In this document: positions 1 through 64,000 of the stretch, in pieces | How the letters are laid out: each line of letters starts with the position of its first letter | How positions within the stretch are numbered: position 1 is the stretch's first letter | From: an uncultured Verrucomicrobiae bacterium | GTDB lineage: Bacteria > Verrucomicrobiota > Verrucomicrobiia > Chthoniobacterales > JAATET01 | Assembly (NCBI GenBank): GCA_963719495.1 | Contig: CAVRCI010000013.1 | Location: forward strand, 224,001 to 288,000 | Direction of reading: 5' to 3' | Length of the DNA stretch: 64,000 nt | Notes under the pieces: generated by a model | The model's database searches: none | Told to the model about the DNA's origin: nothing | Seen by the model: the letters and a program-made list of their open reading frames with translations, nothing else | Position numbers and translations under genes: made by a program

Positions 1-92
1 CAGCCAACAATTCCAATGTTCATAAAAAATCAGTGTCCATTCGTGTGAATCCGTAACCCATCGGTGGTTCCTCGCCCTCGGATCCAGACAAG

Positions 93-1868
93 TTACTCCG
101 TAATGATATCCCGGTAAGTCTTCCCCGTCGGGATCATCGGCAGCACGTGCTCCGTGTAAGGCACCGTCACGTCGAGCACGTAGGCCTCGTCGGAATCGAG
201 CATCCGCTGGATCGCGCCACGCAGGTCCTTCTTGTGACTCACCCGCTCGACCTTCACGCCGAAGCCCTCGCAGATCGTCACGTAGTCGGGGTAGATCCGC
301 TTGGTGTCCTTCGGATCACCCAGGAACGTGTGCCCGCGGTTGCTGCCGTAGAACCGATCCTCCCACTGCACCACCATGCCAAGGTGCTGATTGTTGAGAA
401 TGATCGCCTTCGCCGCGATCCCCTCGACGTGCGCCGTCGCCAGCTCCTGCACGTTCATGAGGAAGGAACCGTCACCGTCGATGTCGATCACCTGCCGGTC
501 CGGGCAGGCCACCTTCGCGCCGAGCGCCGCCGGATAGCCAAATCCCATCGCGCCGAGACCCGCCGAAGTCAGCAGACTGCGCGGCCGGTCGAAGTCGTAG
601 AACTGCGCGGCCCACATCTGATGCTGGCCCACCCCGGTCGTGATGATCGCTTCACCCTTCGTCATCTCGCAGAGCAGCTTGATCACCGACTGCGGCTGGA
701 TCACGTCGGGCGTGTCCTTGAATTTGAAAGGATTGTCGGCCTTCCACTGCGCGATCTGTTTCCGCCACGCGGGGTAAAGGTGGTCCTTCTTCGAAGACCG
801 CTTGAATCCCGCCTTGTCGAGCATCTGATTGGCCCGCCCGAGCGCGTATTTGAGATCGCTGAGGATCGGCAGCTTGACGGTCTTGTTCTTGTTCAGCTCC
901 GAGTTGTCGATGTCGATGTGGACGATCGTCCCGTGCTCGCAGAATTTCTCGACCTTGCCGGTCACCCGGTCGTCGAAGCGCACGCCGATCGCGAGGAGAA
1001 TGTCGGCCTCGTTCACCGCGTTGTTCGCGTAGACGGTCCCGTGCATCCCGAGCCACTTCAGCGACAACGGATGACTCTCCGGAAAACTCCCGATGCCCAT
1101 GAGTGTCGTCGCCACCGGGATCTGCGTCCGCTCGGCGAATTCCAGCAACTCCTCGGACGCGTTGCCCGAAATCACACCGCCGCCGCAATAGATCATCGGC
1201 CGCTCCGCCGTCGTGATCATCCCGATCATCTCGTTGAGCGCCACGTCGTCGGCCCTCTTGTCCACGTCGTATCCGCGGAACGCGATCGATTTTGGATAAA
1301 TCGGCTGCGCGAATCCGTTCTGAATGTTCTTCGGAATGTCCACGACCACCGGACCCGGCCGCCCGCTCTCCGCGATGTAAAACGCTTCCTTGATGATCCG
1401 CGGAATATCGTTGATGTCCATCACCAGGTAGCTGTGCTTCACCACCGGCAGCGTCATCCCGAAGAAATCCGTCTCCTGAAAAGCCCCGCGCCCGATCATC
1501 TCCTGCGGCACCTGGCCCGTCACCACGACCATCGGCACGGAGTCCATGAACGCGTCCGCGATGCCCGTCACCAGATTCGTCGCGCCCGGCCCCGACGTCG
1601 CCATGCACACACCCGCCCGCCCGGTCGCCCGACCGTAGGCCTCGGCGGCGAAAACTCCGCCCTGCTCGTGGCGCGGGAGGATGGTGCGGATTTTCTTCGA
1701 CCGCGTGAGCGATTGGTGGATCGGCATCGAGCAGCCGCCGGGGTAGGCGAAAATGACGTCCACGCCCTCGCGCTCGAGGCAGCTGACGAGAATGTCGGCC
1801 CCGTTCATCTTCTCCCCCCGATCGGGAGCTGCTTTCGCCGCGCTGCGAGTCGTCGTTTTGGTAGCCAT
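93..1868 (-). CDS. ilvB: Acetolactate synthase large subunit (biosynthetic)
   Basis: Motifs [27 protein letters not shown] and the TPP-binding GDGSFLMN...NN; start trimmed to the ATG at 1868. Confidence 0.95.
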
Positions 1869-1930
1869 AAGAACCCGGAAAATTGCCCGCGAACCCACAA
1901 GAGATCAAGTCCGAACGGCCCGTCGGCAGG

Positions 1931-2674
1931 TCAAAGCGCCGACCCCGCCCGCCCGCCCGCCGCCAACGCCGCGCGCAACCGCCCCTGCGCCGCCCGCCCC
2001 AATCGCACCGGCTCGGCCATCCCCGTCAGCCAAAGCAGGCCCTCGTCCCGCGACACCCGCCGCCACCGCGCGACCGCCCCCCGGTTCACCATCAGCGACC
2101 GATCCACCCGCACGAATCGATCCACCGGTAACGCCCGTTCGTAGCGCCCCAGCACTTGACCCACCAGCAGCGGAGGTTCTCCCGCGACGAACACCCGCGT
2201 GTAATCCCCCTCAGCACGCAGCGCCACGATCCGGTCCACGGCTGCCACGACCGTCCGCCCCGGGAGCCGCAGACAGATGCGATCGTCCGCAACGTAACCG
2301 CCCGGCCAATCCCCGTCCGCCCCGCAGGCCGCCCGCAGCCGCTCCACCGCCACCCCCAGCCGCGCGACCCGAACGGGCTTCAACAAATAATCGACCGCGT
2401 CCACCACGAAAGCCCGCACCGCGTGCTCGGCGTGCGCCGTCACGAAGACGACCTTCGGCCCCTCCTTCCGCCCCTCGAGCAACCGGAACCCGTCCGCCCC
2501 CGGCATCTGCACGTCCAGAAAGATCCCGTCCGGCTTCTCCCGATCCAAAGCCTCGCCAGCCGCCGCGACCCCGTCCGCCTCCGCCACGACTTCCACGTCC
2601 GGAAACGTCGCCAACGCCCGCCGGAGCGCCTGCCGCGCCAGCCGCTCGTCATCCACCAGCATCACCCGAAGCAC
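1931..2674 (-). CDS. LytTR-family DNA-binding response regulator
   Basis: Receiver motifs VDDE, FLDVQMPG, FVTA, DYLLKP followed by a LytTR domain (AEGDYT, FVRVDRSLMVN); GTG start at 2674 overlaps the kinase stop. Confidence 0.9.
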   Translation of the reverse strand: MLRVMLVDDERLARQALRRALATFPDVEVVAEADGVAAAGEALDREKPDGIFLDVQMPGADGFRLLEGRKEGPKVVFVTAHAEHAVRAFVVDAVDYLLKPVRVARLGVAVERLRAACGADGDWPGGYVADDRICLRLPGRTVVAAVDRIVALRAEGDYTRVFVAGEPPLLVGQVLGRYERALPVDRFVRVDRSLMVNRGAVARWRRVSRDEGLLWLTGMAEPVRLGRAAQGRLRAALAAGGRAGSAL

Positions 2675-3690
2675 GGCTCGCCCTCCAAGCTCAACGAAGC
2701 TGTCACCACGCCATCGGATTGACTCAGCTCGAATCCCGACCGGCCCGGATAATGCAGTTCCAGCCGCCGCCGCAGCGTCTCCAGCCCCACCCCCTCCCGC
2801 ACCTCCAACGTCGCCGGGAGCCGCCCCGGATTCGACACCTCGATCCGCAACCGCTCGCCCGCGCAACCCGCCACGACCTTCACCTCGCAGCGCTCCGCCG
2901 CCAGACCGTGCTTCACCGCGTTCTCGATCAGCGGCTGCAGTAGGAAACTCGGCACCGTCCGATCCCTCGCCGCCGTCTCGACCTCGATCACGGCCTCCAT
3001 CCAATCCCCGTAGCGCGCCTGCTCGATCCGCAGAAACGCCACCATCGCGTCGATCTCCGTCGCCAGCGGGGTCACCAACCGATGGCGCTGATCCAACGAA
3101 TACCGCAGATAATCAGACAGCTCGTGCACCATCTCCTCCGCGACCGCCGGTTGATTCGGGATCTCCGCCGCGATGTTGTTGAGCGAATTAAAGAGAAAAT
3201 GTGGATCCAGTTGCGACCTCAGCAGATCCAGTTCCGTCCGCTCCGCCTGCTCCATCGCCCGATCCGCCAGCCGCGTCGAACGCCGCGCGAAAAACGCCAG
3301 ACTCCACGCCAGAAACGCGAACCAGCTAAAGACCAACCGCAGCAGCCATTCCTCGCGCGGCGACCAGTTTGTCGGCGTCTGCCCCGTCAAATCCGACCAG
3401 ATCAGTGCCAGCACCGTCACGAACAACCCGGCCGCCAGGCTCACCCCGACAATCAGTGCCGCCGTTGGCACGCCGAAGGGCTTCCGCAGCGACGACCGCC
3501 GATAGATCCTGTTCAGTGCGCCGGACAAAACAAATGCCGCCGGTTCCAGCAGCAACGTGAAGGACAGCGCCTCGCCCCAACTCTTGAACAACAACACGCG
3601 GATCAAAAACGCCGCCATCGCAAATCCACCCCAGGCCAGCGCGTTCCACCGCCAGAAATTCCCGGTTTGATCCGAACGCCACGCCAGCAT
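2662..3690 (-). CDS. LytS/YehU-type membrane sensor histidine kinase
   Basis: About 4 N-terminal TM segments, then LRSQLDPHFLFNSLN, LQPLIENAVKHG and GVGL motifs. Confidence 0.92.
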   Translation of the reverse strand: MLAWRSDQTGNFWRWNALAWGGFAMAAFLIRVLLFKSWGEALSFTLLLEPAAFVLSGALNRIYRRSSLRKPFGVPTAALIVGVSLAAGLFVTVLALIWSDLTGQTPTNWSPREEWLLRLVFSWFAFLAWSLAFFARRSTRLADRAMEQAERTELDLLRSQLDPHFLFNSLNNIAAEIPNQPAVAEEMVHELSDYLRYSLDQRHRLVTPLATEIDAMVAFLRIEQARYGDWMEAVIEVETAARDRTVPSFLLQPLIENAVKHGLAAERCEVKVVAGCAGERLRIEVSNPGRLPATLEVREGVGLETLRRRLELHYPGRSGFELSQSDGVVTASLSLEGEPCFG

Positions 3691-3734
3691 CGCGCGACAC
3701 TACTCACGCCCGCGGCGAACAAGCGACGTCAACG

Positions 3735-3787
3735 GCCCGATTCGGCGATTTTTTTGCCCGATTCGTCGAATTTAAAGATACATTCGT
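3735..3787 (+). promoter_or_regulatory. Putative LytTR operator: direct repeats at a 21-bp period
   Basis: GCCCGATTCGGCGA at 3735, GCCCGATTCGTCGA at 3756 and a third ATTCGT core at 3782; a ~21-22 bp period is typical of LytTR sites. Confidence 0.6.
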
Positions 3788-3811
3788 TTCGTTCGCTGCA
3801 ACCATTGGCGA

Positions 3812-6800
3812 ATGCGATTCGCTAACCTCCGTTCCGCCTCCTTCCTCTCGCTCGCAATTTTCTCCCTCGCGTCCATCCATTCAGCCTCGGCGCACGGCTC
3901 CATGGCCGATCCGCTCAGTCGATCCTACGCCGTCTTCCTCGGCAATCCCCAGTCCCCCGACAACCCCGCCCACGCCGCGGCCATCGCCGCCGCCGGCACC
4001 CAGGCCTTCTACGATTGGCACGAGGTCAACGGCCTGTTTCCCGGCCGCGATTACCAGACCCGCATCCCCGATGGCCAGCTCCCCGGCGTCGGTCGCGCCA
4101 AATACGCCGGCCTCAACCTCGCCCGCACCGATTGGCCGACCACCCCCGTCGCCCCCGGCCCCTACGCCTGCACGTTCTTCGCCCCCACCCCGCACGAACC
4201 TTCCACCTTCGAACTCTACCTCACCAAACCCGGCTACGATCCGACCCAGCCCATCAAGTGGTCCGACCTCCAACGGCTCCCCGACCCGACCGACCTCCGC
4301 CTTGAAGGAGCCAACTACCGCTTCACCGCCCAATTCCCGCAACGGACTGGTCATCACGTCCTCTACGTCATCTGGCAGCGCATCGACCCCGCCGGCGAAG
4401 CCTTCTTTTCCACCAGTGACCTCCTCTTCTCGGGATCCGGGACCAACCCCACGCCAACTCCCACTCCCGCCCCAACCCCCACGCCGCAGCCGACTCCACA
4501 GACGACCCTTTCGACGCTCGAAATCACCAGCGACTGGGGCAGCGGCTTCGTCGGACGCATCACGACCGAAAATCCCACTCACTCGCCGCTCAACGGCTGG
4601 ACGCTGCAGTTCGATCTGCCCCGCGACATCGTCAATCTCTGGGACGCCGTGATCGTCTCCCACGTCGGCGACACCTACACGGTTCGCAACGCCAGTTGGA
4701 ACGGCAACGTCGCCGCCCATGGCTCGTTTGCGTTCGGGTTCCAAGCCGCCGGCGGCGACGGGAACCTCCAACCCACCAACGTCCGACTCCTCTCCGCCGG
4801 AGCGCCCACTCCGACTCCGACGCCCGCTCCCTCTCCGAGTCCCACGCCAAACCCAACACCGGTTCCAACTCCGACTCCAACTCCCACGCCAACTCCCACG
4901 CCGACTCCAACTCCAACTCCAACTCCAACTCCCACGCCGACTCCAACTCCGACTCCAACTCCAACTCCGACTCCGACTCCAACTCCCACGCCAATTCCCG
5001 GCTCACCGAACACGACCGTCAATCTTGGGTCCGCACTCGTCACCTTCACCGTTAACAACGACTGGGGTGGCGGCTTCGAAGGACAGGTGTCCGTGAAGAA
5101 CCTCACCTCGACCACACTCCGCGCTTGGAACGTCTCCTTCGACCTGCCTCGAACCATCGCGAACGTCTGGAACGCCCGCATCGCGTCCCAGTCCGGCTCC
5201 ACCTTCCGCTTCAACGCCAAGACCTTTTCCTGGAACCGCGACATCCGACCCGGTGCCACCGTTTCCTTCGGGTTCATCGGCTCCGCCGGGAACCTCCGCA
5301 CCTCGCCCACGAACTTCGCCTTCTCCTCCAGCGGCGCCGTTCCAAACCCAACGCCAACGCCAACGCCAACGCCAACGCCAACGCCAACTCCCACTCCCAC
5401 TCCCACTCCCACTCCGACGCCAACGCCCACTCCCACTCCCACCCCAACTCCCACTCCGACGCCCACTCCGACGCCCACACCAACGCCCACACCAACGCCA
5501 ACTCCCACCCCGGGCAGCTTCAACTACGGCGAAGTCCTCCAGAAATCCCTCTACTTCTACGAAGCCCAACGTTCCGGTGCTCTTCCCGCCGACACCCGCG
5601 TCGTCTGGCGCGGTGACTCCGCCCTTGGCGACGGCTCCGACGTCGGCGTCGACCTCACCGGTGGCTACTACGACGCCGGCGATCACGTCAAATTCGCCCT
5701 CCCCATGTTCGGCTCGCTCACCCTCCTCGCGTGGGGCGGCATCGAATACCCCGCTGGCTACGGCACCGAGCGCGACGCGCTCCTCGCCACCGTCCGCTGG
5801 GGCACCGACTGGATCCTCGAGGCCAACCCCGCCCCCAACGTCCTCTACGGTCAGGTCGGCAACGGCGGTCTCGACCACGCCTACTGGGGACCGGCCGAGA
5901 CGATGACGATGGCCCGCCCGGCCTACGCGATCACCGCGCAAAAACCCGGCACCGAGATCGCCGGCGAAGCCGCCGCCGCCCTCGCCGCCTCCTCGATGCT
6001 CTTCCGCAATGACGATCCGACCTACGCCGCCACGCTCCTCGCCCGCGCCCGCCAGCTCTACACTTTCGCCGATACCCACCGCGGCACCTACACGGCGGCA
6101 ATCCCCGACGCCGCGGCCTACTACAATTCCTACTCCGGCTACGACGACGAACTCCTCTGGGCCGCCGTCTGGCTTCACCGCGCCACCGGCGAAGCCCCCT
6201 ACCTCCAGGCCGCCGAATCCCTCTTCACGCAAAAATTCGCGACCGCCACCCCGCGTTGGACCCACAACTGGGACGACAAAGGCTACGGTGCCGCCCTCCT
6301 CCTCGCCCAACTCACCGGCAAACCCGTTTACAAGACGATGACCGAGCGCTTCCTGAACTATTGGACCACCGGCGACAACGGTGCCCGCGTCACCTACACG
6401 CCCGGCGGCCTCGCCTGGCTCGCCCAGTGGGGATCCCTCCGCTACGCCACCACCACCGCCTTCCTCGCCGGCCTCTACGCCGACCGCGTCCGCGACGTCG
6501 GCACCCGCTACGCCGACTTTGCCAAGCGCCAGGTCGACTACGCCCTCGGCGACAACCCCGCCAACCGCTCCTACGTCGTCGGCTTCGGCAACAATCCTCC
6601 CATCAATCCCCACCACCGCACCGCCCACGGCTCCTGGGCGAACTCGATCACCAACCCCACCGACAACCGCCACATCCTCTACGGCGCCCTCGTCGGCGGA
6701 CCCTCCTCCGCCTCCGACACCGCCTACGTCGACGACCGCACGAACTTCATCACCAACGAAGTCGCCCTCGATTACAACGCCGGCTTCACCGGCGCCCTCG

Positions 6801-7330
6801 CCCGACTCCGCCAAATCCACGGCGGCAACCCACTCGCGAATTTTCCGCCGACGGAACTCCCCGACGACGAGTTCTTCGTCGAGGCCAGCATCAACCAGCA
6901 GAACTCGAACTTCACCGAGATCCGCGCCCTCCTGAACAACCGCTCCGCCTTCCCGGCCGGCGCGTCCGACTTCCTCTCCTTCCGCTACTACCTCGACCTC
7001 TCGGAACTCCTCGCCACCGGCTACCAACCCACCGACCTCGTCGTCACCTCCGCCTACAACCAAGGCGCGACCGTCACCGGCCCGATCCTCCACGACGCCG
7101 CCCGCCAGCTCTACTACCTCTCGGTCGACTTCACCGGCACGCGGCTCGCCCCCGGCAGCAGCCAAACTTTCCGCAAGGAAATCCAATTCCGCATCGCCGC
7201 GCCGACGACCGCCGCGTGGAACCCCACCAACGACCCATCCTACCAAGGTCTCGCCACCGGCACCCCCCGGAAGACCGCCACCATCCCCGTCTTCCAAGGC
7301 ACCGAACTCCTCGAAGGCACCGTCCCCTGA
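3812..7330 (+). CDS. Secreted multimodular enzyme: AA10 LPMO - CBM2 - CBM2 - GH9 cellulase - CBM3c
   Basis: Signal peptide ending ASA|H (His1 at 3893), second His in PTPHEP, WQRID..EAFF; two CBM2 domains (DWGxGF..W..WN); PT linkers; GH9 motifs [12 protein letters not shown] and [11 protein letters not shown]-terminal CBM3c ([15 protein letters not shown]). Confidence 0.92.
4805..4997 (+). repeat. Pro-Thr linker hexanucleotide repeat
   Basis: (CCNACN)n encoding PTPT between the two CBM2 domains. Confidence 0.9.
5345..5511 (+). repeat. Pro-Thr linker hexanucleotide repeat
   Basis: (CCNACN)n encoding PTPT between CBM2 and GH9. Confidence 0.9.
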
Positions 7331-7357
7331 GAGTGCGCTCTGGAGCCACCCCCGGCA

Positions 7358-7380
7358 GGGCGAGGCTCCCGCCGAGCCGT
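7358..7380. repeat. REP-like palindrome, family C (GGCGAGGCTCCCGCCGAGCC)
   Basis: Related copies at about 30162, and inverted at about 40949 and 57919. Confidence 0.7.
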
Positions 7381-7452
7381 GGCAAAATCCGCAAACCCGC
7401 CGCCGCGCACGAGAGTTGACGAATCCCCGCCAGTCTTCTACGCCTCGCCCGG

Positions 7453-8133
7453 ATGTCACTCAAAGTCCTGCTCGCCAACAATCGCCGCTGGTCCGACGAC
7501 ATTCGCGCCGCCAACCCCGGGTTTTTCCCCGGCCTCGCCCGCCAGCAGAATCCCGATTACCTCTGGATCGGGTGCGCCGACAGCCGCGTGCCCGCCAACG
7601 AAATCGTCGGGCTCCCACCCGGCGAGATTTTCGTCCACCGCAACGTCGCCAACCTCGTCGGCACCACGGATTTCAATTGCCTCGCCGTCGTCGAGTTCGC
7701 CGTCCTCATCCTCAAGGTCAAACACATCATCGTCTGCGGCCACTACGGCTGCGGCGGGGTCAAGGCCGCCTTCGAGCGCCACCAGATCGGACTCATCGAC
7801 AACTGGCTCCACCCCATTACGCTCATCGCCGAGAAGCACCGCCCGCTCATCGACGAAACCCCCGACCCCGAACGCCAGCTCCGCGTCCTCTGCGAGCTCA
7901 ACGTCGTCGAGCAGGTCCGCACCCTCTGCACCACCTCGCTCCTCCGCGACGCCTGGCTCGCCGGTCAGGAACTCTCGATCCACGGCGTCGTCTACGGCCT
8001 CAAGGACGGTCTCCTCCACGATCTGAACACCACCGTCACCGACTCCGACGGCATCGGCCCGGGCTGCGACCGCGCCGTCGCCGGCATCGCCACCCGGCTC
8101 AGGAACGGGACGCCCACGCCACCAGACCGCTGA
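7453..8133 (+). CDS. can: Beta-class carbonic anhydrase
   Basis: CADSR and GHYGCGG Zn-binding motifs; FVHRNVAN. Confidence 0.93.
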   Translation: MSLKVLLANNRRWSDDIRAANPGFFPGLARQQNPDYLWIGCADSRVPANEIVGLPPGEIFVHRNVANLVGTTDFNCLAVVEFAVLILKVKHIIVCGHYGCGGVKAAFERHQIGLIDNWLHPITLIAEKHRPLIDETPDPERQLRVLCELNVVEQVRTLCTTSLLRDAWLAGQELSIHGVVYGLKDGLLHDLNTTVTDSDGIGPGCDRAVAGIATRLRNGTPTPPDR

Positions 8134-8737
8134 CGAGCGCGTCCTTCGTCGCAAACGTCCGCCCGAGCTCCCCGGCGCGACCGAGCAGCCCGAAGCCCGG
8201 CCCAAACGCCGCCCCGTTCACCACGCAGGCGTCCGTCCGCGCTTCGGCCAACTGACGCCGACCCGCCGCCAGCGCGTCCTCGCGCCCACCGACCAGCTCG
8301 TATTTCCAACCCACGATCCGCGCCCGCGGGAACCAATCCCGCAACGAGACGATCACCTTCGCCGCCGGTTCCAAGCGCAGCGTGATCGCGCCGGAGCGGC
8401 TCGAGATTTTCGCGGAATCGAGCGCACGCCCCGCCGCGTCCTCGACCGCCGCGAGCACGAAATCCGCCAGCGCCGCCGCGTGAAAAACGACGTCCGCCTC
8501 GCGCCAGACGAGCGCCGCCGCCAGCTCATCGTTCGTCTCGAAATCCACCCGCTCCACGCCCACGTCGAGCGCCACCCCGGCCGTCGCCGCCACCGACCGA
8601 AAGCAAATGACCTCCCACCCAGCCGCCGCGAGCCCGTTCGCCAGCCGCATCCCCAGCTCGCCGGTCGAGAAATTCGAAATCCGCCGCACCCCGTCGATCG
8701 GCACCACCCCCGGCCCACAAGTCACCAACGCCCGCAT
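8099..8737 (-). CDS. coaB: Phosphopantothenate-cysteine ligase (stand-alone CoaB/DFP domain)
   Basis: LVTCGP..PIDGVRRISNFSTG, HAAALADF and VGWKYE motifs. Confidence 0.8.
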   Translation of the reverse strand: MRALVTCGPGVVPIDGVRRISNFSTGELGMRLANGLAAAGWEVICFRSVAATAGVALDVGVERVDFETNDELAAALVWREADVVFHAAALADFVLAAVEDAAGRALDSAKISSRSGAITLRLEPAAKVIVSLRDWFPRARIVGWKYELVGGREDALAAGRRQLAEARTDACVVNGAAFGPGFGLLGRAGELGRTFATKDALVSGLVAWASRS

Positions 8738-8750
8738 ATTTTTAATTCAA

Positions 8751-8774
8751 GGAGCGGCGGCTTCCAGCCGCCGA
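8751..8774. repeat. REP-like palindrome, family B (GGAGCGGCG...CGCCGA)
   Basis: Related copies at 16433, 28639 and 40831. Confidence 0.7.
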
Positions 8775-8837
8775 AGTTTCAAACCACCAAGCACGCCGAC
8801 CTCATACCACACCCTCCCGCCCAACCTGAAGAAAGCT

Positions 8838-8865
8838 TTGACACGCCCCGTGCCGATATTAATTT
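8838..8865 (+). promoter_or_regulatory. Sigma70-like promoter of the bactofilin pair
   Basis: TTGACA (8838) - 16 nt - TAATTT. Confidence 0.45.
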
Positions 8866-8908
8866 GCGAGACCGGATTCCGGACCATTTCTCTTTCCTAA
8901 AAAATCTC

Positions 8909-9406
8909 ATGAACCTCAATAAACTCGCATCCAGCCCCACTCCGGAACCCGCACCCATGGGTGGCTCCGGCAAGAACGTTCTCGCCAACGACGTCGAGAT
9001 CAAGGGCACCATCAAATTCGACAACGAACTCATCTGCGACGGTAAAGTCGAAGGCGAGATTCTCTCCGACGGCGTCCTCGTCATCGGCAAGAACGCCGTG
9101 GTTCGCGGCGAAGTCATGACCAAGGCCGTCACCGTTCACGGCACCGTCCTCGGCAACATCACCGTCACCGAGAAGGCCGAGCTCAAAGCCAGCTCGCAGC
9201 TCACCGGCGACCTCACCGCCTCCCGCATCGTCATCGAGGAAGGTGCCACCTTCGTCGGCAAATCCGAAGTCACTCCGAACAAAAATTCGAGCCGCCCCGC
9301 ACCGACCAAGCCAGCGGACTCCCCGCCGTCCTCCGATTCGAAATCCGGTTCCCCGAACCAACCCGCCTCGCAGCCGGACCGGGCCAAGGAAGTCGCCAAC
9401 GCCTAA
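8909..9406 (+). CDS. Bactofilin (polymer-forming cytoskeletal protein)
   Basis: VEIKGTIKF..ICDGKVEGEI..VRGEV..VHGTVLGNI..LTGDL..IEEGATFVG beta-helix pattern; disordered tail. Confidence 0.9.
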   Translation: MNLNKLASSPTPEPAPMGGSGKNVLANDVEIKGTIKFDNELICDGKVEGEILSDGVLVIGKNAVVRGEVMTKAVTVHGTVLGNITVTEKAELKASSQLTGDLTASRIVIEEGATFVGKSEVTPNKNSSRPAPTKPADSPPSSDSKSGSPNQPASQPDRAKEVANA

Positions 9407-9455
9407 CCGGCGTCTGACCACCGCTCCGCGCTCCGCCAGCGCCGGGATTTGACCA

Positions 9456-10241
9456 ATGTTTGGCGCAATCCGAAAAATTCCGACCACGTGCCCGCACTGC
9501 GGATTCGTTCAAAACGAACCCGCGGCGCTCCTCTCCACGTTCTGCCGGAGCTGCGGCGACCACTACTCGACCACCGCCGCGCCGCCGAACCCGGCCGCCA
9601 TCCCGGTCACCATCCCCGCGGCCCTCAGGGCTCAGACGAGAACTGTCGACTGCGCCGGTTGCGGCCTCGACCACACCGTCTCCGCCCAAATCCACTCGTC
9701 ACGCTGCCCCACCTGCGGCACCGAGACCCACCTCTCCGACGTTCACATCACCAGCCACTTCGCCCGCCCGGTCGACACCCGTGGCACGATCCACGTCGCC
9801 CGCACCGGTTACCTCAATGCCCCCCACACCCGCTGCGCGAACGCCCGCATCGAGGGCCAATTTTCCGGACGCATCGACTGCGCCGGCACCCTGCGTATCC
9901 GAGGCGAAGGCATCTGCCGCGCCCGCATCGAGACCCGCACCCTCATCATCGACCGCGGGAGCGACTTCCGCTTCGCCTTCCCCATCCGGGCCGACGAAAT
10001 CCTCATCCGCGGCCACGTCGAAGCCGACATTTTCTGCCCCGGCACCATCCGCGTCGGCCGCTACGGCTGGCTCGACGGCGACGTCCACACCCGCTCCCTC
10101 ATCGTCGACAAAGGCGGCGCCTACGAAGGCTCCGTCGAGGTCGCCACCACGATCATCGACAACTACCCCCGGGCCGGCGCCATCCGCCCACCGGAAATCA
10201 AAGTCCTCCCCGCCTGGCAATCCATCTTCGCCACCGCGTAG
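9456..10241 (+). CDS. Double zinc-ribbon plus bactofilin-domain protein
   Basis: Four CxxC motifs (CPHC, CRSC, CAGC, CPTC) followed by bactofilin-like repeats ending VDKGGAYEG. Confidence 0.75.
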   Translation: MFGAIRKIPTTCPHCGFVQNEPAALLSTFCRSCGDHYSTTAAPPNPAAIPVTIPAALRAQTRTVDCAGCGLDHTVSAQIHSSRCPTCGTETHLSDVHITSHFARPVDTRGTIHVARTGYLNAPHTRCANARIEGQFSGRIDCAGTLRIRGEGICRARIETRTLIIDRGSDFRFAFPIRADEILIRGHVEADIFCPGTIRVGRYGWLDGDVHTRSLIVDKGGAYEGSVEVATTIIDNYPRAGAIRPPEIKVLPAWQSIFATA

Positions 10242-10248
10242 GAAGTTG

Positions 10249-10515
10249 GGGAGCGCACGCGTCCCCGCGTGCGAGCGACGGCGTCCCGCCGAAGCACCCG
10301 GCAAGTCGAGCGAAGCGAGAGAGCCAAACGCATCCAACAAGACTGTCATGTTGAGCGAAGCGAAACATCTCTGGCTGACACTCATTCACAGCGCGAACTA
10401 CGGAGTGTAAGTCAGAGATTCTTCACTTCGTTCAGAATGACAAAATGGGTTCCCACCGGGGGTCTCCGCTCCGCTCCGGCCTCCAGCCCGTGGCGTCGGG
10501 CTTCCAGCCCAACGC
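10249..10515. repeat. Composite REP cluster (family A GGGAGCGCACGCGTCCC..., family D TGTCATGTTGAGCGAAGCGAA...TTCAGAATGACA)
   Basis: Family A also at 22841, 28554, 35877 and 40989; family D also at 25840-26013 and 40876. Confidence 0.75.
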
Positions 10516-10548
10516 CACCAACCCAAACGCGAAGCGTCCAACTACTAA

Positions 10549-11238
10549 CTACTCAGCATCGTCCGCTGCGGAAGGCGCCCTCATCCCAGCCGGAGTCGCC
10601 ATCGCCTCCAGCTCTCGGAAGACCGGCTCCGCACTCTGCGCCGCCACCGACCGGGGATACTGATCCGCCAGTCGCTGATACGTCTTCAAAGCCTCGTTGC
10701 GATCCCCTTCCGCCAGCAACAGCTCCGCTTTGAACAACATCGCCACCGGAGCCGCGAACGAATCCCCGGTCACGTCCACCACCGATTGGAGTTCGCCTTC
10801 CGCGTCGCCCGACTTCCCGACCAGCGCCAGATTCTCCGCCAACGCCACCTTCGCCAGTGGTGCGAATGGATGGCCCGGCTGCGCCTCCACGAATTTCGTC
10901 AGCGTCGCATTCGCTGCCTCGAGATCATCCGCATCCCGCTGCATCAGCGCCAGCAGCATCGCCGCGTTCCCGGCGACCACCTTGCCGCCGCGCTCGTCGA
11001 TCACCGCCCGCAATTCCTCCGCCGTCTTCGCGTTCGCAAACGCCGTCTCAGCCGCAATCCGAGCTGATCGCGCGACCGCGAACCAACTCGCCGCCACCAC
11101 GAGCACCACCAACAACGCAATCGCGCCGATGATCAGCCGCCCCTTGTGCTTCGCCCAGAAAACCTCGAAATCGTCGAGGTTCGAGTCGTAAATCGGTTCA
11201 TCCGTCGCTTCGGACGGAAGGTTAGTTTGGTTTGCCAT
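10549..11238 (-). CDS. YfgM-like membrane-anchored TPR protein
   Basis: FWAKHK plus a single TM segment followed by Ala/Leu-rich TPR-like helices. Confidence 0.7.
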   Translation of the reverse strand: MANQTNLPSEATDEPIYDSNLDDFEVFWAKHKGRLIIGAIALLVVLVVAASWFAVARSARIAAETAFANAKTAEELRAVIDERGGKVVAGNAAMLLALMQRDADDLEAANATLTKFVEAQPGHPFAPLAKVALAENLALVGKSGDAEGELQSVVDVTGDSFAAPVAMLFKAELLLAEGDRNEALKTYQRLADQYPRSVAAQSAEPVFRELEAMATPAGMRAPSAADDAE

Positions 11239-11249
11239 GATAAAGAATC

Positions 11250-12215
11250 CTACGCCGACACCGCCGCCCGCGCCTCGTCGGCCAGCGGCGTGCTCAGGTA
11301 GCGCTCGCCCGTCGAGCAGGCCACCGTGACGATGAGCTTGCCGGCATTCTCGGGCCGCTTCGCCAGTTCGACCGCCGCGTGCACGTTCGCCCCTGAGCTG
11401 ATCCCGCCGAGGATTCCCTCCTCCTTGGCCAGCCGCCGCGCCATCGCGAAGGCGTCGTCGTTCGAAACTTGAAAAACCTCATCCACCACGTCGAGGTGAA
11501 GGTTGTTCGGCACGAACCCCGCGCCGGCACCCTGAATCTTGTGCGGCCCCGGCTTGAGCGGTTCGCCCGCCCGCGTCTGCGTGATCACCGGCGATGCGTC
11601 CGGCTCGACCACCACGACCTGGAAGCCCGGCTTGCGCGACTTGAGCACCTCGCCCACGCCCGTCGCCGTCCCGCCCGTCCCGACCGCCGCGACGAAGATG
11701 TCGATCCCGCCGTCCGTGTCGTCCCACAGCTCCTCGGCCGTCGTTTTCTGGTGAATCGCCGGGTTCGCCGGGTTGTTGAACTGCTGCGGCATCCACGAGT
11801 TCGGCGTCTCCTCCACGATGGCCTCGGCGCGCGCGATCGCCCCCTTCATGCCCTCCGGCCCCGGCGTCAGCACGAGTTTCGCCCCCAGCATCGCCAGCAG
11901 AGTCCGCCGCTCGACGCTCATCGTCTCCGGCATCGTCAGGATCAATTTATAGCCCCTCGCCGCCGCCACGAAGGCCAGAGCAATCCCGGTATTCCCACTC
12001 GTCGGCTCGACGATCGTCGTCTCGGCGTCGATCAACCCCCGCTCCTCGGCGTCCTGGATCATCGCCATACCGATCCGGTCCTTCACGCTGCCCAACGGAT
12101 TGAAAAATTCGCACTTCACGGCGATCGTCGCCGGCAGTCCCTTCGTGATGCGGTTCAGTCGAACGAGCGGCGTGCAGCCCACCGTTTCGACGATGTCGTT
12201 GTAGATTTTACCCAT
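11250..12215 (-). CDS. cysK: Cysteine synthase A
   Basis: NPLGSVKDR (PLP lysine), PTSGNTG, GTGGT, PHKIQG and ERYLST motifs. Confidence 0.95.
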
Positions 12216-12292
12216 GGAGATCGCCCTTGTGAGGAAGTGGGAAGCTACCCAAGGCCCCTTGTCAGCGCAAAAGAATTCTCCTAACCTGACCC

Positions 12293-12571
12293 ATGGCCAC
12301 TCTCCTCACCGATTCCCAGATCTCCGACCACCTCGCCACCCTCACCGATTGGAAACTCGAGGAAAAATCCATCACGCAGACCTTTGAATTCAAGAGCTTC
12401 ACGACCGCCATGGAGTTCGTCAACGAAGTCGCCGACCTCGCCGAAGACGCCAATCACCACCCCGACATCGACATCCGCTGGAACAAGGTCACCCTCACCC
12501 TCTCGACCCACAGCGACGGCGGCCTCACCAAAGCCGACACCGACCTCGCCGCGCAAATCGACGACCTGTAA
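12293..12571 (+). CDS. phhB: Pterin-4-alpha-carbinolamine dehydratase
   Basis: NHHPDI and [11 protein letters not shown] motifs. Confidence 0.9.
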
Positions 12572-12711
12572 CGCCAGCATCCCGCTGGCAGGATCCCAGC
12601 GAGCGAAGCGCCCGCGCCACGACGAGCCCCTCGTCCCGGACTTGACGCCCACCCCGCGTGCGCTACGTATTCCCAAAGCGGGCCATCCCCGCCATCGATC
12701 TTTTTCACCAA

Positions 12712-12815
12712 TCCGTCGGCCTAGGAAAGCAAGGGTGGAAGTCCCTCACTGTCGCGCAAAGGTCATAGTCCGGTTTCGAACCGACGGAGAAAACCGCACC
12801 GCCCTGCGATGGGCA
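12712..12815 (+). ncRNA. Compact cobalamin riboswitch candidate (class II-like)
   Basis: 8-bp closing helix TCCGTCGG/CCGACGGA; core AGGAAAG-AGGGTGGAAGTCCCT-CACTGTCGCGCAA-GGT..AGTCCG; downstream hairpin GCCC-TGCGAT-GGGC able to kiss the TCGC loop; BtuM-like gene downstream. Confidence 0.7.
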
Positions 12816-12844
12816 ACGGCGCCGCGTAAGCGTCCGTGCGGGGG

Positions 12845-12913
12845 GAGTCCTTTCTGATTTTTCGGGGGAAAGGCTGTCCTAACACATCCCCGTGTCTCAA
12901 ATCAGAAAAACTC
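12845..12913 (+). promoter_or_regulatory. Hairpin sequestering the translation-initiation region (possible expression platform)
   Basis: GAGT..TTTCTGATTT (12845-12860) pairs with AAATCAGAAA.ACTC, which ends immediately before the ATG at 12914. Confidence 0.5.
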
Positions 12914-13609
12914 ATGATAAAGTCACTTCTTCGGAAGCTCCTCGTCGCGTCGACCCTTGCCGCCGCCGCACTCACCACGTCCCTTCAATCGGCCCCGATC
13001 ACGGGATTCGACGACATCCAACTCTGGTATGGCACCGGCACCAACCGCGCCGGCTTAGTTATCGACTGGAACGACGGCAAATCCTCCAACAGCCTCGCGT
13101 GGGGCTTTCGCTGGAACGGCACCGCCACCGGCGAGGACATGTTCACCGCCGTCGCCGGAGCCATCGCCACATTCGCCAGCGGCACTCCGGCACCCCCACC
13201 TTCCCCCGACGGTTTGGGCGACCCAAGTCTCGCGCTCTACCAGCGCCAGTTCTCGTCCGGAAATTCCGTCGACCGCATCACCTTCGATCTCAACGGCAAC
13301 GGTGCGCTGGACGCGGGTGACAACGACCAGAACAGCGATGGGTTCATGAATGGGTTTTGGAGCTATTGGAACGACGAAGGCACCGGCGACTACCCGACAA
13401 GCTGGACGGACGCACCAGTCGGTTTCTCGGACCGCGACCTCGTAAACGGAAGCTGGGACGCCTGGAGCTACGTTCCAGATTTCGACGGAATCCCACCCCG
13501 CGCCGCCATCGCGGCGGTCCCTGAACCCAGATCCATCTGGCTCCTGATCACCGCCGTCAGCACAGCCATCGTAATCGCCGTCACCCGCCACCGCCGTGCA
13601 AAACTCTGA
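12914..13609 (+). CDS. PEP-CTERM surface protein, Trp/Asp-rich (candidate corrinoid-binding)
   Basis: Signal peptide; C-terminal VPEP-TM-RHRR sorting signal; first gene after the riboswitch. Confidence 0.85.
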   Translation: MIKSLLRKLLVASTLAAAALTTSLQSAPITGFDDIQLWYGTGTNRAGLVIDWNDGKSSNSLAWGFRWNGTATGEDMFTAVAGAIATFASGTPAPPPSPDGLGDPSLALYQRQFSSGNSVDRITFDLNGNGALDAGDNDQNSDGFMNGFWSYWNDEGTGDYPTSWTDAPVGFSDRDLVNGSWDAWSYVPDFDGIPPRAAIAAVPEPRSIWLLITAVSTAIVIAVTRHRRAKL

Positions 13610-14385
13610 TGCGGCCGCATCGAAGTTTTGCAAGGTTTGGGGGTTTTCGTGCGTTCACGCTGATCGAGATTTTGGTGACCCTCGCGGTGGTAGTTGCTCT
13701 CGCGGCGCTCACTACCCAAGTCGCGCGCGCCGTCTACCTGCGATCTTCGCTGGCCGTGTCAGCGGCCAACATTCGGGCCCTGTCCGTGGGCGCGGCGCAA
13801 TACCTGGCCGAGAATAACCATCGCTTCTGGAAATTTCGCGAAGACTCCTCCGACGGGACAACTTGGTGGTGGGGGTTCGAGACAACAGCCAGTCGGGCTC
13901 GCCCGGAAGGTGATCGCACCTACGATCCAAGTCGCGGACCCCTCCGCGAATTCATCCCCGCAGGCACTCGTCCGGACCCCAGCTTCGCGTTGAGCGGCTC
14001 GGCGTTTAAACCAAAGTTCCAAAGTGGCTACGTCGGTGCCGGCTACAACGTCCTCCTCTGCGGCGGATTCGCCGGCACCCGGACCAATCCCCTCGCCGGT
14101 CGAAGCTACTGGGAACTCAGCGACCCTTCGAAAGTCGTCGTCTTCACCACCTCCGCTCAGGTCTACCCCTTCGGTTCCGCCAGCAAACCCCGGATCGAGG
14201 AGTTTTACGGCATCGACCAACGCGAGACGACCGTCCACTTCCGGCACGGAGGATCGGCCATGGTCGCCTACGCCAGCGGCGCCAGCGGCTTCCTCCCGCC
14301 CGACGAATCCACCCTCGACAAACGGGCACCCGAAGCGAAAATCGGTCGCTTCGCACCCGTCGGCAGCCGAAAATACCTGGAATGA
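13609..14385 (+). CDS. Prepilin-type N-terminal cleavage/methylation protein with a degenerate H-X9-DG motif
   Basis: RA|FTLIEILVTLAVV; C-terminal HFRHGGSAMVAYASG; TGATG coupling to the previous gene. Confidence 0.85.
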   Translation: MRPHRSFARFGGFRAFTLIEILVTLAVVVALAALTTQVARAVYLRSSLAVSAANIRALSVGAAQYLAENNHRFWKFREDSSDGTTWWWGFETTASRARPEGDRTYDPSRGPLREFIPAGTRPDPSFALSGSAFKPKFQSGYVGAGYNVLLCGGFAGTRTNPLAGRSYWELSDPSKVVVFTTSAQVYPFGSASKPRIEEFYGIDQRETTVHFRHGGSAMVAYASGASGFLPPDESTLDKRAPEAKIGRFAPVGSRKYLE

Positions 14386-14978
14386 AAACACCATCCGCCC
14401 GCCTCACCACCCCGATTCTCGCCCTCGCGCTCGGCCTTCTCCTCGTCGGAGCCTTCTTCCGCGTCATCCGACTCGAAGCCCTCCCCGCCCTCCCGAATTT
14501 CGCCCCCCTCATGGCCATCGCCCTCTGCGGTGCCCTCGTCCTCCCCGGTGCCGTCGCCATCCTCGTCCCGCTCACCGCCCTGATCGTCTCGGACGTCCTC
14601 CTCAACTTCCACTACGGCTACCCCGCCGTCGGCTCCGACGAGCTGCTCCGCTACGCCATTTACGGCATCGGCATCGCCTCCGGCATCGCCCTCCGCGGCC
14701 GCCGCGCCCCGATGATCTTTGGTGCCGTTGCCGCAAACTCGTTCCTCTTCTACCTCGTCTCGAACACCGCGTCCTGGTTCGGCAACTTCGGCTACGCGCA
14801 GACCGCCGCCGGCTGGGTTCAAGCCCTCACCGTCGGCCTCCCCGGATTCCCGCCCACCTGGGTCTTCTTCCGCAACTCCCTCGCCAGCGACCTCCTCTTC
14901 GCGGGCATCTTCCTCGGAGCGCTCGCCCTCGTGCGCCAGTCTCGCCAGACGCAATCGCCTCAGCTGGCAAAAGTTTAA
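14382..14978 (+). CDS. DUF6580/BtuM-like membrane protein (solitary ECF S-component-like)
   Basis: About 6 TM segments; PNFAPLMAIAL, FYLVSN..W, Y..T..G..ALT.GLP and FFRNSL.SDL motifs; ATGA overlap. Confidence 0.75.
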   Translation: MKTPSARLTTPILALALGLLLVGAFFRVIRLEALPALPNFAPLMAIALCGALVLPGAVAILVPLTALIVSDVLLNFHYGYPAVGSDELLRYAIYGIGIASGIALRGRRAPMIFGAVAANSFLFYLVSNTASWFGNFGYAQTAAGWVQALTVGLPGFPPTWVFFRNSLASDLLFAGIFLGALALVRQSRQTQSPQLAKV

Positions 14979-16111
14979 CTCTTCGCCGCGGAGTAGAGTT
15001 CTTCCAAAGAACTCAACAAAGCCGCCTCGGAGAATGCTTCCCGAACCGTCGCGGCACCCGCCCGCGCAACCCGCTCGAATAACGCCGGATCGCCCACCAG
15101 CCGCTCGACGGCCCGCGCCAGACCCGCCGCATCTCGCTCATCGACGAGCAGCCCATTTTCGCCGTCGATAACCACCTCAGGAATTCCCCCGTGCTGCGTC
15201 GCCACAACCGGCAGACCGCTCGCCATCGCTTCCAGCAGCGAATTCGGCACCCCCTCGGAGTCCCCCGCCGCCCCCTCACTCGGATGAATGAAAACGTGCG
15301 CCCGAGCCATGATCTCCTGCAAGCGCCCCTGATCCACGAAGCCCGCAAAATCCACGCGATCCGCCACCCCAAGGTCCTCCGCCAGAGCCCTCAACTCCCC
15401 CTCCATCGGTCCCGATCCGACGATCGCCAGTTCCGCGTTCGGCAAATCCATCCGCGCAAACGACCTCAGCGTGGTCGCCAGTCCCTTTTTCGCAATCAGC
15501 CGCGACGCCTGCACCAGCCGAATCCCACCGTCGTCCGGCAGCCACCGCTCGACGAACTCGACCTCTGGCACCACCGTCCGCACCACCCGCACTTTCCCGC
15601 GCGGACAACCCATCGCCACCAACCGCTCGACCAAAGCCTCCGACCGGCAAGCCACCCACGCCGCCCGCGCGAACAACTCCGCCCGGGCCGCCGCGTAACC
15701 CTCCGAGGCAATCGCCCCCGTCACGTCCGCCCCGTGAAACGACACGACGAACGGGATCGGCAGCCGCCGCAGCAGCGGCAGCAAATGCACCGCCACATTG
15801 CCAAAGAAAACGTGCAGCACGTCGACCGATTCCTCCCGCAACAGGTTCAGCACCGCGTCGCCCTCCCTTCCGCTAAGCTGCCACGGATGCCCGGTGAGAT
15901 ACCGCTCCACCGCCCGACCCCAGAACCGGAACGCCGTCCGCCGAACGAGGTGCAACCGCTCCGTCGGAAAAACGTCCGCGTTCTCGATCTTCTGAGCGAT
16001 CACGATCGGCCGAAAAATCGCCGAAGCCACAATCTGCCGCCACACGTGGTGCATTTCCGGCTTGAGATACGTCGCGCAGAAAAACGCGACCCGCGGCGGC
16101 CTAGAAATCAA
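14975..16111 (-). CDS. Glycosyltransferase family 4
   Basis: SFHGAD, RLIAKKG and EGVPNSLLEAMASGLPVVAT motifs; TTG start at 16111 inferred. Confidence 0.88.
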   Translation of the reverse strand: MISRPPRVAFFCATYLKPEMHHVWRQIVASAIFRPIVIAQKIENADVFPTERLHLVRRTAFRFWGRAVERYLTGHPWQLSGREGDAVLNLLREESVDVLHVFFGNVAVHLLPLLRRLPIPFVVSFHGADVTGAIASEGYAAARAELFARAAWVACRSEALVERLVAMGCPRGKVRVVRTVVPEVEFVERWLPDDGGIRLVQASRLIAKKGLATTLRSFARMDLPNAELAIVGSGPMEGELRALAEDLGVADRVDFAGFVDQGRLQEIMARAHVFIHPSEGAAGDSEGVPNSLLEAMASGLPVVATQHGGIPEVVIDGENGLLVDERDAAGLARAVERLVGDPALFERVARAGAATVREAFSEAALLSSLEELYSAAKS

Positions 16112-16412
16112 GCGCGAACAGGATAAACCCGCGAGGCTTACCGGGCTGCTCCGGATTCTCCGAGACCGTGCCATTCGTCCGTCCGTTCCCCGCCGACTTC
16201 GGAGCCGCCGGATTCACCAATTGCCACGGGCGGGTCTCGTTGAAGATTTTCGCAACGATCCCACCCACCGCCGGATCCGGTGCCACCGTGATCTGCTCGG
16301 TCGCTGGCTGAACCGGAATCTCCTCCTCCCCCTGAAAAACCACGAACTCCTGCCCCCAACTCCCAAACGAAGCAAACATCCCAAAAGCCAAAGCCAGCAA
16401 AAGCGTCTTCAT
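16101..16412 (-). CDS. Small exported hypothetical protein
   Basis: Signal-peptide-like N-terminus, PWQLVNPAAP motif, C-terminal Phe. Confidence 0.6.
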   Translation of the reverse strand: MKTLLLALAFGMFASFGSWGQEFVVFQGEEEIPVQPATEQITVAPDPAVGGIVAKIFNETRPWQLVNPAAPKSAGNGRTNGTVSENPEQPGKPRGFILFALDF

Positions 16413-16634
16413 AGCAAATGAGTAACCGTCAAGGAGCGGCGATTTGCAATCGCCGAACCAAGCAAACCGGCGAAGCCGGCAACAAAAACGAGGCAACCCG
16501 CGCCAGCGGGAGCCGCCCGCATCCCCTTCCCGCATCCTTCGCTACCTTCTGTTCAAAAGCTGCATCTGCATTCGATCGCTCAGGGTTGACTCGCTCGCCC
16601 CCGGTCGCCCGTCGAGTCAGCCAGCCGCCAGCGG

Positions 16635-18242
16635 TCACCCCCCAAATTCACGTCGGCTCGCCGCCACCAATTCCGCATACGTCTCCGACGGTCGGTCCCC
16701 CAAATGATCCTCCACCGACCGGTCCGAACCCGCCGCGTAGTCCACCGAAAACAGCCCAAACCGCGCCGTGTAGGAACCCCACTCGTAGTTATCCGTCATC
16801 GACCAATGCAAATAACCCACCACAGGACACCCCTCCCGCCGCAGCTTGGCGACCTCCGCCAAATGGATCCGCAGGAACTCGCTCCGAGTCATTGAATCCG
16901 ACCTCCGATCCGCGTCGCGATTGTCCCGCCGCCGCCGGTGCGCCATCCCATTCTCCGCGATGAGCAGCGGGCGGTCGTAAAACTTCGTGTAGTAATCGCA
17001 GAAAAAGTGCAGCCCCTCCGGCAGCATCCGCCAGTCCCACCACTTGCTCGTCATCCCATCCATCAACCAAGCCTTGAGCCCCTTGGTTTTGAACTCCAGA
17101 TCGCGGAAGTTCGGAGGCCGAAAGACGTGTCCCCCGAAAGGGTCGTAGTAATCGAGACCGATAAAATCCATCACCCGCGCCCGCTTGGAGGCCGCCAATT
17201 CATCAAGGTAGAACCGAAAATTCTCCGCCGTAAAATACCGCGGTGCCAGCCACCCAATGAACCCCGCCAGCACCCGCCCCAAAGTCACAAAAAATCCCCC
17301 CCGCAAAGGCAACCGAGCCGCCTTCAAAGCCAACCGCAAAGTCTCGTTATTTTGCGCAAAGAGCTTCGCAAGCCCCGTAGAATCGACATCCTCTCGATCA
17401 CCAACCCCGACGCGCGAAGCGCCACTCCGACCTTCGACCTTCCGACCTTCCGACCTTGGACCCTCAGCCATCACCCCGCCCGACTCCCGCAAAGTCAGCA
17501 AGTCCAGAATCACCTGATCCGACCAATACACGTCGCTGCAGAACGTGTTCGTCGTCACTTGCACGCCGCCCCATCCCTGATCCTCGTAAAGATCCTTGAT
17601 CACGTTGTAAGCCCGCACGTGCGCCGCCAGCATGCGATTGAGAACGCCCACTCCGGCCATCAAGCCCCGCTGCTTCCCTGGGAAATGCGGCGCAAGGTAG
17701 GTATTCTGGATCAGAATGTTCGGTTCGTTCAGAGTGATGATCCACCGGAGCGGCTCCGTCCCATGCTCGCCGACCAACCGAGCGTTGATCCGCTCAACGG
17801 CGACGCGCGTGTATTCCGAAAACAGCCCGACCGTCCGATCGTCCAGCCACGCGTCCACTCCCAGCCACGCCGGATGCGTGAAATGCTGCAGCGTCACCAC
17901 CGGCTCCAGCCCGCGCACCCGCGCCGCCGCGATCCGGTCCGCGTAAGCATCGATCGCCTCGAAATCGAACGCCGGAGCCTGATCCAATCGCGTCATCGAC
18001 GTCGAAGGCTGAATCCGCGGCCACTCCAACCCCAGCCGAAACGCGTTGAGACCCATGGCCCGCGCCCGGTCGAAATCCTCCTCGTAGCGCGACCAAAACT
18101 CCGCCGCCCGCCCCGTCGTCTCCACCCGCCCCGACCGCTCCGCCGCCGCCCAGTTATTCTGCGGCTCCCCGGCCCCGTTGTATCCACCCTCGCTCTGATA
18201 CCCCGAGGTCGAAACCCCCCACAAAAAATCCCTGTCGCTCAT
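16635..18242 (-). CDS. Glycoside hydrolase family 1
   Basis: FLWGVSTSGYQSEG, TLNEP (acid/base), IAENG (nucleophile), WSMTDNYEW; internal repeat-derived insertion. Confidence 0.9.
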   Translation of the reverse strand: MSDRDFLWGVSTSGYQSEGGYNGAGEPQNNWAAAERSGRVETTGRAAEFWSRYEEDFDRARAMGLNAFRLGLEWPRIQPSTSMTRLDQAPAFDFEAIDAYADRIAAARVRGLEPVVTLQHFTHPAWLGVDAWLDDRTVGLFSEYTRVAVERINARLVGEHGTEPLRWIITLNEPNILIQNTYLAPHFPGKQRGLMAGVGVLNRMLAAHVRAYNVIKDLYEDQGWGGVQVTTNTFCSDVYWSDQVILDLLTLRESGGVMAEGPRSEGRKVEGRSGASRVGVGDREDVDSTGLAKLFAQNNETLRLALKAARLPLRGGFFVTLGRVLAGFIGWLAPRYFTAENFRFYLDELAASKRARVMDFIGLDYYDPFGGHVFRPPNFRDLEFKTKGLKAWLMDGMTSKWWDWRMLPEGLHFFCDYYTKFYDRPLLIAENGMAHRRRRDNRDADRRSDSMTRSEFLRIHLAEVAKLRREGCPVVGYLHWSMTDNYEWGSYTARFGLFSVDYAAGSDRSVEDHLGDRPSETYAELVAASRREFGG

Positions 18243-18760
18243 CAACCGACGGACTCTAATCCCATTCCACGTCGAGCCGCAAGCCGCCGGAAGAGCGGCA
18301 AACATTTCTTGACGGACGACTGACAGCCCAGACAAATCAGGGTCTGCGGGGACGATAAGGGTCTCCGAGTCCCCAAATCAGCGGATGGGAAAATGAACGA
18401 AGGTCATGGATTACGCTTTGTCGGTGGAGACCGCGTTTGGGGGAAGCCTTCGACGTCGATGGACTCGAGCATTTCGCCGAACGTGGCTTCCCGCACCTGA
18501 CTCCTCAGCGCCAAGTCGCGGAACAGCTACTTCTCAAAATTTTTCACGCCGAAGAGGTTCGCGAGAGCGTGCTGGCGTCAGCTTGGTGTCGAATTCTTAA
18601 CAATTCGCGGTTCGAATGCATCGCCGCCTTCGCTATTCTCCGCTCGGAAAACATCATCGGCAGTCGAATTGGCCCGATCTGTGCTCCATGCTTGAACACA
18701 GTGTCCGATGGACAGTTCCAAAGCAGCAGCAAACTACCCTACCAAAATCCGCACAAACCC

Positions 18761-19498
18761 ATGAAAAAGACACTCCTTGCCTCTACCTTCGCTCTATCTG
18801 CCGCCCTCGTCGGGCAAGCTCAGGTGCTCTTCAACGAAATCAGCGCGAGCACCACTAGTACCGATCTCGAATTCGTCGAATTTTACTCGACCATTGCTAA
18901 CGCCGACCTCTCGGGATTCACTTGGCTCCGGATTGAGAGTGGCGACACCGGTCAATTTGGCGACGTGACGAACGGAGCCAACCTTGGAACCGCCACCGGA
19001 AATCTTTTCTTTTCGAGCACCTTTGCCGGCGGTGCGCTGGAGAATGGGGCATCCACCTTCCTGCTCGTATCGAACTACACTGGAACATTCACGTCGACAG
19101 ATCTCGACACCAACGACGACGGAACCTTCGACGTGACGCCATGGGATGCGATCATTGATTCTGTTGCTATCAACATCGACAATGATGACACCGTGTTTTT
19201 CTACAGCCCTGTCATCCTCGGCCCTGGAATCGATGGCGCGACAAGCACGTTCGGTCCGGGGGGCGCGGCACTAAAGGCGGATGGCGTCGGCGGAAATGCT
19301 TCCAATTGGGTCCGTCTGGACTTCAGCCAAAACACCAACGGATCGACACCGAACACGCCGTATGCGCTTAATCCTGGGGTCGACTACGACCCGACCGGCG
19401 GTACTCTCAATGCGGTTCCCGAACCCAGCACCATTGCCATGCTCATCTTGGGAATCGGCTCTGGATTGCTCGCCCTGCGTCGCCGACGCGCAGCCTAG
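18761..19498 (+). CDS. PEP-CTERM surface protein (lamin-tail-like N-terminus)
   Basis: Signal peptide, VLFNEI..EFVEF, C-terminal VPEPS-TM-RRRR. Confidence 0.85.
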   Translation: MKKTLLASTFALSAALVGQAQVLFNEISASTTSTDLEFVEFYSTIANADLSGFTWLRIESGDTGQFGDVTNGANLGTATGNLFFSSTFAGGALENGASTFLLVSNYTGTFTSTDLDTNDDGTFDVTPWDAIIDSVAINIDNDDTVFFYSPVILGPGIDGATSTFGPGGAALKADGVGGNASNWVRLDFSQNTNGSTPNTPYALNPGVDYDPTGGTLNAVPEPSTIAMLILGIGSGLLALRRRRAA

Positions 19499-19535
19499 GC
19501 CGCTTTCCATCAAGTGGCCCCTGGATGGTGAAATT

Positions 19536-19578
19536 CAGCAAACCCGGGTGAGATTCCGACTCGCCCGGGTTTTTGCTG
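19536..19578 (+). terminator. Rho-independent terminator
   Basis: AAACCCGGGTGAG...CTCGCCCGGGTTTTT hairpin with T-tract. Confidence 0.7.
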
Positions 19579-19624
19579 CCGCGATCTAAAAAGTTCAGCT
19601 GTCGCCTAGACCAATCGACCCACC

Positions 19625-20958
19625 GGTATGAACCGAGGACATAGGTGACAGATTGACCGAGGACATGGGTGACAGTTCAGGGTGGTGAATGCCCTGGCAA
19701 AACGAGTCACCGATGGAACAGAAACAGAGATTTGTAAGTTTGCTGACGAGCGACCGGTTCACGATGGTGGAGCTGTGCGAAAGTTTCGGCATCTCGCGCA
19801 AGACGGGTCACAAGTGGAAGGCGCGATACGAGGCCCACGGGATGGGCGGACTAGAGGATTGGAGCCGGGCCCCGAAGACGGTGACGAGCAGGACAGAAGA
19901 AGCGGTGGAGCGGCTGATTGTGGCCGAAAAGCGGTTACATCCGACGTGGGGGCCGAAGAAGATCCAGCGAGTGCTCGAAGTGAAGCACGAAGTGGATCGT
20001 TTACCGGTCGTAAGCACGGTGGGAGAGGTTCTCAAGCGGCACGGGCTGGTGAAGGCGCGCAAGCGGCGAGGAGGCCTCTTCACGGTGGAACGAGGGACGC
20101 TGACGCCGCCGGAACGCTGTAACCACGTGCTCGGAGTGGACTACAAGGGATGGTTCCTGCTGGGTGACGGCGAGCGTTGCGATCCGTTGACGGTGAGCGA
20201 TCTGCACAGTCGATACCTGATGAAAGCGGAGGCGATGCCGGACATGACGGTAAAGTGGACGCAGCGCGAGTTCCGCAGTGTATTCAAGCGCTACGGGCTG
20301 CCGGAGATCATTCGCGTGGACAATGGCTCCCCGTTCGCGTCGATGGGACCAGCGGGATTGAGCAGACTGAGCGTGTGGTGGATCGGATTGGGTATCGAAG
20401 TGCAGTTCAGCCGACCTGGCTGTCCGCAGGACAACGGCTGCCACGAACGGATGCATCGCACGATGAAGGCCGAATGCTGTCAGCCGGGAAGCGCGAACCG
20501 TTGGGCCCAACAGCAACGTTTTGACCGGTGGCGCAGAGTCTTTAACGACGAGCGTCCGCACGAGGGCATCGGCATGAGGACACCGGCGCAAGCCTATCAA
20601 CCCTCCCTGCGCCGGTTGGACGAACGCATCAAACCTGCGCTCTACGAGGCAGGGGTGGAAACCAAGCGGGTGAACAAAGCAGGCTTCATCTCCTTGAATG
20701 GAAACAACTGCTTCGTCGGCGAGTCACTGATCGGCGTCGATGTGGCCGTGGAGGAATCGCCGGAGACAGGGCTGCTGGCCGTTCGATATGCCAATGTGAA
20801 GCTCGGGTGGCTGGATCGGACTCCCAACGCTCGGCTCCGGCCTACGGCCTACGCCGAGCGTTGGGAGTCGAAGCTTGCTCCCGCAAGCCATGAAAACTAA
20901 CCCTCTAAGTGTTACCTATGTGGTCGGTTTATCTGTAACCAATGTTCCCGTTCATACC
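19625..20958 (+). mobile_element. IS481-family insertion sequence
   Basis: Terminal IRs GGTATGAAC/GTTCATACC; internal repeated ACCGAGGACAT.GGTGACAG at the left end; single transposase. Confidence 0.85.
19689..20900 (+). CDS. IS481-family DDE transposase
   Basis: MPW start, HTH (FGISRKTGHKW), rve motifs DYKG, DNGSPF and NGCHERMHRTMK. Confidence 0.92.
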   Translation: MPWQNESPMEQKQRFVSLLTSDRFTMVELCESFGISRKTGHKWKARYEAHGMGGLEDWSRAPKTVTSRTEEAVERLIVAEKRLHPTWGPKKIQRVLEVKHEVDRLPVVSTVGEVLKRHGLVKARKRRGGLFTVERGTLTPPERCNHVLGVDYKGWFLLGDGERCDPLTVSDLHSRYLMKAEAMPDMTVKWTQREFRSVFKRYGLPEIIRVDNGSPFASMGPAGLSRLSVWWIGLGIEVQFSRPGCPQDNGCHERMHRTMKAECCQPGSANRWAQQQRFDRWRRVFNDERPHEGIGMRTPAQAYQPSLRRLDERIKPALYEAGVETKRVNKAGFISLNGNNCFVGESLIGVDVAVEESPETGLLAVRYANVKLGWLDRTPNARLRPTAYAERWESKLAPASHEN

Positions 20959-21048
20959 ACCAAAGAGGGGCTGCACGCCGCAGGGGTCATGCACGCCGCA
21001 GGGGTCAGTCCGTTCATTGGTTCAAAACCCTCTTCCCCGCTCACCGAC

Positions 21049-22050
21049 TCACAACAACTCCGCGATCTGGACCGCATTCAGCGCCGCCCCCTTGAGCACC
21101 TGGTCGCCGCAAACCCAGAAGCTCAGCGCGTTGTCCCACGCGCAATCCAGCCGGAGCCGCCCCACTTCGCAATCGTCTCTCCCGGCGACGTTTAGGGGCA
21201 TCGGGTATTCGCCCTTGCCGGGTTGATCCACCACGCGGACGCCGTCGAATCGGTCGATCACCTCCCGCGCCTCGCGGACGTTCACCGGCTTCTCGAACTC
21301 CGCCGTCACCGCCACCGAGTGCGCCCGGTAGACCGGCACCCGCACGCACGTCACCGACGCCCGAAACATCGACAAATGCAGGATCCGCCGCCCTTCGTTC
21401 TGCATTTTCATTTCTTCGCGGGTGTAACCGCTTTCGAGAAACGAATCGACCTGCGGGATCACGTTGAACGCGATCGGGTGCGCGAAAACCGACGGTGTGG
21501 GCGAATCGCCGCAACCGACTGTTGCAATTTGTTCGCGTAGCTCCCCGATCCCCTGGGCTCCGGCACCGGACACGGCCTGATAGCTCGAAGCGACCACGCG
21601 CTTCACGCGAAAGCGCTGATGCAGCGGAAAGAGCCCCATCAGCGTCACGATGGTCGTGCAATTCGGGTTCGCGATGATGCCTTGGTGATCCTTCACGTCC
21701 GCGCCGTTGATCTCGGGCACGACGAGCGGCACCCCGTCGTCCATCCGGAAGGCGGAGGAATTGTCGACCACCACCGCGCCCGCGTCCACGGCGTGACGGG
21801 CGTATTCCCTCGAAATTCCCGATCCCGCGCTGAAAAGCGCCACGTCGACTCCACGGAACGAATCCGCCGTCAATTCCTGGACCACCACATCCTCGCCGCC
21901 GAACGAAAGGGTCTTCCCTGCTGACCGCGCCGACGCCAGCAGCTTCAACTTCCCGACCGGAAACTCGCGCCGCCGCAGCACGTCGAGCATTTCGACTCCG
22001 ACCGCTCCCGTTGCTCCGACGATGGCCACGTGATATTGCTTGCTACTCAT
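21049..22050 (-). CDS. asd: Aspartate-semialdehyde dehydrogenase
   Basis: GATGAVG, DNSSAFRM, ANPNCTT and KGAALNAVQIAE motifs. Confidence 0.95.
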   Translation of the reverse strand: MSSKQYHVAIVGATGAVGVEMLDVLRRREFPVGKLKLLASARSAGKTLSFGGEDVVVQELTADSFRGVDVALFSAGSGISREYARHAVDAGAVVVDNSSAFRMDDGVPLVVPEINGADVKDHQGIIANPNCTTIVTLMGLFPLHQRFRVKRVVASSYQAVSGAGAQGIGELREQIATVGCGDSPTPSVFAHPIAFNVIPQVDSFLESGYTREEMKMQNEGRRILHLSMFRASVTCVRVPVYRAHSVAVTAEFEKPVNVREAREVIDRFDGVRVVDQPGKGEYPMPLNVAGRDDCEVGRLRLDCAWDNALSFWVCGDQVLKGAALNAVQIAELL

Positions 22051-22064
22051 ACCCTTGGAAAAAA

Positions 22065-22562
22065 ATGGAGCAGACCACTACCCCACAAATCCAGCCCGTC
22101 CAATCCCCATTTTTACCCGCGCTCCGAGTCTCCGTGTCCGCCCAGCGGCTCGACCTGCTCCACGGCTCCGACGCGATGCGATCCTACCCAATCTCGACTT
22201 CGAAATACGGCCTTGGTTCCGAACCCAACAGCTACCGCACTCCGCTCGGCCGCTTTCGGATCGACGAGATGATCGGCGGCGGCGCCCCGGCGGGTGCCGT
22301 TTTCGTCGGGCGGCGTCCGACCGGCGCGATCGCGCCACCCGGCGGGACCGAGGATTACGTCCTCACCCGCATTCTCTGGCTCACCGGACTCGACGACTCC
22401 AACGCAAACACCCGCTACCGATACATCTACATTCACGGCACCAATCAAGAAGACCTCATCGGATCCGCCGCCAGCCACGGCTGCGTGCGGATGCGCAACT
22501 CCGACGTCATCGATCTCTTCGACCGCGTCGCACCCGGCACTTCCGTCGAGATCGTCGCATAA
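22065..22562 (+). CDS. L,D-transpeptidase (YkuD family)
   Basis: TPLGRF, IYIHGT and ASHGCVRM motifs; start uncertain (only 14 nt from the divergent asd start). Confidence 0.85.
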   Translation: MEQTTTPQIQPVQSPFLPALRVSVSAQRLDLLHGSDAMRSYPISTSKYGLGSEPNSYRTPLGRFRIDEMIGGGAPAGAVFVGRRPTGAIAPPGGTEDYVLTRILWLTGLDDSNANTRYRYIYIHGTNQEDLIGSAASHGCVRMRNSDVIDLFDRVAPGTSVEIVA

Positions 22563-22635
22563 TTTCGTTGTGTCCCCCCGGGGATCTGACTAAATGCCCC
22601 CAGCATCTCGCTAAGAAAGGAGGGGAAATTATCTA

Positions 22636-22755
22636 ATGAAACTCGTTAAAATCGCAGCAGTTGTCGCCATGGCGGCAATCTCGTTCGCCATGACCGCGTG
22701 CGAAACAGCTCCGGAGCCAGCTCCGCCGCCAGTCAGCATGGGCATGTCCAAGTAA
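22636..22755 (+). CDS. 39-aa small lipoprotein (absent from the ORF track)
   Basis: MKLVKIAAVVAMAAISFAMTA|CETAPEPAPPPVSMGMSK; AAGGAGG RBS; terminator follows. Confidence 0.75.
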   Translation: MKLVKIAAVVAMAAISFAMTACETAPEPAPPPVSMGMSK

Positions 22756-22777
22756 TTTAATCCTCGCAAGAGGACCA

Positions 22778-22819
22778 ACCGGGGCCGGGAGCGTTCGAAA
22801 GGACGCCCCCGGTTCTTTT
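22778..22819 (+). terminator. Rho-independent terminator
   Basis: AACCGGGG...GCGTTCGAAAGGACGCCCCCGGTT followed by CTTTT. Confidence 0.6.
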
Positions 22820-22840
22820 GTGCCCCGCCGTCGACGAGGT

Positions 22841-22918
22841 GGGAGCGCCCGCGTCCCCGCGGGCGAGATGCGGCGTCCCGCCGCATCAACCAGGCAAGTC
22901 GAGCGAAGCGAGAGAGCC
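22841..22918. repeat. REP family A copy
   Basis: GGGAGCGCCCGCGTCCCCGCGGGCGAGATGCGGCGTCCCGCCGCATC...GTCGAGCGAAGCGAGAGAGCC. Confidence 0.75.
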
Positions 22919-23007
22919 GATCGCGTAAAACCTTCTCCCGCTCGCCGCAGGGGTTGCCAAGCCGCCTCTCCAGGTCCAGCCACTCGACAAGCGCCGTTTT
23001 TTCGACC

Positions 23008-23583
23008 TCACCCCGCTCCGCCCAAGACCGCCTTCCGGCTCACAAACCGACTCCCCGCCAGCGAAAATCGCCAGGGCAGCTCCGCCCCCCGCGAGATCCC
23101 GATCCGCCCGTCCGCCACCAGCTTCGGGCGCCCGACCCCAGCGTGAAAGCCGTGCGCGGGATCCGCGCACAGATCCATCCCATGCTCCGCCGGACCGATC
23201 CCGACCGCCTGCGTCAGCTTCCCCGGCCCCGAACACAGATCCTTCACCGCACCTCGACCGCGCCGCTCCGCCATCCGATCCAGACCCGCCACCGGCTCCA
23301 AAGCCCGGATGAGCACAAACCCCGTCCGTCGCCCCTTCACCAACACGTTGAGCAACCAGTGCACGCCGTAGTTCAGGTAAATGTAAGCCGTCCCCGCCAC
23401 CTCCCGCTCGACGAACGCCACCGCACTCGGCCGAAAAAACGTGTGGCACGCCGGATCCCCCACCGCATCGTAAGCCTCCGTCTCCACGATCACTCCGCGG
23501 CAATCCCCCCAAACCAACGAAGCCCCGACTAACTCCCGGGCACAAACCAGGGGCTCCCGCTCGAAAAAAGCCCGCTCGATCAC
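23008..23583 (-). CDS. mpg: DNA-3-methyladenine glycosylase (MPG/AAG type)
   Basis: IVETEAY, YIYLNYGVH, VLIRALEP, SGPGKL and RIGIS motifs. Confidence 0.9.
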   Translation of the reverse strand: MIERAFFEREPLVCARELVGASLVWGDCRGVIVETEAYDAVGDPACHTFFRPSAVAFVEREVAGTAYIYLNYGVHWLLNVLVKGRRTGFVLIRALEPVAGLDRMAERRGRGAVKDLCSGPGKLTQAVGIGPAEHGMDLCADPAHGFHAGVGRPKLVADGRIGISRGAELPWRFSLAGSRFVSRKAVLGGAG

Positions 23584-23588
23584 GAGAC

Positions 23589-23622
23589 CAAAATCCGAAA
23601 TCCGAAATCCGAAATCACAAAT
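23589..23622. repeat. Heptamer tandem repeat (AATCCGA)n
   Basis: Same unit as the in-frame insertion in mfd at 32444. Confidence 0.8.
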
Positions 23623-24381
23623 TCACAGCCCCGTTGGGTGGTCAAGAAACTCCCACGGCAATTCCCACCGCCGCGCCACCTCGGCCGCCAGCGCCTTCAC
23701 GCCGAAAGTCTCGGTCGCGTAGTGCCCCGCGTAGATCAGATTGACGCCAAGCTCCTCCGCCAGCGAATACGTGTGGTTCGCCCCCTCCCCCGTGACCAGC
23801 GTATCCACGCCCTCCGCCGCAACCTTGGCAATCAGCTCACCGCCACCACCCGTCACGACCCCAATCCGCCTCACCCGGTCCGGTCCACCCGGCGCGAGGT
23901 GCACCGGCGATCCCACCGCCCGCTCGACCCGGTCGATCAGGTCCTCGATCCTAAAATCGACTGCGGCCCGCAGCCCGTATTTCACGAACGGCTCCGTCTC
24001 CTCGATCCCGAGCGCCCGCGCGAGCAACGCGTTGTTTCCCAGCGTCGGATGTTGATCCAGCGGCAGGTGGGAACTGTAAACCGCCAACCCGCCCTCCATC
24101 GCGACCCGCAGCTTCCGAAACGCCGCCCCTTCCAGCCGCCGCGCCCCGCCCCACATCATCCCGTGGTGCACGATGAGCAAATCCGCCCCGGCATCCACCG
24201 CCAATTCGAACACGGCCTCGCAACCATCCACCGCCGCCGCCACCCGAGTCACCCGACCGGACGCATTCTCCAGCTGCAAGCCATTGTGCGCGTTCGGGTA
24301 ATCCTCGATCTCCGCCACGCGCAGCTCCGAGTTCATCCAATTCACGATCTCTGTCAGAGTCCCTTCCATCTCCAAGAACAT
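23623..24381 (-). CDS. Nif3-like dinuclear metal centre protein (YbgI family)
   Basis: NGLQ, LIVHHG, SHLPLD.H and AGHYATETFG motifs. Confidence 0.9.
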   Translation of the reverse strand: MFLEMEGTLTEIVNWMNSELRVAEIEDYPNAHNGLQLENASGRVTRVAAAVDGCEAVFELAVDAGADLLIVHHGMMWGGARRLEGAAFRKLRVAMEGGLAVYSSHLPLDQHPTLGNNALLARALGIEETEPFVKYGLRAAVDFRIEDLIDRVERAVGSPVHLAPGGPDRVRRIGVVTGGGGELIAKVAAEGVDTLVTGEGANHTYSLAEELGVNLIYAGHYATETFGVKALAAEVARRWELPWEFLDHPTGL

Positions 24382-24504
24382 GGAGAGCCAGAAAAATAAT
24401 GAAATTCATTTTCACCCCTTCCACTCCTCCCCCCCTGCACGGCCCCCCGCATCAATCCTGAAAATCCTGTCAATCCTGTCCCATTCTCCTAACTTTCCCG
24501 ACCC

Positions 24505-25623
24505 ATGTTAAAAGCCGGAATCGTCGGCCTACCCAACGTAGGCAAGTCCACCCTCTTCAACGCCCTCACGCGAACGCGCAAAGCCGCCGCGGCCAATTTT
24601 CCTTTCTGCACCATCGAGCCAAACGTCGGCATGGTCACCGTCCCCGACCCCCGACTCGACGCCCTCGCCAAGCTCTCGAACTCGGAAAAAATCCTCCCCG
24701 CCGCCATCGAGTTCGTCGACATCGCCGGCCTCGTCCGCGGCGCCTCCGAGGGTGAAGGCCTCGGCAATCAATTTCTCTCCCACATCCGCGAAGTCGACGC
24801 CATCGTTCAGGTCGTCCGCTGCTTCGACGACGAAGACATCCACCACGTCGCCGGCAGCGTCGACCCCGTCCGCGACATCGAAGTCATCAACACCGAACTC
24901 ATCCTCGCCGACATGGCGTCGCTGAATAAACAGAAGAACCGCCTCGAGAAATCCGCCCGCTCGGGCGACAAGCAGGCCAAAGCCGAGCTCGCCCTCCTCG
25001 AGCGGCTTCTCCCCCACCTCGACTCCGGCAAACCCGCCTCCGTCTTCGAACTCGAGCCCCACGAGAAGCCCACCCTCGCCGGCCTTTTCCTCCTCAGCGC
25101 CAAACCCAGCCTCTTCGCCTGCAACGTCAAGGAGGACGACCTCGCCACCGTCGAATCCGGCGAATCTCCGGCTGGCAAATTCGTCGCCGCGGTCCGCACC
25201 TACGCCCGCGAACACCTCGCCTGCGAATCCGTCGTCATCTCCGCCCAGATCGAATCCGAGCTGGCGGAACTCCCCCCCGAGGAAGCGCTGGAATTCCTCA
25301 CCGGTCTCGGCGTCACCGATTCCGGAGTCTCCCAACTCATCCGCGCCGCCTACGCTCTCCTCGGCCTCCGCACCTACCTCACCACCGGCCCGAAAGAGAC
25401 CCGCGCCTGGACGATCCACGACGGCGACAAAGCCCCCGCCGCCGCCGGCGTCATCCACAGCGACTTCGAGCGCGGCTTCATCGCCGCCGAGACCATCGCC
25501 TTCGACGACCTGATGACATTTGGCTCCCAAGCCAAAGCCCGCGAAGCCGGCAAGCTCCGCATCGAAGGCAAAGACTACACCGTCAAAGACGGCGACGTTC
25601 TCGAATTCCGCTTCAACGTCTAA
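24505..25623 (+). CDS. ychF: Redox-regulated ATPase YchF
   Basis: [28 protein letters not shown] and a C-terminal TGS domain (FRFNV). Confidence 0.96.
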
Positions 25624-25839
25624 AGGACAGCGGGCGAAACCGCCCATCCCCCAAACTGTCAGTCTGAGGACCACGAAGGCGCAAGCGCGTCCAGAAGCCC
25701 TGGATGAGAAGGCGGTGCCAGCCGACCCCATCTGGCATGTGGAGGGCAGCCGGAGCGAAGCGGAGACAGTCGGGATACTTCCGAAAACGCTCTGCCGAGC
25801 CGTGGCTTTCTCGTTGGATTTTGCGCCACAGAAGACGAT

Positions 25840-26013
25840 GTCATTCTGAGCGAAGCGAAGAGCCATCGACAGCCTCTCACTTCGAAACTCATGAACAGAG
25901 GCAATCTCTGGCTCACACTGTTTCAGACGACTCCGCTTCCCCGGCATCCCCCCGACTCCTCCCTCCACCAAGCCCAGAGAAACCAGAGATGTTTCGCACC
26001 GCTCAAAGTGACA
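25840..26013. repeat. REP family D inverted element
   Basis: GTCATTCTGAGCGAAGCGAAG ... AGAGATGTTTCGCACCGCTCAAAGTGACA, like 10344-10442. Confidence 0.65.
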
Positions 26014-26108
26014 GATTTGTTCAAAATCCCACCCACCCCCGACCAGCCAAGCCCCGTCCCCCGAAACTTCCCCCCAACCGCCCTCCCAAGCACGCACGAT
26101 CTGAGACC

Positions 26109-26705
26109 ATGAGATCCCACTTTTTCCTCGCCCTCCTCAGTCTCCCCGTCCTCGCCAGCGCCCAAGTCTCACCCTCCACTTCGCTTCCAGCGTCCGGCGC
26201 GGCATCCGGCACCGTCGAGGGCGCCCGCAACCGCACGACGCAAGTCGTGCCGAACGGCTACATTTCCCAGGGCGAAAAAACCTATGTCCTCCGGGACGGC
26301 CGGGTTTTTCAGCTCAAAGAAGCCATTTCGTTGCAAATCCGACCCAACGGGACCCTCGTCAATTTCGACGGCGAAGAAACGGTAATTCCCGCCGGAATGA
26401 TGCTCACGTCGGACGGAAGGATCGTCGAAGCGCCCGACCTTCCCACGCTCTCGGACGACTCATCGGCGGTGACCTACTCGATGGATCGGTCCACCGACAG
26501 CGAGACCAAACCCATGGCGGCTGACTCCATCGAGGAGAAGCAGCCTCTCGCGGACGAGGACTCCGACTTGAACACCGGCGTCGGCCCGCAGGGATCGCAG
26601 GAAAATATCGACAACGACAACCTGAACTCAGAAACCACCGCGACCAGCGGCGTGGGCCAGGACGGCCTGAGCGGCGGAACGACGAGCACTGATGTGCCTG
26701 ACTGA
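26109..26705 (+). CDS. Exported hypothetical protein (possibly DUF6799-like) with an acidic disordered tail
   Basis: Signal peptide; DG-turn beta-hairpin core; family assignment tentative. Confidence 0.6.
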   Translation: MRSHFFLALLSLPVLASAQVSPSTSLPASGAASGTVEGARNRTTQVVPNGYISQGEKTYVLRDGRVFQLKEAISLQIRPNGTLVNFDGEETVIPAGMMLTSDGRIVEAPDLPTLSDDSSAVTYSMDRSTDSETKPMAADSIEEKQPLADEDSDLNTGVGPQGSQENIDNDNLNSETTATSGVGQDGLSGGTTSTDVPD

Positions 26706-26814
26706 AGAAGTCGAGCGGCGGCACCCGGCCAATCCGCGGATCAGACCAGCACCGTGTCAAAGAGTGGAAAATCCGCTGAGGGGGCACGAAATGTCCGGAA
26801 AGCGAGAGAAAAAC

Positions 26815-26888
26815 TGCACCGGGCGGGGGTCGAACCCACAACCTCTGCCTTCGGAGGGCAGCACTCTATCCAATTGAGCTACCGGTGC
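26815..26888 (-). tRNA. tRNA-Arg(CCG)
   Basis: Cloverleaf GCACCGG...CCGGTGCA; anticodon arm CTGCC-CTCCGAA-GGCAG; TTCGA loop. Confidence 0.95.
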
Positions 26889-27004
26889 GCTGAACTGCCG
26901 AATATCCCCAACGTCGACCCCGATTGCAAGTCCCACCTCGAGGTTTCCGCCTCGACTTTGCCCCCCACCGCCGACGAAATCTGCCAACCGCCCCGCTTTC
27001 CAAA

Positions 27005-27032
27005 TTGACACCGCCGAGCAAACCGCTACTCT
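27005..27032 (+). promoter_or_regulatory. Sigma70 promoter of tRNA-Arg(ACG)
   Basis: TTGACA - 16 nt - TACTCT. Confidence 0.6.
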
Positions 27033-27049
27033 CCACGGTTCCTGTCATT

Positions 27050-27123
27050 GCAGCTGTAGCTCAATTGGATAGAGCACCTGACTACGGATCAGGAGGTTCG
27101 GGGTTCGAATCCCTGCAGCTGCA
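27050..27123 (+). tRNA. tRNA-Arg(ACG)
   Basis: GCAGCTG...CAGCTGCA; anticodon arm CCTGA-CTACGGA-TCAGG. Confidence 0.95.
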
Positions 27124-27217
27124 CGACCGGGACTCATCCACGCGCAACGCGTGATCGTCCGGACAGGGTTATCCGGACTCCATGGCACTCGAGGCGCAAC
27201 AAATCCCGCGTTCGCTG

Positions 27218-27997
27218 ATGAATCCGCTCGAAGAGCGGATCGGCTACAAATTTCGCAACTCGCTCCTGCTCGCGGAAGCCCTCACGCACGCCAGCATCTC
27301 GCTCGAACGCAAGAACTACCCGTTTGACAACCAGCGGCTGGAATTCCTCGGCGACGCCGTCCTCCAGCTCGTCGTCACCGAGCACCTTTACCAGATGTTC
27401 CCCGACTTCCCCGAAGGCCAGCTCACCAAGCTCCGCACCCGCATCGTCTCCCGCAACGGCCTCAAAATCCACGGAGCCGAAGTCGGCCTCGGCGGCCACC
27501 TCATGATGGGACGCGGCGAGGATGCCAGCGGCGGCCGCATCCGCCCCTCGACTCTCGCCGACGCCTTCGAGGCCCTCATCGGCGCCATGTATCTCGATGG
27601 TGGCTACGACGTCGTCCGCGATTTTCTCCTTCGCGAAGCCGCCGCCGAATTCGCGGAAATGAAGTCCCAGCCCGAGGAAATCAACCCCAAAGGCCGCCTC
27701 CAGGAAATCCTCCAAGCCATCTCCCCCAGCGCGCCGCACTACGAGGTCCTCGCCCAGACCGGACCCGAGCATCAGAAGCAATTCGACTGCCGCGTCGTCT
27801 GGAACGACCTCGTTCTCGCGACCGGCTCCGGTCGCAGCAAAAAACAGGCCGAGGTCGAAGCCGCCACCCTCGCTCTGGAATCGAGAAAGTGGATCCCCGC
27901 CGCGAAACCCGTCGCCCAGCCAAAACCAAAAAAGTCGCGTCAGTCGAAAAATCCGGCTCGACCTACCCCCAGCCAACCGCTGGAAGTGTCGCCATGA
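27218..27997 (+). CDS. rnc: Ribonuclease III
   Basis: ALTHAS, NQRLEFLGDAVL, ADAFEALIGA and dsRBD (NPKGRLQE..GRSKKQAE). Confidence 0.95.
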   Translation: MNPLEERIGYKFRNSLLLAEALTHASISLERKNYPFDNQRLEFLGDAVLQLVVTEHLYQMFPDFPEGQLTKLRTRIVSRNGLKIHGAEVGLGGHLMMGRGEDASGGRIRPSTLADAFEALIGAMYLDGGYDVVRDFLLREAAAEFAEMKSQPEEINPKGRLQEILQAISPSAPHYEVLAQTGPEHQKQFDCRVVWNDLVLATGSGRSKKQAEVEAATLALESRKWIPAAKPVAQPKPKKSRQSKNPARPTPSQPLEVSP

Positions 27998-28548
27998 TCT
28001 ACCCCTTTTCGCTCGCTTTCGTCGGCATCGTCGTGGGCCTGCTCCTCATCGGATCACACGTCTTCGCCCTCACATCGCCCGACATCGTTCGCCCTTTCCT
28101 GAAAACGTTCCCGCGCTCCCGTGCGGCCGGCACCGTCCTGCTCGCGATCGCGGCCATCTGGTCCTTCTGGCTCGTCAGCACGATGGACCTCGGCGAGTTC
28201 GCCCGTCTCCGGCGATTCCTCGTCATCGCCGTCCCCGTCGGTGCCGTCCTGACTTGGATGTTCGTCGACGAATTCCTCGCCGTCCGCAGCCTCGGCATCC
28301 TCGCCCTCCTCGCCGCCGGCCCCGTCCTCGAGGCCGCCTTCCTCCGCCCCGAGTTCACCCGCCTCCTCATCGTCAGTCTCGCCTACCTCTGGATCTTCAC
28401 CGGCCTCTTCCTCGTCGGCATGCCCTTTCTTCTCCGAGACCTCCTGGCGTGGCTCCTCCCCAGCGCCAAACTCTTCCGCCAAGTCAGCTGGGCCGGCGTC
28501 ATCTACGGAGCCACCATCCTCCTCTGCGCCCTGACTCTCTGGCATTGA
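27994..28548 (+). CDS. Hypothetical integral membrane protein (about 6 TM)
   Basis: ATGA coupling to rnc; hydrophobic segments; host-like codon usage. Confidence 0.75.
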   Translation: MIYPFSLAFVGIVVGLLLIGSHVFALTSPDIVRPFLKTFPRSRAAGTVLLAIAAIWSFWLVSTMDLGEFARLRRFLVIAVPVGAVLTWMFVDEFLAVRSLGILALLAAGPVLEAAFLRPEFTRLLIVSLAYLWIFTGLFLVGMPFLLRDLLAWLLPSAKLFRQVSWAGVIYGATILLCALTLWH

Positions 28549-28553
28549 CGCGG

Positions 28554-28662
28554 GGGAACGCACGCGTCCCGCGTGCGAGAGGCACCGTCCCGGTGCCTCA
28601 CCCGGCAAATCGAGCGAAGCGAGAGAGCCGAACTTCCAGGAGCGGCGATTCGTAATCGCCGA
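28554..28662. repeat. Composite REP (families A and B)
   Basis: GGGAACGCACGCGTCCCGCGTGCGAG...GAGCGAAGCGAGAGAGCC...GGAGCGGCGATTCGTAATCGCCGA. Confidence 0.7.
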
Positions 28663-28909
28663 ACCAACCCAAAGCGCACAGCGCTCCAACTCCCCAACGA
28701 AACCCGCGGACCACCCAACGAAACCCGCGGGCGCGATGAAGGCTGAGAAAGAAAATCAGACAGGATTTAGAGCAATCTCGAAGGCAATGGCGACCTCAGC
28801 AAGAACGGACAAAATGGAGCGGAGACGTCTCGTTCTCGTGTTTGGATCAGGAGGGCACCCTCCCCCCGCTTGCCGGATCAAATCGTCCAAGCAAGTTGAA
28901 AGTGCTCTA

Positions 28910-30123
28910 GTATCCTGTAACGACTAAAGCTGCGGATATAACCGTCTCAATTTGACCCGCGCGTCGGCGGTGGTGAAGCGCCACGAAGTGGTGCGGGCGG
29001 CTTCGTTCCGGGCGGCCTCCCAAGCCGCGACTTCCGAGCGCAGCGTTTCAATGTTAGGAATGCGACGATTCAGGCATTGGGACTGAAGGACACTGAACTC
29101 GATCTCGGCGACATTGAGCCAACTGCCATGTTTTGGGGTGTAGTGGATCTCAAGGCGTTGGGCCAGTCGGCGAGCTTCCTGGGGAGGGAAGGCTTCGTAG
29201 AGCGAAGCGATGTTGTGCGTATTGAGGTTGTCCATGACCAAGCGCACCTTGGTCGCGTGGGGATAGCGTTCGTCGAGCATGCTGCGAATGAACTGAGCCC
29301 ATTGGATGCGGGTGCGGCGCTCGGTGATTTCCAGATGTCTGCGTCCGCCCAGCGGCTCGACTTCGAGGAAGATTTCGGCCACGCCGTTGCGGACGTATTC
29401 GTGGTCTTCGATCCGCGCCCTGCCGGGAGCGCTGGCGATGGGCGCGTGGACTTCGCCAACGAGTTGCTTGCTCGACTCATCCATACAGACGAGGGGGAAG
29501 CGCGCATCGTAGGGTGCGTGATAGAGTTCGAGAACGTCCTCCATGCAAGCAACGAAAGCGGCGCTGCCGTCTGGAGGGATCTTCCAATATTTGCTCAGAT
29601 GAGGGCGTAATTCGTTTTTTTTAGAGACCGCTGAATGGTCATCGTCGAAACGCTGGGGGCAATCTTGAGTTCCACGACTTTGTCGGCGAGAAGACGGACG
29701 GTCCACCGGGCGCGTCCATCGGGAGGATCGGAGCACGCCAAGGCGGTCACCCTCGCGTCAAAGGCTCCATCGAAGGTAATCCTCGGAGGACCGGTTCTCG
29801 GCTTGCGTCCAAGCGCTGCCTCCAACCCATCCTCCACGAAGCGCTCCTTGATGTGTTCGACGGTGCGAACGCCGATCCCCAGAGCACTGGCGACATCCGC
29901 CACCCTCCACACTGTTCTACCTGGCGCGTGCTCGCCAACGTCGCAAAGTAAAAGTGTTCGAGCATGCACATATCGCCTGGCGTCGGTTTTGGAAGTCCGG
30001 CCCAGCGCGCTCAAATACTCACGTTCGGACTCGGTTAAAGTGATGCGGTATCGATTTGCCATCCACCCACATACCGCTCCGATGAGCGCGACTCAATACG
30101 CAATATAGCGCGTTACAGGATAC
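28910..30123 (-). mobile_element. IS630-family insertion sequence in a CTAG target (TA duplicated)
   Basis: TA|GTATCCTGTAACG ... CGTTACAGGATAC|TA; two overlapping transposase ORFs. Confidence 0.92.
28924..30062 (-). CDS. IS630 transposase (orfA HTH 29595-30062 joined to orfB DDE by a -1 frameshift at A8, 29615-29622)
   Basis: orfA RWTVRLLA..QRSLKK; orfB KKNELRPH, CMDE, VMDNLNTH and YTPKHGSWLNVAEIE. Confidence 0.9.
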
Positions 30124-30231
30124 TAGCGCCCGTCTGATCTTCAAACCATATCGTCTCCCGAGGCCGAGGCTCCCACCGAGCCGTTACCTTTCGAGCGAAC
30201 CTCACGCGCTTCCGCCCGCTCCAGACGCGAA

Positions 30232-30261
30232 AAGACCCACTCCGAAACCGGAGCGGGCCTT
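30232..30261 (-). terminator. Terminator of the RRM gene
   Basis: AAGACCCACTCCG-AAA-CCGGAGCGGGCCTT hairpin with a T-tract on the minus strand. Confidence 0.55.
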
Positions 30262-30285
30262 CCCGATTAAATCGAAGTCGCTGGA

Positions 30286-30651
30286 TTAGTAACGGCCGCC
30301 ACGGTCGCCACCACGGCCACCACGATCCCGGTCGCCGCCGCGACCACCGCCGCCGCCTCCGCCACCCTTGTAGCCGCCACCGCCGCCGCCCGGAGGACGG
30401 TCCTCGCGGGGACGAGCCTCGCTCACGCGAAGGGGACGTCCGTCCATGTCTTCGCCGTCGAGCTTCTCGACCGCGGCTCCCGCCTCGGCGTCGGAGCCCA
30501 TGGTGATGAAGCCAAAACCGCGCGAGCGGCCGGTTTCACGATCGGTGACGATCTGCACGGAAGAGACCGTGCCGCATTGTTGAAAGATTTCTTCCAGCTC
30601 GGACTCGGTGGTCTGATAGGAAAGGTTTGCTACGTAAAGTCGGTTGCCCAT
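30286..30651 (-). CDS. RRM (RNP-1) RNA-binding protein with a Gly/RGG tail
   Basis: LYVANL (RNP2) and RGFGFITM (RNP1) motifs. Confidence 0.93.
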   Translation of the reverse strand: MGNRLYVANLSYQTTESELEEIFQQCGTVSSVQIVTDRETGRSRGFGFITMGSDAEAGAAVEKLDGEDMDGRPLRVSEARPREDRPPGGGGGGYKGGGGGGGGRGGDRDRGGRGGDRGGRY

Positions 30652-30881
30652 TGCTGAATAAGTGATGTGTGTTTGTGTTCGGTCCCGATCGCTCGGGCTT
30701 CACATCGGTTGATTCATTCAACGGTGACGGTCGGCCTGGGAACTGGAGTTGAGGGTTGGAGATAGTGAGGATTCGATCTGATTGCAATAGAAAAATCGCG
30801 CTCTTCGGAATGAATTTCGCTTCCGCCGGTCAACACACCAGGATTGATCCGCCACCAACTCCCGATCATCCTCCACCGCCC

Positions 30882-31679
30882 ATGCCGGATCCCACCGCCA
30901 CCGCCTTCCTCCTGCGAGGCGACCAATTCGAACCCACCACCGGGATTCCGCCGACGGATCGCGGCTTCCGCTACGGCATGTCGGTCTTCGAAACCATCGC
31001 GATCCACCGGGGCAAGCCGCTCTTCCTGGAGGCACATTTCGAACGCTTCGAACGGTCCGCGGCTTCGTTCGCACCGGACCCAGTCTGGCGCGAGGCCGCG
31101 GCCCAGCTGCTCGCCAGCCCACCCGCCACCGAGGGCGTCATCCGCCTCTACATCACCGCGGGTAACGGATTTCCCAGCGATCCAATCACCGCCCCCCGCA
31201 TCCTCGCGCTGGCCGAAACCCAATCCCTCGAACCCGGCCCACCCACCACCTGCCGCACGATCGCCTTCGATCCCCAACCCCTCCCCGCTGTCAAAACGGG
31301 AAACTACTGGCCGCACATCGCCGCCCTCCAGCGAGCCCGCCTCGCCGGAGCCGACGAGGCCATCCTCACCACCCGCGAAGGACGTATGATCTCCGCCAGC
31401 ATGGGCAACGTCTTCTTCATCACCAACGACACCCTCGTCACGCCGCCGCTCGCCGACGGCCCGCGCGATGGGGTGGTCCGTGCCTGGATCTCCGAAAAAT
31501 TCCCCACCGCCGAACGAACGATCACCCGCGCCGACCTCCCCACCCTCGATGCCGCCTTCATCACGAACAGCCGCGTCGGCATCCGCGAGATCGCCCGCAT
31601 CGACGACCGCCCCTTCCCCCCGTTGCCCCTCGTCGCCCGAATCGCCGCAACCTACCGCTCCGAGATCCTCCGTGCGTAA
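30882..31679 (+). CDS. Class IV aminotransferase / aminodeoxychorismate lyase-like protein
   Basis: DRGFRYGMSVFET, KTGNY, NVFF, GVVR and FITNS motifs. Confidence 0.85.
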   Translation: MPDPTATAFLLRGDQFEPTTGIPPTDRGFRYGMSVFETIAIHRGKPLFLEAHFERFERSAASFAPDPVWREAAAQLLASPPATEGVIRLYITAGNGFPSDPITAPRILALAETQSLEPGPPTTCRTIAFDPQPLPAVKTGNYWPHIAALQRARLAGADEAILTTREGRMISASMGNVFFITNDTLVTPPLADGPRDGVVRAWISEKFPTAERTITRADLPTLDAAFITNSRVGIREIARIDDRPFPPLPLVARIAATYRSEILRA

Positions 31680-34600
31680 AGAAACCACCGACCCCCTTGC
31701 CGCCATCGACGCCGCTCTCGGATCGAAAATCGAAAATCGAGAATCGAGAATCGGCCAAGTCGTCCCCGCGGCCCAACCCGCCGTCGCCGCCGTCCTCATC
31801 CGCCGCCACCCGAAGACCACCGTCTGGATCGTCTGCCCCGACGCCCGACGTCAGGAGGAAGTCGCCGCCGACTTCCTCGCCTGGGGCGCCGACCCGGTCC
31901 TCTTCCCCGAACTCGAACAAATCACCGACACCGAAGGCCTCGCCGACCCCGAAATTCTCTCCGAGCGCCTCGAAATCCTCGGCCGCCTCGCCACCGGCGA
32001 GAAGCTCCGCCTCGTCCTGACCGCCGACCAGCTCGAAGCCCCCGTCCCCGCCCCCGACACCTTCCGCCGCCACGCCCTCACCCTCGCCGTCGGCCAGCGC
32101 CACGACGTCCCCGCCCTCGAAGCCACCCTCGCCAAAGACGGCTACGAATCCGTTCCAAAAATCTTCAGCCGCGGCCAATTCGCCCGCCGCGGCGGCATCC
32201 TCGACGTCTTCTCCTGGCAGCACAGCCAGCCAATCCGCGTCGAATTCTTCGACGAAGACATCGAATCCATCCGTAGCTTCCACCTCGACAGCCAGGTCTC
32301 GATCGAAAACCACCAAACCTGCGAAATCCTCACCGGCGACACCGAGAAAAAGCACGTCCCCCTCGCCACCTACCAAAAACCAAAAGACCTAACCATCCAC
32401 CTCGACCCGGAAAACGAAGCTGCCGAAGGCATCATCATCACCCAATCCGAAATCCGAAATCCGAAATCCAAAATCGAATTCCACCCCCCCGGCATCGACG
32501 TCTTCGAGGCCGGCGATCTCGTCATCAACGAAGCCAAGCGCCGCCGCTTCTTCGATCAGATCAACGAGTGGACCCGCGCCAAATGGACCGTCGTCCTCGT
32601 CTGCAACAACGAAGGCGAGTGGGAACGCTTCTCCGAACTCGCGCGCGACAACGGCGTCGACCCCAAGACCCTCCACTTCCGCGAAGGCAGCCTCATCGCC
32701 GGCTTCACCTGCCCCGCAGCCCGCCTCGCCATCCTCTCCGACGCCGAGATCTTCGGTCGTTCCGCCAGCCAGCGCTCCCGCCGCCAATGGATCCGCCGCG
32801 AGCGAGCCGCCGCCGCCCGCGGCGGCATGGACTACACCGAGTTCGAACCCGGCGACCTCGTCGTCCACCTCGACCACGGCATCGGCCGCTTCGAAGGCAT
32901 CACCACCAATCACCAATCACCAGTCACTGATCACACGCAACCGGCCGAAACAGCGCTGATCATCGAGTTCGCCAACGACAGCAAACTCTACGTCCCCCTC
33001 GACCAAGCCTGGCAGGTCTCCCGTTACGTCGGCCTCGGCAAACGCAACCCCGCCCTCTCCGTCCTCGGCGACGGCAAATGGCAGCGCGCCATGAAGAAAG
33101 CCGAGCGCTCCATCTTCGAATACGCCACCACCATGCTCCGCCTCCAGGCCGAGCGCGACACCAGCGTCGGCCACGCCTTCGGACCCGACACCCAGTGGCA
33201 GCACGAGTTCGAGAACGCCTTCGTCTACCAGCCCACCGTCGACCAACTCCGCGCCATCGAAGAGACCAAGCTCGACCTCGAAGCCGAGCGCCCCACCGAT
33301 CGCCTCATCTGCGGCGACGTCGGGTTCGGCAAAACCGAAGTCGCCATCCGCGCCATCTTCAAAGCCGTCATGGGCGGCAAACAAGCCGCCTTCCTCGCCC
33401 CCACGACCGTCCTCGCCCAGCAGCACGCGCAGACCCTCCGCGAGCGCATGAGCGAGTATCCCGTCACCGTCGAATCCCTCCACCGCTTCCGCACGAAAGC
33501 CGAGCAAACCGCCACCGTCCGCGGCCTCGCCAACGGCACCGTCGACGTCGTCGTCGGCACCCACCGCCTCCTGAGCGAGGACGTCATCTTCAAAGACCTC
33601 GGCCTCGTCGTCGTCGACGAAGAGCAGCGCTTCGGCGTCCGGCACAAGGAGATTCTCAAGGACCGCTTCCGCCTCATCGACGTCCTCACCCTCTCCGCCA
33701 CCCCCATCCCCCGCACCCTCTACCTCGCCCTCATGGGCGCGCGCGACATGTCCCTTATCGAGACACCGCCGCCGAATCGCCAGCCCGTCGAGACCACCAT
33801 CTGCGCCTACGACGAACGCATCATGCGCGACGCCATCGTCCGCGAACTCAAGCGCGGCGGCCAGGTCTACCTCCTCCACAACCGCGTCCGCACCATCGAC
33901 AAACTCGCCGCCCGCATCGTCGAACTCGTCCCCCACGCCCGCGTCGCCGTCGGCCACGGCCAGATGGGCGAGCACGAACTCGAACCCATCATGCGCAGCT
34001 TCATCGCCGGCGACATCGACGTCCTCGTCTCCACCACCATCATCGAATCCGGCCTCGATATCCCGAACGCCAACACCATCCTCATCGACCGCGCCGACCG
34101 CTTCGGCCTCGCGGACCTCTACCAACTCCGCGGCCGCGTCGGCCGCTCCCACCACAAAGCCTACGCCTACCTCCTCCTCCCGCGGGAACTCATGACCGCC
34201 ACCGGCGACGCCCGCAAGCGCGTCCAGGCCATCAAGCAATACAGCGAACTCGGAGCCGGCTTCAAAATCGCCATGCGCGACCTCGAGATCCGCGGCGCCG
34301 GCAACATCCTCGGCACCGCGCAGTCCGGTCACATCCTCGCCGTCGGCTTCGATCTCTACTGCAAAATGCTCAAGCGCTCCGTCGCGACCCTCCAAGGCAC
34401 CAAATCCGGATCCGCCACCCTCGCCACCGCCCGCCTAGACTTCGTAGCCACCTCGGAGTCCGAGTTCCTCGCCGACCCGCCGCCGAAGGCGACCACCTCA
34501 CCCACCAATCACCAGTCACCAGTCACCAATCACGTCACCAAACTCCCCGCCTTCCTCCCCACCCGCTTCATCACCGAGCCCCACGCCCGCATCGAGGCCT

Positions 34601-34908
34601 ACAGGAAGCTCGCCGACGCCCCCGACCGTCCCGGCCTTTCTGCCCTCCGCGCCGAATGGGCCGACCGCTACGGCCCCCCGCCCCCCGCCGTCGACCACCT
34701 CCTCACCCTCCACCACATCCGCTTCGCCGCCGCCACCGCCCGCATTCGCTCCGTCGAGACCCGCGACGACAAGCTCATGCTCATGCCCAAAGGCCAATCC
34801 GGCGACTACGTCCTCTTCGGCAAAAAGTTCCCCCGCTTGACTTCGACCACCCCCGAAAATAAGTTGCGCGAGGTTTTGACGTTCCTGGAAAAACGCCTCT
34901 CCGCATGA
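31672..34908 (+). CDS. mfd: Transcription-repair coupling factor
   Basis: RGGILDVF, VVHLDHGIG (RID), GDVGFGKTE, DEEQRFG, QLRGRVGR, MRDLEIRGAG and TRCF domain; GTG start inferred. Confidence 0.95.
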   Translation: MRKETTDPLAAIDAALGSKIENRESRIGQVVPAAQPAVAAVLIRRHPKTTVWIVCPDARRQEEVAADFLAWGADPVLFPELEQITDTEGLADPEILSERLEILGRLATGEKLRLVLTADQLEAPVPAPDTFRRHALTLAVGQRHDVPALEATLAKDGYESVPKIFSRGQFARRGGILDVFSWQHSQPIRVEFFDEDIESIRSFHLDSQVSIENHQTCEILTGDTEKKHVPLATYQKPKDLTIHLDPENEAAEGIIITQSEIRNPKSKIEFHPPGIDVFEAGDLVINEAKRRRFFDQINEWTRAKWTVVLVCNNEGEWERFSELARDNGVDPKTLHFREGSLIAGFTCPAARLAILSDAEIFGRSASQRSRRQWIRRERAAAARGGMDYTEFEPGDLVVHLDHGIGRFEGITTNHQSPVTDHTQPAETALIIEFANDSKLYVPLDQAWQVSRYVGLGKRNPALSVLGDGKWQRAMKKAERSIFEYATTMLRLQAERDTSVGHAFGPDTQWQHEFENAFVYQPTVDQLRAIEETKLDLEAERPTDRLICGDVGFGKTEVAIRAIFKAVMGGKQAAFLAPTTVLAQQHAQTLRERMSEYPVTVESLHRFRTKAEQTATVRGLANGTVDVVVGTHRLLSEDVIFKDLGLVVVDEEQRFGVRHKEILKDRFRLIDVLTLSATPIPRTLYLALMGARDMSLIETPPPNRQPVETTICAYDERIMRDAIVRELKRGGQVYLLHNRVRTIDKLAARIVELVPHARVAVGHGQMGEHELEPIMRSFIAGDIDVLVSTTIIESGLDIPNANTILIDRADRFGLADLYQLRGRVGRSHHKAYAYLLLPRELMTATGDARKRVQAIKQYSELGAGFKIAMRDLEIRGAGNILGTAQSGHILAVGFDLYCKMLKRSVATLQGTKSGSATLATARLDFVATSESEFLADPPPKATTSPTNHQSPVTNHVTKLPAFLPTRFITEPHARIEAYRKLADAPDRPGLSALRAEWADRYGPPPPAVDHLLTLHHIRFAAATARIRSVETRDDKLMLMPKGQSGDYVLFGKKFPRLTSTTPENKLREVLTFLEKRLSA

Positions 34909-35876
34909 AAAAATTCCTCGCCGCCATGGCCCTGACGGCAGCCATTTTCGCCCCCGAGACCGTCCGCGCCCAAGCCGAGGTCGTCGACGGCATCGCCGCC
35001 GTCGTCAACGGCGAGGTCATCACCTACTCCCAGGTCCGCGAGCTCATCGGGACCCGCGAACGCGCCCTCCGCGACGCCTACTCCGGCGAAGAACTCGAGA
35101 ACAAGATCAAGGAAACCCGCCTCGCCGCGCTGAAAGACCTCATCGACCGCCAGCTCATCCTCCAGGAGTTCAAAGGCAAGGAACTCAACATCCCCGACTA
35201 CCTCATCGACGACCGCGTGAAGACCATCGTCCGCGAGGAATTCGGCGGCGACCGGGCCGCCTTCGTCCGCACCCTCAAGAGCCAGGGCTACACCGTCACG
35301 AAGTTCAAAGAGGTCGAGAAAGACAAGATCATCGTCCAGGCCATGCGCCAGACGTTCGTCAAAGACGACTTCGTCATCTCGCCGAACCAAATCCAAGGCT
35401 ACTACGACAAAAACAAGGAGGGCTACTCCACCCCCGAGCAAATCAAGCTCCGCATGATCGTCCTCCGCGAAGGCGGCGGCGACGGCCTCCCCGGCGGCGA
35501 GCAGGCCATGGCCGAAGAAATCCGCACCAAACTCGTCGACGGCACCAGCTTCGACACCCTCGCCCAAATGTATTCCGAAGACGAAGTCACGAGAGACACC
35601 GGCGGCGACTGGGGCTGGATCGACAAAAAGACGCTCAGCGAACCCCTGACCAACGCCGCCTTCGCCCTCCGCGCCGGCGAGATCAGCGACGTTCTCAATC
35701 TCGGCAACAGCTACTACATCATGATGGTCGAAGCCCGAAAAAACAGCTCCGTCAAATCCATCAGCGACGTCCGCGACGAGATCGAGCAAAACCTCATCCA
35801 GCAGGAAAAAGGCAAACGGGTGCAGCAGTGGCTCGACACCCTAAGGGAGCAAGCCTACATCAAAATTTTCAGCTAG
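34905..35876 (+). CDS. SurA-like periplasmic chaperone / parvulin PPIase
   Basis: Signal peptide, VDGIAAVVNGEVIT, FDTLAQMYSED..GGDWGW; followed by pdxA. Confidence 0.85.
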   Translation: MKKFLAAMALTAAIFAPETVRAQAEVVDGIAAVVNGEVITYSQVRELIGTRERALRDAYSGEELENKIKETRLAALKDLIDRQLILQEFKGKELNIPDYLIDDRVKTIVREEFGGDRAAFVRTLKSQGYTVTKFKEVEKDKIIVQAMRQTFVKDDFVISPNQIQGYYDKNKEGYSTPEQIKLRMIVLREGGGDGLPGGEQAMAEEIRTKLVDGTSFDTLAQMYSEDEVTRDTGGDWGWIDKKTLSEPLTNAAFALRAGEISDVLNLGNSYYIMMVEARKNSSVKSISDVRDEIEQNLIQQEKGKRVQQWLDTLREQAYIKIFS

Positions 35877-35998
35877 GGGAGCGCGCGCGTCCCGCGTGCG
35901 AGATGCGGCGTCCCGCCGCATACCATCGGCAATTCGAGCGAAGCGAGAGAGCCGACCGCATTCCACCACTCACAATTCACCAGTCACGAATCACCCCT
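35877..35998. repeat. REP family A copy plus heptamer repeat
   Basis: GGGAGCGCGCGCGTCCCGCGTGCGAG...; CACAATT CACCAGT CACGAAT. Confidence 0.7.
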
Positions 35999-36000
35999 CA

Positions 36001-36879
<879 letters not shown>

Positions 36880-36953
36880 AAGTGAGACGAAAAACAAGGA
36901 CTGCATTGTATTTTCACCCCCTTCCATTCCTACCCCCCTTCATGGTCTAAAAA

Positions 36954-37586
36954 TCAAGCCGCCACCCGCACCACCTCGACCTCGCGGAACCGAAACCGCT
37001 CCGCATACTTCCCACCGTTGAGCTTCCGGCAGCACTTCAGGCACGCGATCCGCCCCTTCGGACGCCGCACCCGCGCGATCACCGCCAGGCAAGCCGGACA
37101 TTGATACGCATACTTCCGCGTCATCCGCCGTGGCTTAAACGGCAGGGTGTGACACCGAGCCTCCCCAACGATCCCGAGATCCGCGCACGCCGCCCGCCAT
37201 TCCGGTCCGTGCGGTGAGATCCGCCGCCGTCCCACCCGCTCCTGCGCCACGAGATGGGCCAACTCGTGACGCAACGTCGTCTGCACCTCCGCCGCCGAGA
37301 CTTCGATCAGCTTCGGATTGAGCGTCACCCGCCGCGTTCGCCAGCACGCCGTCCCCGCCGTCGTCCGCATCCGCGGGTTCCAGCAGACGCTCACCACCTT
37401 CGCCAAAGCCGGACACCCCACCTGCCGCAACAAGACCCGCGAAACCTCCTCCAGGATCGGGTCACTCCGCAGAGCAGCCTCCCGGGCCCGAGCCAGCGGA
37501 CTCGCGGGCCTTTCGCGAAGCGCCTCGATCTTCGTCAGCAGATTGCGCCCGAATTCGAACGCCATCTGCTTCGTCGCCACCTTCAC
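36954..37586 (-). CDS. SprT-like zinc metalloprotease
   Basis: WNPRMRTTAG, HELAH, PHGPEW and a C-terminal Zn ribbon; GTGA coupling to iscS. Confidence 0.85.
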   Translation of the reverse strand: MKVATKQMAFEFGRNLLTKIEALRERPASPLARAREAALRSDPILEEVSRVLLRQVGCPALAKVVSVCWNPRMRTTAGTACWRTRRVTLNPKLIEVSAAEVQTTLRHELAHLVAQERVGRRRISPHGPEWRAACADLGIVGEARCHTLPFKPRRMTRKYAYQCPACLAVIARVRRPKGRIACLKCCRKLNGGKYAERFRFREVEVVRVAA

Positions 37587-38728
37587 GCCGCCACCTCCTG
37601 CCGCTCCAGCACCCGGCCCAACGCCCCCACCGCCCGCTCGATCTCCATTTCCGTCGTCATTTTTCCGAGCGAGAATCGCACCGTCGCCTGCGCCACGTCC
37701 ATCGGCACTCCCATCGCGAGAAGCACGTGCGACGGCATCACCGATCCCACCATGCACGCCGACCCGCTCGACACCGCCACGCCCTCGAGGTCCAACCCAA
37801 TGAGCAACGTCTCGCCGTCCGCCCCCGGGAAACTCACGTTCAGCGTGTTTCCCAGCGTCTCCGCCCCCGACCCATTCCACCGTGCCCCGGGCGCAATCTC
37901 CCGAATCCCCGCCCAGAGCCGATCCCGCAGCCCCGCCTCCCGCCGCTGCTCCACCTCGAAATCCCGCACCGCCAGCTCCGCCGCCACGACCATCCCGACG
38001 ATCGCCGCCACGTTCTCCGTCCCGGGTCGCCGCTGATTCTCGTGAAATCCGCCGAAATGCAGCGTCGTCAACGGCACCCCCGCTTCCAGAAACAGCACAC
38101 CCGCCCCCTTCGGCCCGTAAAATTTATGCCCCGCGAAGCTCGCCGCCGTCAAACCCCGCACCGCCACCGGCAATTTCCCAAACGACTGCACCATGTCGCT
38201 GTGAAACGCCACCCCCGCCCCCCCAGCCCCGCGCACGATCTCGGCAATCTCAGCCACCGGCTGGATCGTCCCCGTCTCGTTGTTGGCCGACATCACGCTC
38301 ACCAACGTCGTGTCCGACCGCAACGCCGCCCGCACGTCCGCCGGATCGACCAAGCCCTCCGCGTCCACCCGCAACCGCGTCACCTCATACCCCTCGTGCT
38401 TCTCCAGGTAGTCGAACGCGTGCAGCACCGCGTGGTGCTCCGTCGCGACGGTCACCACGTGCTTACCCTCGGCCGCCCGACTCCGCGCGAGACCCAGAAT
38501 CGCCAGATTGTCCGATTCCGTCCCGCCGCCCGTGAAGATCACCTCGTGCGGCTTCACGCCCAGCAGCCCCGCGAAGCGATCCCGCGCGTCGTCCACCGCC
38601 GACCGCGCCCGTCGACCGATCCCGTGAATGCTCGACGCGTTTCCGTATTCCGCCCCCAGAAACGGCAGCATCGCCTCGAGCGCCTCGGGCGCGAGCGGCG
38701 TCGTCGCGTTGCAGTCTAGATAACCCAT
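37583..38728 (-). CDS. iscS: Cysteine desulfurase (IscS/NifS type)
   Basis: YLDCNATT, NNETG, HKFYGPKG and SSGSAC motifs. Confidence 0.9.
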   Translation of the reverse strand: MGYLDCNATTPLAPEALEAMLPFLGAEYGNASSIHGIGRRARSAVDDARDRFAGLLGVKPHEVIFTGGGTESDNLAILGLARSRAAEGKHVVTVATEHHAVLHAFDYLEKHEGYEVTRLRVDAEGLVDPADVRAALRSDTTLVSVMSANNETGTIQPVAEIAEIVRGAGGAGVAFHSDMVQSFGKLPVAVRGLTAASFAGHKFYGPKGAGVLFLEAGVPLTTLHFGGFHENQRRPGTENVAAIVGMVVAAELAVRDFEVEQRREAGLRDRLWAGIREIAPGARWNGSGAETLGNTLNVSFPGADGETLLIGLDLEGVAVSSGSACMVGSVMPSHVLLAMGVPMDVAQATVRFSLGKMTTEMEIERAVGALGRVLERQEVAA

Positions 38729-39624
38729 ACCAAGGCATCCTCGCCCCTCGGCTCGTGTTTTTCCAAAATTTTGAGCTGCTTCTCCTCGTAACTCACCAGC
38801 GACCGCGGCGGCACGCTGTGCGTGAGAAAAACGTTCGCCCCGATCGTGCTCCCGGCCCCCACCACGGTGTCGCCGCCCATGATCGTCGTCCCGGCGTAAA
38901 TCGTCACCCCGTTCTCCACCGTCGGATGCCGCCGCTTCCCCCGCAACGCCTGCCCGCCCGCCAGCGACCGTCCGATGAGCGCCACGCCCTGATACAATTT
39001 CACTCGATCCCCAAGCACGCTCGTCTCGCCAATCACGACGCCGGTCCCGTGATCGATGAAGAAGTGCGTCCCAATCTGCGCGCCCGGATGAATGTCGATC
39101 CCGGTCCGCCCGTGCGCCCACTCCGTCATCATCCGCGGCAGCAGCGGCACCCCCGCCGCGTAGAGCCGGTGAACCGACCGCTGGATCGCGATCGTCTCCA
39201 CGAATGGATACGAGAGAATGATCTCCTCCAGATTGAGCGCCGCCGGATCCCCCTCGAACGCCGCCTCGATGTCCGTCTGCAGCAACCGCCGAATCTCCGG
39301 CAATTCGCTCAAAAAGCCCGCCGTGATCCGATGCGCGCGCGCCCTCGGGCAATCCGGATCGTCCGTCCGCATGCTCTTGCACACCTCCTCCCCCAGCCGC
39401 TCGGCCAGACTCTCCACCCGCCCCGCCGTCAGCTCCCGCAGCCGGTCGCCCGCCACCGGATTCTCATCGTGAAAGCCCGGAAAAAGGATCTGCAAAAGAT
39501 CCTCGCAGATCGAAGCCACCGCCCGCTTCGACGGCAGATTCAGCCCGTCCGTGTTGTTGAGCCCCCCGACCTCCGCGTAGGAAGCCAGCACACTCTCAAC
39601 GACGCTCTCGACCGACGGCTCCAT
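38716..39624 (-). CDS. cysE: Serine O-acetyltransferase
   Basis: GDPAA, GIDIHPGA, FFIDHGTGVVIGET and RHPT motifs. Confidence 0.9.
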   Translation of the reverse strand: MEPSVESVVESVLASYAEVGGLNNTDGLNLPSKRAVASICEDLLQILFPGFHDENPVAGDRLRELTAGRVESLAERLGEEVCKSMRTDDPDCPRARAHRITAGFLSELPEIRRLLQTDIEAAFEGDPAALNLEEIILSYPFVETIAIQRSVHRLYAAGVPLLPRMMTEWAHGRTGIDIHPGAQIGTHFFIDHGTGVVIGETSVLGDRVKLYQGVALIGRSLAGGQALRGKRRHPTVENGVTIYAGTTIMGGDTVVGAGSTIGANVFLTHSVPPRSLVSYEEKQLKILEKHEPRGEDALVWVI

Positions 39625-39719
39625 AACTCAGTCCCCACTATCGACACCCGCCCGCCCCTGTCCAGCCCGGGGGGCAGGCATCCTGCCTGCGCCACCAAAC
39701 TCACCGAAGCCGCATTCCC

Positions 39720-40793
39720 TCACCCCGCCGGCACCGCCCCCCGCCCAATCCGGCACCGGAACCCCTCCGTCTCGATTCCCGTCCGCGCCTGGTATTCGAG
39801 CAAAATCCCCTGCCGGACCGCCTCCACCCGATCCGCCACGACCAACGACACCGTCGCGCCGCCAAAGCCACCGCCCGTCAGCCGCGATCCCAGCACCCCT
39901 TCCTGCAACAACGCCACCTCCACCAGCACGTCCAGCTCCGGCGTGCTGTTCTCGAAATTCTCCATCGAACTCCGATGCGACGCCGACAGCAACCGCCCGA
40001 ATCCCGCCACGTCCCGCGCCTCCAGCATCGCCACCCCCGCCTCGACCCGCTCGATCTCGCCGATCACGTGAGCCGCCCGCCGCCGCGTCACGTCCGGCAG
40101 ATCCGCCGCCGCCAGCATCGCCGAATCCGCCTCCCGCAGCGAATCCACCCCCATCCCCCGCGCCGCCGCGATGCACTGCTCCCGCCGCTCGTTGTATTCC
40201 CCGCCGCTCAACTCGTGGTGCGCCCCCGAGTTCACCACCAGCAGCTCGACCCCCTCCGGAAACGAAATCGTCCGCACCGACTCATCCCGGCAATCCAAAT
40301 GAATCGCCCGCCCCTCCTCGCCAAAAACCGAGGAGACCTGATCCAATAGCCCACAATTCACGCCCACGAACTCGTTTTCCGCCCGCCGGCATAGCTTAGC
40401 CACCTCCATCCGCCCCAGCTCCAGTCCGAAAAGTTCCCGCAACAACACCGCCGTCGCCACCTCCATCGCCGCCGAACTCGAAAGCCCCGCCCCGACCGGT
40501 AGGTTCGAAGAATACCTCGCCGAAAACCCGGAAACGGCCAACCCCTCCCGCCGCATCACCTCCGCCACCCCAACCGCGTAATCGCTCCAATCCCCCCGTT
40601 TGGAAAGGTCGTCCCCCAGCGAAACCGCAACCTCCCCAAACCCCGCACTGGCAACCCTCACTTCGTCCGTATCCAGCCGCTCCCCGGTAACAGTTACCCC
40701 CAGATCAAGAGCCGCCGAGAGCACCACCCCTTGGTTGTAGTCAGTATGATTCCCCAACAACTCAACCCGACCCGGAGCAAAACAAGTCAACAT
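39720..40793 (-). CDS. galK: Galactokinase
   Basis: APGRVELLGNHTDYN, PVGAGLSSSAA and RLTGGGFGG motifs. Confidence 0.93.
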   Translation of the reverse strand: MLTCFAPGRVELLGNHTDYNQGVVLSAALDLGVTVTGERLDTDEVRVASAGFGEVAVSLGDDLSKRGDWSDYAVGVAEVMRREGLAVSGFSARYSSNLPVGAGLSSSAAMEVATAVLLRELFGLELGRMEVAKLCRRAENEFVGVNCGLLDQVSSVFGEEGRAIHLDCRDESVRTISFPEGVELLVVNSGAHHELSGGEYNERREQCIAAARGMGVDSLREADSAMLAAADLPDVTRRRAAHVIGEIERVEAGVAMLEARDVAGFGRLLSASHRSSMENFENSTPELDVLVEVALLQEGVLGSRLTGGGFGGATVSLVVADRVEAVRQGILLEYQARTGIETEGFRCRIGRGAVPAG

Positions 40794-40830
40794 AAAGAGA
40801 GACGTATCATCGGAGCGCACCGCGCTTCAA

Positions 40831-41100
40831 GGAGCGGCGGCTTCCAGCCGCCGAATTCGACCAAACAACCTCATTGTCATGTTGAGCCAAAGCGAAACAT
40901 CTCTGGCTCGTCACCTCACTGCATTCGCACCGTTCCCGAGAAAGCCACGGCTCGGCAGGAGCCTCGCCCTCCGAAATCACCAACGACGGGGAACGCACGC
41001 GTCCCGCGTGCGAGATGCGGCGTCCCGCCGCATCAACCCGGCAACCCCGGCAGAGCCGGGGAGCCGACCGCATTCCCACCATTGACTCGCTCGCTCCCGC
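40831..41100. repeat. Composite REP cluster (families B, D, C and A)
   Basis: Four different palindromic units stacked in one intergenic gap. Confidence 0.7.
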
Positions 41101-41169
41101 TCGTCTCGCCCTTCGGGCTGCATCGCAGAGCCGACGCAGTCTGCCCCGCGGCTTCCCAGCCGCCGGTGC

Positions 41170-44100
41170 TCACCGATCACCAACCAAAACCCGCCGCCCC
41201 ACCGAATTCCCCCGCACCTCCGGCGCATACATCGCGTGCCCCACCGCCGGCAGCGCCGAGAAATCCCCCGCCGTCTCGGCGCGCAAATCGTATTCCACCG
41301 TCCAAATCCCCTGCTTCAGCTTGCTCGCGAACAGCGCCACCTTCCGGTCCCGCAGTTCGCAATAAACCGGCACCGTCGTTCCGTCCGCGTGCTCCGCCGA
41401 GAGCGACATCCCGCTCTTCGCCTGCACCGCCTCCAACCCCGCCGGCTTGAGATCCTCGATCACGACGTATTCCAGATCGTTCTTCGCCTCCAGCGTGAGC
41501 ACCACCTCGACCCGGTCATTCAACGCCGCCCGCCGGTCCGCCGTCCACGCCACCCGGTCGTAGCGATACCCGTCCAGAAGCGTCACCTTCGGCTGCAGCA
41601 ACGCATACTCTCGCTTCACGAACAACTCGTTCCCCCGCGCCGGAATCGGCTCCTCCAACGAAAAGAAGACCGCCTCCGCCGCCACGTAGAGCGGCCCGTC
41701 CCCCGCCGTCCGCCGAATCGTCACCTCGTTCACCCCATCCCGAATGAGATCCCGGTCGATCTCGACGTTCATCACCCCGTCCAGCGCCGTCGCGTCCCGC
41801 ACCTCCGCGACCCGCTTCCCGTTCAGCGCCACCTCGAACGACACCGCCCGCCCGAGTTCCTTCGTCGTCGCCAGATATCGGTTCATCGCCAGCACGACCA
41901 TCGCCGTGTCCCGCGTGTTCGACCACCGCCCGCCCCGCCGGTTTTTCACGAGCCAATTCATCGCCGACTCCACGAGATCATTCCCCGGATCCACCACCAG
42001 AAGCGCCTGCAAGGCAAACGCCGTCGCCTCCACCCCGCCATCCTGCCACCGCCAGAAAATCCCCTCCGATCCCCATCGCGCCGTCGGGATCGCGTTCGCC
42101 GAAGGCGTCCCCGCCCCCGCCATCGCCGACACCCCGGGCTGGTCCTCCACCGCCACCCCGTCCCGCAAATTCCGCACCATCACCGCCGCCTTCGCCTCGT
42201 CGCCAAATCCACTCACCGCCAGCGTGAACAACGCCCGCCCGTAAGCCGTCAACCCATCCCGCTTCGCCCACACGTTCTCCACCGCCGCCCTCTCCTCCTT
42301 CGACCACTTCGATCCGTCCGAATGGACCGCCGCCAACGCGTGCAAGATCCAACTCTGCAAATCGACGTCGCGCTTCGCGTTCACCACGTGCAGCCGCAAC
42401 CAGTCCGCCCCCCGCTCGATCATCTTCCCTTCCACCGGCACCCCCGCAATTTCGGCCTGCCGCAACCCCCACACCACGTAAGCCGTCATGAATTCGTCAC
42501 TCTCACCCCCGCCCCACCAGGGCCACGACCCATCCTCCCGCTGCATCGCCCGCAACCGATCCAACCCGATCCGCACGACCGCGTCCAACTGCTCGATTCC
42601 CGGCTGACCCGACACCGTCTTCGGCAGATAGCCCGGGTCGATCCCGCCAAACATCCGCCCGACCACCGCGTCCTCGTCCAACCCCAGATCGCGCAACGTC
42701 CGTGCCGTCACCGCCGCCGGCAGGAAGCGGCTCATCGTCTGCTCCACGCAGCCGTAAGGATACTCGATCAAATACGGGATCGCGTCCAACGCCGCCGCCG
42801 CCAGGCTCGGCGTCACCGACACCGTGAACGTCTCCGACCCCTCCCGCCGTTCCGCCGGGATCTCGAGCGCAAACGTCGTCTCCGCCCCGTCCGCCTTCCC
42901 CGCCGCGTAGGCGCTCACCTCGATCCCGTTCTCCTCGACCGGCAGCGTCTTCGCCAGCCCGTCGTTGAACTCCCCGCCGACCGCCGTGAGCGTCAACTTC
43001 GCCCGCCCCACCGCCGCCGCCTTCACCGTCCAATCCGCCCGCGCGCTCGCTTCCGCGCCGACCTCGAGGTCCTTTACCTCCGGCTTCCCCTCGAGCCCCT
43101 CGAGCTTGAGCTCCACCCGCGCTTTCACCGGTTTCCCGGTCCGATCATTCACCACCCCGCCGACCACCGCCGTATCGCCCGCCACCAAAAACCGCGGCGT
43201 CTGCAAACGCGCAATCAGCGGCTTGGTCGTCACCGTCGTCACCTCCCCGATCCCAAATTCCGCGCCCTTCGACGTCGCCCGCGCCTTCGCCACCCACGTC
43301 GTCAGCGATTCCGGATACCGCACCGCCACCGAAGCCGTCCCGTCCGCGCCCGTCACCACGCTCGGCTTCCAGAACGCCACCGCGCGAAAGTCACTCCGGA
43401 CGACCACCGACGGCTCCGAATCCTTCTCGCGACGCCCTCCGGGTTCCCCCCCGAAGCCGTCCCGCGCGCCATCGCCATCGGAGCCGACCGTGCGGCCATG
43501 GTCGCCGCGCCTGGCGGCGTGGCCACGGAATAATCCACCATCATCTCGTTCGCCATCCCGCCGAACCCATACGCCGACGAGGAACTCGGCCCCCCAAAGC
43601 CTCCCCCAAAGCCGCCGCCGAAACTCCCCGCCGAAACGTCCTCCCGCCAGTATCGCAAGCCACTCACCGAGCTCTCCATTCGCGCGTAATCGCTCCGCTC
43701 CTCCCCGAAAAAAAACTCCACCGGATCCCCCGCGTAATCCTCCTGAATCGCCGACACCGCCTCGTCGACGACCCCCAACGAAAGTTCCCCCACCACCGGC
43801 TTCCCCGCCGAGTCCGTCAACCGCACCCCGATCGTCCCGTCCCCACCCGGCAGCACCGTCCCCGGCTCCGCGAGCAGCTCCACGTTCAGCTCCCGCTCAT
43901 AGGGCGGCACCTCGACCATCTCGGTCGATTCGTGGACTTCCAGATTTTGCACCAGTGCCGCCGTCACGAAGACGTTCGGGACGAGCCGCGACTCGATTGG
44001 TAGCTCGATCAAAGCGGCGCGCCCCTCGACGCGCACCACCTTCGCCCAAAACAATTCCCGCCCCGAGTGAACCGTCACCAGCACGTCCCGCCCCGAAGCC

Positions 44101-46862
44101 TCCGTCGCCACCAACACCGGCAGCGTCCGCTGTCCCGCCTCCACTCGCGCATCCACCACGATCTCGACCCCGTCGGCGTGATACCCCGTCAGCTCCGCGG
44201 CCCGCGACGCCGCCCACACGTTCGCCTCCGCCGTCACCGGCGGCCCGTCCCCATCCCGCCCCTGCCAGCTCACCCGGTAAAACCCCTCCGTCTCCGGCGT
44301 AAACTCCACCGTCCCCTCGCCGTCCGCCGCCAGCGCGACCTCGATCCGCTTCACCTCCTCACCCACGTATTCCCGCCGCTTCAACCGCCACCCCGCCACC
44401 CCGCTCGGCGGAAAAACCCCGCGCCGCAACTCCGCCAGCTCGTTCCCCGTCACCTCGCGCCCTTTGGGATCCAGCCACACCTCGACCCACCGCTCCCGCG
44501 ACACCGTCACCGTCCCCTTCGCCACCACCGCCCCGCCATTCGCATCCTCCGCCGAGATTTCCACCGTCACCGGATCCGCCGGAGAAACCACCCGCCGCCC
44601 CGCCGTCAGGTCCACGAAATACCCCTGCCGCGCCACGACGACCGAAGCCGTCCCCACGACCTCACGCCCCGTCGCGTCCACCACCCGCGCCTCGACCGTG
44701 TATTCCAATCCCGTCGGCGAATCGATCGGCGTCGCGATCTCGATCCGCGCCTTCCCGTCCGGACCCGTCCGCAAAGTCTCCTCGCGAATCACCCGCCCCG
44801 GCCGGGGGTTCGGTCGCGAGACGTACCTGCCGCCCCGCCGCCCCCGCAAGCCTCGGCGGGGGACCCAGCGATCCCACGAACTCTCCCGCACCACCACCTT
44901 CACTTCCGCGTCCGACACCGCCCCGCCAAAATAATACTCCGCCCCAATCTCCACCCCGACCGCATCCCCGAGCCGCACCGCCCCGGACTTCGCCGGGATC
45001 GCGACCGCAACCTTGTATTCCGGCAGCCGGTATTCTTCCAACCGGAAGAGAACGTCCCCACCCACCACCTGATCCGCATCCGAAAACCGCACCGAATATT
45101 CCCCCAACGGCATCTCCGCGGTCGGCCGAAACTCCCCCCAGGCCGTCCCATAATCCGTCAACTTCACCTCGCCATCCGACACCGTCTCGCCCATCGGATC
45201 GACCACCTCGAACCGCACCGTCGCCCCGCCCGGCGTCACCAACTCACCCCCGTCCCGTTTCCGCCCAATCAATTTCCACCGCACGATTTCCCCCGGTCGC
45301 GTCGCCGACCGGTCCGCGTAGACCATGATCGCCCAAGGCGCGGCGTCCCCGCCCGAATAGCTCCCGCCCCGGTTCACCACGACCGGCTGACCATCCGCCA
45401 CCCCCAACAAAATCAACCGCGTCCGCCCATCGCCGTCCTTCGCGCCCAAATCAAACCGCACCGGAGCGCCCTCCGCCGCATCCAACGCGGGCACCTTCGT
45501 CCACCGCCAATCCCGCTGCACCGTCCGTCCCCGCCACAGCGTGAGACCTTCGGCGGGCAACTCCGTTCCCACCCGCGAATCGGCGACCATCACCACCGCG
45601 GCGTCCCCGACCGTTTGCATCAGCGCCGTCGCCCCGCTCACCGTGACCAACGCCCGGTCCGTCAATTTCCCGCCCGCCGCCACCACCAGATACGTCCCCG
45701 CCTCGCCCGCCCCCGGCACCACCGACTCCGTCCGCTCGTTCACCCGCGATGCCTTGCCCCCGACCGTCCACCGCCCCACCTCCGCCGCCCCATCCAGACT
45801 CACTGCATTCAACCACCCGTCGGCGTCCGTCCTTTTCGTCGGCCGAAACGCCGACCCGAGATCGACCCGGTAGGCCACGAGCTCCACCTTCCCGACGTTC
45901 CGCCAGCTCACCGTCACCCGCGGCTCGTCGCCCGGCAGGTAGAGGTAACTCGTCTCCACGTTCAGCGTAGCCCGCGTGATCTCATCGATCTTCCGCTCCG
46001 CCTGCTCGGTGAACTCCGATTTTCCCTTCGGAAATTCCTTCACGAACTGCCGATAGAGCTCGAGCGCCCGGTCGTAATCCGGCGACACCACCAACCCGCC
46101 GTCATCCGTCCATTCACTCTTCCCCGCCCGCTCGTTCCACTCCGCCAACTGAAACAGCGCCGCCTCGTAAACCGCCGTCGTCGGCCCGTCCGCCAACGCC
46201 GCCTCCCACTCCGCCCCCGCCCGTCGCTGCGAAAACGGATCCCCGCTCTGCCGCCAGTAGTGTTCACCCAAAAAATAATGCGCCCGCGCCCGGTTCTCCG
46301 GCGTCACCGCGATCTCCAACGCGTTGGCCAGCACGTCCAACGGCACGTTCCACCCGTAATTCCGCTCCATCGGCGGCCCCGTCGCCTTCCACACGATCCC
46401 CAGATAGCGCCCACGCGCCACGTCCAGATCCGTCGCCGCCGACCACTTCGCCAACGCCCGCTCATAGAACGGCCACGCCGCCGACCAATTCGCCCCGCCC
46501 GGACCCGGCACCAACCACGAATCCCCCAGCGACTCGAGCGCCTCCACCGCGTAAGCGTCATCCGGGTCCGCCTCCACGAGCGCCGCCAATTGCTCCCGCG
46601 ACGCCGTCACCGCCGCCGCGTCCGGCCCGCTGCGCCACCGCGAATCCGCCAAGTAAAAATCCAGCGTCCGCCGCTCCCCCGGCGGCACGTCCATCGCCGC
46701 CGCCTTCGACCAGGCCTCGTAAGCCAACCCGTAGGATTTTTCGGAGTAAAACTTCGCCCCCGCGAGCTTCAGATCCTCGAACGAATCCTGACCCCACCCG
46801 ACCCCCGCCGAACCCAGAAAAACAACCCAAACAACGAGAAATCCAAGGAAAAGCCGCGCCAT
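41170..46862 (-). pseudogene. Alpha-2-macroglobulin family protein split by one frameshift (ORFs 43353-46862 and 41170-43407)
   Basis: Signal peptide, MG domains (YADRS..RPGE, EEYRLPEY, GVVDEAV), VRSDF..AFW and thioester YGCVEQ; frames join by +1 G at the G7 tract 43446-43452. Confidence 0.85.
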
Positions 46863-47151
46863 GACAGCATCCTAACGGACAACCAGCCCAACCGACTCAA
46901 AAAAAGATCAACAAAAACGCGGCAAAGCCGCGCCCTCGTCCAAAACCAGGTAGGGTAGCCGCGCCGCCGGGTTCCGTGACATTCTCCACCGCCCGCCCGA
47001 AAAACCCCGGCACCCCGCCACGCCACGCACCCCCGAGCATACCGAAACCGCCCCAAAAGCCCTCCACAACCCATAACCAAAGTCGAAACCCGGCGGCGCG
47101 GCCTCCCTACCCTCCCCCAACGACGACGCTCACGCGCCAGGTGCCGCCGCG

Positions 47152-48204
47152 CTACTTCTTCTCTTCCGCGAGGATCGCCTTCACCTTCGCCTCGATCTCC
47201 GCCGTCAGCGCCTCGTCCTCACGCAACGCCTGCTTCGCCGCGTCGCGACCCTGCGCCAGCTGCGTCCCGTTGTAACTCAACCACGACCCACGTTTCTCCA
47301 GCACGTTCTTCTCGATGGCCAGATCCAGCAACGACCCAATACTCGAGATCCCCTCGCTATACATGATGTCGAACTCCGCTTCCGTGAACGGCGGTGCCAC
47401 CTTGTTCTTCACGATCTTGAGCCGCGTTCGGTTCCCCGTGACCGTGCCATCGCTCGTTTTGATCGCGCCAATGCGCCGGATGTCGCACCGCACACTCGAG
47501 TAAAATTTCAGCGCCCGACCGCCCGGCTGCGTCTCCGGGTTGCCAAACATCACGCCGATTTTCTCACGAATCTGATTCGTAAAGATCACGACCGTCTGAG
47601 CCTTCGCGATGAACGAAGTCAATTTCCGCATCGCCGCGCTCATCAACCGAGCCTGCGCGCCAACGGTGGAATCGCCGATCTCGCCTTCCAGTTCCGCCTT
47701 CGTCACCAAAGCCGCCACCGAATCCAGCACGATCACGTCCAAAGCGTTCGAGCGCACCAATGTCTCCACGATCCGCAACGCCTCCTCGCCCGAACTCGGC
47801 TGCGAGACCAGCAAATCGTCCAGATTGACCCCCAATTTCCGCGCGTATTCCGGATCGAGCGCGTGCTCCACGTCCACGAAACCCGCCAGCCCACCGCGCT
47901 TCTGCGCCTGAGCGATCACGGTCAGGGTCAGCGTCGTCTTACCCGAGGATTCCGGCCCGTAAACTTCCACGATCCGCCCGCGCGGAAACCCCCCCACGCC
48001 AAGCGCCCGGTCGATGAGAATATTGCCCGTCGGAATGACGTCCACCTCCGAGCGTTTCGAGTCGCCCAGTCGCCGAATCGCCTCGTCCCCGTAGTCCTTG
48101 GCGATCTGTTGGATGGCCAAATCCAGGTTCCTATGCTTCGCGGCCATGACCTTCTCCATCGCCTTATCATCCACCGTCGCCACTGCCGTTTCCGCTTTAG
48201 CCAT
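47152..48204 (-). CDS. recA: Recombinase A
   Basis: [28 protein letters not shown] and [10 protein letters not shown] motifs. Confidence 0.98.
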
Positions 48205-48250
48205 AAGCTTGGCAAGCTAGGACCCCCCGGTAATCACGGGAAGCAATTTC

Positions 48251-48320
48251 GAACCGCGAATGGACGCCAATGAACGCGAATCATTCATTCCTGCCGTTCA
48301 TTCGCGTCCATTCGCGGTTC
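48251..48320. repeat. Inverted array of 9-mer repeats
   Basis: GAACCGCGAATGGACGCCAATGAAC ... GTTCATTCGCGTCCATTCGCGGTTC. Confidence 0.75.
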
Positions 48321-48327
48321 CTAACCC

Positions 48328-49239
48328 TCACATCACCCACCGCTCCCCATCCTCCGCCAATCGCACCCCCAGCCGCTCGACCGCCATCCGAGCCTCCGAG
48401 TCCATCCTCAAAACGGGATTCGTGTTGTTCACGTGCAGGTAAGCGCATTCCCCCGGCAACCCCGCCAGCACCGCCAAGCTCCCGTCCACCCCACTCATCG
48501 GCACGTGCCCCATCGCCGCGGCATCCCGGTCCGAAAACCCCAGCGCCACCATCTCATCCGCCGTCCAGAACGTCCCGTCGAAGAAAACCCGGTCGCACCC
48601 CCGCAACACCTCGACCAGCTCCGAGTCGACCACCGCCACGTCCGGAAAAACCCCCGCCACGGCCCCGTCGGCACCCTCGCGAAACAAATACCCAACCGCG
48701 TGAGCTCCCGCCGCCGCGTCCTCGCCAGCCCACCGCGGCGCATCCGTCCCCCGCAAAGCCACCACCCGCACCTGCAAACCTCCCCCCAGATCCATCCAAT
48801 CGTCACCCGCCTCGCACCAGCGCACGCCGCCGAAAGACGCGAGCACGCGCTCGATCCCGATCCCCTCGACGACCGACCGCCGCACGTCGGATGGAGCCCA
48901 CACCACCAGTTCCTCCGCCCCCTCCCGGAGCGCGAAGAGCCCCAGGCAATGATCCAAATCCGCGTTCGTCAGCAGCACCCCGGCAACCGGCGAATTCCGC
49001 CCGCCGCCCGCCGCATCAGCGCCGGCTCCGCACCGCAGGAACCGCTCGATCTGCCGCCCCGCGTCCGGCGAAGCGTTCACCAAAAACCAACGTCGGCCAT
49101 CCGCCGACACCGCCAGCGAACTCTGCAACCGCGGCTCCACGCCCGAGCCCGGCGTCCGAGCCAGCCCGCAATTCACGCACCCGCAATTCCACTGCGGAAA
49201 CCCACCCCCCGCGGCCGTCCCGAGAACAACGACCTCCAC
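48328..49239 (-). CDS. pqqB: PQQ biosynthesis protein PqqB
   Basis: LGTAAGGGFPQWNCGCVNC, NASPD, TNADLDH, DGTFW, MGH and HVNNTNP motifs. Confidence 0.92.
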   Translation of the reverse strand: MEVVVLGTAAGGGFPQWNCGCVNCGLARTPGSGVEPRLQSSLAVSADGRRWFLVNASPDAGRQIERFLRCGAGADAAGGGRNSPVAGVLLTNADLDHCLGLFALREGAEELVVWAPSDVRRSVVEGIGIERVLASFGGVRWCEAGDDWMDLGGGLQVRVVALRGTDAPRWAGEDAAAGAHAVGYLFREGADGAVAGVFPDVAVVDSELVEVLRGCDRVFFDGTFWTADEMVALGFSDRDAAAMGHVPMSGVDGSLAVLAGLPGECAYLHVNNTNPVLRMDSEARMAVERLGVRLAEDGERWVM

Positions 49240-49262
49240 GTCGACCGGTCAGTCGAACCGAT

Positions 49263-49370
49263 CTACCGCAACGCCGCGTAGAGCGAGACTTCGAAGAAAA
49301 TCGGCACGTCCTTGAGCTTCGGAGTCGTCCAGACCCGCTTCACCTTCGTCGCAGTGGGAATCGCTTTCAT
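49263..49370 (-). CDS. pqqA: PQQ precursor peptide PqqA (35 aa, absent from the ORF track)
   Basis: MKAIPTATKVKRVWTTPKLKDVPIFFEVSLYAALR: W-x-x-P and E-x3-Y motifs, 23 nt upstream of pqqB. Confidence 0.85.
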   Translation of the reverse strand: MKAIPTATKVKRVWTTPKLKDVPIFFEVSLYAALR

Positions 49371-49427
49371 GCCGGGAACCATACGCCAATCCGGACCCGG
49401 CGCCACCCGAATTTCACCGGCTCCGCG

Positions 49428-50075
49428 TCAGCGCAGCCACGCCCCGAGATCCAACTCCTCCATCGAACCCAACAACAGATCCGCCTCGCTCAGATCCAGG
49501 TGCCGTGTCATCTCATTCGGAATCGCCACGCAGAAAAGCCCCGCCGCCCGCGCCGCCCGCAAGCCATTCAACGAATCTTCCAGCGCCATCGCGTCCCCCG
49601 GCGCCACCCCCAACGCCGCCACCGCCCGTTGGTAAAGCTCAGGGTGCGGTTTCACTTCGGCAACCAAATCCCCAGTCTGAATCGTCTCGAAAAAGTCCGC
49701 CACCCCCAGTCGACGCAGATTCGGCCCGACCCATTCCGCCGACGAGCTCGAAGCCAGGCCGATCCGAAGTCCCAGCCGCCGCGCCTCCTCGAATGTGGCA
49801 AGAACACCCGGCCGGAGCGTCTCCCGCGCGATCATCTCCCGGTTACGAATTTTCCGGGCCGCCGCGACGTCGGCGCGGTCGAGCGCCGCTCCGATCAGCT
49901 CCTCCAAGTGACCATGCGGATCGAAGACCGACCCCGTCCCGATGCAAGGCAACCAATCCTCGAGCGCCAACTCCACGCCATGCCTGCGATAAACCTCCTG
50001 CCAGGCGAGGAACTCCGGCGTCTCCGTGTCCAGAATCAACCCATCGAAATCAAAAACCACCGCTCGTAAATTCAC
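49428..50075 (-). CDS. HAD-superfamily phosphatase (IA)
   Basis: FDFDGLILDTE, LASSS, KPHP and EDS motifs. Confidence 0.9.
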   Translation of the reverse strand: MNLRAVVFDFDGLILDTETPEFLAWQEVYRRHGVELALEDWLPCIGTGSVFDPHGHLEELIGAALDRADVAAARKIRNREMIARETLRPGVLATFEEARRLGLRIGLASSSSAEWVGPNLRRLGVADFFETIQTGDLVAEVKPHPELYQRAVAALGVAPGDAMALEDSLNGLRAARAAGLFCVAIPNEMTRHLDLSEADLLLGSMEELDLGAWLR

Positions 50076-50169
50076 CCATCGACCCTAAGTCCTAAAAGCG
50101 AGACTTGGGAATCCCGCTCAACCGGCTCGATTTCGGGATCAATCAGTCTAGACTCCGCAAGACCACCCG

Positions 50170-50416
50170 ATGCCGAAGGCATAAAAGCTTGGTAGCCGGG
50201 GGTCGAGCGAGGAACGAGCGACACCCCCGGTCACCATCCCTAATGAGCATCGCACCCCGAATGGGGTGCCAGCCGGTCAACCATCCTCGAGAATTTCCGA
50301 TCGCTCACTCGCGCGGCTGCGACTCCTCCGGAGTCGATCATCTTCTGATCAAGGTCCGGGGATAGTCACTCGTTCCTCGCTCACCTCCCGGCTACCGGCT
50401 TTCATGCCTCCGGCAT
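50170..50416. repeat. About 250-bp foldback (REPIN/MITE-like) element
   Basis: ATGCCGAAGGCATAAAAGCTTGGTAGCCGGGGGTCGAGCGAGGAACGAG... inverted against ...CTCGTTCCTCGCTCACCTCCCGGCTACCGGCTTTCATGCCTCCGGCAT. Confidence 0.75.
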
Positions 50417-50491
50417 AAAATTCGGGCGCACCGCCAAGCCTCATCAATTTTCCCCGTAACGTTCCCGCCCCGTTGCTTCTGAGGTAGGAGT

Positions 50492-52333
50492 ATGAACGAA
50501 CACCGATCCGCGATGAACGATGGACCCTCCTGCCCCCGCTGCGGCACCCCGACCACCCCCGGCGCTCTCGCCGGGATGTGTCCCGCCTGCCTCCTCGAGC
50601 AGGGCGCGGCGGCGGACACGTTCGCCAATCGCGGCGACCGCCGCGGGTTCGTGCCGCCGACCGTCGAAGAATTGGCGGAGCATTTTCCGCAGCTCGATCA
50701 ACTCGCCTTCGTCGGCAAAGGCGGGATGGGCGCGGTCTACAAAGCCCGCCAGAAGGAACTCGACCGCGTCGTTGCCGTCAAAATCCTCCCGCCCGCCATC
50801 GGCGAAGACCCCGCCTTCGCCGATCGCTTCACCCGCGAAGCCCGCGCGCTCGCCCGCCTCGATCACCCGAACATCGTCACCATCCACGACTTCGGACGCA
50901 CCGGCGGGTTCTACTTTTTCATCATGGAATTCGTCGACGGCATGAATCTTCGCCAGCTCCTCGACCGCGGACGCGTCGCGCCGCGCGAAGCCCTCGCCAT
51001 CGTGCCCGAGATCTGCGACGCCCTGCAATTCGCCCACGACCACGGCATCGTCCACCGCGACATCAAGCCGGAGAACATCCTCCTCGACCGCCGCGGTCGC
51101 GTGAAAGTCGCCGACTTCGGCCTGGCCAAACTCGTCGGCCAAGCGGATGCCGCCGATGAATTCGATTCCACCGAAGCCGGACAAACCCTGGGGACGCCGC
51201 AATACATGGCCCCCGAGCAACGGACCCATCCCGCCGAGATCGACCACCGGGCCGACATCTATTCCCTCGGCGTCGTCCTCTACCAAATGCTCACCGGCGA
51301 ACTGCCCGGCGCGGACCTCCGCGGCCCATCCACCAAGGTCCAGATCGACGTCCGCCTCGACGAGGTCGTCCTGCGTGCGCTCGAAGCGCAGCCGGCCCGG
51401 CGCTACGGCGACGTCACGGAGTTCAAGACCCGCGTGGCGGAACTCCGCGTTCCACCTCGCCGCACGACACCCCCCTCCCGATCCCGTCGCGCGGTTGCCG
51501 CTTGCGCCGCCGCCGCTGCCTTGGTTGCGATGATCGGTGTGCTCTACCTGGTCGTTACCGACGCCATCGCCGACGAGCTGCCACGGGACGGGTTGACCCA
51601 GCGAACCCCCAGGTCAGCCGACGAAGCGGTCGCCCTTGCCGCCGCCGAAGCCTGGCTGGCCGGGATCGACGATGGCAAATACGGCGAGAGCTGGGATGCC
51701 GCCGCACCAAGCTCTCGGGACGCAATCTCCCGACAGGATTGGATCGCCGAACTGAAAAGAGTCCGGGAACCCCTCGGCACCGTGATTCAGCGGAAGCTCA
51801 TTTCATCGCGGATCCAGGACACGCGAGCGGGTTTTCCCCGGGGTTCCTACTTGGTTGCAAAGTTCACCACGAAGTTTGCGAAATTTCCGTCCACCCTCGA
51901 GACCCTCGAATTCTCGTGCGGCGACGACGGACAATGGCGGGCCATTCTCTACACCATCGTTCCGGAATCGGCAGACGTTCCCGACGAGGCGGAGGCAGCG
52001 ATCGTCGAGGCGGCAAAGCGGTGGTTGGCCGAGATCGACGAAGGCGACTACGCCGCGAGCTGGCGGCACGCCGCGCCCATTTTCCGCAGCCTCGTCACCG
52101 AGGAGAAATGGGACTCCTCGCTCGACTCCGTCCGCCGCCCGCTCGGGAAGGTTCTCTCGCGAACGTTGAAATCCGCGGAGACCACGACCTCCCTCCCCGG
52201 CGTGCCGGATGGGAACCACGTCGTGATGCAATTCGATTCCACTTTCGAAAAGATGGCGGCCGCCACGGAGACGGTCGTCTTCTCCGAGGACGAAAACGGC
52301 GCGATGGCAGCCTCCGGCTACTTCATTAAATGA
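50492..52333 (+). CDS. Membrane Ser/Thr protein kinase with an N-terminal CxxC..CxxC and tandem DUF4019-like extracellular domains
   Basis: GKGGMG, VAVK, HRDIKPEN, DFG and GTPQYMAPE motifs; TM segment; two AA..WLA.ID.G.Y..SW repeats. Confidence 0.9.
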   Translation: MNEHRSAMNDGPSCPRCGTPTTPGALAGMCPACLLEQGAAADTFANRGDRRGFVPPTVEELAEHFPQLDQLAFVGKGGMGAVYKARQKELDRVVAVKILPPAIGEDPAFADRFTREARALARLDHPNIVTIHDFGRTGGFYFFIMEFVDGMNLRQLLDRGRVAPREALAIVPEICDALQFAHDHGIVHRDIKPENILLDRRGRVKVADFGLAKLVGQADAADEFDSTEAGQTLGTPQYMAPEQRTHPAEIDHRADIYSLGVVLYQMLTGELPGADLRGPSTKVQIDVRLDEVVLRALEAQPARRYGDVTEFKTRVAELRVPPRRTTPPSRSRRAVAACAAAAALVAMIGVLYLVVTDAIADELPRDGLTQRTPRSADEAVALAAAEAWLAGIDDGKYGESWDAAAPSSRDAISRQDWIAELKRVREPLGTVIQRKLISSRIQDTRAGFPRGSYLVAKFTTKFAKFPSTLETLEFSCGDDGQWRAILYTIVPESADVPDEAEAAIVEAAKRWLAEIDEGDYAASWRHAAPIFRSLVTEEKWDSSLDSVRRPLGKVLSRTLKSAETTTSLPGVPDGNHVVMQFDSTFEKMAAATETVVFSEDENGAMAASGYFIK

Positions 52334-52818
52334 AAACCTTCGCCGCCCCGTGGAGCCGTTCGCTCAAAATTACCTCGCTCGTGTCCGCGCTGCTTTGCCT
52401 GATGTTCGGCTTGATCCTCCCGTTTCTGTCGGGAGTCCATCATCCCCCCATCACGTGGATCGGGTGGGCAGGGTGGCTCGTGCCGGGGCTCGTCCTGATT
52501 TGCCCGCTCTTCATCGTGCGAGGCTACGCCATCACGCCCGACACCATCCTCGTTCGCCGACCCTTCTGGACAACGCGTCTCCCGCGCACCGGACTCGTCA
52601 GCGCCACGTCCACGCCGAAGGCGATGACCCGCAGCCTGCGGACCTGCGGCAACGGCGGCTTCTTTTCCTACACCGGCTGGTATTGGAGCCAATCGCTGAG
52701 CACCCACCGCGCCTTCGTCACCGACCCCGCGCGAACGGTCGTCCTGCGCTACGCGCGACGCACGGTCGTCGTCTCGCCCGGCGATCCCGAAGCATTCACC
52801 CACGCTCTACAGTCGTGA
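52330..52818 (+). CDS. Membrane protein with a bacterial PH domain
   Basis: Two TM segments, RGYAIT, RTCGNGGFFSYTG, VVVSP; ATGA coupling. Confidence 0.75.
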   Translation: MKTFAAPWSRSLKITSLVSALLCLMFGLILPFLSGVHHPPITWIGWAGWLVPGLVLICPLFIVRGYAITPDTILVRRPFWTTRLPRTGLVSATSTPKAMTRSLRTCGNGGFFSYTGWYWSQSLSTHRAFVTDPARTVVLRYARRTVVVSPGDPEAFTHALQS

Positions 52819-53546
52819 AGTCGACCCGTCCCGACGACATTTTCGCCACCACGCGATGGTCCGTCGTGGTCGCGGCGCGCGGCGACGACCACGCCCCGGC
52901 CGCGCGCGCTCTCGAGGAATTGTGCGGCGCGTATTGGTATCCCCTCTACGCCTACGTCCGGCGGCGCGGCCACTCCCGCGAGGACGCCGAGGACCTCACC
53001 CAATCCTTCTTCGCGAAATTCCTGGAGGGAAAAAACCTCTCGGGCCTCGACGCCCAACGCGGCCGATTCCGAGCCTTCCTCCTCGCCGCGCTCAAGCATT
53101 TCCTGGCGAATGAATGGGATAAAACCCAACGCCAAAAGCGCGGCGGCGGCGTCCCTCACCTCTCGCTCGACTGGGGCACGGCCGACTCGCAATTCCAGCT
53201 CGCCGCCAAGGCCACCGTCAGCCCCGACCTGGCGTTCGACCGCGAATGGGCCGTCACCCTCCTCGCCCGCACCCTCGACGATCTCCGCGCGCAAAGCGTC
53301 ACCGAGGGAAACGCCGCGCAGTTCGACCTGCTCAAGCCCTACCTCACCGCCGACGGCGGCGAAGCGCCCCAGGCCGACATCGCCGCCCAGCTCGGGATGG
53401 AGCCGGGGGCGGTCCGCGCCGCCCTCCACCGCCTCCGCCGGCGCTACCGCCAAATCCTCCGCCACGAAGTCGCCGAAACCCTCGCCGACCCCGCGCAAGC
53501 CGACGAAGAATTGCGGGCCTTGTTCGCGGCGTTTCGAGAGAATTGA
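52815..53546 (+). CDS. ECF sigma-70 factor (STK-associated type)
   Basis: FATTRWSVV, YWYPLYAYVRR, AEDLTQSFF, GRFRAFL and region 4 (IAAQLGM..VRAALHRLR). Confidence 0.88.
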   Translation: MKSTRPDDIFATTRWSVVVAARGDDHAPAARALEELCGAYWYPLYAYVRRRGHSREDAEDLTQSFFAKFLEGKNLSGLDAQRGRFRAFLLAALKHFLANEWDKTQRQKRGGGVPHLSLDWGTADSQFQLAAKATVSPDLAFDREWAVTLLARTLDDLRAQSVTEGNAAQFDLLKPYLTADGGEAPQADIAAQLGMEPGAVRAALHRLRRRYRQILRHEVAETLADPAQADEELRALFAAFREN

Positions 53547-53571
53547 ATCGAGCCGAAACCAAGAGAGCGCC

Positions 53572-54010
53572 ATGTCGCAATTCATTCCGAAGCGGCCAAA
53601 CAACGACAGCATTCTCCGGGCCATCTGTTCCAACGACGTCGCCCACGCCCGCACGATCCTCGACTCCGAAGGTGGCTCCGCCGCCACGGCGTCTCGGACA
53701 AAAACTCATCGACCGACGCCGAGGCAAAGTCATGAAAGCACCTTCGGCTCCACGGGAAATCCGTTCCCTCTGCGCTCGCAGGGAGCTCACCGAACTACGT
53801 CGAGCGTTGGCCGCCAACCCGAACCTTGCCGCCGATCCACGAAAATCGATACAGCCCTTCCAATCCGGAACCGATCCGGACGCCGGCTTGGAAAAACTAC
53901 GCTCTCGCCGAAGTCCTCCTCGAGCGCGGCTGCGATCCCGATTCCGGTGCCCCCCCTGGACGTTACCCAATGGAAACGGCGCTCGAAGCTGGTCGCCCTG
54001 CTCGCACTTT
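53572..54010 (+). pseudogene. Degraded ankyrin-repeat-like gene
   Basis: Ankyrin-like segments in three frames: SILRAICSNDVAHARTIL, ELRRALAANPNLA and ALAEVLLERGCDPD...PMETAL. Confidence 0.5.
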
Positions 54011-54061
54011 GAAAAGACGCAATCCACCCTACGCCGCCCGCCCAGGAACCGAGCCGTCAAT

Positions 54062-54123
54062 CCCGCCAGCCCGTACCCGTAAAATGTAACGGCCGTCACA
54101 TTTTACGGGTACGGGCTGGCGGG
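54062..54123. repeat. 62-bp near-perfect palindrome
   Basis: CCCGCCAGCCCGTACCCGTAAAATGTAACGGCCGTCACATTTTACGGGTACGGGCTGGCGGG, one mismatched pair. Confidence 0.9.
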
Positions 54124-54239
54124 GGAGGAAAAGTTGGGAATTCCGGCGGCACGCCCCTATCTGACATGGGATTGGCTCTTCGACGGCTGGAGATCCTGGC
54201 GCGTGAAACCGGAGAATCCGGCCAAGCGGACGAAGACCG

Positions 54240-54279
54240 CTACCGATAAAACGTAACGGCCGTTACGTTTTATCGGTAG
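54240..54279. repeat. 40-bp perfect palindrome sharing the core of the one at 54062
   Basis: CTACCGATAAAACGTAACGGCCGTTACGTTTTATCGGTAG. Confidence 0.9.
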
Positions 54280-54534
54280 GAGTCGAGGTGGCTCCCGGCA
54301 GACCCATCGGGCCGGGCGGGGGTTGGGTGAGGGCGGACCGTAAGCGGGGATGCGAGACGGGTTGCGGCCATCGAGCGTGATCCGTTTCGGTGCGCCCCGA
54401 GACTCCCGGGTGACACCTCTTTGGCGATAGTGGTTGATCCTCCGCAACACGAACGCACTCCGAATGACCCACCACGATCACCAGTTTCCGCCTCTCGGCT
54501 TGTCCAGTTCCGGCGGGACGCTTATCCTTTCAAT

Positions 54535-55917
54535 GTGGCACCGGACCTCCCAACCACACCGGCGGCGGGAAGCCGGTTGACCCTCGGTTTCGCGTTCTTT
54601 TTGGCGTTCCTGACCGCGATCGACCCCGCGGCGTCCAGCGCGTCGACACTCTACGCGCCGGACGCCGGGCATTCCTGGAATCGCCTTTACTCAGCTCTAT
54701 TGGTCCGAACGTTGCCCGACGGCAATCGGCTGGACGATCTGCTCGATCCTCCGCTTTGGGCCACCTCGCGGCACTTGCTGTCCGGCGACTCCCACCGTGA
54801 AGTGGTGCGGCGGCTGGAGGAGTTTAGCGCTGACGACGCGGCCGTTGACACCGCGACGCCACTTCAGCGCGCCGTTATGCAGCGTGATCTTCTCGGCGTC
54901 TTTCACTGGCTCGTGGCCTACCCGCGCACCGAGTGGACACCCGTCCATCGCGAACTCGCGGCGGCGCTCGCCCGGGCGATCCGCAAGGTCGCCCTCACCG
55001 GGGACGAGATTCGGAACCTGCCAAGCAACTACGCGATGGCCAGCAGCCGCGCGGAGGTGCCAATCGCCCACGACCCGGAAAATCCCGAACGCGCTTTTCT
55101 TCCGGACGACCTGCTCGACGACGACGGCGAGTGGATCGCGCTGGGAAGCGGCTATTTGCTCCCTGCCCCCACTCACTTTCGAGTCTTCGGAGGCCGCTCC
55201 GCCTTCGCGGTCCGAATGCGCCACCCCTCTGGCCGCGCCGCGGGGAAGGATTATCTGCAAACGCTCGCCGGGATGCCCGCGCCTTTCCTCTTCGAACGAC
55301 CTGCCGAATCCGATCGGGGCGACCTCATGCCGCATCGAGATCCGGACCGCGGCCCGTGGGTGAATCCCGCGACACCGCAGCTTCCGGTCGGCACGGCCTG
55401 GGCTCTGGTCCGCCAGGCCGTGCTCGCCGACGTCGTGGGCCGCCCCGTGCTCGCCCCCCTCGTCGAGAGCGTCCAGATTCGCGTCTACTTCGCGATGGAA
55501 CGCGACGCCCTCGGGGCGCAGCATTTTTTCGAGTGGGAAATGAGCCGCCATCTTCTCTTCGACGGGGGTGGCTTCCACCTGACCTCGGCTCCCGACCAGC
55601 GGTTCTCGCACTTTCTGACGCACGAGACCGACCCGTTCGAAGCGGATCCGGCCCCTCGGATCACAGGACACAAACCACCCACCCGACTCAACTGCTTCAC
55701 CTGCCACGGCGGCGTCGGCATTCACTCCGTGTTGAGCCGCGCCCGGTTGTTCGAACCGCTGCAGGCTCGACCGCCCGAGTTCCGAAGCGTCACCGCCGAG
55801 CGCATCGCCCAGGTGACCGAGACCGCCGCGACGGAAATGACGGGCTGGGAATTGCTCGCCTGGCTGTGGCCGGATCAACCGCCGCCGACCGCGGAGCTCC
55901 CCGCCGGGAACGACTGA
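54535..55917 (+). CDS. Exported hypothetical protein with a C-terminal CxxCH (c-type heme) motif
   Basis: Hydrophobic signal-like segment; LNCFTCHGG; start uncertain. Confidence 0.65.
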   Translation: MAPDLPTTPAAGSRLTLGFAFFLAFLTAIDPAASSASTLYAPDAGHSWNRLYSALLVRTLPDGNRLDDLLDPPLWATSRHLLSGDSHREVVRRLEEFSADDAAVDTATPLQRAVMQRDLLGVFHWLVAYPRTEWTPVHRELAAALARAIRKVALTGDEIRNLPSNYAMASSRAEVPIAHDPENPERAFLPDDLLDDDGEWIALGSGYLLPAPTHFRVFGGRSAFAVRMRHPSGRAAGKDYLQTLAGMPAPFLFERPAESDRGDLMPHRDPDRGPWVNPATPQLPVGTAWALVRQAVLADVVGRPVLAPLVESVQIRVYFAMERDALGAQHFFEWEMSRHLLFDGGGFHLTSAPDQRFSHFLTHETDPFEADPAPRITGHKPPTRLNCFTCHGGVGIHSVLSRARLFEPLQARPPEFRSVTAERIAQVTETAATEMTGWELLAWLWPDQPPPTAELPAGND

Positions 55918-55990
55918 CATTCGCCGGGCGAAGCGAACGATTCCGCCGACAGGACCCCGCTCCAACCGACGTCGGCTGGCCCGTCGAAAA

Positions 55991-56320
55991 TTACGACGCG
56001 TTCGCCGCTGTTTTCTGAACGATCAAATAGAGGTGCATCTCGGGGTGCTGATCGTATTCCAAATGCCGGCAGACGCAGCTGTGCCCAGCGACCACTTCCA
56101 GCAGCCGCGGGATTCCCGGTGCGGCGTGGTAGAGCGGCTGGCCATGAAACGGATTGCAGACCTCGCCGGGAGCATCGACGCCGCCGCTGGTGAAGATCAG
56201 CACCCCGCCGTCGGTCAGACCACGGCAGAGCTTGGCCAGGACGGCCTCCTGGCATTCCAACGGAACGTGCCAGACGCTGTCCCAAGCCGAGATGAAGTCG
56301 TAACCCCGGGGGTAGAGTGG
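55991..56320 (-). pseudogene. C-terminal remnant of a class I SAM methyltransferase
   Basis: YDFISAWDSVWHVP..LCRGLTDGGVLIFT; N-terminal GxG motif missing. Confidence 0.65.
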
Positions 56321-56431
56321 GCGGAAGCTCCGCGGCCCAGCACATTGAGTCGTGTCCGTCCGCGTTTTCGAACTTCCGATTTCGCGGCCTCCCCGTTACC
56401 ACCGATCCGATGATGAGGGAGGACGTTTTCG

Positions 56432-57604
56432 ATGAATGATCTTCGCGCCGCCGCGGACTCGGTTTTTTCCTACGTCGCCCGCACAGCCGAGAAGGTCGAC
56501 GGCGGCTACCGCTGGAGGACCCTCGATTACTCGGACGAGCCTCACCATCATTTCAGCCTCTTCAACGGCGTCGCCGGGATCTCGCTCTTCCTTCGCGACT
56601 ACCATCTGCTGACAAAAAATCCCGACGCCCTCGAACTGGCCTGGGGTGCCCTGCGGTGGTGTGAACGGTCGAACCCGGAGGAGGGCGACTTTGAGCGCGG
56701 CCTCTACCTCGGTCGCACGGGTGTGGCCTACGCCTACCTCCACCTCGCTGAGTTGACTCCAAACGATCCACTCCCGAGCCTCTGCCGGTCCAACGCCGAC
56801 CACATCCTGAGCGAACCACCGGGACCCGTGACCGATTTTCTCGGCGGGGAAGCGTCGAATGGTTGGTATCTGCTCGAGCTTTGGAAAAAGACCGCCGATC
56901 GGCGATACCTGAACGGAGCGGTCCGGTGCGGACGGTGGATCTCCGACCATTCGACGCGCGATGAGTTCGGATCGCGCTGCCTCATCCGTCCGGACGGCGA
57001 GATGGGAACCACAGCTTACCTCGGACTGAGTCACGGGATCGCCGGAGTGGCGTATTTCTATTCGCTTCTCTACCGCCAAACGCGCGACGAGCAGTGGCTG
57101 AGCCTCGCCCGGGAGCTTCTCGACACGCTGATTCGCCACGCCATTCCGGCGAAGGGAGGACTCAACTGGACTCCGCGAATCGGCGGAACCGAACTGACCC
57201 GCTGTCAATACAGCCATGGCGCGGTCGGGATCGGACTGGTCTTCTGTCTGCTATCAACCGTCTTGGAAGACCCCCGCCTTCTGGCCGTGGCCGAGGAGGC
57301 GGCGGAAGCGTCGTATCGATACGGTGATCTTCGGCGGAACCCGACCCTCTGCACGGGTCTCGCGGGCAGCGGGCAGCTCTTCGTCGAGATGTATCGCGTC
57401 ACCGACGACGTCCGCTGGTGGGATCGAGCGCGGGAATTCGCCCGAATGGCGATCTCCTACCGATCAGCCTCGAGCGACGGCGACAGTTGGCCCACCGACA
57501 CCGCCGGCCGCTTCTCCCCCGACTACACCTACGGTGCGGCCGGCACGGGACACTTTCTGCTCCGCACCCTGAGTCCGCACGAATTCAGTCTGCCGCTTTT
57601 CTGA
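56432..57604 (+). CDS. Stand-alone LanC-like (alpha/alpha toroid) protein
   Basis: Repeated GxAG loops (LFNGVAG, LYLGRTG, GLSHGIAG, YSHGAVG, LCTGLAG, YTYGAAG); GGAGG RBS. Confidence 0.85.
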   Translation: MNDLRAAADSVFSYVARTAEKVDGGYRWRTLDYSDEPHHHFSLFNGVAGISLFLRDYHLLTKNPDALELAWGALRWCERSNPEEGDFERGLYLGRTGVAYAYLHLAELTPNDPLPSLCRSNADHILSEPPGPVTDFLGGEASNGWYLLELWKKTADRRYLNGAVRCGRWISDHSTRDEFGSRCLIRPDGEMGTTAYLGLSHGIAGVAYFYSLLYRQTRDEQWLSLARELLDTLIRHAIPAKGGLNWTPRIGGTELTRCQYSHGAVGIGLVFCLLSTVLEDPRLLAVAEEAAEASYRYGDLRRNPTLCTGLAGSGQLFVEMYRVTDDVRWWDRAREFARMAISYRSASSDGDSWPTDTAGRFSPDYTYGAAGTGHFLLRTLSPHEFSLPLF

Positions 57605-57728
57605 GCTTCAGGCATTCACTCGTCTCCCGAGGCCACTCGATCCTCGAGCGCCAGCTCCGCCCCGTGTCGCCGATCGATCTCCCGCCTGGCTGTCGGCTCA
57701 CTCGTCGACCCCTCGATCTAAATCTAGG

Positions 57729-57862
57729 AATGGACAGGATTTTCGGGATTGAAAGGATTGAATTTCAGTGACTTCGAACAAAATCACCGCTCGCTCACAG
57801 GGCGACCGATCCCCGCCTCACAAGCCATTCCTTATCATCCTGTTAATCCTGTAAATCCTGTC
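57729..57862. repeat. Inverted array of 9-mer repeats (GACAGGATT / AATCCTGTC)
   Basis: Same unit as 24451-24480. Confidence 0.7.
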
Positions 57863-58017
57863 TCAATTTCCTTTCGAGGCTCGTTCTTTCGTTCGGCGGC
57901 GATCCCAGATAGGAACGCGGCTCGGCGGGAGCCTTGCCCTCCGGGTTTGGATTTGCGCCTTCGAAATCTCGCTTGCCAATTCGCGGCGCTCGGCTAGTTT
58001 TTCAGCTCCCAATTCGC

Positions 58018-58090
58018 GGGGTCTTAGCTCAGTTGGTAGAGCGCCTCAATGGCATTGAGGAGGTCAGCGGTTCGATCCCGCTAGGCTCCA
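58018..58090 (+). tRNA. tRNA-Ala(GGC)
   Basis: GGGGTCT/AGGCTCC acceptor stem with G3:U70; anticodon arm CCTCA-ATGGCAT-TGAGG. Confidence 0.95.
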
Positions 58091-58156
58091 CTCCCCCGAA
58101 ATCGTCGCGGTGCGACAATCGGTTTTGGTGACTTCGGTCAGCCGCCAACCGGGGTC

Positions 58157-58582
58157 CTACATTGGGACGGCTTTCCAAATCAGGAAACCGATCGTCGCCA
58201 GAATGAGGCAGAGAATCAAAAACTGCGCCCGCGCCAGATTGCGCTCGGACCGCCGGGCGCGCTTCCGTTTCGGAACGTCCCGGGAACTGCCGTATTTGTC
58301 GCGCAAGCCGGCTCCGCCCCGGGACATCGTGCCGGCCGAAGCCACGTCGATCCGGATCGGATCGCGTTGCTTTTTTTTCCGCGCGGCCTCGCGTGCCGGT
58401 GCCTGCTGGATCATTTGCTCGAGCCTCGCGGCCTTGCGCTTGAGCTTTTCCTGATCCTCGAGCAACCGCCGATGCTCGGCGCTCACCGCGTCGTCCCGCT
58501 TGCCAGCCGCGGGCCGACTCGTCTTCGCACGTCGGACTGGACGCTTTTCAGCGGAATCTCGTGAGGTGGGCTTCCTTGGCAT
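58157..58582 (-). CDS. Basic hypothetical protein with a C-terminal TM anchor
   Basis: Arg/Lys-rich coiled coil, terminal hydrophobic helix. Confidence 0.65.
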   Translation of the reverse strand: MPRKPTSRDSAEKRPVRRAKTSRPAAGKRDDAVSAEHRRLLEDQEKLKRKAARLEQMIQQAPAREAARKKKQRDPIRIDVASAGTMSRGGAGLRDKYGSSRDVPKRKRARRSERNLARAQFLILCLILATIGFLIWKAVPM

Positions 58583-58591
58583 AACTTCGCG

Positions 58592-59215
58592 CTACCGCCC
58601 TCCTCCGCTCTGCGACAGGAAGAGGATCGCAACCAGGATGACTGCCAGCACCATCAGCGGGAGCGTGAAAGCAAAACCCGCCGTCAACCAGTAGGTGAAT
58701 CCCTTCTCGGCCCCGCCGTAATATTCGTCGTATTCCCCACCCGCCGAAGCCACGTGCTCTTCGCCGATCTCGGCGGCGATCTTGGCGTTCAGTTTGAGGT
58801 GCTCCGCCCGGGCGTCGTCGACCGAGCTGAGTGCCTTGCTCAATTCCTTGGAAAGTTCCTGACCGGTCCAGAGCTTCGGGTTGATGTCCTCCATCGTCTG
58901 GAGGTGGGATCCGAAGGTCTCGTGAATGAGATTCAACTGCTCGAGGCGCTTCTGCGATTCCTCGGTCTCGCGCTCGATCACGACCACCGACCGCGTCAGC
59001 TTGTCGATCATCTCGGCCCGACCGTCTTCGAGGTCCTCCTGCCGACGGCTCAGCTCTTCCAGCCGCGCCTTGTCCTTTTCGATCTGCTCCGAGCGACGCT
59101 TCAGCTCGCCCAACTCGGCCTGCGCACGCTGGACCTGGGATTCCAATTCCTCCGTCGACTCGTCGCCGTCGAAATCCAAATCATCGTCGTCCTCGTCTCG
59201 TCCTCTGGTCGGCAT
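58592..59215 (-). CDS. Acidic coiled-coil protein with a C-terminal TM anchor
   Basis: Heptad-rich helix, terminal TM segment; start trimmed to exclude the heptamer repeat. Confidence 0.7.
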   Translation of the reverse strand: MPTRGRDEDDDDLDFDGDESTEELESQVQRAQAELGELKRRSEQIEKDKARLEELSRRQEDLEDGRAEMIDKLTRSVVVIERETEESQKRLEQLNLIHETFGSHLQTMEDINPKLWTGQELSKELSKALSSVDDARAEHLKLNAKIAAEIGEEHVASAGGEYDEYYGGAEKGFTYWLTAGFAFTLPLMVLAVILVAILFLSQSGGGR

Positions 59216-59250
59216 GCTTGAAAGCTTTACCGGCGAAGGATAGCGCGACC

Positions 59251-59283
59251 AAATCCAAATTCCAAAATCCAAATTCCAAAATT
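59251..59283. repeat. Heptamer tandem repeat (AAWTCCA)n
   Basis: AAATCCA AATTCCA AAATCCA AATTCCA. Confidence 0.75.
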
Positions 59284-59287
59284 TGCA

Positions 59288-60457
59288 TCACCGCCCCGGC
59301 ATCAACTCAAGCAGGTAACCCTTGAGGTAGGCGGTCTCCGGCAAATGCAGCACCGCCGGGTGATCCGCCGCCTGGTCGAACGTCGCAACGAGCCGGGCCG
59401 ATCGCCGCGCATCGAGCAGTCCGGCCCGCGCGGAGTCCAGAAACGCCTCGGGCGAGACGTGATGCGAGCAGGAAAATGTCGCCAGCAACCCGCCCGGTTC
59501 CAGCAAAAGCGACGCCTGCCGGTGCAGGTCGCGGTAACCCCGCATCGCGTCGTTGACCTTGCCCTTGCCCTTGGTGAAGGACGGCGGGTCGAGAATCACG
59601 AAATCGTGGCGCTCCTTCGCCGAATCGGCCTTCCGGAGAAAATGGAACACGTCGGCGCGCTCCGCCCGCACGTCGAGGTCGTTCGCCGCCGCGTTGGCGA
59701 CCAATTGGGCGTGACTTTCCTCCCCGGACTCGACCGCCACGACCCCCGCGGCCCCCGCTTTCGCGCAGGCCAGGGCGAATCCACCCTGATTCGCAAAACA
59801 GTCCAGCACCCGTCGCCCGGTGGCGTGCTTCGCCACGTCGGCGTAGTTTTCCACCTGATCGAGGTAGAATCCCGTTTTCTGGCCAGCCAGCAAATCGACC
59901 GCAAACCGCACGCCGCCGATCTCGACCGACTGGGACGCCTCCGGCTCGCCTGCCAGCACGCCAACCGCACTTTCCATCCCTTCGAGGCTTCGCACGGGCG
60001 CGTCGTTTCGCTCGATCACGCCCCGCGCCCCGGTCAGCGCCATGAGCACCTCGGCGATCTCGGTCTTCCGATTGTCCATCGCCAGCGTCAGAGTCTGGAG
60101 CACGACCGTCGTCCCGTATTGGTCGGCAATCACCCCGGGCAGCCCGTCGCTTTCACTCCAAACCAACCGCCGAAGATCGGCCCTGCACCCCCGCCGGTCC
60201 CGCACCTCGATGGCCTGCGTGATCCGCCGCTCGAAGAAATCCCGGTCCAAATCCTGCCGCCGCCGCGAGATCCGCCGCACGGTGATCTGCGATTTCGAGT
60301 TGTAAATCCCCACGCCGAGCAGTTTGTCGCGCCCGTCCTTGATCGAGACCACATCGCCATCGGCTGGCGACCCGAACGTCTTGAGAATTTCGGTCCCGTA
60401 AACCCAATCGTGCCCAACGAGAACCCGCGACCGAGGCCGCACCACCACACCCGCCAT
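59288..60457 (-). CDS. rlmI: RlmI-like class I SAM rRNA methyltransferase
   Basis: PUA domain (GHDWVY), SESDGLPG, GQKTGFYLDQ, LDPPSF, TFSCS and YLKG motifs. Confidence 0.85.
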   Translation of the reverse strand: MAGVVVRPRSRVLVGHDWVYGTEILKTFGSPADGDVVSIKDGRDKLLGVGIYNSKSQITVRRISRRRQDLDRDFFERRITQAIEVRDRRGCRADLRRLVWSESDGLPGVIADQYGTTVVLQTLTLAMDNRKTEIAEVLMALTGARGVIERNDAPVRSLEGMESAVGVLAGEPEASQSVEIGGVRFAVDLLAGQKTGFYLDQVENYADVAKHATGRRVLDCFANQGGFALACAKAGAAGVVAVESGEESHAQLVANAAANDLDVRAERADVFHFLRKADSAKERHDFVILDPPSFTKGKGKVNDAMRGYRDLHRQASLLLEPGGLLATFSCSHHVSPEAFLDSARAGLLDARRSARLVATFDQAADHPAVLHLPETAYLKGYLLELMPGR

Positions 60458-60470
60458 TACGCCACTCCCC

Positions 60471-60572
60471 TTCTCTTACTCATAATCCTAATCCTTGTCC
60501 TTCTCCCCGGCACTGACGCCGTGGGCCCAATGAAAGAATGAGTAAGACGAAGATTAGGATTAAGAGAAAGAG
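60471..60572. repeat. Inverted array of hexamer repeats
   Basis: CTTACTCATAATCCTAATCCTTGTC ... GAGTAAGACGAAGATTAGGATTAAGAG. Confidence 0.65.
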
Positions 60573-60580
60573 AACAATCG

Positions 60581-61780
60581 CTACGCGTCGCAGGTTTCCG
60601 CCGCCGGAACTTCCGAAGGCGTCGCCCTTGCTTCCGCGTTCCCCGGCTCAGGGTATTCGAAAATCTTCCCCTCGTAGTTTCGAATCACGACTTTCTCCTC
60701 GTCGTGGTAGAGCACGTATCCCGGATTGATCGGCACCTTTCCGCCCCCGCCCGGCGCGTCGATCACGAACTGCGGCACGGCGTAACCCGTCGTGTGCCCA
60801 CGGAGCGCTTCGATGATCTCGACGCCCTTTGCCACGGAACTCCTCAAGTGCGCCGACCCCTTGATGAGATCACACTGGTAGAGGTAATACGGGCGCACCC
60901 GGCAGCGCAGGAGCTTGTGGATGAGGTCGCGCATCGTGTCGACGTCGTCGTTCACGCCCTTGAGGAGCACGCTCTGGTTCCCCAGCGGCACACCGTGATC
61001 CGCCAACCGGCCGAGCGCCTCTTGCACCTCGGTCGTCAGCTCACGCGGATGGTTCACGTGGATGCTCATCCAGAGCGGATGATACTTCTGCAGCATTTTG
61101 CAGAGCTCCGGCGTGATTCGTTGCGGCAGAAAAATGGGCACCCGGCTGCCGATGCGCAGGAACTCGATGTGCTTGATCGACCGCAGCCGTTTGAGGATGA
61201 ACTCGAGCTTGTCGTCGGAAAAAAGCAGCGCGTCGCCGCCGGAGAGCAACACGTCCCGCACCTCGGTGTGCCGCTCGAGATACGCGAAGGCCTCTTCGAA
61301 ATTCGTGTGCAGTTCCTGCTCACCCGCGCCGCTCACCACCCGCGCCCGCGTGCAATACCGGCAATAGGACGCGCACCGATCCGTCACCAGAAAGAGCACC
61401 CGGTCCGGATACCGATGGACGAGTCCCGGCACCGGCATGTGCCCGTCCTCGCCGCACGGGTCGGCCATCTCCCACGGAGCGGTCTGCGATTCCCCCACGT
61501 TCGGGATGACCTGGCGACGGATCGGGCAGTCCGGGTCGTTCGGGTCGATGAGGTTGAAAAAGTGCGGCGTCACCGCGAAAGCCAGCTTGCTGCCGGAGAG
61601 GATCACGCCCGCTCGCTCGTCGGCGCTCAGTTTCAGATGCCCCTCGAGTTGATCGAGCTTCGTGACGCGATTGCGCAGCTGCCACTTCCAGTCGTTCCAC
61701 TTCTCCGCCTCCACCTCCGGCCAGAAACCGGGTGCGTGGGATTGAAAATCCGTGGGAGGGGAAGCGAGCTCAGATTGCAT
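60581..61780 (-). CDS. kamA: KamA-family radical SAM protein (lysine 2,3-aminomutase-like)
   Basis: WNDWKWQ, HRYPDR, CASYCRYCTR, LSGGD, NQSVLL and DAPGGGGK motifs. Confidence 0.88.
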   Translation of the reverse strand: MQSELASPPTDFQSHAPGFWPEVEAEKWNDWKWQLRNRVTKLDQLEGHLKLSADERAGVILSGSKLAFAVTPHFFNLIDPNDPDCPIRRQVIPNVGESQTAPWEMADPCGEDGHMPVPGLVHRYPDRVLFLVTDRCASYCRYCTRARVVSGAGEQELHTNFEEAFAYLERHTEVRDVLLSGGDALLFSDDKLEFILKRLRSIKHIEFLRIGSRVPIFLPQRITPELCKMLQKYHPLWMSIHVNHPRELTTEVQEALGRLADHGVPLGNQSVLLKGVNDDVDTMRDLIHKLLRCRVRPYYLYQCDLIKGSAHLRSSVAKGVEIIEALRGHTTGYAVPQFVIDAPGGGGKVPINPGYVLYHDEEKVVIRNYEGKIFEYPEPGNAEARATPSEVPAAETCDA

Positions 61781-61924
61781 GGTCAGAAATACGAATTGAA
61801 AACGGTAGGCAGCCGTCAACAAATGTCAAAGATCGAATTTGATCGAACAAAGTCCCTTGATCTTCGCGAGACCCGCGACGAAACTTCAACTCGCGCCATT
61901 TGGCGCAACCAAAACCCACAATCC

Positions 61925-62353
61925 ATGGACCTCACAAAAACCGCACCTCGCAAACCCAGCACCCGTCTGGGCAACTACGTCATCCTCGCCCGCGCCATCG
62001 ACAAAGGTCACGCCGAGATCAACGGCAACGTCGGCGATTACCACTTCGACTGCCCGCTCGACAACCTGCTCTTCGACTTCAAGGAAGTGAAGGGATCCGA
62101 CATCCGCGAGCTGCTCGAAAATGGCGGCACCGACGAAGAGATCGTCGCCTGGCTCGACACCCACGGCACCAGCAAGACGCCCGAAGAAGTTGCCGCCTGG
62201 TCCGACCAGATGGACGCCGTCAATCCCTACAACGATCCCGAGAAAAAGGAATGGTTCGCCGAGCAGGTCGCGCCCCTCGGCCTCGACCCCGCCACAACCA
62301 CACTCTTCGAGTGGCTCGAAGCCGATGACAAGGCGAGCTACGCGAACGCGTAG
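61925..62353 (+). CDS. DUF5069 family protein
   Basis: PR.P..RLG..V.LAR.IDK..A..G..GDY.FDCPLD pattern. Confidence 0.75.
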   Translation: MDLTKTAPRKPSTRLGNYVILARAIDKGHAEINGNVGDYHFDCPLDNLLFDFKEVKGSDIRELLENGGTDEEIVAWLDTHGTSKTPEEVAAWSDQMDAVNPYNDPEKKEWFAEQVAPLGLDPATTTLFEWLEADDKASYANA

Positions 62354-62556
62354 TCGATTGAACGTCGCGCGGCCTCTCTGACCCGATCACGGAGACCGCG
62401 CCGCCGACGGGCGGCTCCGCTTGCCGGAAGATTGCTTGGTCTCGACGGACCGTCTTCCGCCACCTCGTGCGACGCCCGTTCCCCCGGTAGGATCTCGCCG
62501 ACTTCAATTCTTTACCCGCGACGCCGCGAGCTTCGCGGCCGTGGACTCCACTCGGA

Positions 62557-62943
62557 TCACTCCCAGCGCCCGGCCCGCCAATACCGTTGGCCATCCCGCA
62601 CCGTCAGCTGCGGGGCGACGTAGATCGACTTGTCCGCGGGCCGGTCCGCCCAGCCTCCGCTGAACCACACCCATCCGCCCCGCCTCCAGACGTAGTGCCC
62701 GTCGATGTGGACCGGGTCCAACATGTCCTCCGGCACTTCGGCGCGCTCGGTTGGAACGCGGGGTGGCGGCGGATCGCTCGGCACCGCCACCGGCCGCGCC
62801 TGGAGATACGCGGACGCTTCCTTGAGGCCATCGACGGTGTTCGAACCGACTGGCGGGACCGATTCGAACCGTTTGGTTTGCCGATTGTAGGCGCAGCCCG
62901 TGAGGAGCGAGAAGACGAGGGTGCCTATGAAAAACCGAATCAT
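62557..62943 (-). CDS. Lipoprotein with YXWGXW-type repeats
   Basis: LLTG|C lipobox; GHYVWRRGGWVWFSGGW. Confidence 0.7.
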   Translation of the reverse strand: MIRFFIGTLVFSLLTGCAYNRQTKRFESVPPVGSNTVDGLKEASAYLQARPVAVPSDPPPPRVPTERAEVPEDMLDPVHIDGHYVWRRGGWVWFSGGWADRPADKSIYVAPQLTVRDGQRYWRAGRWE

Positions 62944-62990
62944 ACCGCGGTCATACCGACGGCCCCCCGGCAGCGACGAGGAGTAAATTG

Positions 62991-63731
62991 TCAAAATTTC
63001 GACGCTTTCAGAGCCGCTTCGGCGACCGCGACATCCGCGGGAGTGTCCACCCCGACCGCCCGGTTGTCCGTGGGGATCACCCGGATCCTCGCCCCGTGCT
63101 CGAGCGCACGGAGTTGCTCCAGTTTCTCGCAGGTCTCCAACGCCGTCGGCGGCCATTTCACGTAATCGAGCAGGAACGTCCGCCGATAGCCGTAGACGCC
63201 GAGGTGATGAAGAGGGATCACCGGAGAATCCCGGTCCCGATCAAATGGGATCCGGCTCCGCGAGAAATACAGCGCGTTTCCGGCCAGATTGATCACCACC
63301 TTCACGTTGTTCGGGTCGTTGGCCGCTTCCGGATCCCGGAAGGGGGTCGCCGCCGTGATCATCTCCAAATCCTCATCCGCCTCGATCGCTTCAATGAGCT
63401 GATCGACCAACCGCGGCGAGATCGTCGGTTCGTCTCCCTGCACGTTGATCACGTGCGAGAATTCCGTGAGCCCGGCGGCCACTTCCGCCAACCGGTCCGA
63501 CCCGGTCGGGTGCGTCGGCGACGTCATCACCGCTTCCGCCCCAAATCGCACGGCCGCCTCCCGAATCCGCTCATCATCCGTCGCGATGATCACCCGCCCG
63601 GCCCGCCCGCTCGCGACGCAGCGCTCCCACGTCTGCTGAACGAGCGGCTTCCCGCAGATTTCCGCAAGCGGCTTGCCCGGGAATCGGGTCGATCCCCAGC
63701 GGGCCGGGATGATGATGACCGTCCGATTCAC
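62991..63731 (-). CDS. kdsB: 3-deoxy-manno-octulosonate cytidylyltransferase
   Basis: IPARWGSTRFPGKPL, NVQGDEP, LYFSR and EKLEQLRAL motifs. Confidence 0.95.
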   Translation of the reverse strand: MNRTVIIIPARWGSTRFPGKPLAEICGKPLVQQTWERCVASGRAGRVIIATDDERIREAAVRFGAEAVMTSPTHPTGSDRLAEVAAGLTEFSHVINVQGDEPTISPRLVDQLIEAIEADEDLEMITAATPFRDPEAANDPNNVKVVINLAGNALYFSRSRIPFDRDRDSPVIPLHHLGVYGYRRTFLLDYVKWPPTALETCEKLEQLRALEHGARIRVIPTDNRAVGVDTPADVAVAEAALKASKF

Positions 63732-64000
63732 GCCCGAGACCTTTCCCGTTCCAGGATCCAGTCGATCGCCTCGTTGACGTCCCGCGCCACGAAATCGGCC
63801 CCGCAATCCCGGTGCTTCCCGCCGTGTCCCGTGAGGACCAGGATGCCCGGCATCCCGGCATTGTGACCGCAGGCGACGTCCATCGCCTTGTCCCCGACGA
63901 AGTAGGCCCGCGACAGGTCGACGCTCAAATCGCGGGCGGCTTCTTCAAGCATCCCGACGCCGGGCTTGCGGCGGGGCGACGCCGAAGTCGGCAGATCCGC
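63728..64000 (-). CDS. gmhB: D,D-heptose-1,7-bisphosphate phosphatase (HAD IIIA), truncated by the window edge
   Basis: RRKPGVGML, FVGDK..D and LVLTGHG motifs; coupled to kdsB. Confidence 0.8.
   Translation of the reverse strand, partial: ADLPTSASPRRKPGVGMLEEAARDLSVDLSRAYFVGDKAMDVACGHNAGMPGILVLTGHGGKHRDCGADFVARDVNEAIDWILERERSRA

Follow-up and report, generated by a model that had tools for sequence, protein, structure and literature searches.

A secreted single-chain fusion of an AA10 LPMO and a Cel9A-type GH9 in a Chthoniobacterales genome, with a candidate LytTR site upstream

We describe a protein of 1172 aa, encoded on the forward strand (3812-7330) of the window, the 64,000-nt stretch of DNA that was analysed, in which a signal peptide, an AA10 LPMO, two CBM2s and a GH9-CBM3c cellulase follow each other in a single chain. 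The ORF list and translation gave no internal stops, and all catalytic residues that were checked are intact. Our preferred reading, to which we give a probability of about 0.6, is that the LPMO acts on cellulose, and probably on chitin too, and supplies chain ends to its own GH9.

An earlier note on the sequence had proposed an AA10, two CBM2s with PT linkers and a GH9-CBM3c unit. Pfam searches of the ORF bore this out, with LPMO_10 at aa 28-204 (E 4e-39), two CBM_2, Glyco_hydro_9 at aa 572-996 (E 1e-151) and CBM_3 at aa 1023-1104 (Table 1), and an NCBIfam search with the protein found no equivalog above cut-off. Read from the sequence alone, the first 27 residues are Sec-like, with a basic start, a hydrophobic core and an A-S-A end, and the predicted cleavage would expose His1 of the LPMO. 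In alignments with the solved chains of CbpD, Tma12, ScLPMO10D and CjLPMO10A, His28 falls on residue 1, and His28 and His128 align with the histidine brace of 7zjb, 6if7 and 8c5n; the axial Phe198, second-sphere Arg190 and gatekeeper Glu196 are all present. In the GH9, DAGD (621-624) and TNEVA (981-985) correspond in the alignment to Asp55/Asp58 and Glu424 of T. fusca Cel9A (1js4), and we take the aligned Asp, Asp and Glu to be the catalytic residues. Every motif picked out earlier (His1 after signal cleavage, the second brace His, the axial Phe, DAGD and TNEVA) could in this way be located by alignment.

The cleft aromatic motifs of the GH9 align with 1js4 and 1g87, and the CBM3c forms part of an unbroken alignment to the GH9-CBM3c pairs in the same two structures and also aligns with 2xfg_B. 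Over aa 569-1149 the match to 1js4 reaches E 1e-206, which supports the Cel9A-type GH9-CBM3c claimed before. In Thermobifida fusca Cel9A and Clostridium Cel9G and Cel9I the GH9 is likewise fused straight to CBM3c, but here this unit is C-terminal, preceded by the CBM2s, with an LPMO at the N-terminus. CBM3c confers processivity on the Cel9A-type enzyme (PMC4579020, excerpts), and by analogy the GH9-CBM3c here may be a processive cellulase of the same type. The first CBM2 scored equally against a chitinase CBM2 (ChiC, 2rtt) and a cellulase/xylanase CBM2 (Cex, 1exg), and the family binds chitin as well as cellulose (PMC4144037, excerpts).

Table 1. Features of the fusion gene and the region upstream of it (positions in the window).
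Feature	Position	Strand	Basis or remark
LytTR response regulator	1931..2670	-	Pfam PF00072 + PF04397; travels with the kinase
LytS/AlgZ-like membrane histidine kinase, divergent	2662..3690	-	Pfam PF06580
Direct repeat, two 9-nt cores (3741-3749, 3762-3770), 12 nt apart	3741..3770	+	Candidate LytTR site
Predicted Sec signal peptide, aa 1-27	3812..3892	+	Sequence; His28 = residue 1 of solved AA10 chains
AA10 LPMO domain, aa 28-206	3893..4429	+	Pfam PF03067; alignment to 7zjb, 6if7, 8c5n
Short Pro/Thr linker after AA10	4430..4504	+	Sequence
CBM2 no. 1, three surface Trp	4505..4795	+	Pfam PF00553; alignment to 2rtt, 1exg
Long Pro/Thr linker, ~64 aa, degenerate at DNA level	4802..4993	+	Sequence
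CBM2 no. 2	5024..5335	+	Pfam PF00553 (aa 410-504); Trp motifs located
Long Pro/Thr linker, ~58 aa	5336..5509	+	Sequence
GH9 catalytic domain, Cel9A type (Asp621, Asp624, Glu983)	5513..6826	+	Pfam PF00759; 8u49, 1js4, 1g87
CBM3c, directly joined to GH9	6854..7327	+	Pfam PF00942; 1js4, 1g87, 2xfg_B

Among named relatives, the closest are records of Chthoniobacterales, Spartobacteria and Terrimicrobiaceae, in line with the PVC host that had been suggested. The linkers are of low complexity, and we considered whether the fusion might come from misassembly at the Pro/Thr repeats or from the merging of two genes. We rejected this and regard it as having practically no chance of being right, as the fusion is found whole, in one ORF with identical domain order, in six further genomes from this family (G002, G003, G005, G007, G012 and G016), 17 complete ORFs with the fusion occur among 80 genome loci, and the linkers are degenerate at DNA level, the longest exact match being 14 nt between the two long linkers and 17 nt to the rest of the genome. 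In addition, the ORF interior holds neither a second signal peptide nor a stop. Synteny at the fusion locus is full in G003; the gene is present but frameshifted in G001 and absent from G004. Against five relatives dN/dS was 0.10-0.17 for the AA10 and 0.12-0.26 for the GH9; the fusion is under purifying selection, the AA10 as strongly as the GH9.

Kinship of the AA10 with ScLPMO10D, Tma12, CbpD and CjLPMO10A, most of it already suggested in the earlier note, was confirmed by alignment and Foldseek. The closest solved structures are ScLPMO10D (subclade A2), Tma12 and CbpD (43-47% identity, TM 0.92-0.94), which have in common with it the Tyr-Asp-Trp start of the L2 motif and the Arg/Glu/Phe centre. 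The Tyr67-Asp68 surface pair at this start is Tyr40-Asp41 in mature numbering, and CbpD likewise keeps Tyr40-Asp41. With a pLDDT of 96.7 and a TM of 0.94 against 7zjb (Foldseek), the AA10 fold as modelled is canonical. None of the three relatives is fused to a hydrolase, unlike the protein here, and where they keep an Asn-Thr/Ser pair, an axial Ala and disulfides (PMC10067821, PMC9344471, excerpts), the AA10 here has His/Pro, Thr and one Cys. His70/Pro125 stand in the place of the Asn/Thr pair of chitin-active relatives (motif P-T-P-H versus the chitin-type T-A-x-H), the solvent-facing axial Ala, usual though not universal in AA10 LPMOs, is replaced by Thr126, and the single cysteine of the whole protein means that disulfides of the ScLPMO10D/CbpD type are lost. 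Counted from His28, these residues are His43, Pro98 and Thr99. The chitin and cellulose pairs were defined as in PMC10067821, the chitin type also as in PMC9344471 (excerpts of both). The hydrophobic Phe-Trp pair of cellulose-active AA10s of the ScLPMO10C type is absent as well, and the Arg190/Glu196 second sphere agrees with ScLPMO10C but is also common to chitin-active ScLPMO10D. To turn ScLPMO10C from cellulose to chitin activity, both pair positions had to be changed (PMC10067821, excerpts). For Tma12, oxidative activity is not reported.

These features characterize the clade as well as the single protein. His101, Arg163, Glu169 and Phe171 (mature numbering) are invariant in 209/209 close domains, and a Trp near the active site is, like the brace, Phe, Arg and Glu, invariant or nearly so among homologues. 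At position 99, 228 of 246 clade members have Thr, Val or Ile, compared with 11 of 117 domains outside, and the Cys count is 0-1 in 208/246 clade domains but at least two in all 117 outside. In the 12 named actinobacterial relatives, Thr-Ala and four Cys are retained without exception. Trp occupies the second pair position in 34/246 clade members, this protein not among them. The earlier note had not picked up Thr126, the loss of cysteines in the clade, or the two-component system upstream and its repeat.

The fusion had also been called rare or undescribed. Rare it is not, since among 63 long homologues this AA10 clade is joined more often to GH9 than to any other hydrolase, and in 30 to GH9 alone, besides the 17 complete ORFs mentioned above; undescribed it may well be, as literature searches found no paper on an AA10-GH9 enzyme. 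The design recurs in Verrucomicrobia, apparently without any characterised example. An AA10 occurs in about a fifth (40 of 201) of the genomes sampled from the order, and the partners of the clade also include GH18, GH5 or both. Triple proteins (AA10-GH18-GH9 and AA10-GH5-GH18) and an AA10-PL7-GH9 form occur among the homologues; PL7 excepted, all partner domains seen are CBM2 and hydrolases of cellulase or chitinase families. P0062 (GH9 ... internal AA10) was left out of these counts because it looks like two merged genes, a second signal peptide lying ahead of the AA10. The sequences are indicative of several changes of partner: a single origin of the GH9 fusion was rejected by an AU test (p 0.003 for 23 PVC GH9-only domains, p 4e-28 with P0235 added), which used LG+G4 quick trees of 47 hand-picked domains over 179 columns and is indicative only.

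Chitin-type Thr98 occurs in 0/48 GH9-only fusions versus 15/29 GH18-only fusions, a contrast that rests on four independent pairs (sign test p about 0.5), and the full Asn43+Thr98 pair in 0/48 versus 7/29. The His43/Pro98/Thr99 signature is shared by GH18 fusions, including two whose genomes lack GH9, and Pro98 occurs in 9 of the 29. A GH9-specific surface signature was not found; the best-separating columns follow lineage and only four independent pairs exist.

According to a 2023 review (PMC10154629, excerpts), Jd1381 (AA10-CBM5-GH18) from Jonesia denitrificans is the only characterised bicatalytic LPMO, and section 5 describes its intramolecular synergy. Jd1381 is likewise a single secreted protein in which an N-terminal AA10 is followed by a CBM and a hydrolase, but the hydrolase is a GH18 chitinase and the CBM a CBM5, where here a GH9 cellulase and two CBM2 are found, and its AA10 (PDB 5aa7) is distant from ours (19% identity, TM 0.61). 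The present protein, with its many orthologues, would be a natural cellulase counterpart to this sole LPMO-hydrolase fusion studied. Pairing with GH9 or GH18 has been noted bioinformatically for eukaryotic AA15 LPMOs, another LPMO family, known from bioinformatics in the excerpted text of PMC8615602. A viral fold search with the AA10 returned only AA10 relatives of the fusolin/GP37 type.

The genome, which is 98.6% complete, encodes two Cel9A-like GH9, two GH5 whose best structure matches are cellulases, one GH3 of beta-glucosidase type and a single weak GH20 match (E 1e-10); GH94 was not found in it. GH9 is present in 6/6 genomes of the genus and a GH18 search gave 0/6, with a control signal in 5/14; the controls of the GH19 searches were silent. 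Strong GH18 matches in 6 of 14 other AA10-GH9 genomes count against the cellulose reading.

On the preferred reading, the protein would be exported by the Sec route and cleaved, and the two CBM2s, judging by their family, would hold it on crystalline cellulose. The AA10 His brace would bind copper and, with reductant and O2/H2O2, cut surface chains oxidatively, probably at C1, to judge from the Arg/Glu/Phe centre common to ScLPMO10C and ScLPMO10D, both C1-oxidising. The tethered GH9-CBM3c may then take the loosened chains and hydrolyse them processively. Cel9A-type enzymes work from non-reducing ends, and C1 oxidation would leave these ends unmodified and usable by the GH9, with the separate GH5 endoglucanases and the GH3 beta-glucosidase completing degradation. 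The AA10 itself would stem from the chitin-active ScLPMO10D/CbpD lineage, remodelled by exchange of the axial Ala for Thr and of the pair for His/Pro and by loss of disulfides into a cellulose-active, probably dual cellulose/chitin enzyme, and one clade could therefore join GH9, GH18 or GH5. Such a substrate switch or dual activity, raised in the earlier note, is favoured by indirect evidence, namely the lost chitin pair and a genus without GH18. Against it stand the activity of the nearest characterised relatives and an AA10 that lacks the Phe/Trp pair and has Tyr40-Asp41.

ScLPMO10D and CbpD are chitin-active, ScLPMO10D being inactive on cellulose (PMC10067821, excerpts), and the AA10 here could, like them, act on chitin only. 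The fusion would then attack mixed material, its domains sharing an anchor and not a substrate: in fungus-colonised litter, arthropod remains or algal walls the LPMO would loosen the chitin that shields cellulose and the GH9 harvest the cellulose. The GH18 fusions of the clade with the same His/Pro/Thr signature, the two triple proteins, the PL7 form as a case of differing-substrate domains joined in this AA10 family, and the upstream repeat, which in some genomes stands ahead of GH9 and GH18 genes alike, all agree with this. Nevertheless we consider it unlikely, because released chitin would be of little use in a genus with no GH18 in six genomes and here one weak GH20 match, the AA10 is constrained as strongly as the GH9, and the Asn/Thr pair is missing from all 48 GH9-only fusions. 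Less probable still is a copper-binding AA10 with a main target other than crystalline cellulose or chitin, for instance xyloglucan, mixed-linkage glucan, xylan or another cellulose-coating wall polymer, or one that serves mainly to bind surfaces non-lytically or to produce peroxide; its change of role would be marked by the loss of disulfides and by the bulkier Thr at the axial gate. The clade's preference at position 99 and the absence of either residue pair fit this, as does the discussion in PMC10067821 (excerpts), by which the ScLPMO10D lineage may have a true function other than chitin cleavage. However, the near-invariant active site and canonical predicted fold speak against it, cellulose-active TtAA10A has Gly at the Ala position (PMC6767633, excerpts), so that non-Ala residues are compatible with activity, and the partners, PL7 excepted, point to cellulose and chitin.

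Tentatively, and short of even odds, the preferred reading may be widened: a PVC-wide AA10 subclade would have split from the chitin-active ScLPMO10D/CbpD lineage and turned, by a new route (Thr/Val axial gate, no disulfides, neither residue pair), into an oxidase with a broad range of crystalline polysaccharides, a plug-in head exchanged repeatedly among GH9, GH18 and GH5 under one LytS/LytTR regulon, with the present protein as an LPMO-processive cellulase with intramolecular synergy. If so, aquatic and soil Verrucomicrobia would be overlooked oxidative cellulose degraders; oxidative breakdown of crystalline polysaccharides is not commonly attributed to this order. Industrial saccharification rests on LPMO-cellulase synergy. 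The clade also offers a natural experiment on chitin versus cellulose determinants, with near-identical domains on cellulases or chitinases, variable residues at both specificity positions (one of which can be Thr, Pro, His, Ala or Trp) and a non-Ala gate next to the copper throughout.

The direct repeat, a handle on induction of the gene, ends 41 nt before the start codon of the fusion gene, and the divergent LytS/LytTR pair may switch the gene on through it. It could be aligned in 22/22 loci with an adjacent kinase and, in a scan with a model built without this genus, was the best site genome-wide (score 41.8 versus 21.9 for the next). No genome-wide regulon was found in this genome, the site at the fusion gene being the sole standout, and the second GH9 gene had no repeat among the top 25 sites; a sigma-70 promoter scan of 3600-3900 found no consensus. 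Of 9 family loci, 7 have the kinase upstream in divergent orientation, and 18 of the 80 genome loci have it no more than 450 nt away. LytTR-family sites consist of a pair of 9-bp repeats with 12 bp between them, a short way upstream of the target (PMC6193735, excerpts), a geometry as here, and the repeat agrees with LytTR promoters in having 9-bp direct repeats 11-13 bp apart and a linked LytTR regulator. Its core sequence differs from the known sites in that text, and the LytS/AlgZ-like kinase partner and polysaccharide-degrading gene targets are unlike the systems described there. Of the GH18 genes in AA10-GH9 genomes, 1/6 loci has the repeat in front (in G022), and in G031 and G032 it also precedes stand-alone CBM2-GH9-CBM3 genes. 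The AA10-GH18-GH9 form of Cerasicoccus has no such repeat. For the LytTR regulator, the listed start at 3004 is probably wrong, the true one lying near 2670.

Pfam places the domains of the fusion protein in the order LPMO_10, CBM_2, CBM_2, Glyco_hydro_9 and CBM_3, behind an N-terminus that reads as a predicted signal peptide. In alignments to solved AA10 chains His28 pairs with residue 1, and His128, Phe198, Arg190 and Glu196 are the equivalents of brace, axial and second-sphere residues. The C-terminal half gave a single continuous alignment to the GH9-CBM3c pairs of Cel9G and of T. fusca Cel9A; in the latter, Asp55, Asp58 and Glu424, which we take to be its catalytic residues, are matched by Asp621, Asp624 and Glu983. 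The top structural matches of an AlphaFold2 model of the AA10 domain (mean pLDDT 96.7) were ScLPMO10D, Tma12 and CbpD (TM 0.92-0.94). The AA10-CBM2-CBM2-GH9-CBM3c architecture with its catalytic residues in place, the Cel9A type of the GH9-CBM3c part and the kinship of the AA10 with Tma12 and ScLPMO10D, as read from the sequence in an earlier note, were thus borne out.

Features of the fusion locus, its neighbours and the second GH9 gene
Feature	Position	Strand	Remark
Direct repeat	3741-3749, 3762-3770		two 9-nt cores 12 nt apart, between regulator genes and fusion
Fusion ORF	3812-7330	+	1172 residues, stop-free
Beta-carbonic anhydrase	7453-8133	+	directly 3' of fusion
Two tandem bactofilin genes	8897-10241	+	second with N-terminal Cys-rich motifs
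Secreted protein, prepilin-like protein and DUF6580 membrane protein in a row	12836-14978	+	
Second CBM2-CBM2-GH9	L021:6150-8510 (source genome G000, contig C13, beyond the window)		without CBM3c; GH9 60% identical to that of the fusion

The fusion is real and intact. Ten of the 17 family genomes contain an AA10. Nine AA10 loci besides that of the fusion were retrieved, and six of these carry the whole AA10-CBM2-CBM2-(Calx)-GH9-CBM3c ORF (genomes G002, G003, G005, G007, G012 and G016), the remaining three being one frameshifted locus (G001) and two that end at a contig edge. In G003 the entire neighbourhood is preserved. No exact match between the Pro/Thr linkers exceeds 14 bases, and none between a linker and other parts of the genome exceeds 17; against five relatives dN/dS was 0.10-0.17 for AA10 and 0.12-0.26 for GH9. 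Misassembly across these repeats, raised in the earlier note, was therefore ruled out from the whole orthologues, the few exact bases shared by the linkers and the low dN/dS, no reads being used; that the fusion is an artefact is exceedingly improbable. Family and order tallies, including the wider sets of the genus GH18/GH9 screens, count the unpublished genome G010; genus-level claims stand without it.

The homologue set comprised 63 long proteins (644-2051 aa; Pfam check on 18) bearing this AA10. GH9 was the sole hydrolase partner in 31, or 30 once P0062, in which two genes have run together, was left out of the counts; the others carry GH18 alone (20), GH5+GH18 (4), GH5 (3), GH18+GH9 (3) or none (2). 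The 80 best-scoring of 590 confirmed genome loci, which partly overlap the family genomes and the protein set, comprised 17 complete GH9-only fusions, 11 complete GH18-only, 4 GH5+GH18, 2 GH18+GH9, 21 complete but hydrolase-free and 25 interrupted by the locus end. Named hosts are Chthoniobacterales, Terrimicrobiaceae, Methylacidiphilales, Verrucomicrobiales, Cerasicoccus and Planctomycetota, and across the order 40 of the 201 genomes sampled gave an AA10. With these GH9-only counts the fusion can no longer be called rare, as had been supposed.

On a tree of 49 domains the GH9-only label changes 5 times, at least 4 of them forced by well-supported branches, and a single origin of the GH9 fusion within the PVC clade was rejected (AU test, p 0.003). 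Because the alignments behind these trees are short, with rows chosen by hand, and the model was LG+G4, we take them as indicative of repeated swapping of partner hydrolases in the AA10 clade. A protein outside the clade, P0235, possibly of Chloroflexota to judge by its C-terminal tag motif, is likewise AA10-CBM2-GH9-CBM3; it retains the cysteines as well as the axial Ala, carries Trp at position 98 (mature numbering), is sister to the AA10-CBM2-GH18 proteins P0255 and P0260, and represents a fusion independent of the PVC clade.

Several further arrangements were seen among protein homologues (P) and genome loci (L). A triple-catalytic AA10-(CBM2)3-GH18-GH9 protein occurs in Cerasicoccus and a relative (P0036, P0039, P0040; L068, L090), and since two cultured species carry it, it offers the easiest route to physiology. 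Proteins of 1750-2000 aa combine AA10-CBM2-GH5-Calx-CBM2-GH18 with Met at AA10 position 43 (P0031, P0041-P0043; L057, L058, L061, L063), a PL7 (alginate-lyase-like) domain is found in fusions with or without GH9 (P0026, L052, L077), and AA10-GH5 fusions occur in distant relatives (P0261, P0351). Genome G027 holds both AA10-PL7-CBM2-GH9 and AA10-CBM2-GH18 (L106, L052), with the upstream repeat before the PL7-GH9 form only.

Where ScLPMO10D has the chitin-type polar pair Asn76/Thr131 and axial Ala132 (numbered after the available part of PMC10067821), the fusion's AA10 aligns His/Pro and Thr. In the clade (246 domains in FastTree, support 92) position 99 is Thr in 158, Val in 67, Ala in 16, Ile in 3 and Ser in 2, and outside it Ala in 105 of 117 outgroup domains; at most one Cys is present in 208/246 clade domains vs 0/117 outside. 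Replacement of the axial Ala is a clade-wide change. All 12 named actinobacterial relatives retain Thr-Ala and four Cys, and in 3 of the 12 position 43 is His. An active enzyme with Gly in place of the axial Ala is described in PMC6767633 (in the portion available). None of 209 close domains departs from brace His101 or from the Arg, Glu and Phe, which argues for a functional copper site. Trp98, a cellulose-type residue, occurs in 34/246 clade members and marks a stand-alone AA10-CBM2 sub-branch (part of P0089-P0146; L070, L083, L093, L101), possibly an independent move to cellulose.

The most likely reading, to which we give a probability of about 0.6, is that the CBM2s would fix the secreted protein to crystalline cellulose, the AA10 would make oxidative nicks in the chains (probably by attack on C1) and the nicked chains would be hydrolysed processively by the tethered GH9-CBM3c. 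The chain-end preference of Cel9A-type GH9 is part of this scheme. A role of CBM3c in processive GH9 hydrolysis is described in the accessible part of PMC4579020. No GH18 was found by genome search in the source genome (98.6% complete) or in five other genomes of the genus (a control for GH18 gave a signal in 5 of 14), and GH9 is present in 6/6 genomes of the genus. Besides its second CBM2-CBM2-GH9, the source genome has two GH5 with cellulases as best structural matches, one GH3 of beta-glucosidase type and one weak GH20; GH94 was not found there.

Weighed against this content and the His/Pro replacement, an LPMO acting on chitin only, in a fusion serving mixed substrates, is unlikely. The residues themselves are divided: Thr98 occurs in 0/48 GH9-only vs 15/29 GH18-only fusions, a contrast that reduces to 4 independent pairs (p about 0.5). 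Both fusion types include Pro98, in 16 GH9 and 9 GH18 cases. With this mixed pattern the AA10 matches neither known substrate type by sequence, and it hints at dual activity. Beyond the genus the enzyme content is also mixed, as 14 AA10-GH9 genomes (completeness not given) have strong GH18 in 6, weak in 3 and none in 5, and GH9 is absent from 8 of 10 genomes with AA10-GH18 (completeness likewise not given). Another target of the LPMO, or a non-lytic role, seems somewhat less likely still than action on chitin only.

Genes for a LytS/AlgZ-like kinase and a LytTR regulator (Pfam) lie divergently upstream of the fusion, as they do in 7/9 family loci; among the best 80 of 590 genome loci a kinase is within 450 nt in 18 and at 1.4-2.8 kb in 9 more. 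The direct repeat could be aligned in 22/22 loci with an adjacent kinase (leave-one-out scores 25-47), and with a model built without the genus the fusion's repeat was the best site in the source genome (41.8 vs 21.9 for the next), no strong site being found at the second GH9 gene. The repeat also lies before all 9 AA10 genes whose kinase is farther away and before 17 of the 52 with no kinase in view, the other 35 scoring <1. A close kinase orthologue is found elsewhere in the genome in 7/9 repeat-bearing vs 1/7 repeat-lacking genomes tested; G004, a genome without AA10, is also without the kinase orthologue. The repeat further precedes CBM2-GH9-CBM3 genes (G031, G032), CBM2-GH18 (G022), in G024 a gene whose CBM2 protein matches GH18 weakly, and in G035 a GH8-like gene, and was not found at 5/6 GH18 loci from AA10-GH9 genomes. 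Its 9+12+9 geometry is that of the LytTR sites in the available part of PMC6193735, and we infer a candidate binding site of the LytTR regulator. The G001 orthologue (L017:8490-12148) is in pieces, with frameshifts within AA10 and past the first CBM2, by either decay or assembly error; there the kinase is on a different contig and the repeat is retained.

The literature searched, with few subscription papers covered, held no study of an AA10-GH9 enzyme or of a Verrucomicrobial AA10, and to that extent, short of proof, the view of the fusion as undescribed stands. In the portions of these sources available, Jd1381 is named the sole characterised bicatalytic LPMO and GH9 is not mentioned (PMC10154629), two AA10-GH genes among 495 are reported and the pairing is termed rare (PMC4144037), and AA15 occurs with GH9 or GH18 domains (PMC8615602) or with GH18 or GH19 (PMC5823890). 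Uncharacterised Planctomycetota AA10s form their own cluster, and AA10-GH combinations may feature in a multi-modular table (PMC11131199); the parts available of PMC11653725, PMC5309792 and bioRxiv 10.64898/2026.07.25.740686 have nothing on an AA10-GH9 fusion. Its remodelled copper site, a genus in which GH18 chitinases were not found and a conserved candidate regulator site make the fusion well suited to studies of how AA10s choose their substrate.

The carbonic anhydrase adjoins the fusion only in G003 besides the window, and therefore probably lies outside its system. Tandem bactofilin genes follow. In the row of three genes beyond them, the tag-bearing secreted protein, whose C-terminal tag we take to be VPEP-type, and the prepilin-like protein have no Pfam match, and the row resembles a small gene cluster for uptake or surface functions.

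Follow-up and report, generated by a model that had tools for sequence, protein, structure and literature searches.

A riboswitch-led PEP-CTERM and pilin gene pair that may stand in for the TonB-dependent receptor in vitamin B12 uptake by Verrucomicrobia

Introduction

Vitamin B12 is generally considered too large for porins. In Gram-negative bacteria its passage through the outer membrane is held to depend on BtuB, a TonB-dependent receptor (PMC6072759). How, then, does the vitamin enter a cell in which no such receptor can be found? The question is raised by a three-gene operon within a window of 64,000 nucleotides (the whole stretch of DNA analysed) from an uncultured Verrucomicrobiae bacterium, for which the earlier note had proposed an uptake route made of a surface binder, a pilin-like carrier and a BtuM-like inner-membrane protein, all under a cobalamin riboswitch.

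The genome containing the window (4.54 Mb, 98.6% complete; hereafter the host genome) has a MetH-type protein, whilst neither MetE nor CobS was found in it, so the bacterium must import one of the two, B12 or methionine. Close homologues have source names from Chthoniobacterales and Terrimicrobiaceae, from which the order is taken to be Chthoniobacterales. Searches of the genome for a TonB receptor with PF00593, PF07715 and a custom profile found none, and tblastn with 28 receptor frames matched secretins only. What the host does encode is pilus and secretion machinery. Its PilT/PilU ATPases number three above cut-off, with one more that falls short of it; four PilB/GspE-like ATPases are present among those scanned, besides two GspF-like proteins, a type II secretion locus, five secretin genes and two exosortases. 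As a side remark, these data tie the pilin of the operon to no particular pilus or secretin.

Results and Discussion

The operon lies on the forward strand and its open reading frames are those of a PEP-CTERM protein (12914..13609, from the ATG at 12914, 231 aa), a prepilin-type protein (13609..14385, 258 aa) and a DUF6580 protein (14382..14978, 198 aa). They meet at TGATG (PEP-CTERM gene and pilin) and at ATGA (pilin and DUF6580), which bears out the overlaps noted earlier, and both the reading frames and a family search of the three-gene unit agree with the earlier reading that no btuB, btuCDF or ECF gene belongs to it. None of the three proteins had a helpful match in PDB sequence searches, and a promoter and terminator scan gave nothing exceeding chance.

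The leader upstream of these genes is predicted, from a model match and from covariation, to be a class-II cobalamin riboswitch. Its aptamer (AdoCbl-II type; 12713..12787, forward strand) matches the whole of RF01689 (model positions 1-81) at 24 bits, against a gathering score of 36.5, with an E of 0.0026 for 401 bases. The cobalamin-riboswitch-like leader of the earlier note therefore stays below the Rfam cut-off in the window, where the scan returned nothing at gathering score, and is borne out by its relatives, since a match to the cobalamin clan (CL00101) stands upstream, on the strand of the operon, in 17 of 18 orthologous loci and above cut-off in 12 of them. The 18 were taken from 25 loci with a pilin orthologue by omitting the locus of the window itself, one more for its size and five whose flanks were short or not needed. 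Fourteen aligned leaders have 13 compensatory cells, with 99.6% of cells paired, and none of 500 shuffles reaches 13, which is not a probability because the sequences are related; the compensatory pairs are located in the outer and second stems of the aptamer. The leader continues past the aptamer as a conserved structured region (12788..12913, forward strand), with two hairpins in a closing stem and then a further stem, which RNAalifold pairs, with some compensatory changes, in the same 14 leaders, and which likely represents, to judge from the alignment, the kissing-loop partner and expression platform. Folding of the single sequence (z -0.07, the same energy as shuffles) gives no support by itself. 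Genome searches, with 150 candidates scored in each, found this leader to be the sole cobalamin riboswitch match of the host. The conserved riboswitch supports the earlier view of a B12-regulated uptake operon, and that the operon serves B12 uptake is, in our judgement, very highly probable.

The last gene of the operon seems to supply the inner-membrane step. Its product was correctly recognized as DUF6580-like (PF20221, E 1e-30), and its model (pLDDT 91.8) has six long helices. In a VIA search the best match of this model is BtuM (Z 11.7, rmsd 3.7 over 166 aligned residues) and 15 of the top 16 rows are chains of the ECF S-component type (Z 7.4-11.7), whilst the top Foldseek rows are ThiT, PanT and BtuM. 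Helical bundles can give such Z values by chance; the rows nonetheless agree on one superfamily. The only PDB sequence match of a DUF6580 profile is CbrT (6FNP, E 1.2). The two have the S-component fold and a PNxxP motif in common, but CbrT works with EcfAA'T and its structural Z is just 5.3, on a partly resolved chain. As with BtuM, the host has no ECF module that we could find, EcfT/CbiQ (PF02361) being absent from the matches in its genome. BtuM is, however, defined by an invariant loop-3 cysteine, Cys80, which ligates cobalt (PMC6072759), and this is where the earlier BtuM-like assignment gives way. The fold of a solitary S component with BtuM as its best match stands, the cysteine is missing, and membership of BtuM is ruled out. 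The only Cys of the protein is residue 49, and just 2 of 120 homologues have one at 75-90 (loop 3 was located by helix order, not by superposition), so nothing points to ligation by Cys or to decyanation. His 77, kept in 94 of the 120, is a candidate ligand on grounds of conservation. The protein, as modelled, works like BtuM but is no BtuM; by its predicted fold, and by analogy, it would be a solitary ECF-type S component transporting corrinoids across the inner membrane.

This protein is not bound to the other two. Among 61 genomes, DUF6580 occurs in 43, including 14 of the 15 that have a riboswitch-linked TonB receptor, which makes it a separate inner-membrane step; in the fifteenth, FecCD and ABC genes stand behind the receptor. 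Nine pilin genomes lack it, and the idea that the pilin cannot do without it was rejected on that count. The known pair of BtuB and BtuM (PMC6072759) is similar in combining a receptor with a solitary S-component fold and no ECF module, and relatives of the host do join DUF6580 to a BtuB-like receptor; it differs in that no BtuB was found in the host and that DUF6580, without the loop-3 cysteine, belongs to a separate Pfam family. No paper mentioning DUF6580 was found in the literature searched.

The first gene encodes a predicted corrinoid binder, which consists of a signal peptide, a transcobalamin-beta-like domain (residues about 40-190) and a PEP-CTERM tail. The PEP-CTERM label was right (TIGR02595 16.4 against a cut-off of 16; helices at 2-21 and 207-230; the two exosortases of the host), and so was the description as Trp/Asp-rich, with 10 Trp and 21 Asp. 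No Pfam family matches the protein at E 0.1, hence neither PF14478 nor PF14717 (DUF4465) does. Its model (pLDDT 90.7), made from an alignment of 112 of 120 listed homologues, finds intrinsic factor (Z 12.4), haptocorrin (11.9), transcobalamin (11.6 and 11.1) and RUMGNA_00854 (10.4) in a VIA search, the next unrelated structure having a Z of 6.2. Superpositions of the transcobalamin type give an rmsd of 1.8-2.2 over 96-108 residues with 6-15% identity, and the top Foldseek rows, at an E of 0.03 or weaker, are with few exceptions transcobalamin, intrinsic factor and RUMGNA_00854. The modelled domain has, in other words, the fold of the beta-domain of transcobalamin, intrinsic factor and haptocorrin and of DUF4430 (RUMGNA_00854), but differs from the transcobalamin group in its long insertions, its PEP-CTERM tail and the lack of an alpha-domain, besides the low identity. 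A shared fold proves no function; still, the model supports the earlier idea of a corrinoid binder, and capture of cobalamin by this protein is predicted from it.

With 1589 representatives at E 1e-10, the binder belongs to a large family. Fifty of its longer homologues were scanned, seven of which have DUF5074, which we take to be the BtuG-type propeller, and five DUF4430 (PF14478); among these longer proteins the binder domain is joined to DUF5074 and to T9SS tails. Membership of DUF4465/BtuJ was also considered for the binder itself and rejected, as PF14717 does not match and the model is a beta-grasp-type fold, not a beta-jellyroll. The slot that it occupies seems, all the same, to be swappable: a DUF4465 PEP-CTERM protein fills it in two relatives (G006 and G031) and a DUF4465-like one in 9 of 27 loci of the phylum. 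Binding of B12 has been shown for DUF4465 proteins, one of them from Coraliomargarita (bioRxiv 10.1101/2025.08.21.671476). The BtuG, BtuH and BtuJ (DUF4465) proteins of Bacteroidota are likewise riboswitch-regulated exported binders, but they assist BtuB, whereas the binder here is followed by a pilin, with no BtuB found.

That pilin appears to be a B12-specific prepilin-type protein of H-X9-DG/DUF1559-like character. The prepilin cleavage and methylation N-terminus noticed earlier is present (TIGR02532 19.6 against a cut-off of 16.3), with Ala instead of Gly at -1. The name H-X9-DG fits less closely, for the motif is H-X9-SG here (DG in many orthologues, H-x9-[DNS]G in general form) and neither TIGR04294 nor PF07596 matches the protein at cut-off, one orthologue reaching 18.9 against 19 in this test. 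By its sequence the protein works like a divergent member of the DUF1559/H-X9-DG prepilin-like proteins of PVC bacteria, with which it has the N-terminus, the motif and the atlas neighbourhood in common; it differs from them in scoring below the family cut-offs, in being a single-copy orthologue and in its ligand-specific context. No published function for these prepilin-like proteins was found in the literature searched. A pattern scan of the genome contigs gave almost only N-terminal prepilin matches, at 19 loci, one of them full-length.

The linkage that the earlier note would have predicted is conserved, since 22 of the 25 pilin-orthologue loci, counting the window's own, have a PEP-CTERM homologue and 15 have DUF6580. 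Of the idea that the three proteins make up one route, an uptake role for the pilin is supported, whilst the fixed unit is the pair of PEP-CTERM protein and pilin, from which DUF6580 is separable.

Across genomes, the pilin and BtuB-like receptors largely exclude each other. In the 61 mentioned above, what follows the riboswitch is a TonB receptor in 15, an operon with the pilin in 28 and both in none, by a tally of hand-compared coordinates in which the operons of 20 regions were read. Profiles from 24 pilins and 8 receptors, at cut-offs chosen by us (E 1e-30 for the pilin, E 1e-70 for BtuB-like receptors), found among 301 genomes of the order the pilin in 134, the receptor in 95, neither in 77 and both in 5, against 42 expected under independence, a statistic that overstates the exclusion because the genomes are kin and many are incomplete; one pilin count is the unpublished G016 and one receptor count the unpublished G172. 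The five double genomes are real (four in genus g42, one in g28), and one of these, G088, has the riboswitch at both loci. Of six riboswitch-linked receptors that were scanned, five have TIGR01779 (BtuB) as their best model, below cut-off, and one a hemin model. Most pilin genomes retain one to three other TonB receptors, so loss of TonB alone cannot account for the swap. Those leftover receptors were considered as hidden BtuBs and rejected: 20 that were compared are at most 34% identical to the riboswitch-linked ones, and of 8 that were scanned, seven fit siderophore, FecA or ZnuD models best and one had weak matches only.

Could the exclusion be a matter of lineage history, with the pair serving a B12-regulated adhesion or storage and having no role in import? 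Whole families are indeed one-sided, as f15 (39 of 39 genomes BtuB-like) and f1 (16 of 16 with the pilin), and the pilin-like proteins of MUL2 in Akkermansiaceae have been proposed to act in attachment (PMC13174399). This we think very improbable, as exclusive contrasts of pilin and receptor are seen within five genera (g8, g12, g33, g37 and g47). In g12 seven genomes have the pilin and four the receptor, without overlap, in g8 one and three, and in g37 one locus (L226) reads riboswitch, PEP-CTERM gene, pilin and DUF6580 whilst another (L227) reads riboswitch, BtuB and DUF6580. In addition, the same exclusion recurs in heme operons, and a role outside import leaves the host with no known outer-membrane route for B12.

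The heme operon of the host has the order PEP-CTERM gene, prepilin, hemS, periplasmic binding protein, permease and ATPase, with no receptor. As the periplasmic binding protein and the ABC permease are kept, the pair probably fills the outer-membrane slot. hemS occurs in 55 of the 301 genomes, and 40 regions upstream of it, from 39 genomes, were compared (omitting the host, six at contig ends and nine weak matches). A relative of the B12 pilin is present in 33 (6 kb away in one), a TonB receptor in 4, both in none and neither in 3; 31 of the 33 also have a PEP-CTERM gene, by pattern, and two of the four receptors, when scanned, match hemoglobin-receptor models. The same two-gene head, with other binders, would in this way serve heme uptake, and the pair looks like a general TonB-independent import module.

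These operons bear, too, on the view that both proteins are high-affinity binders anchored in the inner membrane and facing the periplasm, which feed DUF6580 whilst the outer membrane lets B12 pass without a receptor. Both do have a membrane anchor, no BtuF-like gene is found in the operon, SBP_bac_10 is a label of 12-31% of the members among the atlas neighbours of the pilin, and planctomycete proteins with N_methyl and SBP_bac_10, an expanded group flanked by secreted proteins, were recovered in both detergent-soluble fractions (PMC8567305). Yet the heme pair has a periplasmic binding protein kept next to it, and the B12 pair swaps with the outer-membrane receptor and not with DUF6580, which those 14 of 15 BtuB genomes employ in the absence of the pair; add the size of B12 relative to porins, and this view becomes an improbable one. 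That the PEP-CTERM and pilin pair occupies the outer-membrane slot of BtuB is what we consider probable.

Within this slot, the pilin may engage or export the binder instead of itself carrying B12. An export adaptor that brings the binder to type II secretion, the vitamin then entering by another, shared route such as an open secretin or some porin, would be in keeping with the surface delivery of GlyGly-CTERM and MYXO-CTERM proteins by type II secretion, related sorting tags from which the surface location of PEP-CTERM proteins is itself deduced (PMC11980579), and with the type II secretion locus of the host. By crude patterns, moreover, a PEP-CTERM gene is found no more than 3 kb from 9 of the 17 host prepilins whose tail is of the DG type, compared to 4 of the remaining 27 and 8% of random positions. 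The host, however, has 56-106 PEP-CTERM-like genes (by pattern), and one lies directly upstream of just 4 of its 44 prepilins. In addition, one pilin clade partners unrelated folds (transcobalamin-like, DUF4465 and unassigned), so the pilin tracks the ligand and not the partner, which, on this sequence evidence, favours cargo recognition over pure export of a partner. With the crossing of the outer membrane by B12 also left unexplained, we regard the export adaptor as rather unlikely.

Our preferred reading, towards which we lean slightly, is a riboswitch-repressed corrinoid uptake in which the pair takes the place of BtuB. The PEP-CTERM protein would be exported, processed by an exosortase and would capture cobalamin by its transcobalamin-beta-like domain. 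The pilin would be a minor pilin, specific for its cargo, within the general type IV pilus/type II secretion machinery of the cell; it would attach to the loaded binder or to the vitamin itself and be incorporated into a shared filament. Retraction of this filament through a secretin would draw the cargo into the periplasm, a step whose chances we see as evenly poised, and DUF6580 would move it across the inner membrane, by analogy to BtuM. A new outer-membrane import step of this kind is likely yet unproven. The same two-gene head, with other binders, would act for heme.

Type IV pilus DNA uptake uses the sequence-specific minor pilin ComP. There, as with the MUL loci of Akkermansia (PMC13174399), a pilin-family protein confers specificity on import through a secretin; here, by contrast, the cargo is a small cofactor, the PEP-CTERM binder is a separate protein and a TonB receptor is replaced. 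A pilin also aids iron acquisition in Legionella (PMC13170364). Each part of the system, then, resembles known things, whilst a pilin and a binder in place of a TonB receptor were found nowhere in the literature searched, which covers few subscription papers.

That a diderm dependent on B12 has no TonB receptor that could be found, and that across an order the pair swaps with both BtuB and heme receptors, would imply a second import route, and points to an undescribed import of large cofactors without TonB in many Verrucomicrobia. H-X9-DG/DUF1559 pilins and PEP-CTERM proteins, two large families of PVC bacteria without an assigned function, would gain a testable role with two known ligands, DUF6580 would be assigned to the S components, and a bacterial transcobalamin-like family of predicted B12 binders would be added. 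It is tempting to go further and suppose that PVC bacteria own a general TonB-independent import, with an H-X9-DG-type minor pilin and a PEP-CTERM binder for each cargo and a shared retractile pilus and secretin, a generalization that we offer tentatively and would not yet bet on. If true, the orphan DUF1559/H-X9-DG pilins, which run to dozens or hundreds, would determine the specificity for further cargoes and functionally match the TonB receptor families of other diderms, with B12 and heme as two cases.

The pilin is, finally, not confined to the order. Its profile matches 56 of 201 genomes of the phylum beyond the order, where the weaker matches may be paralogues, and a riboswitch was seen at 7 of 20 such loci, looked at with flanks of 1.5 kb only. 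At E 1e-35 the profile also finds 10 of 201 genomes in the phylum of a Sedimentisphaerales record, with a cobalamin riboswitch upstream at 6 of the 10 loci.

Uptake operons and PEP-CTERM proteins

The heme uptake operon of G000, the genome to which the window belongs, lies outside the window on contig C9 (L029:2440-9854); its first two genes, which encode a PEP-CTERM protein and a prepilin, stand in place of a TonB receptor. The heme prepilin is followed, in this order, by hemS, a binding protein, a permease, an ATPase and an AraC-type regulator, and a second PEP-CTERM gene stands at the same locus in divergent orientation. A search of the whole of this diderm genome (98.6% complete) found no TonB-dependent receptor, and genome-wide pattern counts give 44-45 ORFs with a prepilin motif and 56-106 PEP-CTERM-like ORFs.

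In other loci, large PEP-CTERM proteins of about 690-830 codons adjoin the heme pilin (L152, L154, L156, L162, L163, L172, L176, L177, L178 and L180), and these are candidate binders of heme or hemoproteins. PEP-CTERM proteins encoded close to a riboswitch at L084:6275-7381, L085:3152-4183, L086:483-1496, L088:583-1569 and L091:486-1529 are about 330-370 codons long and show no Pfam domain other than the tail; they are candidates for additional B12-binder families.

As for the DUF6580 protein, Cys49 is invariant in an alignment of 120 homologues, 84 of which carry a cysteine in the column of residue 93, where the window protein has isoleucine. In G032, an ORF resembling methionine synthase by eye (L011:1727-2620) lies immediately 3′ of the pilin and DUF6580 genes. 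In G033 (L087:7260-7991), the cobalamin riboswitch precedes cbiM and apparent salvage genes instead of the PEP-CTERM and pilin pair or a BtuB-like receptor.

Other ORFs of the window

An additional PEP-CTERM protein (18437-19498; PF07589, E 3.8e-6) is followed by a transposase-like ORF (19689-20900). Judged by eye, as is the latter, a secreted modular protein of 1172 aa (3812-7330) appears to combine a chitin-binding/LPMO-type domain, two carbohydrate-binding modules accompanied by Pro-Thr linkers, and a GH9-like cellulase domain. Two further ORFs (9456-10241 and 8897-9406) look bactofilin-like by eye, one of them with zinc-ribbon motifs.
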